Assembly (NCBI GenBank): GCA_046756405.1
Contig: JBHHWH010000004.1
Coordinates: 1-49,425 of the forward strand
Length of the DNA stretch: 49,425 nucleotides
DNA from: Acidimicrobiia bacterium
GTDB lineage: Bacteria > Actinomycetota > Acidimicrobiia > Spongiisociales > ZC4RG35
Direction: 5' to 3'
Shown one piece after another: positions 1 through 49,425 of the stretch. Below the pieces are notes generated by a model. It did not search any database. It was given only the letters and a program-made list of their open reading frames with translations, and had not been told where the DNA came from. How positions within the stretch are numbered: position 1 is the stretch's first letter; every line of letters begins with the position of its first letter. The position numbers were made by a program, and so were the translations under genes.

Positions 1-2
1 AA

Positions 3-968
3 CATAACACGGGTCCTCACCACCCGGAACGACCTGAGCGAATCGAGGCAGTCCGACGGGGTGTGTACGCCAGTGGGTTGGGAATCGTTGAGATCGAAGC
101 TCCGCGTATATCCAAGGAGCATCTCGCCGTGGTGCACAGTGACTCCCACATAAGAAGCATCGAGGAACTCTGCCTGCGGGGCGGCGGGATGATCGACACC
201 GACACGATCGTGGTTGAGGCGAGCTGGGAGGCAGCCCTCAGGTCGGCAGGGGCAGTGCAGGCCGTGGTCGACGAATTGGATCGGCGGTCAGGGGCAACTG
301 GGTTTGCCCTGTGCCGGCCGCCGGGACATCATGCCCTTCCCTCGCGTGCAATGGGCTTCTGCCTGTTCAACAACGTGGCTGTAACGGCGGCGTTGTTGAG
401 GTCCCGGGGAGAAAGAGTGGCCATCCTCGACTTCGACGTACACCACGGCAACGGTACCCAAGCGATGCTGGGAAGGGATCCAGGTGTCCTTTACATCTCG
501 CTTCACCAGGCGGCCTTTTATCCCCTCACCGGCGAAATAACGGACATCGACAGGGAAGCCGTGGGAACAACCCTGAACATCCCCCTGCCGGCGGGGACGG
601 GGGGCGACATCTACCGGCGGGCCTGGGATGAGATCGTGATGCCAGTGGTCGTTGGCTTCGACCCTGACCGGATCCTGGTCAGCGCCGGCTTTGACGGCCA
701 CGTACGGGACCTCCTCGCCGATCTCAGGCTGGTGGCAGCCGACTACGGCTGGATCGCCCACAGCCTCTCCCGAATCCACCCCCCGGAGAGGACCGTCCTC
801 GCCTTGGAGGGCGGGTACGACCTCTTCGCCCTCGAAGAGTCGGTAGCCGCCACCCTGGCCGGTCTGGCAGGGGTGCCACCAGAAGGGCCTCCTTTGACGT
901 CTCCGCCGGGAGCGGAGTCAGTCTTGAAAGAAGCCGTAGAGGCGGTCACGCGTTACTGGAGCCTGTAG
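3..968 (+). CDS. Histone deacetylase family (AcuC/HDAC-like) Zn-dependent deacetylase, 5'-partial
   Basis: Frame open from the window edge (HNTGPHHPERPERIEAV). Motifs RPPGHHA, GFCLFNN, DFDVHHGNGTQ, SAGFD, LEGGY. Confidence 0.93.
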   Translation, partial: HNTGPHHPERPERIEAVRRGVYASGLGIVEIEAPRISKEHLAVVHSDSHIRSIEELCLRGGGMIDTDTIVVEASWEAALRSAGAVQAVVDELDRRSGATGFALCRPPGHHALPSRAMGFCLFNNVAVTAALLRSRGERVAILDFDVHHGNGTQAMLGRDPGVLYISLHQAAFYPLTGEITDIDREAVGTTLNIPLPAGTGGDIYRRAWDEIVMPVVVGFDPDRILVSAGFDGHVRDLLADLRLVAADYGWIAHSLSRIHPPERTVLALEGGYDLFALEESVAATLAGLAGVPPEGPPLTSPPGAESVLKEAVEAVTRYWSL

Positions 969-982
969 CCCGTTGACAACCC

Positions 983-1010
983 CTCAACTCTTCCCCTCTA
1001 GCGCCGATAA
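983..1010 (+). promoter_or_regulatory. Sigma28 (FliA/WhiG-family)-like promoter
   Basis: CTCAA-N15-GCCGATAA (TCAA 984-987, GCCGATAA 1003-1010), upstream of the GGAGGAG RBS and TTG start of the pilT-like gene. Confidence 0.65.
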
Positions 1011-1037
1011 CCAGAAAGCGCGACTCTGGAGGAGATT

Positions 1038-2114
1038 TTGCTGGACATTGATGACCTCTTGATCCGCGCCGTGGATCTGGGTGCTTCGGATGTGCACCTG
1101 AAGGTCGGGTCGGCGCCGATCGTTCGGGTCGAGGGGGATCTGAGGCGTCTCGACGGCTTCGAACCTCTCCGACCCGCCGATACCCAGGCCTATGCGGAAA
1201 GTATCTTCACCCCCAAAGCGGCAAGGGACTTCAAAGAGTTGGGCGCGGCCGACTTCGCCTACGGACGTCACGACGTGGGCCGGTTCCGAGTCACCGCCTT
1301 CCGCCAGCGTGGGTCGGTCTCGATGGTCATGCGTCGAGTGGTGCCCGGAGCGCAGACCTTCACCGAGCTAGGTCTCCCCAAGATCGTGGAAAGGATCGCC
1401 GACCTGGACTCGGGTCTGGTCTTGGTAAGTGGACCCTCCGGGTCGGGAAAGACGACGACGATGGCTTCGATAGTCGACTGGATCAACTCCAATCGGGCGG
1501 CGGCCATCCTGACCGTGGAAGACCCTATCGAGGTGCTACACCCCGACAAGAAATCGGTGGTGGTCCAGCGGGAGGTGGGTGTCGACACCGGGAATATGGT
1601 CGAAGCCATCCGGGGAGCGATGCGTCACGACGTGGACGTGCTGATGATCTCCGAACTGACCGACTATGAGACCGCCCAGGCGGCCATCGCGGCCGCGGAA
1701 ACAGGTCACTTGGTGATCTCTTCGATGCGGACCACCGATCCGGCGGAGACGATCAGCAGGATGATTTCTGTGTTCCCCGAGTCGCAGAGGCCGGTAGTCA
1801 AGAGGCAGCTCGCCGCCCAGCTTGAGGCGGTGATCAGCCAGATCCTCATCGAGACATCCGAGCGAGCCCGGGTCGTGGCCTGCGAAGTGCTCACGAAGAA
1901 CGACCGGGTCAAGGAGTGGATCCTCAACGATGGTGAACCTTCGTTCCTCGTCGACGTGATGAAGGAGAGCGGCTTCTACGGCATGCAGACCTTCGATCAA
2001 GCCCTCCTCGAACACGTCGTTGGTCGGGTCGTAGAGGTGGACGCGGTCCTTCCTTACGCCCGCAACACCCACGAACTTCGTGCCAAGGCGATGGCCGCTG
2101 GAGTGTCGATCTGA
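1038..2114 (+). CDS. pilT: PilT/PilU family type IV pilus retraction ATPase (divergent motifs)
   Basis: GASDVHL, GRFRV, Walker A GPSGSGKTTT, TVEDPIE, QREVG, AETGHLV, GMQTFDQ. RBS GGAGGAG. Confidence 0.85.
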   Translation: MLDIDDLLIRAVDLGASDVHLKVGSAPIVRVEGDLRRLDGFEPLRPADTQAYAESIFTPKAARDFKELGAADFAYGRHDVGRFRVTAFRQRGSVSMVMRRVVPGAQTFTELGLPKIVERIADLDSGLVLVSGPSGSGKTTTMASIVDWINSNRAAAILTVEDPIEVLHPDKKSVVVQREVGVDTGNMVEAIRGAMRHDVDVLMISELTDYETAQAAIAAAETGHLVISSMRTTDPAETISRMISVFPESQRPVVKRQLAAQLEAVISQILIETSERARVVACEVLTKNDRVKEWILNDGEPSFLVDVMKESGFYGMQTFDQALLEHVVGRVVEVDAVLPYARNTHELRAKAMAAGVSI

Positions 2115-2205
2115 CAGTTCGCCTTTCCTCCTCGTTGTGTGGTATCTGAGAGGGTCGGCAACCCGAACCGGCCCTCTCTGTATGTCCGCCGATAATCTGC
2201 CCCAC

Positions 2206-3621
2206 GTGATCCCCAAGCGGCTCGAGTTCCTCACTTCACCCGCGCTGCCCCCTGCCCAACTCGCTCGCATCTTCAGCGAAGCGGGCGAAGAGCTGTATCT
2301 GGTCGGAGGTTCGGTGCGGGATGCGTTCCTGAAACGGGAGGTCACCGACTACGACTTCGCCACCAGCGCCCGACCCGAAGAAATCATCGAGCTGCTGAAG
2401 GGATGGGCAGACGCCATCTTTGAGGTGGGCGTCACCTTTGGAACGGTGGGGGCGATCAAGGACGGTCACAGGATCGAGATCACCACCTTCCGCCGGGAGG
2501 TCTACCGGGATGACTCCCGCAAGCCCAAGGTCACCTACTCCGACAACATCGAAACCGATCTGAGCCGGCGCGACTTCACGGTCAATGCCATCGCTCTGAG
2601 GCTGGACACTCTGGAGCCAGTCGACCCCTTCGAGGGGCTGGCCGACCTGGCAGCGAGACGCTTGCGCACGCCCCTGGAGCCGGAGATCTCCTTCTCGGAC
2701 GACCCTTTGAGGATGCTGCGGTTGTTCCGCTTTCAGGCGACCCTGGAGTTCATTCCCGATGAGGAGGCGGTGGAGGCGGTGGGGCGGATGGCCGAACGCC
2801 TCAAGATCGTCTCCGCGGAGCGAATCCGCGACGAGCTGTCCAAACTCCTGACGGCTCCCAAGCCCGGACGGGCGTTACGGATGATCGTCGAGACCGGCCT
2901 GAGCGACCAGTTCCTTCCCGAGCTGTCCCGCCTGGCTATGGAACAGGATCCCAAACAGCGGCATAAGGACGTGCTAGCTCACACCTTTGCCGTAGTCGAC
3001 AAGACCTCCCCCGATCTTGTGCTTCGGCTTGCTGCCCTGCTCCACGACATCGGCAAGCCCGACACTCGCCAGTTCGGACCCAACGGGGTGAGCTTCCACC
3101 ACCATGAGGTGGTAGGAGCGAGGATGGCCCGAAAGCGTCTCCAGGCGCTGCGGTACCCGCGTGAGGTGGTCGAGGACGTGAGCAAGCTGGTCTTCCTCCA
3201 CCTAAGGCCCCACACCCTCAAACTCGGCTGGACCGATTCGGCGGTTCGTCGATATGTACGCGACGCCGGACACCTGTTGGACAAGCTCAACGAACTGGTG
3301 CGCTGTGATGTGACCACTGCCAACAAGAAGCGGGAGCTGGCCATCCAGCGGCGTATCGACGAGCTGGAGGAGCGCATAGCCATCTTGTCCGAGAAAGAGG
3401 AGCTGGCTCGGCTCCGTCCCCCCATCAACGGTCATCAGGTGATGAGCTATCTGGGTATCGAGCCCGGGCCGATGGTGGGCGAGATCATGGACATGCTGCT
3501 GGAGCACCGGATCGAACACGGCCCCTACACCCCAGCCGAGGCCTACGAGACTGTTCGGAAGTGGGCGCTGGACAAGGGCATGGCGGACCCCGGTCCTCCT
3601 CCCGAGCCTGAAGAGGAGTGA
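2206..3621 (+). CDS. cca: CCA tRNA nucleotidyltransferase with HD domain
   Basis: LYLVGGSVRD, DYDF, RRDFTVNA, DDPLRMLR, SAERIRDE, LLHDIGKP. Start GTG 2206 chosen from the TAATCT -10; ATG 2182 is an alternative. Confidence 0.92.
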   Translation: MIPKRLEFLTSPALPPAQLARIFSEAGEELYLVGGSVRDAFLKREVTDYDFATSARPEEIIELLKGWADAIFEVGVTFGTVGAIKDGHRIEITTFRREVYRDDSRKPKVTYSDNIETDLSRRDFTVNAIALRLDTLEPVDPFEGLADLAARRLRTPLEPEISFSDDPLRMLRLFRFQATLEFIPDEEAVEAVGRMAERLKIVSAERIRDELSKLLTAPKPGRALRMIVETGLSDQFLPELSRLAMEQDPKQRHKDVLAHTFAVVDKTSPDLVLRLAALLHDIGKPDTRQFGPNGVSFHHHEVVGARMARKRLQALRYPREVVEDVSKLVFLHLRPHTLKLGWTDSAVRRYVRDAGHLLDKLNELVRCDVTTANKKRELAIQRRIDELEERIAILSEKEELARLRPPINGHQVMSYLGIEPGPMVGEIMDMLLEHRIEHGPYTPAEAYETVRKWALDKGMADPGPPPEPEEE

Positions 3622-3640
3622 GGGGCATAATGGTGCGCCC

Positions 3641-4519
3641 ATGATCTTCTCCCGCTTCGACCCCACCAAGAAGAAGTACGCCCAGGTCCTCGGGGTGCCG
3701 ATGGCCTATGTGGAACACGGCAAGGGCGACCCGATCGTGTTGATCCACGGAAACCCCACTTCTTCGTATCTGTGGAGAAAGGTGATACCTGCCCTCTCCC
3801 AAGTGGGGCGGTGCATCGCCCCCGACCTCATCGGCATGGGCGATTCGGCCAAGATCGAGACCGGTCCCGACGCCTACCGTTTCTGCACTCACGCCGACTA
3901 CCTGGAGGCCTTCCTTCGGGTGATCGGAGTCGAGGAGAACGTGGTGCTGGTAGGCCACGACTGGGGCGGTGCCCTCGCCTTCGACTGGGGACGGCGTCAC
4001 TCCCGGGCGGTGAAGGCCCTGGCCTACATGGAGACCCTGGTCACCCCCCTCACCTGGGACGACTGGCCCGAGGCCGCCAGGGGGATCTTCCAGGCTATGC
4101 GCTCGGAGGCCGGCGAGGAGCTGTGCCTGGTGAAGAACATCTTCGTGGAGAGGATCCTGCCTGCATCGGTATTGAACCCCCTGCCGGAAGAGGTGATGGA
4201 GGAGTATCGCAGGCCGTATCTGGAGCCGGGAGAGTCCCGACGCCCCACCCTCACCTGGCCCCGAGAGATCCCCTTCGATGGCGAGCCCGCCGACACCGCC
4301 GAGGTGCTCCGGGCGAACGAGGAGTGGCTGAGGGGCTCGGAGGTGCCCAAGCTGTTCATCAACGCCGAGCCCGGCTCAATCCTCACCGGTCGGCAGCGGG
4401 AGGTGTGCCGTAGCTTTCGCAACCAGGTCGAAGGCACCGTGCCGGGGATCCACTTCATCCAGGAGGACTCCGGAGAAGAGATCGGCGATGCCGTCGCCAC
4501 CTGGCTGGAGCACCTTTGA
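3641..4519 (+). CDS. Haloalkane dehalogenase (HLD-II, LinB/DhaA-like)
   Basis: HGNPTSSYLWR, PDLIGMG, GHDWG nucleophile, YME acid, RRPTLTWPREIP, HFIQED base. Confidence 0.92.
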   Translation: MIFSRFDPTKKKYAQVLGVPMAYVEHGKGDPIVLIHGNPTSSYLWRKVIPALSQVGRCIAPDLIGMGDSAKIETGPDAYRFCTHADYLEAFLRVIGVEENVVLVGHDWGGALAFDWGRRHSRAVKALAYMETLVTPLTWDDWPEAARGIFQAMRSEAGEELCLVKNIFVERILPASVLNPLPEEVMEEYRRPYLEPGESRRPTLTWPREIPFDGEPADTAEVLRANEEWLRGSEVPKLFINAEPGSILTGRQREVCRSFRNQVEGTVPGIHFIQEDSGEEIGDAVATWLEHL

Positions 4520-4546
4520 GTGTGGGATAGGCTCTTTCGAGCGGCA

Positions 4547-5461
4547 GTGAAGGTATTGAGGGGTCTGGGGCTGGGGGCGATGCTCCTGGCGGCTTGCACG
4601 ACGGTGAGCACGCCGACTCCGTCACAGACCACAGAATCTCCGCTGGCCCCTTCCTCTACAACGGCTATCGCTTCCACCTTTCCTACTTCTACGGCTGCCT
4701 CTTCGACGACGCTGCCACCTGAGCCGTCTGCTCCCCCACGGCTGGAGGTTTGGATCGTCCCCGGCCACGGCACTCCCGCCGACCTCGGCCCCTTCGTCGC
4801 TGTCCTCGCCGACGGGACCATCTACGTGCGCGACTTCCGAGCGGAGACCTCGGGTTCTGATCCGGTCTGGACCGGTCGCCTATCAGACCCTTCGCAAGTC
4901 GAGAGCCTGGTTGCCGATCTACCCCGGGGTGGTGATTCCACCTTCGGGCTCATCGGCATGGACGGTGCGACGTTGTTCGTGGTGCTAGACGGTGAGCCGA
5001 TAACCGCGCTGTGGGGACCGTGGCACGAAGCCCAAGACCCGCAGGCGCAAGCAGCCCGTGAGCTGGCTATCGAGATCGTTTACGACCAGCTCGCCAGCCG
5101 CGAATGGTGGGACCAGTCGGGTCTGACCGACGGGCCGCTCCGGCTGGCGAGATTGGATGGATTGGTGGGTCAGGTCAGCGAATTCCTCGACCAGCTACCG
5201 CCGGAAGCGCTGAGAACGGCGGTTAGGGTTCCCTGGCCCGACTCGCCTCCAGGCTTCGAAGATCCCAGAGTCTTCGAGTGTTTCTTCGTCGGAGGACCGG
5301 CAGCTGCGGAGGTGGCGGAGGTGCTTGCCGGCACCGAGGAGCAGGTGGTGTGGACCTCATCTGACCTCGAGTTCTTCACCGTGCGGGAGCGCTGGCTGTT
5401 TCCCTATGAGACTCCCTGTGAGTCTGACGCTCCTCTGATCACGGCTCGACAAGACGACTGA
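4547..5461 (+). CDS. Hypothetical lipoprotein with Ser/Thr/Pro-rich linker
   Basis: MKVLRGLGLGAMLLAAC lipobox, then a T/S/P-rich tract and a globular region. Start uncertain (4520 or 4547). Confidence 0.65.
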   Translation: MKVLRGLGLGAMLLAACTTVSTPTPSQTTESPLAPSSTTAIASTFPTSTAASSTTLPPEPSAPPRLEVWIVPGHGTPADLGPFVAVLADGTIYVRDFRAETSGSDPVWTGRLSDPSQVESLVADLPRGGDSTFGLIGMDGATLFVVLDGEPITALWGPWHEAQDPQAQAARELAIEIVYDQLASREWWDQSGLTDGPLRLARLDGLVGQVSEFLDQLPPEALRTAVRVPWPDSPPGFEDPRVFECFFVGGPAAAEVAEVLAGTEEQVVWTSSDLEFFTVRERWLFPYETPCESDAPLITARQDD

Positions 5462-5504
5462 CAGCACAAACTAGGCGAAGGGGACATAGCTCTAGCCTGT
5501 CGGC

Positions 5505-6437
5505 GTGATCTTCGTGGCTGTGCCGGCGCTGCTGCTTTCCCTGGCCTCCGTCGCCGCCTTCTTCGGCCGCTGGATGTGGTGGCTAGACGTCCTGGCCAAC
5601 TTTCGCTCTCAGTACCTGGTGGGACTGATTGTTCTTGGCGTCGTCCTGGCGGCGTCCCGGCGCTGGAGGCGGTGGGGCTACGTCTCACTGCTGGTGGCGG
5701 CGATGAACCTGGTGTTGGTCCTACCCCTTTATCTGGGCTCGCCGGTGGTAGACCCTGCCCTCCCCGACCTTCGAGTGCTGAACTTCAACCTGCTGTCCAG
5801 CAACGAGTCGTTTGGTGATGTGATCGAATACATCGAGACCGTCGACGCTGACCTGGTGGTTCTTCATGAGGCGAGCCGTCCCTGGGAGGTGGCAATCGAC
5901 GCCGCCGATCTGGGTTATCAGGTGATTCGCGCCCGTTCGGAGGAGCTCATCTTCGGCACCCTGATCCTGGTGCGGGGAGCGAATCTCAGCGCCGTCTCCT
6001 ACGGGTTTGCCTCGGAGTCGCCACGTGCGGTGGAACTGGTCTTCGTCCCCAATGGCTGGGAGGCCCCGGTGCGGGCGCTGATAACCCATCCCCTCGCTCC
6101 CACCGATCGGGAGCGGGCGGCGCTGCGTGACGCCCAACTCTCCTTCGCCGCCAACTGGGCTGCGGACCAAGAGGCTCCCTTCTTTGTCGTGGGTGATCTC
6201 AACGCTACGCCCTGGTCGTGGGCCTTCCGGAGGCTGAAGGGTTCAGGTGGCTTGAGAAACTCCCAAGAGGGTTTTGGTCTCCAGGCCAGTTTCCCAGCGA
6301 CCGCCAGCCGTCTCCTGAGGGTGCCCATCGATCATCTTCTCTACAGCGACGGTCTCGGAGTTCGGGAGCGACTCCTAGGGCCTGCTCTGGGGTCGGATCA
6401 CTTTCCGCTCATCGTGGACCTGGTGCGTCTTCGGTGA
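5505..6437 (+). CDS. Membrane-anchored endonuclease/exonuclease/phosphatase (EEP, YafD-like) protein
   Basis: Three N-terminal hydrophobic segments. Motifs LNFNL, DLVVLHE, GDLNATPWS, IDHLL, GSDHFP. Confidence 0.85.
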   Translation: MIFVAVPALLLSLASVAAFFGRWMWWLDVLANFRSQYLVGLIVLGVVLAASRRWRRWGYVSLLVAAMNLVLVLPLYLGSPVVDPALPDLRVLNFNLLSSNESFGDVIEYIETVDADLVVLHEASRPWEVAIDAADLGYQVIRARSEELIFGTLILVRGANLSAVSYGFASESPRAVELVFVPNGWEAPVRALITHPLAPTDRERAALRDAQLSFAANWAADQEAPFFVVGDLNATPWSWAFRRLKGSGGLRNSQEGFGLQASFPATASRLLRVPIDHLLYSDGLGVRERLLGPALGSDHFPLIVDLVRLR

Positions 6438-6459
6438 GCGCCGGGTTAAGTTGACGCCC

Positions 6460-7911
6460 ATGGCAGACCGCTTCGCCGAGCACCGCCGCCGCCTCGCCGA
6501 GATCATCGGTCCCGAGGGTGTCGCCATTGTTCCCGCCGCCACCGAGGTGGTCCGAAACCACGACGTCCATCACTTCTTCCGTCAGGACACCGCCTTCTGG
6601 TATCTCACCGGTTTCCCTGAGCCGGACGCGGTGGCGGTGATCGCACCGGGCCACGACAACGGAGACTTCGTCCTGTTCGTCCGCCCCAAGGATGCCGCCC
6701 AGGAGGTGTGGACGGGTATCCGGGCCGGTGTAGAGGGGGCCAAGGAACGCTACGGCGCCGACATCGCCTACGAGCTGGGAGAGCTGGACACGGTTCTGGA
6801 GCGTTACCTTCCCGGGCGGGAGGTCCTCTGGTACGCCGCCGGAAGCGAACGTTTCGACGAGAGGGTCTTTGGCCTGGTGAGACGCTCCCGGGCACTGCGG
6901 GAGCGTCACGGTGTCACCGTGCCCTCCACGGTGCGGGACGTGGCGGTTCCCCTGGGGGAGATGATGCTCTACAAGAGCCCTGAGGAGGCCAACCTCCTCC
7001 GTCGGGCAGCAGAGCTGAGCGCTCGAGGTCATGCCGAAGCGATGCGATTCAGCAGGCCAGGGCTCGGCGAGTACGCGGTGCAGGCCGCCCTGGAGTACTA
7101 CTGGAAGTTGGAGGGCTCACCCCGCACCGGCTACCCCAGCATTGTCGCCTCCGGCCCCAACGCCTGCATTCTCCACTACGAAGAGAATTCCCGGATCACC
7201 GAGGAGGGTGATTTGATCCTCATCGACGCCGGATGCGAGTGGGAGGGCTACTCGGCCGACATCACCCGCACTTTTCCCGTCTCTGGGTCCTTCACCGGTC
7301 CACAGCGGGCGGTCTACGAGGTGGTCCTGGCCGCCCAGAGGAAGGGCACGGAGATGTCCGTTCCCGGATCCAACCTGCGTGAGATCCATGACGAGGTCGT
7401 CCGCGTCCTCACCGAGGGCCTGGTCGACCTGGGGTTGCTGCCCGGGCCTGTGGAAGACCGGCTGGCCATGCATCACTACAGCCACTTCTACATGCACGGC
7501 ACCAGCCACTGGCTGGGTATGGACGTCCACGACCGGGGCGCCTATCGCATCGAGGGCAAGCCCCGCCCTTTGGAACCGGGGATGTGCTTCACGGTGGAAC
7601 CCGGGCTCTATGTCGCTGCGGACAAAAGCGAGATCGAACTCACCCTGCTCGCTTACGACGTAGACGAATGGAACGAGCGGCGCCTCCGTCTCGGCGCCAG
7701 GGCCGCAGCGGCCCTGGAACAGGAGGAGAAAGAAAAGGCGGAGAAACTCACCCACCGCGTGCCCGAGGAGCTCCTGGGCATCGGAGTGAGGATCGAAGAC
7801 GACATCCTCATCACCGACTACGGCCACGAGAACCTCTCTGCCTCCGTGCCGGTGGCGGTCGACGAGGTGGAGGCCCTCTGCGCTGAGGCGCCTACCCTTC
7901 CCCGAAGCTAA
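6460..7911 (+). CDS. pepP: Xaa-Pro aminopeptidase (aminopeptidase P)
   Basis: FRQDTAFWYLTGFPEP, LIDAG, ADITRT, HGTSHWLGMDVHD, TVEPGLY, GIGVRIEDD. Confidence 0.92.
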   Translation: MADRFAEHRRRLAEIIGPEGVAIVPAATEVVRNHDVHHFFRQDTAFWYLTGFPEPDAVAVIAPGHDNGDFVLFVRPKDAAQEVWTGIRAGVEGAKERYGADIAYELGELDTVLERYLPGREVLWYAAGSERFDERVFGLVRRSRALRERHGVTVPSTVRDVAVPLGEMMLYKSPEEANLLRRAAELSARGHAEAMRFSRPGLGEYAVQAALEYYWKLEGSPRTGYPSIVASGPNACILHYEENSRITEEGDLILIDAGCEWEGYSADITRTFPVSGSFTGPQRAVYEVVLAAQRKGTEMSVPGSNLREIHDEVVRVLTEGLVDLGLLPGPVEDRLAMHHYSHFYMHGTSHWLGMDVHDRGAYRIEGKPRPLEPGMCFTVEPGLYVAADKSEIELTLLAYDVDEWNERRLRLGARAAAALEQEEKEKAEKLTHRVPEELLGIGVRIEDDILITDYGHENLSASVPVAVDEVEALCAEAPTLPRS

Positions 7912-8570
7912 GAAACCGCGGGGAGGGCGTAGACGAACACCACCAGATAGTGGAGGAGGCTTCCCAGGATCACCATTACGTGGAACAGCTCGTGATAGGA
8001 GAAGATCCGGGGTGAGAGCCGGGGGCGCTTGGTGGTGAAGACCACCACCCCGGCGCTGTAACTGAGCCCGCCGAGGGTGATCAAGACCAGGGCCACCACG
8101 CCGAGGGTTTTAAGGATCTGGGGGATCCAGAACACCACCAGCCAGCCCATCACCATTTGAAGCGTGACCGAAAGCCAGGTGACCACCCCGGGGAGGACAA
8201 TCTTCAACAGTATTCCCGCGGAGGCGATGATCCAGACCAGGGCCAGAGCTACGGCCAGGGCAGTCCCGCGGAGGGAAGCGATCGCCACCGGGGTAAAGGT
8301 GCCCGCCACCACGAGGTAGATGGCCGAGTGGTCCAGCCTCTGGAGGCGCCGTTTCCAGGCCGGGCTCCAGGGGATGGAGTGGTAGAGGGTGGAGATGGTG
8401 TACATCACGATCAGGGCGACACCGAAGACGAGGGCGCCGGCCAGGGCCGTGGCGTTGCCCTGGGCCCGGCGGACCAGCAGGATCAGCCCGAGCAGGCTGG
8501 CCAGGGCGCCAGCCCCGTGAAGGAACCCGCGGATAGGGTTCTGCATCTTGCCGAAAGTGAGGCGCTCCAT
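7908..8570 (-). CDS. Hemolysin III / PAQR family membrane protein
   Basis: STLYH, RLDHSAIY, AGTFTP, HELFH. Seven hydrophobic segments. Confidence 0.92.
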   Translation of the reverse strand: MERLTFGKMQNPIRGFLHGAGALASLLGLILLVRRAQGNATALAGALVFGVALIVMYTISTLYHSIPWSPAWKRRLQRLDHSAIYLVVAGTFTPVAIASLRGTALAVALALVWIIASAGILLKIVLPGVVTWLSVTLQMVMGWLVVFWIPQILKTLGVVALVLITLGGLSYSAGVVVFTTKRPRLSPRIFSYHELFHVMVILGSLLHYLVVFVYALPAVS

Positions 8571-8638
8571 CGAACCCAAGTTATCGACCAGCAGGTGATA
8601 CCGACGATCGGGGCCACCGGGTACGATGACTGTTCGCA

Positions 8639-9406
8639 ATGGCTCTAGGTCTCCTGTACCGGGTCTATGAGCGCCGTCTCCTCGGTGACTTAGACCGTGA
8701 TCGACTCCCCAACCACATCGGTGTCGTCATGGACGGACACCGTCGCTACGCCCGAGCCGAAGGCCTCCCCTCTTATGCCGACGCCTACCGGGTGGGTATG
8801 CGCCGGTTCGAAGAGTTTCTCGGATGGACTGCCGAGCTGGAGATTCCCGCGGTCACCGCCTGGGTGCTCTCCAAAGAGAACCTCACCCGTCCCGCCGAGG
8901 AGCTGGAGCCCTACTTCGATGTCCTCATCGAACTCTTCGGCCGGGTCCCGGGGCTGTGCCGGCGATACGACATGGGGTTGGGGTTTATCGGGAGCCTCGA
9001 CCTGCTGCCGGAGCGCCTGGTGACCGCCGCCAAGACGGCCGAGGCCTCGCATCCCGAGGGGCGCTACCACCTGAACATCGCCATGGGCTACGGGGGACGG
9101 CAGGAGATCGTCGACGCGGTCAAGGACTTGGTGGCCGAACTGGCGGCGGCGGGGGTGGGGGCCAGCGAGATACCAGACCGGATAGATGCCGAGTCCCTCG
9201 CCGGCCACATGTACTCGGCGGACGTTCCCGACCCCGACCTGGTGATCCGCACCTCGGGAGAGTCAAGGCTCTCCGGTTTTCTTCTGTGGCAGTCTGCTTA
9301 CGCCGAGTTCGCCTTCGTGGATGTCAACTGGCCTGCTTTCCGGCGGGTCGACTTTCTTCGCGCCCTCCGCGACTTCGCGGGTCGGGAGCGGCGCTTCGGC
9401 CGCTAG
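8639..9406 (+). CDS. uppS: cis-Prenyltransferase, short-chain (Rv1086-like) isoprenyl transferase
   Basis: HIGVVMDGHRR, LSKENLTR, GYGGRQEI, PDLVIRTSGESRLSGFLLWQ. YRVG in place of GHxxG resembles the Rv1086 type. Divergent from a PAQR gene. Confidence 0.88.
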   Translation: MALGLLYRVYERRLLGDLDRDRLPNHIGVVMDGHRRYARAEGLPSYADAYRVGMRRFEEFLGWTAELEIPAVTAWVLSKENLTRPAEELEPYFDVLIELFGRVPGLCRRYDMGLGFIGSLDLLPERLVTAAKTAEASHPEGRYHLNIAMGYGGRQEIVDAVKDLVAELAAAGVGASEIPDRIDAESLAGHMYSADVPDPDLVIRTSGESRLSGFLLWQSAYAEFAFVDVNWPAFRRVDFLRALRDFAGRERRFGR

Positions 9407-10089
9407 ACGGTGACCTGATACGGCTCCAGGTGCGAGACGTCTCCGAGCTGGCGCAGCGAGAAGGCCCAACCGTCGCTAATCCGGATCGTGGTGAGCCGGG
9501 ATACCCCGGTGTGGGGTTGGCGGAACCTCTCCCACTCCCAGGGGACAGGCTGGAGGCCAAGGAGGTGGCCGAGGATCACGGCGTTGGTGCCGGCGTGAGC
9601 CACCACCACCAGGCGGAGGTCGGGATCGTCCACGGTCCACAACTGGAGGTGGCGGCCGTCGAGGGGCCGGAGCCCGAGTCCCTGAAGGCCTGCGGTGAGA
9701 CCCTCGACGACCCTCATGTGGAAGCTGCGGAAGGATTCGCCCCCCGGCCAGCCTTCCCATAGCTCTTCGATGGTCCGCAGGCTCGACTCGCGGAGGATCC
9801 GCTCCACCTCCTCGACGGGCTCGCCCTCCCAGCCGGGAGGGTTGTTGATCTCCTGGAGCCACTCCTTGACCTCCGGCTCGACGCCCAGTCGGGCCGAGAC
9901 AGGTCCGACGGTCTCCCGGGCGCGTCGCATCGGTGACGCCCAAAGGTTGTCGACGGAATTCAACGCCGCCAGGCGTTCAGCGACCAGCTTCGCCTGTTGG
10001 TGTCCCAGCGGTGTCAAGGACGGGTCGTTGCGGGCACGACGGTTGGGAGCCCAGTCGGGCTGGCCATGGCGGACGAGGTAGAGATCCAT
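9403..10089 (-). CDS. Histidine phosphatase (phosphoglycerate mutase-like) family protein
   Basis: LYLVRHG, SPMRRARET, GGES, VAHAG. Confidence 0.9.
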   Translation of the reverse strand: MDLYLVRHGQPDWAPNRRARNDPSLTPLGHQQAKLVAERLAALNSVDNLWASPMRRARETVGPVSARLGVEPEVKEWLQEINNPPGWEGEPVEEVERILRESSLRTIEELWEGWPGGESFRSFHMRVVEGLTAGLQGLGLRPLDGRHLQLWTVDDPDLRLVVVAHAGTNAVILGHLLGLQPVPWEWERFRQPHTGVSRLTTIRISDGWAFSLRQLGDVSHLEPYQVTV

Positions 10090-10132
10090 GGAGGAGCAAA
10101 ACTAGGCGATAGTCATCCAATACGATGGTTCT

Positions 10133-10678
10133 GTGAGCTTCGACGCCCTTGTGGAGCATCTCCGCCGCCACGCCCTCCTCACCGACGGCCCCTACACCCT
10201 GCGTTCCGGGAAAGTGGCCTCCTGGTATGTGGATGCGCGACGGACCACCCTCGACGGGGAAGGGGCGGGGCTGGTAGGTCGCGCCGTGCTCGAGGTCCTC
10301 GACCCAAAGGCCGCGGCAGTGGGCGGCATGACCATGGGCGCCGACCCTATCGCGGTGGCGACCGCTCTGATCGCTTCCGAGAGGGGACGCTCACTGCGGG
10401 CCTTCTCCATCAGGAAGGAGGAGAAGACCCACGGCACGGGCGGTCGTCTCGTGGGTCCAGTGGAAGCGGGAGACGCTGTGACCATCCTTGAGGACACCAC
10501 AACCACTGGAGGGGCGGTGTTCGAGGCGGTGGAGGTAGCCCGAGGGGAAGGACTGGAAGTGCTCCAGGTGGTGGTACTAGTGGACCGATCGAAGGGCCTG
10601 GCCGAGGAGAAGGCAGTCTCTCTCGGTGTCCCGTTTGTTGCTTTGACGTCACCGGAGGACCTGGGGATGGTGGAATGA
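10133..10678 (+). CDS. pyrE: Orotate phosphoribosyltransferase
   Basis: TLRSGKVASWYVD, MGADPIA, IRKEEKTHG, PRPP loop ILEDTTTTGG. Confidence 0.92.
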   Translation: MSFDALVEHLRRHALLTDGPYTLRSGKVASWYVDARRTTLDGEGAGLVGRAVLEVLDPKAAAVGGMTMGADPIAVATALIASERGRSLRAFSIRKEEKTHGTGGRLVGPVEAGDAVTILEDTTTTGGAVFEAVEVARGEGLEVLQVVVLVDRSKGLAEEKAVSLGVPFVALTSPEDLGMVE

Positions 10679-11262
10679 CGGTAGTGGTTCGCCGTTCCGC
10701 TCTGAAGATGTGGCTCCTGGCTATGGCCGGGATCCCGTTGTTGGTCATCTCGCTCGACATCCTCACTCGGCGGCGTATCACCCGTGCCCTCCAGGACCTG
10801 CTGTTCACTCCCGACAACATCCAGATCTACGAACCTCGGGATGTGATCTGGGCTTGGGCCATGACCCTCTTCGGCGGGTTTCTGGTGGTGCTGGGATTGA
10901 AGGAGCTGTTCGTTCCCGCCAAAGTCGTGGAGGGTCGCTCCGAGGGCCTGGCTCTCAAGGTGGCCGGCCCCTTCCACCCTCCGGTGGTAGTGCCCTGGAA
11001 CCAGATAGTCGACGTCGTTCCTGGGGAGATGGAAGACGACGGGGTCAAGATTCCTCTTCTGGTGGTGAGGCTTGCCAGCAGACAGGGACTCTCCGACCAG
11101 CCCTGGGGAGCGCGGTGGACGGGAGAGCGAGAGCTGTCGGTCATGGCCGGTGACTGGACGGACCCCCCTGAAGTGGTGGCTATGAAGCTGACCGACTTTG
11201 CGGTGTGGCAGGCACGTCAGCAGTCGAAGGAGCAGACAGCTCGTCTCTGGCAGGAAAAGTGA
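10675..11262 (+). CDS. Hypothetical membrane protein (2 TM plus soluble domain)
   Basis: ATGA overlap with pyrE and GTGA overlap with nfo. Two hydrophobic segments. Confidence 0.7.
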
Positions 11263-12026
11263 TCAAAGTCGGAGCCCACACCTCCAACGCCGCCCCCCTG
11301 GACGAGGCGGCGGTCCGAGAAGCCGACCTGGTCCAGATCTTTCTCTCCAACCCGCAGTCGTGGAAGAAGCCCTTGCCGCGACGGGACGCCGCCGAACTCA
11401 AGGCTTCGCCGGTGGACATCTACGTTCATGCCCCCTATCTGATCAACCTCTGCTCGGACAACAACCGGGTGCGCATCCCGAGCCGGAAGATCCTCCAGGA
11501 CACCTGCGATGCTGCTGCGGAGATCGGCGCCGCGGCGGTTGTGGTCCACGGCGGGTATGTCACCGGAGACGGTCCCCAGGAGGAGGGGATCACTCGGTGG
11601 CGTAAAGCCCTTCAGAGCCTGGACACTGAGGTCAAGGTGCTGATCGAGAACACCGCCGGAGGCGACAAGGCCCTGGCCCGCCGAGTGGAGTGGATTGAGC
11701 GGTTGTGGGGGGAGATCGGCGAGTTCGGTGTCGGCTTCGTTCTCGACACCTGTCACGCCTGGGCGGGAGGGGAGCCCTTTGACGAGCTGGTGGAGCGGAT
11801 TGTGGCTGCTACGGGGGGAGTCGACCTGGTCCACGCCAACGACTCCAAGGACGGGTTCGATTCCCGTCGAGACCGCCACCAGAACCTGGGTGAGGGCAAG
11901 ATCCCCCCTGGGGAACTGGCTGGAGTCATAAGGTCGGCTGGGGCTCCGGTGGTGGTGGAGACCCCCGGAGGTGCCGATGCCCAAGCCGCCGACATCGCCT
12001 GGGTTCGCGCTGCCCTTGCAAGGTAG
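11259..12026 (+). CDS. nfo: Endonuclease IV (AP endonuclease 2)
   Basis: [45 protein letters not shown]. Confidence 0.92.
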
Positions 12027-12078
12027 AAGCGAGTCCGGCGCACGTGGTGTCTTGTACACGCATGTACGCTTTCCCTAG

Positions 12079-12933
12079 ATGAGTTCCGAAACCAAGATCA
12101 CCACACCTCAGATTCGCGCCCGGAAAGGCGGCCCGAAGATCACCATGGTCACTGCCTACGACTACCCGGGAGCCGTGATCGCCGACCGGGCTGGAGTCGA
12201 CATCATCCTGGTGGGCGACTCGGTGGCCAATGTGGTCCACGGCATGGAGACCACCCTGGAGATCGGCCTCGACGAGATCGTCCTCCACACTCGAGCGGTC
12301 AAGAGAGCCCAACCCCGGGCGCTGCTGGTCGCCGACATGCCTTGGCTGAGCTTCCACCTCTCCACAGAAGACGCGGTGCGCAATGCAGGACGGCTGGTGC
12401 GGGAAGGAGGCGCCGAGGCGGTCAAGTTGGAGGGCGGCCGAAAGCGTCTGCCGGTGATCGAGGCGATCCTCGACGCCGAGATCCCAGTGATGGGCCACGT
12501 GGGGCTTACTCCCCAGTCCGTCCATGCCATGGGCGGGTTCAGGGTGCAGGGGAAGGCCGTGGACGCCGCCCTGGAGATGATTGAGGACGCCAGGGCCCTC
12601 TCCGATGCGGGTTGTTTCTCCGTGGTCCTCGAAGGGGTACCCGACGTTGTGGGCGAGATCATCACCAAGGAGATCTCCGCTCCTACCATCGGGATCGGGG
12701 CGGGACCGGCCACCGATGGTCAGGTGCTCGTCTTTCACGACGTGCTCGGTCTTGGCACGGGCCGCTATCCGAAGTTCGTCCGTCCCTACGCCAACCTGGC
12801 GGAACAGGCCATCGAAGCCCTGAAGCGCTTCCGGGCCGACGTCGAGGCCGGTGAGTTTCCCGGCGACGAGGAGAGCTACCACATATCTCCCGAGGTGGCT
12901 GCCGAGCTGTTGAGGAGCAGCCGACGCGAGTAG
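12079..12933 (+). CDS. panB: 3-methyl-2-oxobutanoate hydroxymethyltransferase
   Basis: TAYD, ILVGDS, ADMP, AVKLEGG, GHVGLTPQS, GIGAG, DGQVLV. Confidence 0.96.
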   Translation: MSSETKITTPQIRARKGGPKITMVTAYDYPGAVIADRAGVDIILVGDSVANVVHGMETTLEIGLDEIVLHTRAVKRAQPRALLVADMPWLSFHLSTEDAVRNAGRLVREGGAEAVKLEGGRKRLPVIEAILDAEIPVMGHVGLTPQSVHAMGGFRVQGKAVDAALEMIEDARALSDAGCFSVVLEGVPDVVGEIITKEISAPTIGIGAGPATDGQVLVFHDVLGLGTGRYPKFVRPYANLAEQAIEALKRFRADVEAGEFPGDEESYHISPEVAAELLRSSRRE

Positions 12934-12938
12934 CCGCC

Positions 12939-13379
12939 ATGGTGCTTGTGGCCGCGATGGCCTGCACGAGCACCGTCTCCGACGACACGAGCGCCCTCTC
13001 CAACGAGCTGGAGGGCTTCACCCGGGCTCGCATCACTGTCGGCAGCGAAGAGCTAGTGGTCCTGGTTGCCGACACCCCCAGCGAGCGGAGACGGGGCCTG
13101 AAGTCGGTCGGGGAGCTGCCGGAGGGCATCACCGGGATGCTGTTCGTGTTTCCCTCCGCCGCTCAGGTTGGGTTCCACATGAAAGACACCCTCATACCCC
13201 TCGACATCTGGTGGTTTGACAACGAAGGCCTTCTCCTGGGCAGCACCGCTATGGAGCCCTGTAGTGGGGATCCCTGTCTCAGTTACCGGTCTCCGGCTGC
13301 GGTGAGATGGGCCTTGGAGACGCCCCAGCGCCGCTATCGATTCCAAGGGGGAGCGCGGCTGAGTGTGTACAGCGACTGA
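12939..13379 (+). CDS. DUF192 family protein, probable lipoprotein
   Basis: ADTPSERRRGL, GMLFVF, FHMKDTLIPLDI, ALE. N-terminal AMAC lipobox-like motif. Confidence 0.85.
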   Translation: MVLVAAMACTSTVSDDTSALSNELEGFTRARITVGSEELVVLVADTPSERRRGLKSVGELPEGITGMLFVFPSAAQVGFHMKDTLIPLDIWWFDNEGLLLGSTAMEPCSGDPCLSYRSPAAVRWALETPQRRYRFQGGARLSVYSD

Positions 13380-13426
13380 CAGCGGCTACGCTTCGGGGGC
13401 CGGCACGGCGCTGCCGGCACGGTAGA

Positions 13427-13480
13427 ACCCCTGCTCCATCCAGGCGATGGGGCCTTCCGAACCGGATGTCCACAGGAGGT
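13427..13480 (+). promoter_or_regulatory. Probable S6:S18 ribosomal protein leader RNA
   Basis: CCTG can pair with CAGG of the rpsF SD. Inner hairpin GCTCCATC-caggc-GATGGGGC is followed by an unpaired CCG. Position and topology fit the known rpsF-leader class. Confidence 0.5.
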
Positions 13481-13483
13481 CAA

Positions 13484-13774
13484 ATGCGCCAGTATGAAGT
13501 CATGACCATTCACCGGCCCGACCTGGCCGAGGATGACGTCGCCGCTTACGTCTCCCGCATCGAGGAGTACCTCGCCAGCAGTGGGGCCGAAGTGGCGGGT
13601 ACCGATCCATGGGGCAAGCGTCGCTTTGCCTACGAGATCGACCATCTATCCGAGGGCTACTACACCGTGGTCACCTTCAACGGCGGGACGGAGACAGTCG
13701 CCGGGCTCGACCGTATGCTGTCCCTTGCTGACGAGGTGGTACGCCACAAGATCGTCCGGATCGGCGACGACTGA
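13484..13774 (+). CDS. rpsF: 30S ribosomal protein S6
   Basis: MRQYEVMTI, WGKRRFAYEI, EGYY. SD AGGAGG. First gene of rpsF-ssb-rpsR-rplI. Confidence 0.96.
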   Translation: MRQYEVMTIHRPDLAEDDVAAYVSRIEEYLASSGAEVAGTDPWGKRRFAYEIDHLSEGYYTVVTFNGGTETVAGLDRMLSLADEVVRHKIVRIGDD

Positions 13775-13833
13775 CTGGAAACCGTCCCACCGGCAAGGCA
13801 TAGTCGCAGGGGACGGCAATAGAGGAGATCCCA

Positions 13834-14283
13834 ATGTCAAACAACGTCACACTCATCGGAAACCTGGTCGAGGACCCGGAGCTGCGATTCACCCCGTCAG
13901 GGGTGGCCTTGGCCAAGATCCGCCTGGCGGTCAACCGCCGCTGGCGCGGCCAGGACGGCGAGTGGCAAGAAGACACCAGCTTCTTCACTGGAACGGTCTG
14001 GCGTGATCAGGCCGAATACGTCGCCGAGTCCCTTCAGAAGGGCATGCGGGTGATCGTCACCGGTCGCCTCGAGCAGCGGAGCTGGGAGACCGAAGCCGGC
14101 GACAGACGTTCCGTGGTCGAGATCCAGATCGACGAGATCGGACCGTCGTTACGTTGGGCCACGGCCACTGTGACCAAGGCGCAGCGGTCGGGGGGAGATT
14201 GGTCCCAGCAGCGTCCCGCCCAGACACCGACACCGGCCCCGGTGGCCCGGGACGACTACGGCCCCGATGAGGCACCTTTCTAG
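13834..14283 (+). CDS. ssb: Single-stranded DNA-binding protein
   Basis: GNLVEDPELRFTPSG, GRLEQRSW, IGPSLRWA, C-terminal DEAPF. Confidence 0.97.
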   Translation: MSNNVTLIGNLVEDPELRFTPSGVALAKIRLAVNRRWRGQDGEWQEDTSFFTGTVWRDQAEYVAESLQKGMRVIVTGRLEQRSWETEAGDRRSVVEIQIDEIGPSLRWATATVTKAQRSGGDWSQQRPAQTPTPAPVARDDYGPDEAPF

Positions 14284-14295
14284 GAGAAGAGAACC

Positions 14296-14565
14296 ATGCC
14301 GAGGAGAAGCACCAACAACCCCCGGTCGAGGGGCAAGAGACAGGAGTTCCGGCGGGGCAAGCCCAAGCCGTGCTACTTCTGCAAGGAGAACATCGACCAC
14401 GTTGACTGGAAGGACGCCGCCCTGCTCCGCAAGTACATGTCGGATCGGGCCAAGATCCGTAGCCGTAGAGTGAACGGCAACTGCCCTCGACACCAGCGAC
14501 AGGTCGCCCGGGCGATCAAGAATGCCCGAGAGATGGCCCTTCTTCCCTACATAGCCGGACGATGA
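14296..14565 (+). CDS. rpsR: 30S ribosomal protein S18 (Zn-binding C+ form)
   Basis: CYFC...VDWKD...[11 protein letters not shown]...GNCPRHQR...AREMALLPY. Confidence 0.97.
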
Positions 14566-15008
14566 AGCTGATACTCACCTCCGACGTCGAACATCTGGGC
14601 AAGCGGGGCGACCTCGTGGAAGTAGCTGACGGCTACGCCCGCAACTACCTGCTGCCCAAGAAGCACGCCATCAAGGCGACACCGGGTGCCCTGGAGCAGG
14701 CAGAGGCCATCCGGGCGGCCCGAATCGAGGCCGAGCGTCGCGCCAAGGCCGAGGCGGAGAACATCGCCACCCAATTGGTGGGGAGCAGGGTGGTCATTGC
14801 CGCCCACGCCGGCGACGAGGGTCAACTCTACGGCTCGGTAACGGCCGCTGACGTGGTGGAGGGGATCAAGCGGTTCACGGGGATCGAGCTCGACAAGGCT
14901 CACATCCAGATGCAGAAGCCGATCAAGGCCATTGGTCTTCACGAGATCCAGATCAACCTCCACCCGGAAGTCCAGTTCCCGCTGACCCTGGACGTGATTC
15001 CCGCCTGA
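14562..15008 (+). CDS. rplI: 50S ribosomal protein L9
   Basis: [34 protein letters not shown]. Confidence 0.97.
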
Positions 15009-15248
15009 CCAGGCAGCCGAAGTAAGGCCAGCTTTCGCGGTTTAGCCGCGAGTTTCCCGTTCTTCACCCAGGCTCTTCCACCGCGAAAAACAATCGGCGT
15101 CTGAGCTTTGGGGAGGTCGTCTGCGAGTCTATGTTTCGTGTTCGCTTCCCCCGCTGCTGGCGGCTCGACTTCCCCGCCCCAGCGGGGTCTTGCGCGTCGA
15201 GACCGCGAATTTGACGGTGGCGTCTGGCATGGTGTTGGAGAGGTTGAG

Positions 15249-16601
15249 ATGACAAGCGTGACAGAACATGCCCCGATGAGGCCCGGTTACCGGACCCCGC
15301 CCCACTCCCGGGAGGCCGAAGAGTCGGTGCTGGGCGCCGTCCTTCTTTCTGAAGACGCCGTCAACGAAGTCATGGACCGGGTTCACCCCGAGGACTTTTA
15401 CGTCCCTGCTCACCAGGCCGTCTTCGAGGCGATGCGAGACCTCTTCGACTCTAACCAGGCCATAGACGCCGTCACCGTCTCCGAGGAGCTGCGTCGGCGC
15501 GGAGAGCTGGAGAAGATCGGTGGTATCCAGTTTCTTACCCGGCTGGTGGACATCGTCCCCTCCACCTCCAACGTCGCCTACTACGCGGGGATCGTCGAGG
15601 AGCATGCCAAACGGCGCGAGCTGATACGGGCCGGGTCGCTGGTGACTGAGGTGGCCTTCGACATGGACGAGGACATAGCCACGGTCATGGACCGTGCCGA
15701 ACAGCAAGTGCTCGGAGTTGCCGAAAAGAGGGCCTCGCAGACGCTTCTCGAAGTGGGACCCATGTTCAGTGACGTACTCGAGCACATCGAATCCATGGAG
15801 CAGCGGGGCTCGGAGATCACAGGCCTCGCCACGGGGTTCGTCGACCTGGACAAAAAACTCGCCGGGCTCCAACCCGCCAACCTGGTGGTCGTCGCCGCTC
15901 GCCCTGCCATGGGTAAGTCCAGCCTCGCCCTCGGGATCGCCATCAACGTGGCCTCCCAGGATGAGCCGGTGGCCGTCTTCTCTCTGGAGATGTCCAAAGA
16001 GGAGTTGGTTCAGCGGATCCTCTCCTCAGTGGGAAAGGTCGACTCGATGAAGCTGCGCTCTGGTCAGCTCGGCCCGCTGTGGAAGCGGGTGGTCGACGCC
16101 GCGGGGCGGATGTACAAGGCGCCTATCTTTATCGACGACTCCCCGGTGGTCACCGTCACCGACATTCGAGCCAAGTGCCGGCGACTCAAGCGGAAGAGGG
16201 GACTGTCCCTGGTGGTCGTGGACTATCTCCAGTTGATGCAGGCTTCCACCCGGGAGAACCGACAGCAGGAGATCTCAGAGATCACCCGGAACCTGAAAAA
16301 CCTGGCCCGCGAGCTCAAAGTTCCGATCATCGCCGTCTCCCAGCTCAACCGTTCCCTGGAGTCCCGGGAGGACAAGCGACCCCGCCTTTCCGACCTGAGG
16401 GAGTCAGGGGCGATCGAACAGGACGCCGACGTAGTCATGTTCATCTACCGCCACGAGTACTACCACCCCGAGGACCCCGACAAGCGGGGGATCGCCGAGG
16501 TGATCGTGGCCAAGCACCGGGCCGGTTCCACCGGTCCGGTGGAGATGACTTTCCCGCCCGAGTTCACTCGCTTCGCCAACCTGGGATGGGACATCGCCTG
16601 A
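15249..16601 (+). CDS. dnaB: Replicative DNA helicase DnaB (no intein)
   Basis: PPHSREAEESVLG, AARPAMGKS, FSLEM, VVDYLQLM, SQLNR, SDLRESGAIEQDAD, AKHR. Start 15249 or 15276. Confidence 0.96.
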   Translation: MTSVTEHAPMRPGYRTPPHSREAEESVLGAVLLSEDAVNEVMDRVHPEDFYVPAHQAVFEAMRDLFDSNQAIDAVTVSEELRRRGELEKIGGIQFLTRLVDIVPSTSNVAYYAGIVEEHAKRRELIRAGSLVTEVAFDMDEDIATVMDRAEQQVLGVAEKRASQTLLEVGPMFSDVLEHIESMEQRGSEITGLATGFVDLDKKLAGLQPANLVVVAARPAMGKSSLALGIAINVASQDEPVAVFSLEMSKEELVQRILSSVGKVDSMKLRSGQLGPLWKRVVDAAGRMYKAPIFIDDSPVVTVTDIRAKCRRLKRKRGLSLVVVDYLQLMQASTRENRQQEISEITRNLKNLARELKVPIIAVSQLNRSLESREDKRPRLSDLRESGAIEQDADVVMFIYRHEYYHPEDPDKRGIAEVIVAKHRAGSTGPVEMTFPPEFTRFANLGWDIA

Positions 16602-16611
16602 CCGACGGGCG

Positions 16612-16635
16612 TGCGGCAGCCTGGAGGCTGCCGCA
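16612..16635. terminator. GC-rich hairpin between convergent dnaB and dcd
   Basis: TGCGGCAGCC-tgga-GGCTGCCGCA, perfect 10-bp stem, no U-tract. Confidence 0.55.
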
Positions 16636-16780
16636 GGAGGGGTATGTCGCTTGCCCTGGGACCTATGGGCCCTTAGAGGGGGACTCAATGGGGCTCGGAC
16701 ACATCCGTGGGGCTCATTATGGCCGTAGGCACCACGCCGCGGGCGCCCAAGGTGGTGTTATTTCACTTAACGCGTTCGCG

Positions 16781-17350
16781 CTAGTGCTCTCCGAAGTCGC
16801 GGTGGGCCCGGCTGGCCGTGGGTCCGGTTTGGCCCTGGTACTTCGATCCCAGCTCTGGTGATCCGTAGGGGAACTCGGCGGGGGTGGTCATCCGGTAGAA
16901 GGAGATCTGGCCGATCTTCATCCCCGGGTAGATGGCGATGGGCAGGGTGGCCACGTTGGAGAGTTCCAGCGTGATGTGACCTTCGAAGCCGGGGTCGACG
17001 AAACCGGCGGTGGAGTGGATCAGCAGCCCCAGGCGACCCAGGGACGACTTACCCTCCAGGCGGGCCACGATGTCGTCGCCCAGTTTCACCCTCTCCAGGG
17101 TGGACCCGAGGACGAACTCGCCGGGGTGAAGCATGAAGGGATCACCCTCGGCGACCTCCACTAGCTGGGTCAGGTCCTCCTGTGGGGAGCGAGGATCGAT
17201 TTCCGAGTAACGATGGTTGACGAAGATCCGAAACCCATTTCCGACGCGGAGATCCACCGAGGACGGCTGAACGTAGGAAGGCTCGAAGGGATCGATGAGG
17301 ATCTCCCCGCTGGCTATCGACTCACGTATGGAACGGTCGGAAAAGATCAT
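16781..17350 (-). CDS. dcd: dCTP deaminase
   Basis: [48 protein letters not shown]. Confidence 0.97.
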
Positions 17351-17382
17351 GGTGTCAGCATCGTAGAGGGCAGCCGAAGACG

Positions 17383-17456
17383 TGGAGCGGGTGACGGGAA
17401 TCGAACCCGCGTCTCGAGCTTGGGAAGCTCGCGTTCTACCATTGAACTACACCCGC
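17383..17456 (-). tRNA. tRNA-Gly (CCC), CCA encoded
   Basis: GCGGGTGTAGTTCAATGGTAGAACGCGAGCTTCCCAAGCTCGAGACGCGGGTTCGATTCCCGTCACCCGCTCCA. 74-nt cloverleaf, anticodon CCC. Confidence 0.97.
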
Positions 17457-17523
17457 GGGGAGGTGAAGAGTAGTCGTCGTATGACGGGAATCCCAGGTCG
17501 GCCCGCTGCGGGCGGAGAAGGAG

Positions 17524-19269
17524 TTGGCGATAGTGGACTGGCGAGATCGATTCCGCGCTCCAGCGATCATCGAAGCTCAACGAGCGTCGTCGAACCCTGA
17601 GCGAAGGGTGTTTGTGGGGGATCCGGGCGGCAAGTACCAAGTCCACGGCTGGGACGCGTCCACCGGGGATTGGTGGCAAGTAACAGACTCCAAGGCAGCG
17701 GTGCTTACCGCCGCCATCTCTCCCGACGGCGGGTGGTTGTACGCCATGGTGGAGGACGAGCCCGGCACCGAGATAGGGCACCTTCACCGTTTTCCGTTTT
17801 CCGGCGGGAGCGGCGAGGACGTGACTCCCGACCTCGACCCGTACCCGGCCTATCTGATCCACCCCACCGACAGCGGAGCGGTGATGTTGGGTGGAACCTC
17901 CACTGGCCCGGCGCTAATCACGGCAGGCGGCGACAAAGCACGTACCTTCACCCTCCCTAGCCTTCCCCTCGGGGTCGTCTTGACTTCTGGGGAACGTAAG
18001 GCCGCGGTCACCATGTCCACTCCCGGACGCGGTCTGATTCCAATGCTCCACGTAATCGACCTGGAGACTGGAGAGGTTGTCGCGGAGATGGATGAGATGG
18101 GCGCCGGCGCGGCCTATGGAGACCTCCTCGCGGTGTCCGTGGTGGACGGAGACTGGTTGCGGCCAGCGGTGTGGGATGGGACCACTCTCACCGAGATCGA
18201 CACTGATGTACCGGGTGACCTGGTGCCCGTCGACTGGTCGGAGGAGGGCTCCACGATCCTCCTCTTGCAGACCTATCGGGCTACGGGAGCGCTCTTCCTC
18301 TACCGGGTGGCCACCGGAGAGGTAGTCGAACTGGCGTCACCACCGGGTGCGCCCTATTTCGTCCCGGCGAGGCTCCTCGACGCCGACACCGCCCTCTCCA
18401 TCTGGAGCGACGCCAACCATCCCCGCCGTCCTGTGGAGAGCCGGGCCGACGGTTGGAAGGTGGCGCTGAGTCTCGAAGGCCAGGGGCCCTACCCGGGACC
18501 TCAGTGGGAGGAGTTTGTCTACCCCTCGACGGGAGGTGCCGAGATCCAGGGTTGGCTGCTGCGCCCGGAAGGGAAGGGCCCCTGGCCCACGGTGCTCTAC
18601 ACCCACGGGGGCCCTTCGTCGGTGCACAGTCCCTTCTTCAACCCCCTCTGCGCCGCCTGGTTCGACGCTGGCTTTGCCGTGGCCAGCATCAACTACCGGG
18701 GTTCTACAACCTTCGGGCAATCCTTCCGGGAGGCCTTGACTGGAAACATTGGAGGCCCCGACATCGAAGACGTGATGTGGGCGTGGCGCTGGCTGGTCGA
18801 CAGCCGGATCGCCGACCCCGACCGGGTGGTGAAAAACGGGTACTCCTATGGCGGGTACCTCACCCTCCAGGCGCTGGGCACCCATCCCGACCTGTGGGCC
18901 GCGGGAGTGGCCGGGGCGCCGATCGCCGACTGGGCTCTTCTGTTCGAAGACGCCAACGAAATGCTCAAGGCCTACGACCTGAGCCTCTTCGGGGGTACAC
19001 CCAACGAGCTACCAGAGGCGTACTCCCAGGCCTCGCCGCGCACCTACGTGGACAACTTTCAGGCACCGCTGTTGATCTCCCAGCCGGAGAACGACACCCG
19101 TACGCCCCTGCGCCCGGTTCAACTGTTCGTCGAGGAGCTTCAGGCCCTGGGGAAGCAGGTGAGGCTCGATCTCCTGCCGGCAGGGCATGCCGGGGCGGGA
19201 AAACGCCAGTCCATCGAGATGATGGAGTCGTGGCTGGAGTTCGCCACCCCGATAGTCGGCCTCAGGTGA
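17524..19269 (+). CDS. S9 family (acylaminoacyl/dipeptidyl) peptidase
   Basis: Propeller-like N-terminal region (ISPDG). HGGP, NYRGSTTFG, GYSYGG nucleophile, NDTRTP, AGH. SD GAAGGAG before TTG. Confidence 0.9.
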   Translation: MAIVDWRDRFRAPAIIEAQRASSNPERRVFVGDPGGKYQVHGWDASTGDWWQVTDSKAAVLTAAISPDGGWLYAMVEDEPGTEIGHLHRFPFSGGSGEDVTPDLDPYPAYLIHPTDSGAVMLGGTSTGPALITAGGDKARTFTLPSLPLGVVLTSGERKAAVTMSTPGRGLIPMLHVIDLETGEVVAEMDEMGAGAAYGDLLAVSVVDGDWLRPAVWDGTTLTEIDTDVPGDLVPVDWSEEGSTILLLQTYRATGALFLYRVATGEVVELASPPGAPYFVPARLLDADTALSIWSDANHPRRPVESRADGWKVALSLEGQGPYPGPQWEEFVYPSTGGAEIQGWLLRPEGKGPWPTVLYTHGGPSSVHSPFFNPLCAAWFDAGFAVASINYRGSTTFGQSFREALTGNIGGPDIEDVMWAWRWLVDSRIADPDRVVKNGYSYGGYLTLQALGTHPDLWAAGVAGAPIADWALLFEDANEMLKAYDLSLFGGTPNELPEAYSQASPRTYVDNFQAPLLISQPENDTRTPLRPVQLFVEELQALGKQVRLDLLPAGHAGAGKRQSIEMMESWLEFATPIVGLR

Positions 19270-19477
19270 AGAGGCTGGCCGCACCCCAGATGGTGAGGAG
19301 CAGGCCCACCAAGGACAGGAAGACCACCCTTCCGGGCCGGTATTGGGCCCCTTCGAGGCCCCTGGGGGTTTCCCCCCGGCGGTGTTTCCACCAGGCCAGG
19401 CCGTTGCCGATGAGGAGCGCCAAACCGAAGGCGAGGATGAGCTGGGGGAGGAGGTTATCGAAGTCAAGGAGGTCCAC
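19262..19477 (-). CDS. Small 2-TM hypothetical membrane protein
   Basis: Two hydrophobic helices. TACCGT -10 lies 7 nt before the GTG. Confidence 0.7.
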   Translation of the reverse strand: MDLLDFDNLLPQLILAFGLALLIGNGLAWWKHRRGETPRGLEGAQYRPGRVVFLSLVGLLLTIWGAASLFT

Positions 19478-19510
19478 GGGGGGGACGGTAACCAGGAATA
19501 GGCTCCTGGC

Positions 19511-20356
19511 GTGACTCGATCAGTTTCTGCTTCGGCACCAGCGAGCACCGCCAACCTAGGACCGGCCTTCGACTGCATGGCCCTGGCCTTGAGTCCTCGC
19601 TGCACCGTCTACGCCAGCCCGGCGGACGAGTGGAGCGTGGAACACCTTGGTGCCCAGCGACCGTCGGCAGGTGAAGGAGACGGAGTCCTGGTCGCTGCCC
19701 GCCGGGCTGTGGGGGACCGGCCGCTGGCCCTGAGGGTGGAGTCGGAGATACCCATTGGCAAGGGACTGGGTTCCTCCGGCGCCGCGTTTGTGGCCGGTAC
19801 GGCAGCGGCGCTGCGCGCCGTGGGAGAAGAGCCTTCCCACGACCGGGTGTTCAGGCTGGCCGCGGACTTGGAGGGCCATGACGACCAGGTGGCCGCCTCG
19901 GTATACGGCGGGTTGATCCTCGTACCCGCCGAAGGTCTGCCCATGAGGCTTCCGCTCCACCCCAACCTGCGTCCAGTGGTGGCGGTACCTGAAGCCCGCT
20001 TGCCGACGGTCGAGGGTCGGGCAGTCCTATCCCAGAATCTGGCGCGGGATGTGGTGATACGAAGCCTGGCCCGGGTGGCGGCGCTGACGGCCGGGCTGAT
20101 CACCGGAGACCCCGGGATGCTGGCGGCCGCCCACGGCGACGAGATCCACGAGGCGCCCCGTGCCCACCTCAGTCCAGAAGTAGGCAGGCTGATCGAGGTG
20201 GCCAGGCGGGCCGGAGCCTTCCATGCGGCTCGTTCGGGCGCAGGCCCTTCCGTGGTCGCCTTCGTGGCCCTGGAGGGCGTGGCAGCGGTGAGCCACGCGT
20301 TTCGTGAGGCCGGGGCAGACGTCATCGATGCCATCGACACCTCCGGGTTGGTCTGA
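19511..20356 (+). CDS. thrB: Homoserine kinase (GHMP family)
   Basis: PASTANLGPAFD, IPIGKGLGSSGAA, EGHDDQV, SGAGPS. Confidence 0.88.
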   Translation: MTRSVSASAPASTANLGPAFDCMALALSPRCTVYASPADEWSVEHLGAQRPSAGEGDGVLVAARRAVGDRPLALRVESEIPIGKGLGSSGAAFVAGTAAALRAVGEEPSHDRVFRLAADLEGHDDQVAASVYGGLILVPAEGLPMRLPLHPNLRPVVAVPEARLPTVEGRAVLSQNLARDVVIRSLARVAALTAGLITGDPGMLAAAHGDEIHEAPRAHLSPEVGRLIEVARRAGAFHAARSGAGPSVVAFVALEGVAAVSHAFREAGADVIDAIDTSGLV

Positions 20357-20487
20357 CTGTGGGACCGAAGGTCGGGCGTCTCGTATGGTGATAGCTGTGT
20401 TGTTCAGAAGGGCGGCCGATTCGGTTTGACCTAGCGTTGCCGAGCCGCGACCATGGTGGCCCTCCCCCTTCTACGTGAGGTTTCTGC

Positions 20488-20580
20488 ATGGGTTCGTTGA
20501 TCAAGAAGCGCCGCAAGAAGATGTCGAAGCACAAGTACCGCAAGCGGCGCAAGGCCAATCGACACAAGAAGAAGAAGTGA
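20488..20580 (+). CDS. 30S ribosomal protein bS22 (AURKAIP1/COX24 domain), 30 aa, absent from the ORF track
   Basis: MGSLIKKRRKKMSKHKYRKRRKANRHKKKK. GAGG SD, followed by a hairpin. Confidence 0.92.
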   Translation: MGSLIKKRRKKMSKHKYRKRRKANRHKKKK

Positions 20581-20584
20581 GTCC

Positions 20585-20609
20585 AGAGGCCGGGTGACTT
20601 ACCCGGCCT
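20585..20609. terminator. Hairpin between convergent bS22 and CopD-like genes
   Basis: AGAGGCCGGGT-gact-(T)ACCCGGCCTCT inverted repeat, followed by a pyrimidine run. Confidence 0.65.
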
Positions 20610-20618
20610 CTCCTCTTG

Positions 20619-20993
20619 TCAGAGGTAGGTGGCCAGCGCCACTATTGCCAGGGCAAGGACGAGGATGATCCCCTGGATGGCCCCGCGTACCGCCGGAGAC
20701 TGCTCCCTGGCGGCCACCGTGTGCCAGGCGGCGAGCATCGCCGAAATCAGGACCAGGCCGATCTTCGCCAGCAACACTCCAGTCAGGGGCCGGTCCAGGA
20801 CCTGGATGATACCGGTGGCCACCAGCACCCCCAGGGCGGTCCAAGAGAGAACGCTGAATCGCCGGGCTATGGCCTGCAACACTGCCCTGTCGTCGGTCAC
20901 CTGCCGCACCGCCCGCACCAGTCCCGCAAGAACGATCAGACCCCCCACCCACACCGTTGCGGCGAGGAGATGGAAGTAGAAGACCACCCTCAC
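20619..20993 (-). CDS. CopD/DUF4149-like 4-TM membrane protein
   Basis: HLLAATVWVGG, RRFS, LVATG, LLAKI. GTGA overlap with the PAC2 gene. Confidence 0.75.
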   Translation of the reverse strand: MRVVFYFHLLAATVWVGGLIVLAGLVRAVRQVTDDRAVLQAIARRFSVLSWTALGVLVATGIIQVLDRPLTGVLLAKIGLVLISAMLAAWHTVAAREQSPAVRGAIQGIILVLALAIVALATYL

Positions 20994-21820
20994 TGCTGGC
21001 CGCGGAGAAAGTCTTCGATCTCTTCCACCAGCCGGAAGCTCTCCTCCGCCTCGATGTCGGCTTCCTGTTCCAGTTGCTCCACATAGTGGAGAAGCTCCTC
21101 GTTGCCTTCAATGGCCTCGTTCACCGTGTCGAGGAACTGACGGGAGGCCAAGACAAGGTCGCCGATATCCACCGCCACGCCAAGCAGCTCCGACGCTTTG
21201 AGGACCAGGGCCTCGGCCGCCGGAGGGTACTCCTGGTTAGACAGGTAGTGGGGCACCGCTGCCCAAACGGAGATGACATCGATCCCCTCGTTGCCTAGGG
21301 CGTCATTGATCACCCCGACGATGCCCGTTGACCCTTCATACCCGGAGGGATGGAGACGGTGGGTCTGGAGGGCGTTAGGTCGAGTGGCGGAAGCCACAAG
21401 GGGCACCGGAAGGGTGTGGGCAACCTGACCAATGAAGGATCCCAATGTCACCGCTTGGGACACGCCCAGCGAATCGATGGCCTCTACCAGTTCTGTGGTG
21501 AAGGCCTTCCATCGGTAGTGGGGCTCTTCGCCCAGGACTACCACCAGGTCGCGCTCGGTGGCTCTCACCGCGTAGAACTCATTGCGGGGCCAGGTGATGG
21601 AACGTATGCCCGCCGCCCCCAAAGAGACGGTGGGCCGGCGCACCTGAAAGTCGAAGAACTCGTCGGGATCGATGATGCCGATCAGTTCGGCGTCGAGGCG
21701 GTCAAGGAAGGTTTGGACCGCCATCGTGGACGCCTCTCCGGCGTCACCCCACCCTTCGAAGGCGAGTAACGCCAGCGGTTCCCGTAACTGGGGTCTGTGG
21801 AGCCATTGGAGAGCTGGCAT
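20990..21820 (-). CDS. PAC2 family (proteasome assembly chaperone-like) protein
   Basis: AFEGWGDAGEAST, IDPDEFFDFQVRRP, GEEPHYRW, WAAVPHY, EIEDFLR. Confidence 0.92.
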   Translation of the reverse strand: MPALQWLHRPQLREPLALLAFEGWGDAGEASTMAVQTFLDRLDAELIGIIDPDEFFDFQVRRPTVSLGAAGIRSITWPRNEFYAVRATERDLVVVLGEEPHYRWKAFTTELVEAIDSLGVSQAVTLGSFIGQVAHTLPVPLVASATRPNALQTHRLHPSGYEGSTGIVGVINDALGNEGIDVISVWAAVPHYLSNQEYPPAAEALVLKASELLGVAVDIGDLVLASRQFLDTVNEAIEGNEELLHYVEQLEQEADIEAEESFRLVEEIEDFLRGQQ

Positions 21821-21939
21821 GGGCGAAAACCTACACCGGCGCTGGCGGTAGCGGAGCCGGTGCCCTTCGCCGTGTTCTGTCTCGGCTCTGTCTCGCCAGG
21901 CCTCGTATGAGGGCGAGGAAATGCAAGAAGGGGGCCACC

Positions 21940-22019
21940 AGGAAGAGCCCCGGGTGTTGGCCGGGGCTCTCCTTGGTCTGGTCGGAGGCGGGAGGGGGGA
22001 GAGAACCTACCCCGACCAG
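21940..22019 (-). ncRNA. Tandem hairpins with C-rich loops (6C-like) in the 3' region of the small Cys/His gene; second hairpin may terminate transcription
   Basis: CTGGTCGG...CCGACCAG stem whose loop contains CTCTCCCCCCTCCC, then AGAGCCCCGG-ccaacac-CCGGGGCTCT. Confidence 0.4.
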
Positions 22020-22023
22020 GGGC

Positions 22024-22221
22024 TTAGGCGCCCTGCTCGTCCAGGATCTTCCCCCGGACGCGGGGGAACCGGACGGGGGCGTGGGCATGGCAGTACTCGG
22101 ACTTGTTGTAACGAGAAAGCTTGGTGCCACAGCCGGGCTTGGAGCACACGCGTCCCTCAGCGAAACGCTTCGAGGGGCGTGTGACGCCCTTTATGGCTGA
22201 TCCTCTAACTACTTCTGTCAT
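22024..22221 (-). CDS. Small basic hypothetical protein with putative C-x4-C-x12-C-x2-H zinc site (65 aa)
   Basis: CSKPGC...YCHAH. SD CAGGAG upstream of the ATG at 22221. Confidence 0.75.
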   Translation of the reverse strand: MTEVVRGSAIKGVTRPSKRFAEGRVCSKPGCGTKLSRYNKSEYCHAHAPVRFPRVRGKILDEQGA

Positions 22222-22392
22222 GTTGGGCCACTCCTGGTGTAGGCCGGGTGTGTGTAAAATCTTGCGGTCAGGGGAATCCCTGGGCAACGAGTACCCGTAA
22301 TCCTTGACCGTCCAATCAAATTGTGCAAACCGAGGCGTTAACTGGGCCTAAAGACCCACTATCAACTATCGGCCTTTGAACGCCAAAACTTT

Positions 22393-24351
22393 TCAGTCAG
22401 TTTCAGCGATCCCCAACTTGCGGAGGAAGGCCTCGTTGCTGGGGGGACGACCAAGGAAGTTCAGCAGCATCTCGTTGGGATCCACCGAACCACCCTTCTC
22501 CAACACTTCGCGGCGGTAGGCCATTCCCACTTCCGGGTTGGTAACCCCCTCCTCCTCGAAGCGGGCGAACATGTCGTCGCCGAACACCTCAGACCACATG
22601 TACCCGTAATAGCTGGCGTCGTAGCCACCCATGAGATGCCCGAAGGAAGCCAGCGGGAAGGTGCCCTCATGGTGGGGAAGCAGGGAGATCTTGCTGCCGT
22701 CGCGGCTGATGCAGTCTATGTCAGGATCGGGTCTGCCGTGGAGCTCTTGATCCCACCAGCCGTACATCATCTGACGGAGCTGGAAGATCCCCTTGTTGAG
22801 CCGGCGGGCTGCCACCAACTGGTCCACCAGCTCGTCGGGGATGGGCTCGCCGGTCTTGTAATGACGGGCGAAACGCTTGAGGACATCGACCCGCCACACC
22901 CAATGCTGCATGATCTGGCTGGGAGCCTCAACGAAGTCACGCTCGACGTTGGTGCCTGAAAACCGGGCAAGTTCGGTCCTCCCCAAGTTCTGGTGTAGGA
23001 CGTGGCCGAATTCGTGGAACAGGGTCTCGACCTCGCCGTGTTGGAGGAGCGACGGGGCCTCCTTGGTCGGCTTGGTGAAGTTTGCCACCATCGCACAGAC
23101 CGGGTTCTGGTAGGAGCCGTCCTCCCGGCGGCGGCTGGGGATGAGGGGGAACTCCGCGGCATGGCCGTACTTGCCTTCCCGGGGGAAGAGGTCGAGATAG
23201 AAACGAGCCAGTTCTTCGCCGGTCTCGGCGTCGTCGATGGCATAGAAGCGAACATCTTCATGCCAGGCGTCGAATTCGTCGATCTCCCGGAAGCGGATGC
23301 CGAACATCTCCGAAGTCAGCTCGAACATTCCCTCCAACACTCGGGGAAGGGGGAAGTATTCGGCGACCTCGAAGGCGTCTACCCCGTAGTCGGTCCTCCG
23401 TTGCTGGGTGTCGTAGTAGGACCAGTCCCACACCTGGACGGCGGTGTCTCCGGTATCTGCCTCCAGCAACTTCGACATGGCGGCGATCTCGGCTTCGGCC
23501 TTCCTCTTGAGGGGAGAGAAAAGGTCGTCGTAGAAACCCTTGACCCGCTCGGGGCTCTTGGCCATGCGCTCCTCGAGGCGGTGATGCGCCCAAGTGGGTT
23601 GCCCGAAGGCCTCGGCGATCTCCTGGCGGAGGCGCACCGCCTCAGCGAGGAGCTTCTTGTTCTCCTCGACGGCGACAGTGTTGAACTTGAACCTCAGCTG
23701 CTCCCGGAGGTCCCGACGCTTGGCGTTCTCCAGAAAGGGGATGAGGTGCGGGTAGGCGATGGTGACCTTCAGCTTCCCCGTTTCCTCGTCGGCTTCCAAA
23801 GAGTCAATGAAGCTGTCGGGAAGACCTTCTAGATCCTCCCGGGTGACGAGGATCCAGTCTTCCCACTCGTCGATGTTGGACTGGAAGCGGACCCCCAGCT
23901 CTACCAACCGCTCGGTCTTGGCCTTTACTTGGGCGCGTGTCTCCGGGTCGAGGTCGTGTCCGGCCCGGCGCAGGTCGCGCAGGGTGAACTCCAGGAAGCG
24001 TGCCAGTTCTCCGTCAAGGGCGACGGCTTCCTGCGTGGCCGCGTACTCTTTGACTGCGGCGTTGAGGTCGTCGCGGAACCAGATCTCGGTCCCGTACTTG
24101 CTGAGTTTCTCCTCAGCCACCTTGGCAGCCTCGCGTATCTTCTTCTCCGGATGGACGTATCCCATGAAGGCGTAGTCGGTGAACGCCTTGGAGAGCACGT
24201 CGCTGATCCGGTCAAGGGGCCGGAGAGTGTCTTCGAAGCTACGGGCCCTTCGGGGAGCCACGAGATCGGACAGGACCTGTTCGGCTTCGGCGATCGCGGT
24301 GGCGGTGCCCTCCTCGATCTGGGATGGGGTGATGGTGCTGTAGTGGTGCAT
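22393..24351 (-). CDS. M3 family metallo-oligopeptidase (thimet oligopeptidase-like)
   Basis: DLFPREGKYGHAA, FHEFGH, DFVEAPSQIM, FGHLMGGYDASYYGYMWSEV. Confidence 0.95.
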   Translation of the reverse strand: MHHYSTITPSQIEEGTATAIAEAEQVLSDLVAPRRARSFEDTLRPLDRISDVLSKAFTDYAFMGYVHPEKKIREAAKVAEEKLSKYGTEIWFRDDLNAAVKEYAATQEAVALDGELARFLEFTLRDLRRAGHDLDPETRAQVKAKTERLVELGVRFQSNIDEWEDWILVTREDLEGLPDSFIDSLEADEETGKLKVTIAYPHLIPFLENAKRRDLREQLRFKFNTVAVEENKKLLAEAVRLRQEIAEAFGQPTWAHHRLEERMAKSPERVKGFYDDLFSPLKRKAEAEIAAMSKLLEADTGDTAVQVWDWSYYDTQQRRTDYGVDAFEVAEYFPLPRVLEGMFELTSEMFGIRFREIDEFDAWHEDVRFYAIDDAETGEELARFYLDLFPREGKYGHAAEFPLIPSRRREDGSYQNPVCAMVANFTKPTKEAPSLLQHGEVETLFHEFGHVLHQNLGRTELARFSGTNVERDFVEAPSQIMQHWVWRVDVLKRFARHYKTGEPIPDELVDQLVAARRLNKGIFQLRQMMYGWWDQELHGRPDPDIDCISRDGSKISLLPHHEGTFPLASFGHLMGGYDASYYGYMWSEVFGDDMFARFEEEGVTNPEVGMAYRREVLEKGGSVDPNEMLLNFLGRPPSNEAFLRKLGIAETD

Positions 24352-24381
24352 GAACGGACGAGGCTAATGGCGTACCGGAAC

Positions 24382-25620
24382 TCAGGCGGAGGGCGGGCGG
24401 AAGAGAGCCTCGGCCTCGGCGCGGGTGATGGCCTCGGCAGGGTTGATGCCGTGGCGGCCAACTGCCGCGGTGATGCCAGTCTCCGGGTCGGGTAGCTCCA
24501 CGGGAGCGTCACTGCCTCCAATCACCTCTACACCGGCGGCGAGGAGGGAACGAAACCGGTAGACCATGCCCATCCGGCCGGGGCCGAGGCGTCTCTCCAG
24601 CCAGGTGACCTCGGAGGGGATGAAGGCGGGTTGGACCGAAGCGACGACACCGAGACGGCCCATGCGCTCGATGGCCTCGTCGGTGAGCAGGCTGGCGTGC
24701 TCCATCCGGAGCCGGTGGGGCGGAGCACCCCGCTCGATCAACACGGTGAAGAGGTCCAGGACCTGATCCGCCGCCCGGTCTCCGATGGCGTGAACAGCCA
24801 CGTCCCCTCCCAGTTCGAGGGCCGTCTCCGCCATCTTGAGATCACGGGCCGGGTCGAGCCGAAGCATGCCTCGGGTCTCCGGCCTGTCGGCGTAGGGTTG
24901 GTGAAGGGCGGCGGTGTGCCCGCCGAAGCTGCCGTCGGCGAAACCCTTCCAGCCTTTGAAACGAAGCGGGCCTTCGGCCTGGTCTAGAGCCTCCTTTGCT
25001 GAGGCCAGTTTCGCCGGATCGCCGGTGATGACCAGGATGTCCATGGTGACAGGAAGCTCAGGACCGAGGCGGATAAGGGTGGGCAACTCATCGGTGACAC
25101 CGCACCACAGGGGCTCGCCCGCTGAGACGATCCCGGTGATGGAGCGAATCCCCATTGACCTTAGCCCGGAGAAGGCCTCCCGAATCGCCTGATCTCTTGG
25201 GGATGGGATCAGGGAAGCGAGGGTCGCGGAGACCGCAGCCACCGCTGTCTCTCGGAGAACGCCAGTGGGTGTGCCGTCGAGCGTGCGGTCGAAGGAGCCG
25301 CCCGGCGGATCGGGGGTCGCCGAGTGGATACCCGCCAGTCTGAGCGCCGCCGTGTTGGCCACGGCGATGTGGCCGCAGTAGCGGTGGAGGAGTGCCGGCC
25401 GCTCCCCGGTCACCTGGTCCAGTTCGGCGGCGGTGGGGAGCCGGCCTTCGTTGAGGTTCTCGTCGTTGAGACGGTGGGCCACGATCGGCCCTTCCACCGT
25501 GTCGACCTGCTCCGCCACCTGCTTCATCAGCTCATGAAGGCTGGTGACGTTCATCAGGTCGAGCCCCGCTCGGAGGGCGGCATAGCCCAGGGGGTGGAAG
25601 TGGTGGTCGTGGTAGGTCAT
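24382..25620 (-). CDS. Amidohydrolase 3 (YtcJ-like) family protein, short form
   Basis: DHHFH, CGH...NTAAL, TGVLRE, KGFADGSFGGHTAAL, VHAIGDRA, RMEHAS, GSDAPV. Confidence 0.88.
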   Translation of the reverse strand: MTYHDHHFHPLGYAALRAGLDLMNVTSLHELMKQVAEQVDTVEGPIVAHRLNDENLNEGRLPTAAELDQVTGERPALLHRYCGHIAVANTAALRLAGIHSATPDPPGGSFDRTLDGTPTGVLRETAVAAVSATLASLIPSPRDQAIREAFSGLRSMGIRSITGIVSAGEPLWCGVTDELPTLIRLGPELPVTMDILVITGDPAKLASAKEALDQAEGPLRFKGWKGFADGSFGGHTAALHQPYADRPETRGMLRLDPARDLKMAETALELGGDVAVHAIGDRAADQVLDLFTVLIERGAPPHRLRMEHASLLTDEAIERMGRLGVVASVQPAFIPSEVTWLERRLGPGRMGMVYRFRSLLAAGVEVIGGSDAPVELPDPETGITAAVGRHGINPAEAITRAEAEALFRPPSA

Positions 25621-26423
25621 TGGAGGTGGGCGGGGAGGGTTTCGGCGACGATCACGCGGAGTTCTTCGTGAATCTTCCCGTTGCTGGCCACATGGGCGAC
25701 CGCATCGAGCTTGTGGGGTTCACCGGTGTGGTCGGTGAACCGACCTCCGGCTTCGGTCACCAACAGCATTCCTGCGGCCACGTCCCAGGGCTGAATGCCG
25801 TATCTCCCACCATGCTCCCAGTAGCCGTCGAATCGGCCACAGGCCACCCAGGCGAGGTCGAGGGCCGCGGCGCCGAGACGGCGGATACCGCGCGCTTGTT
25901 GGATGGCCACCTCGACCACGGCGAGGTAATCGGCGGCGTGCTCCCTGCGGTCGTAGGGGAACCCGGTGACCAGTAGGGCGTCTTCCATCCGGGAGGTCTC
26001 AGATACTCGGATGGGTTGCTCGTTCATCGTCGCCCCCTCGCCTGCCACCGCCACGAACTCGTCGTTGCGGGCCACATCGATCACCACTCCCACCTGGGGG
26101 CGTCCCTCCTGCCACAGGGCGACGGAAACCGCTACTTGGGGTATCCGCCGGACGAAGTTAACTGTCCCGTCCAAAGGGTCGACGATCCACACCCGTTTCG
26201 AATCCCAAGGGTGACCTCCGCCCTCCTCCCCTAGGAAGTCATCGTCGGGAAAGTGGGTAGCGATCACCGCGCGGATCGCTTCCTCTGCCTGCCGGTCGAT
26301 CTGAGTCACCGGATCAACAGCTCCTTTCAACTCGGTGTCCAAAGGCTCGAAGAAACCCGCCTGAACCACGTCGGCACCGGCGCGGGCGGCCCTGACTGCG
26401 ACCCAGACATCTCCTTCCCACAT
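25617..26423 (-). CDS. suhB: Inositol monophosphatase family protein
   Basis: LGEE, WIVDPLDGTVNF, TGFPY, RRLGAAALDL, PWDVAAG. Start ATG 26423 follows a TAGAGT -10. Confidence 0.9.
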   Translation of the reverse strand: MWEGDVWVAVRAARAGADVVQAGFFEPLDTELKGAVDPVTQIDRQAEEAIRAVIATHFPDDDFLGEEGGGHPWDSKRVWIVDPLDGTVNFVRRIPQVAVSVALWQEGRPQVGVVIDVARNDEFVAVAGEGATMNEQPIRVSETSRMEDALLVTGFPYDRREHAADYLAVVEVAIQQARGIRRLGAAALDLAWVACGRFDGYWEHGGRYGIQPWDVAAGMLLVTEAGGRFTDHTGEPHKLDAVAHVASNGKIHEELRVIVAETLPAHLQ

Positions 26424-26508
26424 AGATTCCAACTCTACGGAGCCGCGAGCCAGGCGGTGACCACCGTGGACATCCCCTATTGGTTCTGGAGCTTCTACCC
26501 TGCCCGGG

Positions 26509-27987
26509 GTGAAAGCGGTGGGATACGCCGCGGCTGGGGCCGCGATCTCCGTGTTGGCCTTTCCCCCCTTCGGACCCGGATGGCTGATCATCCCCGGGGT
26601 GATCCTGTTCCTGTGGGGTCTGCGCAGCGCGTCTTCTCCCGGTTGGGGGCTGGCCGTTGGGGCGGTGTATGGCTTCGGCTTCTACGCCGGGCTCATGTGG
26701 TGGCTATCCGAACTGGGCCTCATCGCGGCGATTCCCCTGGTCCTGGTTCAAGGCGCATTCCCGGCTTTGTACGGCTGGTGGTTGAGCAGGCATCGGAGCG
26801 CGAAGCCGGGTATCTGGCTCCTCCTCGCTGGTGGTGGATGGGGGGTCATGGAGCTGATCCGATACCGGTTCCCCGTGGGCGGGCTGGAGTGGGGTGCAGC
26901 AGGGTACGCCCTGTCCGATCTGTCGTGGGCTCGGGAAATGGCCTGGTGGATCGGCACATCGGGACTGACCATCCTTGTTGCGACGACGGCGGCCGCCGTC
27001 GTCATACTCCGACTCCGCCGGGGAGTGGCCCTGAGAGTCCTTGCCGTTGTGGTGGTAGTGGTCCTCTCCGGAGTTGTCTTCTTTCCTCAGCCCGGATTCG
27101 CCGGCCGTCCTCTTCGGGTGGCGGTGGTTCAAGGGTCTACTCCTTGCCCATTTGAGCACTGCCCCAATGAGCGATTCGGAACCTATCTCCAGCACCTCGA
27201 ACTCACCCGACAGATCCCGACGGGGAGCGTGGACCTCGTGGTGTGGTCCGAAGGTTCCACCGGATCCACCAACGCCGATCCGGTGCTCAACCCCGAGGTG
27301 GGCGAGGCCATAGGGGAACAGGCGCGTCGCCTCGGGGCCTGGTTCCTGGTGGGAGGCGACCGTCCCGTCAGCGAGAGCGAGTGGGTCAACGCCAACGTGG
27401 TCTTCGATCCGGAGGGGCAGATCGTGGGTGAGTACCGAAAACAGCACCCCGTTCCCTTCGGTGAGTACATTCCTGCCCGTCCCCTCTTCGCTTGGATTCC
27501 TGCCCTCGCCGCGGTGCCAAGAGACATGATTCCGGGCGGCGGCCCGGAAACTTTCGAGGTTGCTGGGCACGGTCTCGGGTCGGTGATCTCCTTCGAGGGC
27601 GCTTTTTCCCGCTACGCCCGAGGTCATGTGATCCGAGGTGCCGAAGTCATCGTCGTGGCCACCAACGAGGGCTCCTATGGCACCACTCCCGCCTCGGATC
27701 AGCTAATCGGGATAACCAGGATGCGCGCCGCCGAACTCGGTGTCCCCATTATCCACTCGGCGGTGACCGGCAAGTCGACGATCATCGACCGCCTCGGCCA
27801 GGTGGGAGAGGTAACCGGCCTGGGCACCCAGGAGATCCTCACCGGCCAGGTCTTCTCCGGCGGCCCTAGTCCCTACGCCCTGGCAGGTGATTGGCTGATG
27901 GCTCTGGCTGCTGTAGCAGCGATTCTCACGTGGTGGTCGCGCCGTTCCCTGGTAGGTTCCCGTGACCGAGATTCTGAGGAGGAGTAG
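26509..27987 (+). CDS. lnt: Apolipoprotein N-acyltransferase, with Ser at the catalytic Cys position
   Basis: Multi-TM N-terminal region. VVQG, VVWSEG, YRKQHPVPFGEY, VISFE, TNEGSY, RMRAAE. Confidence 0.88.
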   Translation: MKAVGYAAAGAAISVLAFPPFGPGWLIIPGVILFLWGLRSASSPGWGLAVGAVYGFGFYAGLMWWLSELGLIAAIPLVLVQGAFPALYGWWLSRHRSAKPGIWLLLAGGGWGVMELIRYRFPVGGLEWGAAGYALSDLSWAREMAWWIGTSGLTILVATTAAAVVILRLRRGVALRVLAVVVVVVLSGVVFFPQPGFAGRPLRVAVVQGSTPCPFEHCPNERFGTYLQHLELTRQIPTGSVDLVVWSEGSTGSTNADPVLNPEVGEAIGEQARRLGAWFLVGGDRPVSESEWVNANVVFDPEGQIVGEYRKQHPVPFGEYIPARPLFAWIPALAAVPRDMIPGGGPETFEVAGHGLGSVISFEGAFSRYARGHVIRGAEVIVVATNEGSYGTTPASDQLIGITRMRAAELGVPIIHSAVTGKSTIIDRLGQVGEVTGLGTQEILTGQVFSGGPSPYALAGDWLMALAAVAAILTWWSRRSLVGSRDRDSEEE

Positions 27988-27990
27988 GAG

Positions 27991-29940
27991 ATGACTCAAG
28001 CCCTGGAAAACCTGCTCAGCGAGGAGCGGACCTTCCCGCCTCCCCCGGAGTTCGCCGCCCAGGCGAACGCCAAGCCTGGGATCCACGAGGAGGCTGCTTC
28101 CGACTATCTGGCGTTCTGGAAGAGGCAGGCCCTGGAGCGGATCACCTGGTTTAAAGAGCCCGCGCAAGTACTCGACGATTCCAACCCGCCCTTCTACAAG
28201 TGGTTTCCCGACGGGGAGCTGAATATTTCCTACAACTGCCTCGATCGTCACCTGGCTGAACATGGAGACCAGGTCGCCTACCACTGGATAGGCGAGCCCG
28301 GAGACACCCGGACCATAACCTATTCCGATCTGGCTCGCGAGGTAAACCGCTTCGCCAACGGGCTGAAGAGCCTGGGCCTGGGCAAGGGCGACCGGGTGGC
28401 CATCTACATGGGGATGATCCCCGAACTGCCCATCGCCATGCTGGCCTGTGCCCGCCTTGGGGTGGTTCACTCGGTGGTCTTTGGAGGCTTCTCCTCCGAT
28501 GCCCTAGCGAGCAGGATCCTCGACGCCGAAGCTCATGTCGTCATCACCCAGGATGGCGCCTGGCGGGGAGGCAACGTAGTACCGCTCAAGGCCAACACCG
28601 ACGTAGCCCTGGAACAGGTGCCGGGCGTGGAGCACACCATCGTGGTGAAGCGCACCGACCACGGCGTCGACATGGTCGATGGCCGTGACATTTGGTGGCA
28701 CGACCTGGTGGAAGGACAGTCAGGGGAGTGCGAGCCTGAGGTGCTAAACGCCGAGGATCCTCTCTACATCCTCTACACGTCAGGTACCACGGGGAGGCCA
28801 AAGGGGATCGTGCACACTCAGGGTGGGTACCTGACCCAGATCATGACCACCCACTCCTACGTCTTCGACGTGAAACCGGACACTGACATCTACTGGTGTG
28901 CGGCCGATATCGGTTGGGTAACGGGCCACAGCTACATCGTTTACGGGCCCCTGGCCAACCGGACTACCGGCGTGATGTACGAAGGAGCCCCCAACTTCCC
29001 CGACTTCGACCGGCTATGGCAGATCATAGATGAGTACGGGGTGACGATCTTCTACACCGCCCCCACCGCTATTCGGGCCTTCATGAAGTGGGGAGATGAA
29101 CACGTGGACAAGCATGACCTCTCGTCGCTTCGTCTGCTGGGGACCGTTGGCGAGCCGATAAACCCGGAGGCCTGGATGTGGTACCGGGAGAAGATCGGCC
29201 GCGGGAGGTGCCCGATCGTAGACACCTGGTGGCAGACCGAGACCGGGGCCATCATGATCACTCCGCTCCCCGGCGTGGTGGCCACCAAGCCCGGCTCGGC
29301 AACGTTTCCCTTCCCTGGGGTTTTCGCCGACGTTGTCGATGAGAACGGAGATTCGGTGCCCCTCGGCGGCGGTGGATTCTTGGTCATCACCCATCCCTGG
29401 CCGTCGATGGCCCGGACCATCTACGGCGACGACCAGCGGTTCATCGACACCTACTGGTCCCGCTTCCCAGACAAGTACTTCCCGGGCGATGGCTGTAAGC
29501 GAGATGAGGACGGCTACTTCTGGCTGCTGGGAAGGGTGGACGACATCATGCTTGTCTCGGGGCACAACATCTCCACCACCGAGGTGGAGTCGGCCTTGGT
29601 TGGCCATCCCGCTGTCGCCGAAGCTGCTGTGGTGGGCCGCAAGGACGAGATCACCGGCCAGGCGATCGCCGCGTTCGTGACTCTGCTGGGCGGGGTCGAC
29701 GGAGACGAGGATCTGATCGCTGAACTCCGCGAACACGTGGCGAAGACGTTGGGTCCGATCGCCAAGCCCAAGTCAATCGTTTTCACCGATGATCTACCCA
29801 AGACCCGATCGGGAAAGATCATGCGGCGGCTTCTCCAGGATATCTCCGAGAACCGCCATCTCGGAGACGTGACCACCCTGGCCAACGCCCCCATCGTCGC
29901 CGAGATCGCCGAAAAGGCCGCGCACTCCCCAGAAGACTGA
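27991..29940 (+). CDS. acs: Acetyl-CoA synthetase
   Basis: [51 protein letters not shown]. Confidence 0.97.
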
Positions 29941-29941
29941 C

Positions 29942-29995
29942 CGCGAACCTAATGCACCAGGGCCCGGATTTGGGCCTGGGCGGGAAAAGTTCGCG
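29942..29995. terminator. Imperfect long hairpin between convergent acs and MBL genes
   Basis: Outer CGCGAAC...GTTCGCG and inner GGCCC-ggattt-GGGCC. Confidence 0.4.
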
Positions 29996-30063
29996 CTGGC
30001 TTTCAGTGAAGGCCGTTCTGTTTGAGCAATCCGTATCCGGACCCTGGATCCTTGCGAACGCGG

Positions 30064-30876
30064 TCAGCCAACCAGGGACCTTACGGCGTTGGAGCCGCCG
30101 GAGGTGACGGGCTCGCCGTGGCCGAAGAGGATTACTTCGTAGTCGAATCCGGCCAGCTTGATCACCGACAGGTTGGCGAGGCCCATGTCCTCGGTGAAGT
30201 CGGGGTTGGGTCCGATCACTCCACCGTTGGCGCCGTTGATGGCGTCCCCGGCCACCAGGATCCCCGCGGCTGGATCAAGGACCGAGATGTGACCCGGCGT
30301 ATGCCCCGGCGTTTCGATGATCTCCAGATCGAAGACTCGGTCGCCATCCCCGACGGGCATCCCTCGAACGGAAGCGAAGATCAGCGGGAGATCGCCCCTG
30401 CCTGCATACCACGGAGCCGCTGTAGCCAACTCGAGGACGGCTTGGAGGCTCCCCTGATGGTCGGGGTGCTTGTGGCTGATGATCACATGGGCAACCGAAT
30501 CCCATCCCAGACCAACTGCGGCGAGGGCTTCTCCGATGGCGGCTTCGCTTCCCTCCACGCCGGTATCCACGAGGGCCGCCTCGCCGTCGCGATAGAGGAC
30601 GTAGGCGGAGACGAACCCCAGGTTGGCTCTCTGCCAGGCATGGCCTTGTGCCGGAGTAGCGGTTCCCTGAGGGCGGGTTGTCTCCGCTGGGGGCGCTGTG
30701 GGGCCTGGTTCAGTGGGTGCCCCCGTCGGACCGGGTTCGCTAGGTCCCTCGGTGGGCGCCGGTTCCAGGTCCGGTCCCGGGGCGCAGGCGGCGGCCCCAA
30801 CAACGAGGAGCGCCAGTCCAGCCCTTCCCATGTCCCGGAGCAGAATCCGTCGTGTGATCGGATGATGCTGTTGCAT
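30064..30876 (-). CDS. MBL-fold metallo-hydrolase with Tat lipoprotein signal
   Basis: TRRILLR twin-arginine, AAAC lipobox, P/T linker, VDTG, SHKHPDHQG, TPGHTPGH, AGDA, FGHG. Confidence 0.88.
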   Translation of the reverse strand: MQQHHPITRRILLRDMGRAGLALLVVGAAACAPGPDLEPAPTEGPSEPGPTGAPTEPGPTAPPAETTRPQGTATPAQGHAWQRANLGFVSAYVLYRDGEAALVDTGVEGSEAAIGEALAAVGLGWDSVAHVIISHKHPDHQGSLQAVLELATAAPWYAGRGDLPLIFASVRGMPVGDGDRVFDLEIIETPGHTPGHISVLDPAAGILVAGDAINGANGGVIGPNPDFTEDMGLANLSVIKLAGFDYEVILFGHGEPVTSGGSNAVRSLVG

Positions 30877-30936
30877 CAAGAAAAAACTACTCCACCTTCA
30901 CGACGCGCGTCGCCTCCGAACGCGTAGTGTTCGGCC

Positions 30937-32295
30937 ATGGCTACCAAGATCACCCTTCCCGAGTCGGAGATGCCGACTCAGTGGTACAACATCATTCCCG
31001 ACCTGCCGTCGCCGCCTCCGCCCGTACTACATCCGGGAACGCATCAGCCGATAGGACCGGACGATCTGGCTCCTCTGTTCCCTATGGATTTGATCCTTCA
31101 GGAGGTCTCTCAGGACCGGTTCGTGGAGATTCCCGAGGAGATCCTCGACGTCTACAGCCTGTGGCGACCCAGCCCGCTCTACCGGGCCAAGCGCCTGGAG
31201 CGCATCATTGGTGGGCCGGCGCGCATCTACTACAAGTACGAAGGGGTGAGCCCGGTCGGCTCCCACAAGCCCAATACGGCCGTCGCCCAGGCCTTCTACA
31301 ACGCCAAGGCCGGGGTGCGGCGGCTCACCACTGAGACTGGTGCTGGCCAGTGGGGTTCGGCTCTATCGTTTGCCTGCGCTCAGTTCGGCCTCGACTGCGA
31401 GGTCTACATGGTACGGACCTCGTTCGATCAGAAGCCCTACCGCAAGGCTCTGATCGAGACCTTCGGAGCCACTATCTACGCTTCTCCGTCTAACAACACC
31501 CAGTACGGGCGATCGGTACTGGAGAGAGACCCTGACACGCCGGGGAGCCTTGGGATCGCTATCTCCGAGGCAGTGGAGGTGGCCGCCACCAACGAGGACA
31601 CGAAGTACTCCCTGGGTTCGGTGCTCAACCACGTCCTGATGCATCAGACCGTTATCGGTGAGGAGGCCCTGAAGCAGCTCGCCCAAGTGGGCGAAACGGC
31701 CGACGTTGTCATTGGTTGCATCGGCGGCGGTTCCAACTTCGCCGGACTCGCCTTCCCCTTTGTCAGGGAGAAGATGGCCGGGAACATGAATCCGGTCATC
31801 CGAGCCGTGGAACCGGCGGCGGCTCCTTCGGTGACCCGGGGCGAGTATCGCTTCGACTTCGGCGACACCGGCCAGATGACGCCCCTGGTGAAGATGCACA
31901 CCCTTGGCCACCCCTTCGTGCCGGAGCCGATTCATGCCGGGGGCCTGCGCTACCACGGCATGGCGCCGCTGGTCTCGCACCTGGTCGAGCTGGATCTAAT
32001 CGAGGCGGTGTCCCTCCACCAAACCGAGACCTTCCGTTATGCCGTCGAGTTCGCTCGTTCCGAGGGCATCATCCCCGGACCGGAGCCGACCCACGCCGTG
32101 GCCGAGGCCATCAGAGAGGCCGAGCTAGCCAAGGAGACCGGAGAAGAGAAGGTGATCCTCTTCAACCTCAGCGGACATGGCCACTTCGACATGGCGGCTT
32201 ACCAGGCGTTCATCAACGACGACCTAGTCGACTACTCCCACCCTGAAGACAGGATCGCCGCGGCGCTGGCTCAGGTACCGCCGGTCGCCGAATAG
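30937..32295 (+). CDS. trpB2: TrpB2-type tryptophan synthase beta (PLP enzyme)
   Basis: [60 protein letters not shown]. Confidence 0.95.
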
Positions 32296-32419
32296 ACCTT
32301 CCCTAGAAGCTGGGACAGTCGGGCTCTCCTAGGAGGGGCCGCATCGGGAGGGCGTAGGGCTGGCCGCTTCGCGCCGGCTGGAACGCGCTGGGAGGACCTG
32401 CGGTTCCCGACCCGTGGGG

Positions 32420-33703
32420 TCAGTCGCGGCTCGACTCCCAGCTCGATAGTCCTTTATCCACCAGGTCGATGGCCCAGTCCAGCTCTTCAATGGTGGTGAT
32501 CAGCGGCGGGATGAAGCGGAGGACGTTCCCGTCGGGCCCACAGTCGATGATGATCAGGTCCCGCTCGAAGGCGTAGGCCTGGACGTGCTTGAAGGCCTTC
32601 GCATCTGGAACCCGGGTCTCCCGGTCTTCGACGAAGTCCACGCCGATCATCAGACCCAGACCGCGCACGTCTCCGATCGTCGGGTGCGCCTCGGCCAGCT
32701 CATGGAACCTCTGGAAGGCACGGGCCGAGAGCTTCCGAGCGTGGGGGAGGAGGTCACCCATCGTGTCGATCACCGCGGCACAGGCCGCGGTTGCCACCGG
32801 GTTCCCCCCGTAGGTGGTGCCGTGAGCACCCACCGGCCAGGCGTCGATGATTTCTCTAGTGGCGCCGTAAGCGGAGAGCGGCAGGCCGTTGGCGATCCCT
32901 TTGCCCAGGGCGACGATGTCGGGTTTTGCCTCGTAGTGGTCGGCGGCGAACCACTCGGCGGTCCTTCCGAACCCGGTTTGCACCTCGTCGTAGATGACCA
33001 GGATGCCGTGTTCGTCGGCGAGGGTCCGGATCTCGGAGAGGAACCGCTGTGGTGAGGGGTAGTAGCCACCTTCACCCTGGACCGGTTCGATGAGAAAGCA
33101 GGCGATGTTCTTTGGTGTCACCTCATGGCGGAACATGGCCCGCAGCTCATGGAGGCAATGGTCGGTCGCCTCATCTTCGGTCATCCCCCAGCGGTAGGGG
33201 TGGGGGAACGGGGCCACGAACACCGACCCCAGCACAGGGTGGTAGCCGTCGCGATACTTGGCGTTGGAGGTGGTGTAGGTCACCGATCCCATCGTGCGTC
33301 CGTGGAAGGCCCCGCGGAAGGTGATCACTCCCTGCCGTCCTGAGGTGTACTTGGCCAGCTTCACCGCGGCTTCCACTGCCTCGGCGCCGGAGTTGGCGAA
33401 GGCGAACTTTTCGATTCCGGGCGGGGTTATCTCCCGCAACCGTTCGGCTGCCTCCACCACCGTGTCGTAATGGAAGATCATCCCCGAGTGGCTCAGCCGC
33501 TCCAGTTGTGACTTGGCGGCTTCGACGACCGCGGGATGGTTGTGGCCGAGGTTGGTGACGGCCGTTCCGCAGGCAAAGTCGGCCCAGCGGTTGCCCTCTG
33601 GATCGGTGATCCACAGGCCTTGAGCGGTCACTGCGTGGATGTCGGTGCTGAAACCGATGACCGGGGCGATCACGTCCCGGTGTCGGCGTAGGAGGTCGCT
33701 CAT
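32420..33703 (-). CDS. Class III PLP aminotransferase (GabT/AGXT2-like)
   Basis: NLGHNHP, NSGAEAVEAA, FHGRT, EPVQGEGG, DEVQTGFGRT, GKGIANG, TYGGNP. Confidence 0.92.
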   Translation of the reverse strand: MSDLLRRHRDVIAPVIGFSTDIHAVTAQGLWITDPEGNRWADFACGTAVTNLGHNHPAVVEAAKSQLERLSHSGMIFHYDTVVEAAERLREITPPGIEKFAFANSGAEAVEAAVKLAKYTSGRQGVITFRGAFHGRTMGSVTYTTSNAKYRDGYHPVLGSVFVAPFPHPYRWGMTEDEATDHCLHELRAMFRHEVTPKNIACFLIEPVQGEGGYYPSPQRFLSEIRTLADEHGILVIYDEVQTGFGRTAEWFAADHYEAKPDIVALGKGIANGLPLSAYGATREIIDAWPVGAHGTTYGGNPVATAACAAVIDTMGDLLPHARKLSARAFQRFHELAEAHPTIGDVRGLGLMIGVDFVEDRETRVPDAKAFKHVQAYAFERDLIIIDCGPDGNVLRFIPPLITTIEELDWAIDLVDKGLSSWESSRD

Positions 33704-33762
33704 AGCTCGGAGACTAACGGGTCGGTGAGGACCCGGGACCGGCCGGTTAGCGTGACCAGATC

Positions 33763-35061
33763 GTGCCCAGCATCAGATCGACCAGAGTGGTGGTCGAAGG
33801 TGAAGTTCGCCCGGCCACCGTTCGCCACGAGGAGGGGAAGATCGTCGCCGTCGAAGGTGGGACCGCCGACGTCGACTTTGGCGATTTGGTGGTGATGGCG
33901 GGCTTGGTGGACAGTCATGTTCACGTTAACGAGCCGGGCCGCAGCCACTGGGAGGGCTTCGCCACCGCCACCGCTGCCGCGGCCGCCGGAGGGACCACGA
34001 CGGTCGTCGATATGCCCCTGAATTCGATTCCCCCTACCACCTCGGTGTCAGCCTTGGAGGAGAAGCAGAATGCGGCTCGGGACCGGCTCTCTGTGGACGT
34101 GGCGTTCTGGGGTGGGGTTGTAACCGGATCGGAAGGCCAGATCGAGCCGCTGGTCACCGCCGGTGTCTGCGGTTTCAAGGCCTTCATGGCCGACTCCGGC
34201 GTCCCCGAGTTTCCTCCCCTCGACGTCGAGGCCCTGGCCACAGCGATGGCCTCAGTGGCCCGGGCGGACGTACCCCTTCTTGTTCACGCCGAAGACCCCC
34301 AACGCTTGGTTCCTCTCACCGGGGACCCCACTCGATATGTCTCTTACCTGGAGACCAGGCCCGTAGACGCTGAGGTCGAGGCCATAGAAGTCGCCGGCAG
34401 GTTCGCCGGGGAGACCGGAGCCCAGGTGCACATACTCCACATCTCGTCCGGGGAGGGAGCCGGGAGGGTCGCAGGCCATGCGGATCTGAGCGGAGAAACG
34501 TGTCCCCATTACCTCACCTTTGCCGCCGAGGAGATTCCCGACGGTGGAACCCTCTTCAAATGCGCCCCTCCCATCAGGGGGGTTGAACACCGGGAGGCGT
34601 TGTGGGAGGCCCTCGGCTCAAGGGCAGTCGACGTCGTCGTCTCCGACCACTCGCCGGCGCCACCGGAGTTGAAACAGGTGGACTCGGGAGACTTCACCCG
34701 AGCCTGGGGCGGCATCAGCTCCCTACAGCTTCGTCTTCCTGCCATCTGGACGGGAGCCGTGGCTAGAGGCTTCGCAGCGACGGATCTGGCGGAGTGGCTC
34801 TCCGCCGCCCCTGCTCGCCTCGCCGGGGTTGACGACCGTAAGGGATCGATTCGACCGGGAGCCGACGCCGACCTCGTTGTCTGGGATCCCGAGGCGGCAC
34901 TCACCGTCCGAGGTGACGAGCTGTACCACTGTCATCCGTTGACCCCCTATGAGGGGATGACCCTCCGCGGAGAGGTGGTTGCCACGATCCTGGGCGGCGA
35001 GACCGTCTACGACGGCCGCAGGGTTACCCGAGGACGTGGCAGGATGCTGACCAGAAGATGA
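33763..35061 (+). CDS. allB: Allantoinase
   Basis: DSHVHVNEPGR, WEGF, DMPLNSIPPT, VHAE, ETCPHYL, FKCAPPIR, VSDHSP, AWGGISSLQ. Confidence 0.95.
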   Translation: MPSIRSTRVVVEGEVRPATVRHEEGKIVAVEGGTADVDFGDLVVMAGLVDSHVHVNEPGRSHWEGFATATAAAAAGGTTTVVDMPLNSIPPTTSVSALEEKQNAARDRLSVDVAFWGGVVTGSEGQIEPLVTAGVCGFKAFMADSGVPEFPPLDVEALATAMASVARADVPLLVHAEDPQRLVPLTGDPTRYVSYLETRPVDAEVEAIEVAGRFAGETGAQVHILHISSGEGAGRVAGHADLSGETCPHYLTFAAEEIPDGGTLFKCAPPIRGVEHREALWEALGSRAVDVVVSDHSPAPPELKQVDSGDFTRAWGGISSLQLRLPAIWTGAVARGFAATDLAEWLSAAPARLAGVDDRKGSIRPGADADLVVWDPEAALTVRGDELYHCHPLTPYEGMTLRGEVVATILGGETVYDGRRVTRGRGRMLTRR

Positions 35062-36488
35062 TCGACCTGCTCTCCAACGCCGTCGGAGGTCACGTGGTGG
35101 CCTGCAACGACCAGTTCTTCGCTGAGGCGGCCAACTTGCTGAAGGTGTCGGAGCCCGAGTGGAAGGAAGGTGTCTACACCGACCACGGGAAGTGGATGGA
35201 CGGCTGGGAAACCCGCCGTCGACGCGAGCCCGGCCACGACTGGGTGGTCCTTGCCCTCGGGATCCCGGGTCGCGTTCGACGGGTGGTGGTCGACACCTCG
35301 TATTTCACCGGCAACTACCCCGAAGCCTTCTCCCTCGAAGCCTGCGGGGTGGGTTCGGACGAACGTGTCGACTCCGCGGGGTGGGCCGAACTGATTCCGC
35401 GCACCCCGCTTGAGGGAGACGCCGTTGCCACCTTCGATGTCACGGAACCTCACCGGGTAACCCACGTTCGGGTCAACATCTACCCCGACGGAGGAGTGGC
35501 CCGCCTGAGGGTCCACGGCCACCCCCTTCCCAGCATCGGACTGGTCTGTCCGGAGGAGCCCACGGATCTGGCGGGTGCTGCCGTCGGAGGCCAAGCCCTC
35601 GACGCCTCGGACAGCCACTACTCCGACCCTTCGAACCTGCTGCTCCCCACCAAGCCCGCGGGAATGTGGGACGGCTGGGAGACCCGCCGCCGCCGACAGT
35701 CAGGACACGACTGGGCCACCTTCCGCCTTGGCCTCCCCGGCACTGTGGAGCGGCTGGTGGTGGACACCACCCATTTCAAGGGCAACGCTCCAGGATGGGT
35801 CTCGTTCGAGGTCTCAGAGGAGGGGACCGCGTGGGAGACGGTGATCGAGCGGGCACCGGTCCAGCCTGACGCAGTGAACGTCGTTCCTATGGAACCGCCC
35901 GCCCCCGCCGCGTTCGTGAGGCTGAGCCTCCACCCCGACGGCGGCGTGGCTCGCCTGAGGGTGATGGGGCGGCCTGCTGCCCGGGTGGCCGTGACCCGCA
36001 GGCTGGAGTACCTCAACGCCCTCTTCGACCCTGAGGCCCAGCGCTTCTTCAATGCGGTCTGCGCTTCGTCGAGGTGGGTGGAGACGATGGTCTCGGCTCG
36101 TCCCTTCGAGTCTCCGAAGTCGGCGTTCATCAGCGCCGAGGAGGCGTTCGGCCTCCTTGAGCCCGGGGACTGGCTGGAGGCGTTCGCCGGGCATCCCCGG
36201 ATCGGGGAGAGCGGTGACGCGGTGTCAGCACGGGAGCAGGCAGGGACGGCTAGGGCCCCCCGCCGGCTTCTTGAGGAGCTAGCCGCGGTGAACGCCGAGT
36301 ACGAGCGCCGGTTCGGGTTCACCTACATCGTCTACGCCACGGGGAAGACCGCCGAAGAAATGCTGGAGATTGCCCGGGGGAGGCTGAACAACGCCAAGGA
36401 GGAGGAGCTCTCTAATGCCGCCGCTGAGCAGAAGAAGATCACTTGGACGAGACTGCGACGCATGCTTTGTGTCTCGGAGGAACAGTGA
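35058..36488 (+). CDS. alc: Allantoicase fused to a C-terminal OHCU decarboxylase (UraD) domain
   Basis: Two allantoicase repeats (DGWETRRRR x2, PDGGVARLRV x2) continue without a stop into UraD motifs (CASSRW, ARPF, HPRIG, YERRFGFTYIV). Confidence 0.92.
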   Translation: MIDLLSNAVGGHVVACNDQFFAEAANLLKVSEPEWKEGVYTDHGKWMDGWETRRRREPGHDWVVLALGIPGRVRRVVVDTSYFTGNYPEAFSLEACGVGSDERVDSAGWAELIPRTPLEGDAVATFDVTEPHRVTHVRVNIYPDGGVARLRVHGHPLPSIGLVCPEEPTDLAGAAVGGQALDASDSHYSDPSNLLLPTKPAGMWDGWETRRRRQSGHDWATFRLGLPGTVERLVVDTTHFKGNAPGWVSFEVSEEGTAWETVIERAPVQPDAVNVVPMEPPAPAAFVRLSLHPDGGVARLRVMGRPAARVAVTRRLEYLNALFDPEAQRFFNAVCASSRWVETMVSARPFESPKSAFISAEEAFGLLEPGDWLEAFAGHPRIGESGDAVSAREQAGTARAPRRLLEELAAVNAEYERRFGFTYIVYATGKTAEEMLEIARGRLNNAKEEELSNAAAEQKKITWTRLRRMLCVSEEQ

Positions 36489-36799
36489 GCACCCTCAGCA
36501 CCCACGTCCTTGACTCAGCCAGCGGCGAACCGGCCGCAGGACTGCGAGTACACCTGGCCCGTAAGACCTCCGACGGGTGGGAGAGATTGGCCGAAGCCAC
36601 CACCGACGCCGACGGCCGAGCGTCGAATCTGGGTGATCTCGACCCCGGCACCTACCGCCTTGGTTTCGAGACCGGGGAGTACGGCAACGACTTCTACCCC
36701 TTTGTCCATGTCGTGTTTGAGGTGGAAGGGGAACGGTCTCACTACCACATACCCCTTTTGCTGAGTCCCTTCGGTTACACCACCTACCGGGGAAGCTAA
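36485..36799 (+). CDS. uraH: 5-hydroxyisourate hydrolase (transthyretin-like)
   Basis: LSTHVLD, TDADGR, FYP, HYHIPLLLSPFGYTTYRGS. GTGA overlap with alc. Confidence 0.95.
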   Translation: MSTLSTHVLDSASGEPAAGLRVHLARKTSDGWERLAEATTDADGRASNLGDLDPGTYRLGFETGEYGNDFYPFVHVVFEVEGERSHYHIPLLLSPFGYTTYRGS

Positions 36800-36819
36800 A
36801 GCCTCTTCCTCTCCCCGGA

Positions 36820-36872
36820 CCGTTCTGTGAGTGGAATCCGCGGTATGGCCAGTAATTCCCCTCACAGAACGG
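36820..36872. repeat. Palindromic repeat, copy 1 (REP-like)
   Basis: CCGTTCTGTGAGTGGAAT-17 nt-ATTCCCCTCACAGAACGG, 18-bp arms with 1 mismatch. Confidence 0.9.
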
Positions 36873-36903
36873 ATCTGTCACAGGGGTGGGGCATCTTGAG
36901 GGT

Positions 36904-37614
36904 ATGGGGAGAGCCGAAGAAGAGGTGGCGGCGGTCGCCGCCCAGCAGAAGTTCATGGTCAGTCGTGGAGACGTTCTTCGCGCCGGCGGCACCGACAATG
37001 CGATCCGCTGGCGCATCGCAAAGGGCGTGTGGATCCCTGTTCAGGCCGGGGTCTACCAGACGGACCGGCGAGCCCAGGATTGGCGCTCCAAGCTCCTGGC
37101 CGCGGTGCTGGCGGGAGGGGACGGTTCCGTTGTCTCCCATCGAGCCGCTCTGGTGCTGTGGGGGATGGACGGCATCAGTTCGGCCCCAGTGGAGATAACC
37201 GTGCCGTATACCCATGGTCCGATTCCCAGGGGCACAATGGTGCATCGGACGAGGAGGCCGGTTGAGGCTGGGGTCGTCGACGGGATTCCGGTCACCAGCC
37301 CAGAGCGAACCCTGCTCGACTGCGCAGCTCTTCTTCCCCGGCTGGTGGTCATCAAAGCTCTGGAGAGCGCTCTGCGGATGCGCCTGACTTCGGTGGCCAA
37401 CCTCTACGACATGCTGTCCGCCAAAGGTGGTCGGGGGGTGCGAGGAACGAAGAAACTGCGGTCGATCCTCGCCGAGCGGGTGTCGGATACCCCCACCGAC
37501 AGTGGTTCGGAGACGGAGATCCTGTTTCACATGCGCAGAGGGTCCCTTCCCGAGCCCGAACTCCAGCACGAACTGTTCTCACTCGAGGGCGAGAGGATGG
37601 TTCCGGACTTCTAG
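36904..37614 (+). pseudogene. AbiEi-like/DUF559-type protein, C-terminally truncated
   Basis: AAQQxxxVSR...GVY N-terminus, SHRAALVLWG, GIPVTSPERTLLD, DSGSE, LPEPELQ. Stops at VPDF, where the DUF559 nuclease core normally continues. Confidence 0.7.
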
Positions 37615-37618
37615 GCTC

Positions 37619-37667
37619 TTCTGTGAGTGGAATCCGCGGTATAGCCAGCTATTCCCCTCACAGAACG
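37619..37667. repeat. Palindromic repeat, copy 2 (REP-like), direct orientation
   Basis: 46/49 identical to 36823-36871. All three differences are in the loop. Confidence 0.9.
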
Positions 37668-37678
37668 AATAGGGGCCT

Positions 37679-39004
37679 CTAGCCGGACCGCCGCCCTTCC
37701 AAGATGCGGAGGAAAGACCGGGTCCGTAGTTCCTCCACGCTGAGTCCCGTCCGTGTCGTGGCGTCATCTTCGGAGATGGCCCCACAGTTGATCGCCCGGA
37801 GAAAAAAGTTGAGCAGACCCTGACCGGTGGCGGCGTCGTCGAAGACCTCCCCTACCAGGGTGGCCTTGGCCGCCGACGAGACGAAGTTGGCGAGACGCTC
37901 CCCCGCCTGCTCCAGCCCTTCAAGGAAGAAGGCGTAGACGGCGGCGTAACGGGTGGCGAACTGGGCGGGATGCAGGTCCCATCCCTGGTAGTAGGCGTGG
38001 AGGAGGGAGTGTCTTATATGGCTGTAGTGGAGCCGCAGGGCCGCGTGGACCACTTGGCGGTTCTCCTCTACCTGTTCCGCGGTGAGGTCGGCTCCGCGAT
38101 GGGGCGGCACCGGCATCACGTTGGTGGCTCCGTCGGAGATCCATACCCCGGTTCCTGCCAGGCTGACCTGAAGAGTGTGACGGGCGAAGTCGCAGACGGG
38201 GTGGGTCATCGTCTGATAGGCGGCGGTGATGTTCATCGACGCCGTGTAGTCGTAGGTGCCGAAGTGGGCGCCCCTCACCCGCCCTCCACCGGCGTCGACG
38301 AACTTACGCACCCCCACCAGACCGTCCCGGTCGATGACTGACTGAGGGGTCTCCACCATCAGCTCCAGGGGAATCGGGCCGAGGTCGAGGCGCTCTTCCA
38401 GCGCGGCGAGAGCTTCGGCCATGACCGCGACCTGGTCGACATGCTGGATCTTGGGCAGGGTCACACAGAACCCTTCCGGCGGTACCCCGCCCTCTTCGAC
38501 TACTGCGGTCACAAAAAGGTCGAGGGTCCTTAGAGCGCGCCGGTGCAGCTCTCCGGAGAGGGGCTTGATACGGATCCCGACGAAGGGCGGCAGGGTCCCT
38601 TCGGACATCCCTCTAATCATCTCGGTGGCGGTGCGCCTGGCGTCGGCGTCCTCTTCATCGTCGGGACGGTGCCCATACCCGTCCTCGAAGTCGATGCGAA
38701 AGTCCTCAACTGCCTGGCGTCGCAGCTTCTCTGCCACCCGCGGGTGGACCTGTTTCGCTAGTTCGATGTCCATCCCCAGGATCTCGACGAGACGGTCGGG
38801 ATTCGGGATCCACCGCTCCATGAATTCGGCGGCCAATTGTCCGAGGCGAGGGGCGGTACTGGCGGTGAACAGGTGGGCACCCCCGTAGACGGTGTGGACG
38901 GGTTGGCGTTCCGGCCCCTCCCCGGGAAAGTCGGCGGCTATCCGGCCGGCCACACTCCCGAGACGGTCAGTCCAGCGGGCCAGGTCTTCGTTGCGCAGAG
39001 TCAT
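37679..39004 (-). CDS. HpcH/HpaI aldolase-citrate lyase fold protein (DUF6986-like)
   Basis: RQPVHTVYGGAHLF, EDFRIDFEDGYG, TLPKI, ELMVET, HFGTYDYTA, SDGATN, QGWDLHPAQ, DDAATGQ. Confidence 0.8.
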   Translation of the reverse strand: MTLRNEDLARWTDRLGSVAGRIAADFPGEGPERQPVHTVYGGAHLFTASTAPRLGQLAAEFMERWIPNPDRLVEILGMDIELAKQVHPRVAEKLRRQAVEDFRIDFEDGYGHRPDDEEDADARRTATEMIRGMSEGTLPPFVGIRIKPLSGELHRRALRTLDLFVTAVVEEGGVPPEGFCVTLPKIQHVDQVAVMAEALAALEERLDLGPIPLELMVETPQSVIDRDGLVGVRKFVDAGGGRVRGAHFGTYDYTASMNITAAYQTMTHPVCDFARHTLQVSLAGTGVWISDGATNVMPVPPHRGADLTAEQVEENRQVVHAALRLHYSHIRHSLLHAYYQGWDLHPAQFATRYAAVYAFFLEGLEQAGERLANFVSSAAKATLVGEVFDDAATGQGLLNFFLRAINCGAISEDDATTRTGLSVEELRTRSFLRILEGRRSG

Positions 39005-39040
39005 GGGCCCGACTCTATGACCCTCGTAAGGTTGACGCCC

Positions 39041-40399
39041 ATGGGAACGCTTCTGGTCCGGGATGCGGAGGTCCTGGTGACCATGGACGGATCTGAGACC
39101 CGAGGGGGCGGCCTGTTCGTACGGGACGGCTTCATCGAAGCTGTGGGGCCCTCCCATGCCCTTCCTCAGACCGCGGACGAGGTAGTGGACCTAACCGGAC
39201 ATGTGGTGCTTCCTGGTCTGATCAATACCCACCACCATCTCTACCAGACCCTAACCCGGGCCGTCCCCGGCGCCCAGGACGTGGGTCTGTTCGACTGGCT
39301 GCGCACCCTCTATCCGATCTGGGCCCGGATGACCCCCGAACACGTAAGGGTGGGCACGACCCTCGGGCTCGTGGAGCTGGCCTTGAGCGGGGCTACCACC
39401 GTCTTCGACCACCACTACCTGTGGCCGAACGGCTCCCGTATCGATGACCAGTTCGAAGCAGCCGACGCGATCAACATCCGCTTCACCGCCTCGCGAGGAT
39501 CGATGAGCCTGGGAGAGTCGAAGGGGGGTCTTCCCCCCGACTCGGTCGTCGAAGACGAGGCGTCGATCCTCCAAGCCTGCACCGAAGCGATAGATGCCTT
39601 TCACGATCCGTCCCAGGGGTCGAGGCGTCAGGTGGTGGTAGCTCCATGCTCGCCCTTCTCGGTCACCGAGGACCTGATGCGGGAGTCGGCGGCGTTGGCC
39701 CGGGACAAGGGAGTTCGCCTTCATACCCACCTCGCCGAGACGGCGGACGAAGAGGAGTTCTGCCTGGAACACTATGGGAGACGGCCGGTGGCGCACATGG
39801 AAGCGGTGAGCTGGGTGGGTGAGGACGTCTGGTACGCCCACGCCGTCCACGTATCTCCACCCGAGGTGGAACTGCTGGCCGCTACCGCGACCGGTGTCGC
39901 CCACTGCCCCACCTCCAACATGAGGTTGGCCTCTGGGCTGGCCCCCGTTCTCAAATACCTGGCTGCTGGGGTTCCGGTGGGGCTCGGAGTCGATGGCTCG
40001 GCGTCGAACGATTCCTCCCAGATGTTGGCGGAAGTCCGCCAGGCCCTTCTCCTCAACCGGCTCGCCGTCTCCCCCGGGCTTGGTGAGGGCACACGGATGA
40101 GCGTCCGCCAGGCCCTGGAGCTGGCGACGGTGGGAGGGGCCCGCCTTCTCGGGCGTTCCGACCTCGGGACTCTGGCACCGGGTAAGGCAGCCGACTTCAT
40201 CGCCGTCGATCTGGAGCGCGTGGAATACGCCGGAGCGGGACACGACCCGGTAGCGGCGGTGGTCCTGTGCGCTCCGGTGCGCGTCGATCACTCCTGGGTA
40301 GGAGGCAGGCCCCTGGTGGCTGACGGTCGAGTGGCCGGCGTCGACGAGGGCCCCCTGATCGAAGCGGCCAACCGCCTCGCTGCCGACCTGATGGGCTAG
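39041..40399 (+). CDS. 8-oxoguanine deaminase (AtzB-like amidohydrolase)
   Basis: NTHHHLYQTLTRA, SRGSMS...GGLPPD, APCSPFSVT, HTHLAET, HCPTSNMRLASG, GVDGSASND. Confidence 0.88.
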   Translation: MGTLLVRDAEVLVTMDGSETRGGGLFVRDGFIEAVGPSHALPQTADEVVDLTGHVVLPGLINTHHHLYQTLTRAVPGAQDVGLFDWLRTLYPIWARMTPEHVRVGTTLGLVELALSGATTVFDHHYLWPNGSRIDDQFEAADAINIRFTASRGSMSLGESKGGLPPDSVVEDEASILQACTEAIDAFHDPSQGSRRQVVVAPCSPFSVTEDLMRESAALARDKGVRLHTHLAETADEEEFCLEHYGRRPVAHMEAVSWVGEDVWYAHAVHVSPPEVELLAATATGVAHCPTSNMRLASGLAPVLKYLAAGVPVGLGVDGSASNDSSQMLAEVRQALLLNRLAVSPGLGEGTRMSVRQALELATVGGARLLGRSDLGTLAPGKAADFIAVDLERVEYAGAGHDPVAAVVLCAPVRVDHSWVGGRPLVADGRVAGVDEGPLIEAANRLAADLMG

Positions 40400-40409
40400 C
40401 TTGCCGCCG

Positions 40410-41204
40410 ATGGAAGTCCACCACGCCACGACGCTGGACCAGGCGCTGGCTGCCATGGCTCAGGGAGCGATGCCCCTCGCCGGAGGAACGGATCTGATGG
40501 TGGAGGTCAACTTCGGCCACGCCCGCCCCGACTACGTGGTAGCCCTCCGTCGCATCGAGGAGCTGAAGGAGTGGGAAGAAAACAGGATCGGCGCCGGCGT
40601 CAGCTGGAGACGCCTTGAGCAGGGCGCCCCCACCGCTCTTGCTCAGGCCGCCCGGACTGTGGGCTCTCCCCAGATCCGCAACGCTGGAACCATCGGAGGG
40701 AACCTGGGGACCGCCAGTCCTGCCGGGGACGGTCACCCTTTCCTCGCCGCGGTGGACGCCGAGATCGAACTCACCTCTACGCGGGGCCGGAGACGGGTTC
40801 TGTGGTCGGAGTTCTTCGTTGGGGTGAAACGGACCTGCCGGAACCACGACGAGCTGATAACCGCCGTCTACCTTCCCCAACAGCTTCCAGAACGTCAGGC
40901 CTTCGCCAAGGTGGGGATGCGGTCCGCCATGGTGATAGCGACGGTGTGTTGTGTGGTCACCCGCGACGAGACCGGTCGGACCACCGTGGCACTGGGTTCG
41001 GTGGCACCCACTCCGATGCGGGCTTACCGGGCGGAGGCGATGATATCTGCCGAGCCGACTCCTTCCGCTGCGGCTCTGGATGAGTTCCAGCGGCTGGTGG
41101 CCGAGGAAGTACAACCCATCACCGACCATCGCGCTTCCGCCGAGTACAGGAGACACGCCGCCGGGGTGGTGGCTCGGCGACTGCTGGAGAGGTGCCTGCG
41201 ATGA
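40410..41204 (+). CDS. Xanthine dehydrogenase FAD-binding subunit (PucC-like)
   Basis: LAGGTDL, VGSPQIRNAGTIGGNL, ASPAGD, PITDHRASAEYRR. Confidence 0.9.
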   Translation: MEVHHATTLDQALAAMAQGAMPLAGGTDLMVEVNFGHARPDYVVALRRIEELKEWEENRIGAGVSWRRLEQGAPTALAQAARTVGSPQIRNAGTIGGNLGTASPAGDGHPFLAAVDAEIELTSTRGRRRVLWSEFFVGVKRTCRNHDELITAVYLPQQLPERQAFAKVGMRSAMVIATVCCVVTRDETGRTTVALGSVAPTPMRAYRAEAMISAEPTPSAAALDEFQRLVAEEVQPITDHRASAEYRRHAAGVVARRLLERCLR

Positions 41205-41662
41205 TCGTCGGCTTCACCCTCAACGGTGCTTCCGCCACGGTACGGGTGAGCGTCCCCCGGAGCCTCCTCGACGTTCTTCGCGATGATCTCGGCCTGCTTG
41301 GCTCAAAGAACGCCTGTGAGCAGGGGGAGTGTGGTAGCTGCTCGGTGCTGCTCGACGGCGAGCTGGTTTGTGCCTGTCTTGTCCTGGCCGCCGACGTCGA
41401 GGGGTCTGAGGTGGTCACCGTCGAGGGTCTATCACCGGAAGGGGGACTCAGCCCGGTGCAGGAGGCGCTTCACCTTGCGGGCGCGGTCCAGTGTGGGTTC
41501 TGCACCCCTGGAATCGTGGTGGCGGCCACCCAGCTCTTCGCGGAGAACTCCCATCCCAGTCGGGAGGAGATCGAAGAGGCTCTGGCGGGGAACATCTGCC
41601 GCTGCACCGGGTATGGGGCGATCCTAAGGGCCCTCGAAGACCTGGCCGGAATGAAATCATGA
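41201..41662 (+). CDS. Xanthine dehydrogenase 2Fe-2S subunit (PucE-like)
   Basis: CEQGECGSC, CLV, QCGFCTPG, GNICRCTGY. Confidence 0.93.
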   Translation: MIVGFTLNGASATVRVSVPRSLLDVLRDDLGLLGSKNACEQGECGSCSVLLDGELVCACLVLAADVEGSEVVTVEGLSPEGGLSPVQEALHLAGAVQCGFCTPGIVVAATQLFAENSHPSREEIEEALAGNICRCTGYGAILRALEDLAGMKS

Positions 41663-43875
41663 CCACGACGAGGACCCCTCGGATCGCCACACCGGTCGAG
41701 GGCGGGATCGGTGACTCGCCGCTACGCGAAGACGCCATCCCCAAACTGCGGGGGGAGTTCCGCTACGCGCAGGATCTGGAGGCCGAGGGGATGTTGTGGG
41801 GAGCCACCACTCGCAGCCCCCACGCCCATGCCCGCATCCTCTCCATCGACATTGCCCCGGCCCTAGCCATCGGCGGAGTCCATGCTGTGCTCACCGCCTC
41901 CGATGTTCCGGGGAGGGCCACCTTCGGCCTCGAAGAACCCGACCAGCCGGTGCTGGCCGGGGAGGTGGTCCGCTACTGGGGGGAGCCGGTGGCCGTAGTC
42001 GCCGCCAAGGACGAAGAGACGGCCCGGCGCGCCGCGGCCGCGGTGAGGGTCGAATACAAGATGCTGAAACCTCTAACCGACCCCGAAGAGGCCGAGGAAC
42101 AGGACACGGTTTTCCGGCGGATGCGGATCCGTCGCGGCGACCAGGACGTGCGGAGCGCGGTGGTGGTGGAGGGTTTCTACGAGGTAGGCATGCAGGACCA
42201 GGCTCCCCTAGGCACGGAGGCCGGCCTTGCCGTACCCGACGGCGTAGGTGGGGTGGACCTCTATGCCACCAGCCAGTTCATCCACGTCGACCAGGAACAG
42301 GTGGTGGCGAGCCTCGGCCTGCGGCCGGATCAGGTACGGGCCCACCCGGTGGGCGTGGGTGGCGCCTTCGGGGCCCGGGAGGACGTGAACCTGCACATCC
42401 ACCTCTGCCTCCTCGCCCTCTACACGGGCAAGCCGGTGAAGATGGTCTATCACCGCTCTGAGTCGTTCACCGGTCACGTGCACCGGCATCCAGCCCGCAT
42501 GTGGTACCGCCACGAAGCCGACGCCGACGGCCGTTTGGTTCGGGTGGAGGCCAGGATCCTTCTTGACGGAGGCGCCTACGCCTCCACCACCGCCGCGGTG
42601 CTGGCCAACGCCTGCTACTTCGCCGTGGGTCCCTATCGCTGCGATTCGGTGGCGGTGGATGGGGTGGGATCCAGAACCAACAATCCGCCCTGCGGGGCGA
42701 TGAGGGGCTTCGGGGCGGTTCAGGTATGCGTCGGCTACGAGGCTCAGATGGACCGCCTCGCTGCCGCCCTCAACATGGACCCACTGGAACTTCGTCGTCG
42801 CAACGCCCTCCGCACCGGGGATCCCATGCCCACCAGCGGTCAGAACATCACGACTCCCCTTCCCACCCTTGAGGTCATCGACTCCCTGGCCGCTATGCCC
42901 CTTCCCGATCCCGAGGAGATCTCGGGGCTGCCCGGGGGGAGCGGTCTCACCACTACGCCCGAGCACGTCCGCCGCGGTGTGGGATACGCATTGGGCATCA
43001 AGAACCTGGGGTTCTCCGAAGGTTTCGACGACTACGCCCAGGCGAGGGTACGGCTCACCCCCGAGGGGGCGCTGGTGGAGACCGCCGCCATCGAGGTGGG
43101 CCAGGGCCTGGTGGTGGTCCTCGCCCAGATCGCCCGCACCGCCCTGGGCATATCGAAGGCCAGGGTGGTTCATTTGGACACCTCCCACATCGATTCCGCC
43201 GGATCCACCTCAGCGTCACGGCAGACTCAGATGTCCGGGGGCGCCACGCTGGAGGCGGCGGTACGGCTGCGGGAGCGGATTCTCGACCATTACGGCGGCG
43301 ACGACCTCACCGATGAGGGAGTGTGGAGGTCCGGCGGGCTGATCGCTCCCATGGAGGAGGTCACCGCCACCACCTGGGAGGAGACCGTGACGTTTCGCCA
43401 TCCGCCCACGACACCGCCTGACGACAACGGCCAGGGGGTGGTCCACGCCGACTTTGCCGTGGCCGGACACCGGGCGGTGGTGGACGTCGACGCCGAGCTG
43501 GGTCTGGTCAGGGTGGAGCGAATTGATACCGTCCAGGACGTAGGCAAGGCCCTTAATCCCCAGGCTGTACGGGGACAGATCGAAGGGGGCATACTCCAGG
43601 GGGTAGGTTTGGCGATCATGGAAGAGTTGGTGCTGGAAGGGGGGGTCATTCGCAACGCCAACTTCACCGACTACCTGCTCCCCACGATCCTTGACGCCCC
43701 CGACGTGGAGGCCCTTCTCATCGAGGGGGATGGCTCCTGGGGGCCCTTCGGGGCCAAGGGCGTGGGGGAGCCTCCCACGATCTCGTCCACGGCCGCGGTG
43801 GCTGCTGCAGTCCGAACCGCCACCGGGAAGGGAATCAACCGAGTACCGATTCGACCTCAGGACATCGCCCTATGA
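41659..43875 (+). CDS. pucD: Xanthine dehydrogenase molybdopterin-binding subunit
   Basis: RSPHAHARI, GGAFGARED, AMRGFG, EVGQG, SASRQT, QIEGG, KGVGEPP. Confidence 0.88.
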   Translation: MTTTRTPRIATPVEGGIGDSPLREDAIPKLRGEFRYAQDLEAEGMLWGATTRSPHAHARILSIDIAPALAIGGVHAVLTASDVPGRATFGLEEPDQPVLAGEVVRYWGEPVAVVAAKDEETARRAAAAVRVEYKMLKPLTDPEEAEEQDTVFRRMRIRRGDQDVRSAVVVEGFYEVGMQDQAPLGTEAGLAVPDGVGGVDLYATSQFIHVDQEQVVASLGLRPDQVRAHPVGVGGAFGAREDVNLHIHLCLLALYTGKPVKMVYHRSESFTGHVHRHPARMWYRHEADADGRLVRVEARILLDGGAYASTTAAVLANACYFAVGPYRCDSVAVDGVGSRTNNPPCGAMRGFGAVQVCVGYEAQMDRLAAALNMDPLELRRRNALRTGDPMPTSGQNITTPLPTLEVIDSLAAMPLPDPEEISGLPGGSGLTTTPEHVRRGVGYALGIKNLGFSEGFDDYAQARVRLTPEGALVETAAIEVGQGLVVVLAQIARTALGISKARVVHLDTSHIDSAGSTSASRQTQMSGGATLEAAVRLRERILDHYGGDDLTDEGVWRSGGLIAPMEEVTATTWEETVTFRHPPTTPPDDNGQGVVHADFAVAGHRAVVDVDAELGLVRVERIDTVQDVGKALNPQAVRGQIEGGILQGVGLAIMEELVLEGGVIRNANFTDYLLPTILDAPDVEALLIEGDGSWGPFGAKGVGEPPTISSTAAVAAAVRTATGKGINRVPIRPQDIAL

Positions 43876-44891
43876 ACTCCCTAGCCGACTTTGCTCGCCA
43901 GCTCCCCAAAGCCGAGCTGCACGTCCACATTGAAGGCACCCTCGAGCCAGAGATGATGTTCCGCCTCGCCGAGCGCAACGGATACGGCTTGCCCTTCGAA
44001 AGCGTCGACGCCGTGGTGGAGGCCTACCAGTTCACCGACCTCCAATCCTTCCTCGACATCTACTACCAGGGGATGGCCGTACTCCGCACCGCCGACGACT
44101 TCTACGACCTCATGTCCGCTTACCTGGACCGTGCGGTGGCCGACGGGGTGAGAAGAGCTGAGGTCTTCTTCGACCCCCAGGCCCACATTCACCGTGGTGT
44201 TGGCTTCGAAGTGTTCATGGAGGGCTTCCGGTCCGCCATCACCGATGCCGAGTCCCGGGCGGACATCAGGATCGACCTGATCCTCTGCTTTCTCCGTCAC
44301 CTCCCCTCGGAGGACGCCCTGGCAACCCTTGCCGAGGCCGAGCCGTACCTAGAGGGGGTGATCGCCGTGGGGCTCGACTCCTCGGAGGTGGGCAACCCAC
44401 CGGAGCTTTTCGAGGAGGCCTACTGCCGAGCGCGGGAGTTGGGGCTGCGGGCGGTGGCCCATGCCGGCGAGGAGGGGCCGCCCGAATATGTGGTCTCAGC
44501 TCTAGATGTCCTCGGCGTCGAACGCATCGACCACGGGGTGAGAAGCCTGGAGGATCCCTCCCTGGTGGAGCGTCTCCGGCGGGATCAGGTCCCCCTGACG
44601 GTCTGTCCCCTCTCCAATGTGGCCCTCAAAGTGGTGGACCGTCTTGAAGACCATCCGTTGCCACGAATGGTGGACCGAGGTCTGCTGGTGAGCATCAACT
44701 CCGACGACCCCGCCTATTTCGGGGGCTACGTCGGCGAGAACTACGCCGCGGTGGCCTCGGCCCTGGGGTTCGGCCCCGAGCGCTTGGCCGACTTGGCCCG
44801 CAGCTCCATCATCTCGTCGTTCCTGAACCAGTCAGAGAAGGACCGCCTCCTCGCCGAGATCAACGAGGTATCAGCGGGGGACCAGAGCTAA
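43872..44891 (+). CDS. add: Adenine/adenosine deaminase (Add family)
   Basis: PKAELHVHIEGTLEPE, FFDPQAH, AHAGEEGP, RIDHG, CPLSN, NSDDPAYFGGY. Confidence 0.92.
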   Translation: MNSLADFARQLPKAELHVHIEGTLEPEMMFRLAERNGYGLPFESVDAVVEAYQFTDLQSFLDIYYQGMAVLRTADDFYDLMSAYLDRAVADGVRRAEVFFDPQAHIHRGVGFEVFMEGFRSAITDAESRADIRIDLILCFLRHLPSEDALATLAEAEPYLEGVIAVGLDSSEVGNPPELFEEAYCRARELGLRAVAHAGEEGPPEYVVSALDVLGVERIDHGVRSLEDPSLVERLRRDQVPLTVCPLSNVALKVVDRLEDHPLPRMVDRGLLVSINSDDPAYFGGYVGENYAAVASALGFGPERLADLARSSIISSFLNQSEKDRLLAEINEVSAGDQS

Positions 44892-44906
44892 CTGGCGGGA
44901 GACCCA

Positions 44907-45152
44907 TTGAGACAATTCCTCCAAATAGATCTAGACCCTGCCTACTGGCTGAACCTTGGTAGGCGGGTCGCGCTCTACCTCGCCCCGGGTCTGCTGTTCG
45001 GTGGTCCCGTGGGCTTTTTGGTCTGGAGAAAGACTGGTAGCCGTTGGGTGGCAATCGTCGTCGGTGTGGTAGCGGGCGTAGTCGGGCTGTTGATCGTCGG
45101 ATACCTCTATTTCACGATTGTGCTGTGCCCCCCTGACGCCCGCTGTGCTTAG
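44907..45152 (+). CDS. Small 2-TM hypothetical protein
   Basis: Two hydrophobic segments, GGGAG upstream of TTG, C-terminal CPPDARC. Fills the gap between add and the thioesterase. Confidence 0.55.
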   Translation: MRQFLQIDLDPAYWLNLGRRVALYLAPGLLFGGPVGFLVWRKTGSRWVAIVVGVVAGVVGLLIVGYLYFTIVLCPPDARCA

Positions 45153-45157
45153 GGAAC

Positions 45158-45955
45158 TCAGCGGGGGACTAGGGCTAGCTGACGAGAAAGCGCGACCAGG
45201 TTCCCTTCCTCGTCCCAGATCTCGCCGTCCTCCTCCAGCAGCCCATGGGTCACGAACCGAGTGTGAAAGCTACACTTGAGCCAGGTGCGGGGCTGGGAAT
45301 CACGCAGGTGGGTGGTCATTTCCACCGTCGGCGTCCAGTTGAGGGGGAGGTTGGCATTGAACACCGCCGGGGGGAAGGCGTCGGCGGCGAGGAGCGGCGA
45401 CAGAGGGTCGGGCGGGTCCCCCTCCTGAAGCCGGAACCATCCCCTGATCCGGGCTATACCGGTGGGGTCCCCGTTGAAAAAGACCGCGTCGTCGGGGTGA
45501 ATACGCAGCACTATCTGCCCCGTGAAAGGTGGCGGAAACGGTCCCGTCTTGGAGGGTTCGGCGAGTACGCACTCCTCCGGCGGGGGAAGGTGCGGCGGTG
45601 AGCTGTCAGTCATCTGGGTGTCGGGTAGGGGCCGTCTTGGATCGGCAAAGGCCGCTACCGCGGTCACCAGCTCTTTGCCGTCCTGGAGCATCGTGGCCCG
45701 GAGGGTGGACAGGGTTCGACCCACCTTGATCTCGTCCACGGTGATGGCTACCGGACCCGGCTCGGCGGGGCGCAGAAAGTGGGTGGTCAGGGTGATCAGA
45801 TCACGACCGTTGGTTTCGGCTTCCATGGCCCGCGCCAGCATGACCATCAGGTAGCCGCCGTTGGGCACTCCGAAGATGTCCCATCCAGGATGGACACGGG
45901 CCATCCAGGTGTGCGGGTTACGGCGCACCACCTTGGTGGCGGTGGCGAAGCTCAC
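45158..45955 (-). CDS. Thioesterase family (TesB-like double hotdog) protein
   Basis: PNGGYL, HFLRP, ADAFPP, WTPTVEMT, EEDGEIWD, SRQL. Confidence 0.9.
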   Translation of the reverse strand: MSFATATKVVRRNPHTWMARVHPGWDIFGVPNGGYLMVMLARAMEAETNGRDLITLTTHFLRPAEPGPVAITVDEIKVGRTLSTLRATMLQDGKELVTAVAAFADPRRPLPDTQMTDSSPPHLPPPEECVLAEPSKTGPFPPPFTGQIVLRIHPDDAVFFNGDPTGIARIRGWFRLQEGDPPDPLSPLLAADAFPPAVFNANLPLNWTPTVEMTTHLRDSQPRTWLKCSFHTRFVTHGLLEEDGEIWDEEGNLVALSRQLALVPR

Positions 45956-46926
45956 GCCAGCCTCACGCCCTCTCCGGGGCTGACCGTTCCCAAGATCACG
46001 GGATTGTGGTGGGAGACGACGTCGGCGATGCGGTTGACGGCTCCGGGGTCTACCACCAGGGCGAAACCGATGCCCATGTTGAAGGTGCGGAACATCTCCT
46101 CGTCTTTGACTCCCGCGTTGGCCACCAGCGAGAAGATGGCGGGTGGTTCCCAGACGCCGGTGTCCACGGAGGCTCCGAGCCCCTCAGGCAGGGAGCGAGC
46201 AAGGTTGGCGGCGATTCCGCCTCCGGTGATGTGCGCCGCGGCGTGTACCCCTCCGGCGGCCACCGCCTCGAGAACGGCAGGCGAGTAGATGACCGAGGGC
46301 TCCAGCAATACCTCCAGATGGTCGTCGACCCGGTCGCCCAGGGCTGCCCGTACCAGGGAGAACCCGTTGGAGCGCAGGTTAGGGGAGCGCAACCCTACGA
46401 CCACGTCGCCTTCGCCCACCCGATGGGGGCCCAGTTCCTTACCTCGCTCCACCACTCCCAGGGCGGTCCCGGCCAAGTCGACGGCGTCGGGGGCCATGAC
46501 ACCCGGGTGGACGGCCGTCTCCCCTCCCAGCAGAGAACAGCCGATCTCACCGCAGGCAGCGGCTATCGAAGCGACGATGGCAGCGTCGCGCTCGGCGTTG
46601 AGAGCACCCACGGCGAGGTAGTCCACGAAGGCCACCGCTCGGGCGCCCATCGCAGCCAGGTCGTCCACTCCCATGGCCACCAGGTCGTAGCCCACTCCAT
46701 TCCAGCGACCGGCACGGCGGGCCAGTTCCAGCTTGGTGCCCACTCCATCGGTGGACAGCATCAACACCGGATCGGCGTACCCCTGGGGGAGGGTGACTCC
46801 GGCGGCGAAACCCCCAAAGCCTCCCACGACTTCCTCGGACCAGGTGGCGGTGACCGCCGCCGCGATGTTGTGGACGTGGTCTTCGGCACCCTCCAGGTCG
46901 ACACCGGCGTCACGGTAAGAGGCCAT
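45952..46926 (-). CDS. purM: Phosphoribosylformylglycinamidine cyclo-ligase (AIR synthase)
   Basis: YRDAGVD, TDGVGTK, GGETA, SNGFSL, HITGGG, TFNMGIG. Confidence 0.96.
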   Translation of the reverse strand: MASYRDAGVDLEGAEDHVHNIAAAVTATWSEEVVGGFGGFAAGVTLPQGYADPVLMLSTDGVGTKLELARRAGRWNGVGYDLVAMGVDDLAAMGARAVAFVDYLAVGALNAERDAAIVASIAAACGEIGCSLLGGETAVHPGVMAPDAVDLAGTALGVVERGKELGPHRVGEGDVVVGLRSPNLRSNGFSLVRAALGDRVDDHLEVLLEPSVIYSPAVLEAVAAGGVHAAAHITGGGIAANLARSLPEGLGASVDTGVWEPPAIFSLVANAGVKDEEMFRTFNMGIGFALVVDPGAVNRIADVVSHHNPVILGTVSPGEGVRLA

Positions 46927-46927
46927 C

Positions 46928-48355
46928 TCAGGACCGCTCGAGGAGGAACTTGTCCGTTATCTCGGGAGTGTTGGTGGGGTAGTCCCCGGAGAGGCAGGCG
47001 GTGCAGAACCCGGCGTCGGCCACCCCGGTGGCCTCCAGCAGGCCGGGGAGGGAGAGGTAACCGAGGGTGTCGGCTCCGATGTGCTCCCGGATCTCCTCCA
47101 CCGACCTGTGGGCGGCGATGAGGGTGGAGCGGTCCGAGGTGTCCATCCCGTAGAAGCAGGGCCAGCGGTATGGCGGCGAGGAGACCCTCAGATGAACTTC
47201 GGCCGCCCCGGCTTCTTTCACCATGGCCACGAGCTGGCGGGTGGTGGACCCGCGGACGATGGAGTCGTCCACCAGGACCACCTTCCTTCCGGCCAGATTC
47301 TCGACGATGGGGTTCAGCTTGGTCCTGATGCCCTGGTCGCGCAGGCCTTGGGTAGGTTCGATGAAGGTTCGCCCCACATAGCGGTTTTTCACCAGACCAT
47401 CGTTGTAGGGCAGTCCGCTCTCAGCCGCATACCCCTGAGCGGCGGGGATTCCCGACTCGGGTACCGGGATGACCACATCGGCGTCGGCGGGATGCTCGCG
47501 GGCGAGCTGGCGTCCCATCTCGTGGCGGGCGGTGTGTACCCGCTTCCCGTAGAGGAGGCTGTCTGGGCGGGCGAAGTAGACCACTTCGAAGAGGCAGAGA
47601 TGAGGCCGCACCTCCTCGAAGGGGAAGTAGCTGCGCACCCCCACGGCATCGATGACCACCATCTCCCCGGCGCCGACGTCTCGAACGAAGCGGGCGCCGA
47701 CCAGGTCCAAGGCAGCGGTCTCCGAGGAGAGTACCCAGCCGCCGCCGGGCAGCTCGCCCAGGCAGAGGGGGCGGAATCCGTGGGGATCGCGCAGGCCCAC
47801 GATCCGACCCTGGTCCATGATGACCAGGGAGAACGCTCCCTTCCAGGTGGGGGCCACCGACATCAGAGCCAGCTCTAGACCTCGGCCGTCGGAGCGTCCG
47901 TCTATCACCGTCCGGGCGAGACTCTCCGCCATTAGATCGGAGTCGGTGGTAGCACCAGAGATGCCCAGCTCCTTGGCGAGGTCTGCGGTGTTCGTCAGGT
48001 TGCCGTTGTGGGCCAGGGCGACGCTGGTGTTGCCGACCTGACGGTGAGTGGGCTGAGCGTTGGCCCAGTTGGTCGACCCGGTGGTGGAATAACGGGTGTG
48101 GCCGATACCCAGGTGACCGTCCAATCCCGCCAAGGCAGGTTCGTCGAAGACCTGGGCCACCAATCCCAGGTCTTTGTAGACGGTGACGGTCTCCCCGTTA
48201 GAGGTGGCGATCCCCGCCGACTCCTGGCCCCGGTGCTGGAGAGCGAAGAGCCCGAAATAGATCAGGTGGGAGACCCGCTGGCTGGTCGAGTATACGGCGA
48301 AGACCCCGCAGGCTTCTCGGGGTTGTTGGTGGGTGCGGCCGGGGGCTTCGTGCAC
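46928..48355 (-). CDS. purF: Amidophosphoribosyltransferase
   Basis: Propeptide then CGVF, LQHRGQESAG, GHTRYST, HNGNL, YFARPDS, VDDSIVRG, CTAC. Start GTG 48355; ATG 48394 is an alternative. Confidence 0.96.
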   Translation of the reverse strand: MHEAPGRTHQQPREACGVFAVYSTSQRVSHLIYFGLFALQHRGQESAGIATSNGETVTVYKDLGLVAQVFDEPALAGLDGHLGIGHTRYSTTGSTNWANAQPTHRQVGNTSVALAHNGNLTNTADLAKELGISGATTDSDLMAESLARTVIDGRSDGRGLELALMSVAPTWKGAFSLVIMDQGRIVGLRDPHGFRPLCLGELPGGGWVLSSETAALDLVGARFVRDVGAGEMVVIDAVGVRSYFPFEEVRPHLCLFEVVYFARPDSLLYGKRVHTARHEMGRQLAREHPADADVVIPVPESGIPAAQGYAAESGLPYNDGLVKNRYVGRTFIEPTQGLRDQGIRTKLNPIVENLAGRKVVLVDDSIVRGSTTRQLVAMVKEAGAAEVHLRVSSPPYRWPCFYGMDTSDRSTLIAAHRSVEEIREHIGADTLGYLSLPGLLEATGVADAGFCTACLSGDYPTNTPEITDKFLLERS

Positions 48356-48397
48356 GGCGCCATCGTAGGGCCGTCGTCCGGTGAGGCCAGTCATCAG

Positions 48398-48916
48398 TCA
48401 ACCTGACGTGGGGAAGATTTCACGATAGGCCACGGCGAGGTCGAGATAGTGCTGTACTCCGTCCTCGGCGCGTTTGATCTCGTCCTCGGTCAGTTCCCGG
48501 ACGGGTCGCGCTGGAGCACCGACCCCCAGGGTCCACGGGGGAAGGGCCTTTCCCTCGGTGAGGATTGATCCTGCCGCCAGCCAGGCGCCCTCACCCACTC
48601 GGGAGCGGTTCAGTGCCCTGGCGCCGATGCCGATGAGGGCCCGGTCGGCGACTTCGGCGCCGTGGACGACGGCGTGGTGGCCGACGGTGACCCGTTCTCC
48701 GATCAGGCATGGCGTGTCCTCGTCGCAGTGGACAACCGTGTGGTCCTGGATGTTGGTCTCGGCGCCCACGGTGATCCGGTCGAACTCAGCCCGCAGCACC
48801 GCGCCAAAGAGGACAAAGACCTCGGGTCCGATCTCTACCTGTCCGTAGACATGGCTGCCGGGGGCGAGGATCGCCGTCGGGTGGATGCGGGGTTTGGGGA
48901 TGTGGGGCGGTTTCAA
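48398..48916 (-). CDS. Gamma carbonic anhydrase-like (hexapeptide repeat) protein
   Basis: AVLRAE, NIQD..VVH, VTVGHHAVVHG, GAPARPVR. Confidence 0.9.
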   Translation of the reverse strand: MKPPHIPKPRIHPTAILAPGSHVYGQVEIGPEVFVLFGAVLRAEFDRITVGAETNIQDHTVVHCDEDTPCLIGERVTVGHHAVVHGAEVADRALIGIGARALNRSRVGEGAWLAAGSILTEGKALPPWTLGVGAPARPVRELTEDEIKRAEDGVQHYLDLAVAYREIFPTSG

Positions 48917-49425
48917 CCCACGGCCTCCCGGAGGGCGGCGATCCGCTCCCGGATGTCACCAGCCGGCGCCCAACCCCGAGCCAGGAGGGCCAGCCTGGCA
49001 TCAACCAGCTCACCGATGAGGGTGGGGAACCCGGCGATACCCCAGTTTCGGGCTCGGGAGAAGTCAGCCCAGGCGGCCTTGCGAGCTTCCTCCGTGCTTA
49101 GGCGTTCTTCGAAGTCGTCGCCGACACCGAAGGGGCGGGCCAGGTCGGCGAGGACCGAGTAATCGGTGACGTCTTTCCCCTCGGCGTAGAAGCCATGCTG
49201 GATGCTGGTGAAGTATTCGAGGGTGCGGGCCTCGTCGATCTCGCGGAGCTGGGTGACCGCCACCGCCGCCGGCTCGGTGTCGTAGACCCAGCCGCTCCCT
49301 CGTTCGAGGAAGGCGGTGTCGAAGGGTTGGCCGGTCCGCTCGGCGATCTCCACCCAGTGGTGGCGAAGAAAGTCGGCCATGCGTTCGGTCAAAGGCTGGG
49401 CGGAGGGTCCGGGCCGCAAGCCGCC
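48913..49425 (-). CDS. DsbA family protein, 5'-partial
   Basis: GGLRPG, HW..I...TGQPF, YDTEPA, GFPTL. The N-terminal CxxC region lies outside the window. Confidence 0.85.
   Translation of the reverse strand, partial: GGLRPGPSAQPLTERMADFLRHHWVEIAERTGQPFDTAFLERGSGWVYDTEPAAVAVTQLREIDEARTLEYFTSIQHGFYAEGKDVTDYSVLADLARPFGVGDDFEERLSTEEARKAAWADFSRARNWGIAGFPTLIGELVDARLALLARGWAPAGDIRERIAALREAVG

What the first reader, a model, noticed from the sequence alone, without database searches (positions are those of the whole stretch)
36820..37667. AbiEi/DUF559-like gene enclosed by two near-identical 49-bp palindromic repeats: candidate REP/RAYT-analogous mobile unit
Seen: two direct-orientation copies of a hairpin (36823-36871 and 37619-37667) are 46/49 identical. 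All three differences are in the loop, and both stems share the same single mismatch. They bracket exactly one gene, which is unrelated to the purine cluster around it. No integrase, DDE transposase or AbiEii toxin is adjacent. Established: this protein family has an AbiEi-type N-terminal wHTH and usually a C-terminal DUF559 (PD-(D/E)XK-like) nuclease; RAYT HUH transposases are flanked by their cognate REP palindromes. Inference: the hairpins are the binding or cleavage substrate of this protein family, and the unit is a selfish element that inserts at intergenic sites, rather than an orphan antitoxin.
Basis: partly seen in the sequence, partly recalled or inferred. Interest (0 to 1): 0.8.

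Follow-up and report, generated by a model that had tools for sequence, protein, structure and literature searches.

The report
Palindrome-flanked nuclease gene, decayed copy
A broken copy of a DNA-binding nuclease gene sits between two copies of a hairpin repeat, and related genomes show that such genes are regularly bracketed by their own private family of genome-wide hairpin repeats, much as REP repeats go with RAYT transposases.

Summary
Observation confirmed: two 49-nt hairpins, 46/49 identical, bracket one ORF.

The ORF (36904-37614) is a decayed orthologue of a ~300-aa gene that fuses an AbiEi-type wHTH module to a Vsr/DUF559 nuclease. A 65-codon deletion removed its nuclease core. It is not a recent insertion: full-length orthologues occupy the same uraH/uricase-DUF6986 site in 6 other genomes.

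- Under one criterion, 28 of 71 homologous loci (18 of 27 in the family) carry matching hairpins on both sides, against 2 of 1347 unrelated gene proxies.
- Each paralogue has its own hairpin type. This genome has 3 pairs, with >=30, ~10 and 4 copies.
- Stems covary, and RAYT genes were found in 1 of 121 genomes.

The hairpins are sites of rearrangement:
- Metagenome contigs hold an allele without the gene and with one hairpin.
- The gene is inverted between its hairpins in two lineages.
- A solo hairpin is present in one congener and absent in another.

Best reading: a REP/RAYT-like partnership with a different protein. Binding is inferred and catalysis is unproven. No paper was found.

The parts
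36443..36799 (+). Context: HIU hydrolase (uraH) gene. Its stop lies 20 nt before the left hairpin.
   Evidence: Pfam Transthyretin/HIUase, E 2.5e-34.
36820..36872 (+). Left (gene-upstream) hairpin, REP-like family B. It has 18-nt arms with one mismatch and a 17-nt loop. The invariant base motif is TTCTGTG...CACAGAA.
   Evidence: (I2). The upstream hairpin is a conserved feature of homologous loci.
36877..36884 (+). Leader motif TCTGTCAC, 5 nt after the left hairpin. TGTCA-like motifs recur at this place in many homologous loci.
   Evidence: By eye in the upstream sequences. Not tested statistically.
36904..37614 (+). Decayed gene (236 aa plus stop) for an AbiEi-type wHTH and C-terminal-domain protein. 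It lacks the last 65 residues (the Vsr/DUF559/MTES_1575 nuclease core) that orthologues have.
   Evidence: PADLOC AbiEi, E 4.3e-25. Pfam AbiEi_4, E 1.3e-4, below the cut-off, and no DUF559. Alignment with orthologues. 65% identical to the full-length G065 orthologue.
37603..37618 (+). Deletion junction: ...CCGGACTTC TAG GCTC. Orthologues have GGACTTCTA at the PDFY codons and GGCCTTCTA at the LAF-stop. A 195-nt deletion between these near-repeats gives the window sequence.
   Evidence: (DNA of L038, L039 and the window side by side).
37619..37667 (+). Right (gene-downstream) hairpin, family B. It starts 4 nt after the gene's stop and ends 11 nt before the stop of the convergent DUF6986 gene.
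   Evidence: (I5). In orthologues the downstream hairpin sits 1-4 nt after the stop.
36817..37618 (.). Segment missing from a second allele in the source population. Contigs join 36816 to 37619 with 7 variant letters between, leaving one hairpin and no gene.
   Evidence: tables 5, 5c and 8: X2 record 9 (10102 nt, depth 12.1) and X3 record 20. Gene-bearing contig X1 record 6 (850 nt, depth 12.6) lies beside flanks at depth 23-25.
37679..39157 (-). Context: DUF6986 / HpcH-HpaI aldolase-like gene, convergent with the decayed gene.
   Evidence: Pfam DUF6986, E 3.8e-173.

Best explanation
The window holds one locus of a conserved three-part module of Actinomycetota: palindrome, then a gene for an AbiEi-type wHTH/CTD protein fused to a Vsr/DUF559-type nuclease, then the same palindrome again.

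The palindromes belong to genome-wide, REP-like, mostly gene-3'-proximal hairpin families. Each paralogous gene has its own cognate family.

Inferred mechanism:
- The AbiEi-type module recognises its cognate ~47-50-bp palindrome, as AbiEi binds the 49-bp IR1-IR2 palindrome of its own promoter.
- The upstream copy serves autoregulation.
- The nuclease domain nicks or cuts palindromes. This drives their turnover: gain, loss, and inversion or deletion of what lies between two copies. It is a REP/RAYT-like partnership built on a hydrolytic nuclease instead of an HUH transposase.

Shown for this copy:
- It is an old, vertically inherited resident of the uraH/uricase-DUF6986 site.
- It lost 65 C-terminal codons (the nuclease core), so at most it still binds DNA.
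- Its cognate family is small (4 copies).
- In the source population an allele exists in which gene and one hairpin are gone.
For: Flanking on both sides:
- Criterion: stem >=10 bp, <=1 mismatch, and the upstream and downstream hairpins share a 10-mer.
- Result: 18 of 27 assessable family loci, 4 of 17 loci from other families, 5 of 20 extra paralogues and 1 of 7 genome-contig loci.
- Control in this genome: 4 of 1351 gene proxies meet the criterion. Two of them are paralogues.

Cognate pairs:
- This genome has three. Family A (>=30 copies) goes with the C27 gene, family C (~10 copies) with the C16 gene, and family B (4 copies) with the window gene.
- Other genomes show the same: G132 (2 types), G293 (4), G214 (3 or more) and G085 (2).
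- The G214 type gave 41 forward and 39 reverse arm hits genome-wide.

Co-occurrence: 33 of 55 genomes with the gene have >=3 TTCTGTG hairpins, against 7 of 66 without it.

Stem covariation: 61 cells changed on both sides against 27.5 in shuffles; 0 of 500 shuffles reach the observed value.

No RAYT: 0 matches in G000 and a match in 1 of 121 family genomes.

Protein:
- All 27 full-length homologues hit MTES_1575, 26 hit DUF559 and 11 hit AbiEi_4.
- D235, K243, E246, D248 and H253 are invariant.
- The AF2 model has pLDDT 90.8. It matches AbiEi 6y8q (E 1.5e-5), Rv2827c 1zel, the I-Bth0305I catalytic domain 3r3p, and Vsr.

Binding precedent: AbiEi binds an 11-bp-arm, N27 palindrome in its own promoter (PMC3985639, passages seen).

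Rearrangement at the hairpins:
- A solo-hairpin allele in metagenome contigs.
- Gene inversion between the hairpins in G105 and in genus g11.
- A hairpin present in G129 and absent in G065 at an orthologous site, and an upstream hairpin present in G065 and absent in G129.

Synteny and decay of the window copy.
Against: - No binding, cleavage or expression was measured here.
- A hydrolytic PD-(D/E)xK-type nuclease cannot by itself rejoin DNA. How hairpins would be copied to new sites is therefore unexplained.
- Many homologues have no detectable flanking hairpin. Loci with none on either side: 3 of 27 in the family, 6 of 17 in other families, 3 of 20 extra paralogues and 1 of 7 genome-contig loci. 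The C10 paralogue of this genome has only a terminator-like hairpin.
- Two unrelated genes in this genome, a Mem_trans transporter and an SBP_bac_5 protein, are also bracketed by family A hairpins.
- Seven genomes have >=3 hairpins but no gene at E<=1e-20. Three of these do have a homologue by profile search.
- Hairpin type does not track the protein tree strictly. The window has GAGTGG stems while its closest orthologues have GTCGG.
- Genomes are related, so the counts overstate independence.
- The solo-hairpin allele is seen in contigs of one study only.
Confidence: 0.6

Rival explanations
1. One reading: the hairpin-gene-hairpin unit is itself a selfish mobile element that inserted between uraH and the aldolase-like gene, with the protein acting as its transposase on the hairpin ends.
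For: - Near-identical direct repeats bound exactly one gene.
- Relatives have the two flanking genes 9-22 nt apart with no gene and no hairpin between them: G024, G017 and G012.
- A population allele lacks the gene.
Against: - Orthologues occupy the same site in G065, G129, G054, G132, G070 and G105. The site-sharing proteins form one clade, 100/99.
- All gene-bearing genomes fall in one DUF6986 clade.
- There is one copy per type per genome, and paralogues are 27-45% identical.
- An apparent second site in genus g11 turned out to be the same site with the gene inverted.
- The window copy has no nuclease core.
- No target-site duplication was seen at the one filled/empty hairpin site inspected.
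Confidence: 0.08
2. A pure regulator. The protein is an AbiEi-like autorepressor, the upstream palindrome is its operator, and the downstream one is a terminator. Dispersed copies are a regulon, decoys or mRNA-stabilising hairpins. The nuclease domain has an unrelated or lost role.
For: - AbiEi binds a palindrome of the same overall size in its own promoter (PMC3985639).
- The upstream hairpin sits about 14-60 nt before the start in most loci.
- The truncated window ORF is still open for 236 codons.
Against: - Putative catalytic residues of the nuclease domain are invariant in 27 of 27 homologues.
- The same palindrome also follows the stop codon.
- Dispersed copies sit mostly next to gene 3' ends, not at promoters. 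This rests, a rough catalogue that contains false positives.
- Hairpins come and go between congeners, and deletions and inversions are bounded by them.
Confidence: 0.17
3. Passive association. The hairpins are ordinary REP-like repeats spread by some other, unidentified enzyme or by replication slippage. They merely accumulate beside these genes, and the two flanking copies are kept alike by local gene conversion.
For: - Two unrelated genes are bracketed too.
- REP-rich neighbourhoods exist on C1, C21 and C27.
- Some genomes have hairpins without a detected gene.
Against: - Paralogue-specific hairpin types occur within one genome, in 5 genomes.
- In this genome, 2 of 4 family B copies and 2 of ~10 family C copies lie exactly at their gene.
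- 3 of 4 paralogues are bracketed, against 2 of 1347 other gene proxies.
- The architecture persists across families with unrelated stem sequences.
Confidence: 0.08
4. A homing-type element. The Vsr-like nuclease cuts hairpin-bearing or hairpin-less alleles, and the gene is copied into the break by repair, so it persists at hairpin sites.
For: - The nuclease domain resembles the catalytic domain of the homing endonuclease I-Bth0305I (3r3p, Foldseek probability 1.0, E 0.017).
- Gene-plus and gene-minus alleles coexist in one population.
Against: - The gene is not in an intron or intein.
- Both flanks are complete hairpins, not half-sites.
- REP doublet spacers do not resemble the gene junctions.
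- The window copy lacks the nuclease yet is still present at roughly half of the flanking depth in X1.
Confidence: 0.07

Closest known systems
REP sequences with their RAYT (REP-associated tyrosine transposase) genes, and REPINs
   Same: - Short imperfect palindromes, extragenic, a few to dozens of copies per genome, with a conserved motif at the stem base and covarying stems.
- A single-copy, vertically inherited gene bracketed by its own repeat type.
- Several gene/repeat pairs can coexist in one genome.
- Repeat numbers vary widely between relatives.
(The RAYT properties are recalled from the literature; the properties of this system come.)
   Different: - The protein is not an HUH/Y1 transposase. 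Pfam Y1_Tnp gave 0 matches in G000 and a match in 1 of 121 family genomes.
- It is an AbiEi-type DNA binder fused to a Vsr/DUF559 nuclease.
- The flanking copies in the window are in direct orientation.
- The base motif is TTCTGTG in this bacterial family and differs in others. It is not GTAG.
- A hydrolytic nuclease cannot perform the covalent strand transfer proposed for RAYTs.
AbiEi antitoxin of the AbiE type IV toxin-antitoxin / abortive-infection system (S. agalactiae AbiEi, PDB 6y8q; M. tuberculosis Rv2827c, PDB 1zel)
   Same: - The N-terminal ~180-200 residues are homologous: PADLOC AbiEi, E 7.5e-29 for the orthologue and 4.3e-25 for the window protein; Foldseek 6y8q, E 1.5e-5.
- AbiEi binds a long palindrome just upstream of its own gene (PMC3985639). 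Its size is like that of these hairpins.
   Different: - No AbiEii nucleotidyltransferase is adjacent. The only two matches in G000 lie on other contigs.
- A nuclease domain is fused at the C-terminus.
- The palindrome is repeated after the gene and across the genome.
Vsr / DUF559 / MTES_1575 restriction-endonuclease-like nucleases, including the homing endonuclease I-Bth0305I (PDB 3r3p) and NGO0050 (PDB 3hrl)
   Same: Residues ~233-300 of full-length homologues match MTES_1575 (27 of 27) and DUF559 (26 of 27). They also match these folds. Acidic and histidine residues are invariant.
   Different: - The window copy has lost this domain.
- No T/G-mismatch context, cytosine methyltransferase partner or intron context was seen.
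- The fusion to an AbiEi module and the flanking palindromes are not part of the descriptions of those proteins that I know of (recalled).
Predicted programmed inversions that target 'DUF559 domain-containing protein' genes (Nucleic Acids Res 2023, PMC9881135)
   Same: That survey's table lists DUF559-annotated genes as enriched 14.3-fold among predicted inversion targets (passage seen). Here the gene is inverted between its palindromes in two lineages.
   Different: I saw only the table row. The paper's text does not discuss DUF559 further (one occurrence), and its supplements were not seen. The inversions here are fixed differences between species, not shown to be programmed.
Solo-LTR-type deletion by recombination between flanking direct repeats
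   Same: The second allele keeps exactly one hairpin and lacks the 796-nt repeat unit, i.e. hairpin plus gene.
   Different: The repeats are only 49 nt long and palindromic. Insertion into a site with one hairpin cannot be excluded from the contigs alone. Synteny in other genera favours deletion.

Membership tests
REP/RAYT system | Short extragenic imperfect palindromes in multiple copies per genome | tested here: met
   - Family A: 30 loci by nhmmer.
- Family B: 4 copies.
- Family C: about 10 copies.
- The TTCTGTG...CACAGAA pattern occurs in 55 of 121 genomes, 1-59 times per genome; the reversed control pattern gives 0-2.
REP/RAYT system | The associated gene encodes an HUH Y1 transposase (Pfam Y1_Tnp) | tested here: not met
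   PF01797 gave 0 matches in G000 and a match in 1 of 121 family genomes. The bracketed gene is AbiEi-like plus MTES_1575/DUF559.
REP/RAYT system | The gene is flanked by its cognate repeats and is single-copy and vertically inherited | tested here: met
   (flanks and pairing). (site groups equal protein clades).
AbiE type IV toxin-antitoxin system | AbiEi-type wHTH plus C-terminal domain | tested here: met
   PADLOC AbiEi, E 4.3e-25 for the window protein. Foldseek 6y8q, E 1.5e-5 for the orthologue model. Pfam AbiEi_4 alone is below its cut-off.
AbiE type IV toxin-antitoxin system | Adjacent AbiEii (DUF1814) nucleotidyltransferase toxin gene in one operon | tested here: not met
   The neighbours are uraH and DUF6986. 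PF08843 matches only C115 and C112.
AbiE type IV toxin-antitoxin system | Autoregulation through inverted repeats in the gene's own promoter | not testable with these tools
   A palindrome lies 31 nt before ATG 36904. No sigma-70-like promoter was found by a consensus scan. Binding was not measured.
DUF559 / Vsr-like PD-(D/E)xK nuclease | Nuclease core with conserved acidic and histidine residues (the window copy) | tested here: not met
   No DUF559 or MTES_1575 hit. The protein ends at the residue aligned with F236, before K243, E246, D248 and H253.
DUF559 / Vsr-like PD-(D/E)xK nuclease | Nuclease core (full-length homologues) | tested here: met
   MTES_1575 in 27 of 27 and DUF559 in 26 of 27. 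Foldseek hits to 3r3p, 1cw0, 1vsr and 3hrl.
Insertion sequence / autonomous transposon | Known transposase, several near-identical copies, and target-site duplication | tested here: not met
   - No transposase domain.
- Paralogues in G000 are 32-44% identical to the window protein.
- No duplication at the filled/empty hairpin site.
Intrinsic (rho-independent) terminator | GC-rich hairpin followed by a T-run | tested here: not met
   Neither hairpin is called by the terminator scan, and no T-run follows either of them.
Known RNA family (Rfam) | A match reaching a family's gathering score | tested here: not met
   The best match is mir-3524 at 19 bits against a gathering score of 99, E 1.8.

The most novel reading that the evidence does not exclude
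AbiEi-wHTH/Vsr-nuclease proteins are a second, HUH-independent class of repeat-associated enzymes. Each paralogue recognises, and through nicking keeps in circulation, its own family of REP-like palindromes. This occurs across Actinomycetota, including cultured Pseudonocardia. Loss of the nuclease, as in this window, is followed by decay of the cognate repeat family.
Probability: 0.4. Interest if true: 0.9.

Novelty: new variant of a known kind. Interest (0 to 1): 0.8.

Why it matters
REP-like palindromes are among the commonest repeats in bacterial genomes. The only protein partner known for them is the RAYT transposase, which is nearly missing from this lineage.

A second, unrelated partner family would do three things:
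- It would give a function to a very common actinobacterial protein that databases label variously as 'DUF559 domain-containing protein', 'very-short-patch-repair endonuclease' or 'AbiEi family antitoxin domain-containing protein'.
- It would explain where actinobacterial intergenic palindromes come from.
- It would offer natural sets of orthogonal protein/palindrome pairs for testing how repeat families are kept, spread and lost.

It also warns that these genes are not orphan antitoxins.

Tried and rejected
- **Rfam, 35500-39000 at E<=10:** only chance-level matches.
- **NCBIfam:** no family for the window protein or the orthologue.
- **Promoter scan:** 0 sites. Terminator scan: one unrelated site.
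- **Homodimer prediction for the full-length protein:** no verdict, because a control scored higher. It counts neither for nor against.
- **Sequencing runs:** no RNA holder listed, so nothing on expression.
- **The search for related loci with alignment A1:** With the single orthologue it found only two near-identical loci.
- **Exact pattern for the G293 hairpin type:** found only the copy it was derived from, so it was too strict.
- **REP doublets (two hairpins about 17 nt apart) as 'empty' forms of the gene module:** rejected. The spacer does not resemble the gene junctions.
- **The gene moved between two sites within genus g11:** rejected. It is one site with the gene inverted.
- **The inverted G105 copy is an independent insertion:** rejected. 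Its protein lies in the same clade.
- **A loose regex catalogue of hairpins in G000:** gave false positives inside ORFs. Two of the seven B-type hits that I read (C81, C44) were spurious. I use it only for the rough statement that copies lie near gene 3' ends.
- **Mistakes:** (wrong coordinates; a mistaken placeholder) returned errors.
Full report
**1. The observation**

The sequence shows two hairpins, at 36823-36871 and 37619-37667, that are 46/49 identical. The repeat extends to 52 nt.
- The three differences lie in the 17-nt loop.
- Both copies carry the same mismatch at arm position 10.
- As single-stranded DNA they fold at -12.9 to -19.5 kcal/mol (z -4.5 to -8.2).
- Neither is followed by a T-run, and neither is called as a terminator.
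- Rfam has no family for them.

They bracket one ORF. Its neighbours are purine-catabolism genes: an amidohydrolase, an allantoicase/OHCU-decarboxylase fusion and HIU hydrolase upstream, and a convergent DUF6986/HpcH-like gene downstream. The window is contig C4 of a 2.55-Mb, 195-contig assembly that is 98% complete.

**2. The gene is a decayed copy**

- The window protein matches PADLOC AbiEi profiles (E 4.3e-25). In Pfam it has only a sub-threshold AbiEi_4 hit and no DUF559.
- The genome has three other paralogues, on C27, C16 and C10. All are about 300 aa and all have DUF559.
- Aligned with 29 homologues from the same bacterial family, the window protein runs in register to '...GERMVPDF' and stops. 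Orthologues continue for 65 residues through 'YWPDR.KAVEVDG.DAH...RRFLAF'.
- At DNA level, orthologues have GGACTTCTA at the PDFY codons and GGCCTTCTA at the final LAF-stop. A 195-nt deletion between these near-repeats reproduces the window's 'CCGGACTTCTAG', followed 4 nt later by the hairpin. The deletion route is inferred. The loss of the domain is shown.
- The conserved start is ATG 36904 (MGRAEEE...), 31 nt after the left hairpin.

**3. What the full-length protein is**

- Twenty-seven full-length homologues (alignment A1) all hit MTES_1575; 26 hit DUF559 and 11 hit AbiEi_4.
- D235, K243, E246, D248 and H253 are invariant, among other residues.
- An AlphaFold2 model of the G065 orthologue has mean pLDDT 90.8.
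- Foldseek aligns its first ~200 residues to AbiEi of S. agalactiae (6y8q, E 1.5e-5) and to Rv2827c (1zel). It aligns the last ~100 residues to the catalytic domain of the homing endonuclease I-Bth0305I (3r3p), Vsr (1cw0, 1vsr) and NGO0050 (3hrl).
- No AbiEii gene is adjacent. The two AbiEii homologues of this genome lie on other contigs.
- Public sources name close homologues 'DUF559 domain-containing protein', 'very-short-patch-repair endonuclease' or 'type IV toxin-antitoxin system AbiEi family antitoxin domain-containing protein'.

**4. The hairpin is a small branch of a REP-like superfamily**

- At >=83% identity the window hairpin has four copies: the two here, one between convergent genes on C32, and one after a gene on C21. 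A more distant relative lies at C1:65746.
- Its 45-nt TCTGTG...CACAGA span is shared by a larger family A, with stems starting TTCTGTGCGG. nhmmer found 30 family A loci. Some form tandem doublets about 62 nt apart and some lie at contig ends.
- A third family C (GCGTGTGCAGGAG.GCCGCC...) has about 10 copies.
- In a rough catalogue, the reliable copies lie mostly within about 25 nt of a gene's 3' end (this catalogue contains false positives).

**5. Cognate pairs in this genome**

- The intact C27 gene (13716-14618, minus strand) has family A copies 44 nt after its stop and 27 nt before its start, with more nearby.
- The intact C16 gene (15374-16297, minus strand) has family C copies on both sides.
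- The decayed window gene has two of the four family B copies.
- The C10 gene has only a terminator-like hairpin.
- So 3 of 4 paralogues are bracketed, each by its own type.
- In a control over 1351 gene proxies (ORFs >=200 aa, GC3 >=0.72), 126 had an upstream hairpin, 135 a downstream one and 13 both. Only 4 had matching hairpins on both sides: the window gene, the C16 gene, a Mem_trans transporter and an SBP_bac_5 protein. The C27 gene was missed there because its ORF proxy started too far upstream.

**6. The same architecture elsewhere**

- In the same bacterial family, 55 of 121 genomes have a homologue at E<=1e-20. In the class, 118 of 251 have one at E<=1e-30 by profile search, with up to 9 per genome.
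- I applied one criterion: stem >=10 bp, <=1 mismatch, loop 3-30, within 180 nt before the start or 150 nt after the stop, with the two sides sharing a 10-mer. Matching hairpins flank:
  - 18 of 27 assessable family loci (L057 and L064 dropped, at contig ends);
  - 4 of 17 loci from other families;
  - 5 of 20 further paralogues;
  - 1 of 7 loci from named records (L125 dropped).
- That is 28 of 71. The number is a lower bound, because several loci scored as negative have hairpins with two mismatches by eye (L056, L065, L099, L113, L120, L122).
- L069-L081 repeat earlier loci and L119 repeats L091. They were not counted.
- Stem sequences differ completely between bacterial families, but the two sides of a gene match each other.
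- Within one genome, different paralogues have different types: G132 (2), G085 (2), G293 (4) and G214 (3 or more).
- One G214 type gave 41 forward and 39 reverse arm hits across that 4.1-Mb genome. Two hairpins of this type flank its gene.
- Cultured carriers exist. Pseudonocardia parietis DSM 45256 has matching palindromes on both sides. Gordonia terrae B62 has one downstream.

**7. Co-occurrence, covariation and absence of RAYT**

- The pattern TTCTGTG-N25-45-CACAGAA occurs in 55 of 121 family genomes, 1-59 times each. The reversed control pattern gives 0-2.
- Genomes with the gene have >=3 copies in 33 of 55 cases. Genomes without it do so in 7 of 66 (odds ratio 12.6). The genomes are related, so this is descriptive only.
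- Three of the seven exceptions (G061, G088, G114) do have a homologue by profile search.
- I aligned 19 distinct flanking hairpins. They were chosen by that same pattern, so the outer 7 bp are invariant by construction. The eight inner and two outer stem pairs covary: 61 cells changed on both sides against 27.5 in shuffles, with 0 of 500 shuffles as high. Slid controls are far lower.
- Pfam Y1_Tnp (RAYT/IS200) gave 0 matches in G000 and a match in 1 of 121 family genomes. That one genome has no such hairpins.

**8. The gene is stable; the hairpins are where DNA changes**

- Full-length orthologues in G065, G129, G054, G132, G070 and G105 sit between the end of uraH or uricase and the end of the DUF6986 gene, as in the window.
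- Their proteins, together with two more of unknown site, form a clade supported 100/99.
- In a DUF6986 tree the gene-bearing genomes fall in one clade. That clade also holds G024 and G017, where the two flanking genes are 17-22 nt apart with neither gene nor hairpin. So there was at least one loss or more than one gain.
- The G105 copy is inverted relative to its neighbours.
- In genus g11, what looked like two sites is one site with the gene inverted between its palindromes: G010, G080 and G112 against G059 and G098.
- Between the congeners G065 and G129 (proteins 93% identical):
  - the upstream hairpin of the gene is present in one and cleanly absent in the other;
  - one solo hairpin is shared at an orthologous site;
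  - another is present in G129 and absent in G065, between the same two convergent genes, with no duplication visible.
- A published survey lists 'DUF559 domain-containing protein' as enriched 14.3-fold among predicted programmed-inversion targets (PMC9881135; table row seen, supplements not seen).

**9. Two alleles in the source population**

- Three DNA runs of hydrothermal-vent metagenomes from one study hold the locus.
- In X2 a 10,102-nt contig (depth 12.1), and in X3 a shorter one (depth 7.4), join 36816 to 37619. Seven letters lie between, and they are a variant of the six window letters there. This is an allele with one hairpin and no gene.
- In X1 an 850-nt contig carries the gene at depth 12.6, beside flanks at 23-25. 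A 72-nt variant contig has depth 9.65.
- The two window hairpins share no 31-mer. A repeat-collapse artefact is therefore unlikely; this last step is my inference.
- Given the synteny in other genera, deletion between the direct repeats is the more economical reading. Insertion cannot be excluded. This rests on contigs from one study.

**10. Mechanism**

- Shown: the architecture, the pairing, the covariation, the domain content, the decay of the window copy, and rearrangements bounded by hairpins.
- Inferred: the AbiEi-type module binds the cognate palindrome. The precedent is that AbiEi binds an 11-bp-arm, N27 palindrome (extendable to 23-bp arms) in its own promoter and represses it (PMC3985639; passages seen).
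- Further inferred, with less confidence: the nuclease domain nicks palindromes and so drives their turnover. How a hydrolytic nuclease would copy a hairpin to a new site is unexplained.
- Under this reading, the small size of family B fits decay after loss of its nuclease. That is a single case.

**11. Novelty and limits**

- Full-text searches found no paper linking this protein family with flanking or dispersed palindromes:
  - 'DUF559' with 'repetitive extragenic palindromic': 0 papers;
  - 'DUF559', 'AbiEi', 'palindrom': 55 papers, 20 listed, none relevant by title or abstract;
  - 'REPIN', 'RAYT', 'Actinobacteria': 0 papers;
  - 'DUF559' alone: 25 papers, 22 listed;
  - a five-term search: 1 paper, a PD-(D/E)XK survey.

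- Subscription journals and supplements were not searchable.
- Claims that include unpublished genomes:
  - G027 and G038 are among the relatives with uricase between uraH and DUF6986 and are in the DUF6986 tree;
  - G048 and G127 are in the counts;
  - G317 (L092) is in the counts.
  No conclusion depends on them alone.
- Organism names come from record titles only: 'Actinomycetota bacterium', and 'Acidimicrobiia/Acidimicrobiales bacterium' for close homologues.

**12. Verdict**

The window unit is not an active mobile element. It is a decayed member of a widespread, apparently undescribed partnership between an AbiEi/Vsr-type protein and its own REP-like palindromes. I rate it a new variant of a known kind (REP/RAYT-like) with high interest.

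Noticed in passing
window 36443-37679; whole genome G000: Most relatives have a urate oxidase gene (~272 aa) between uraH and the DUF6986 gene. G000 has none there, and tblastn with a relative's uricase finds none anywhere in the 98%-complete assembly. It does keep HIU hydrolase, OHCU decarboxylase and allantoicase.
   Followed up: partly
window 35058-36488: A single 476-aa ORF combines two allantoicase repeats with an OHCU decarboxylase domain. This is a fusion of two steps of urate breakdown.
   Followed up: no
G000 C2:12202-12306, C78:3505-3609, C28:17865-17969, C89:8772-8877, C27:14651-14755: Family A hairpins form tandem doublets. Their ~17-nt spacer repeatedly contains TTATCCACA or a close variant, which I recall as the DnaA-box consensus. 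The exact 9-mer occurs only 13 times in the whole genome, counting both strands.
   Followed up: partly
G000 C21:15271-16176 and C1:62248-63984: Two unrelated genes, a Mem_trans transporter and an SBP_bac_5 solute-binding protein, are each bracketed by family A hairpins. C1 and C21 carry several hairpins within a few kb.
   Followed up: partly
hairpin loops in many genomes (window 36843-36850 and 37639-37646; one search list; L040, L060, L062, L066, L127): A TATAG / CATAG / CTAGAG-like motif recurs at the centre of the loop in hairpin types whose stems differ. This suggests a second conserved contact besides the stem base.
   Followed up: no
protein clusters P0011, P0014, P0018, P0022 and many others: Many close homologues are known only from contigs of about 1.0-1.4 kb, roughly the size of the gene. 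This would be expected if assemblies break at the flanking repeats.
   Followed up: no
G044:C1:1656849-1657733; G070:C18:52349-53035 (L062); G119:C1:17225-17581: Other decayed copies exist: one with an internal TAG, one lacking about 70 N-terminal residues, and one 120-aa C-terminal fragment.
   Followed up: no
G009:C1:1900-4540 (L020, L032): In G009 the homologue lies one gene away from the DUF6986 gene. Three hairpins of one type mark the three intergenic gaps, so the intervening 548-aa ORF is also bracketed.
   Followed up: no
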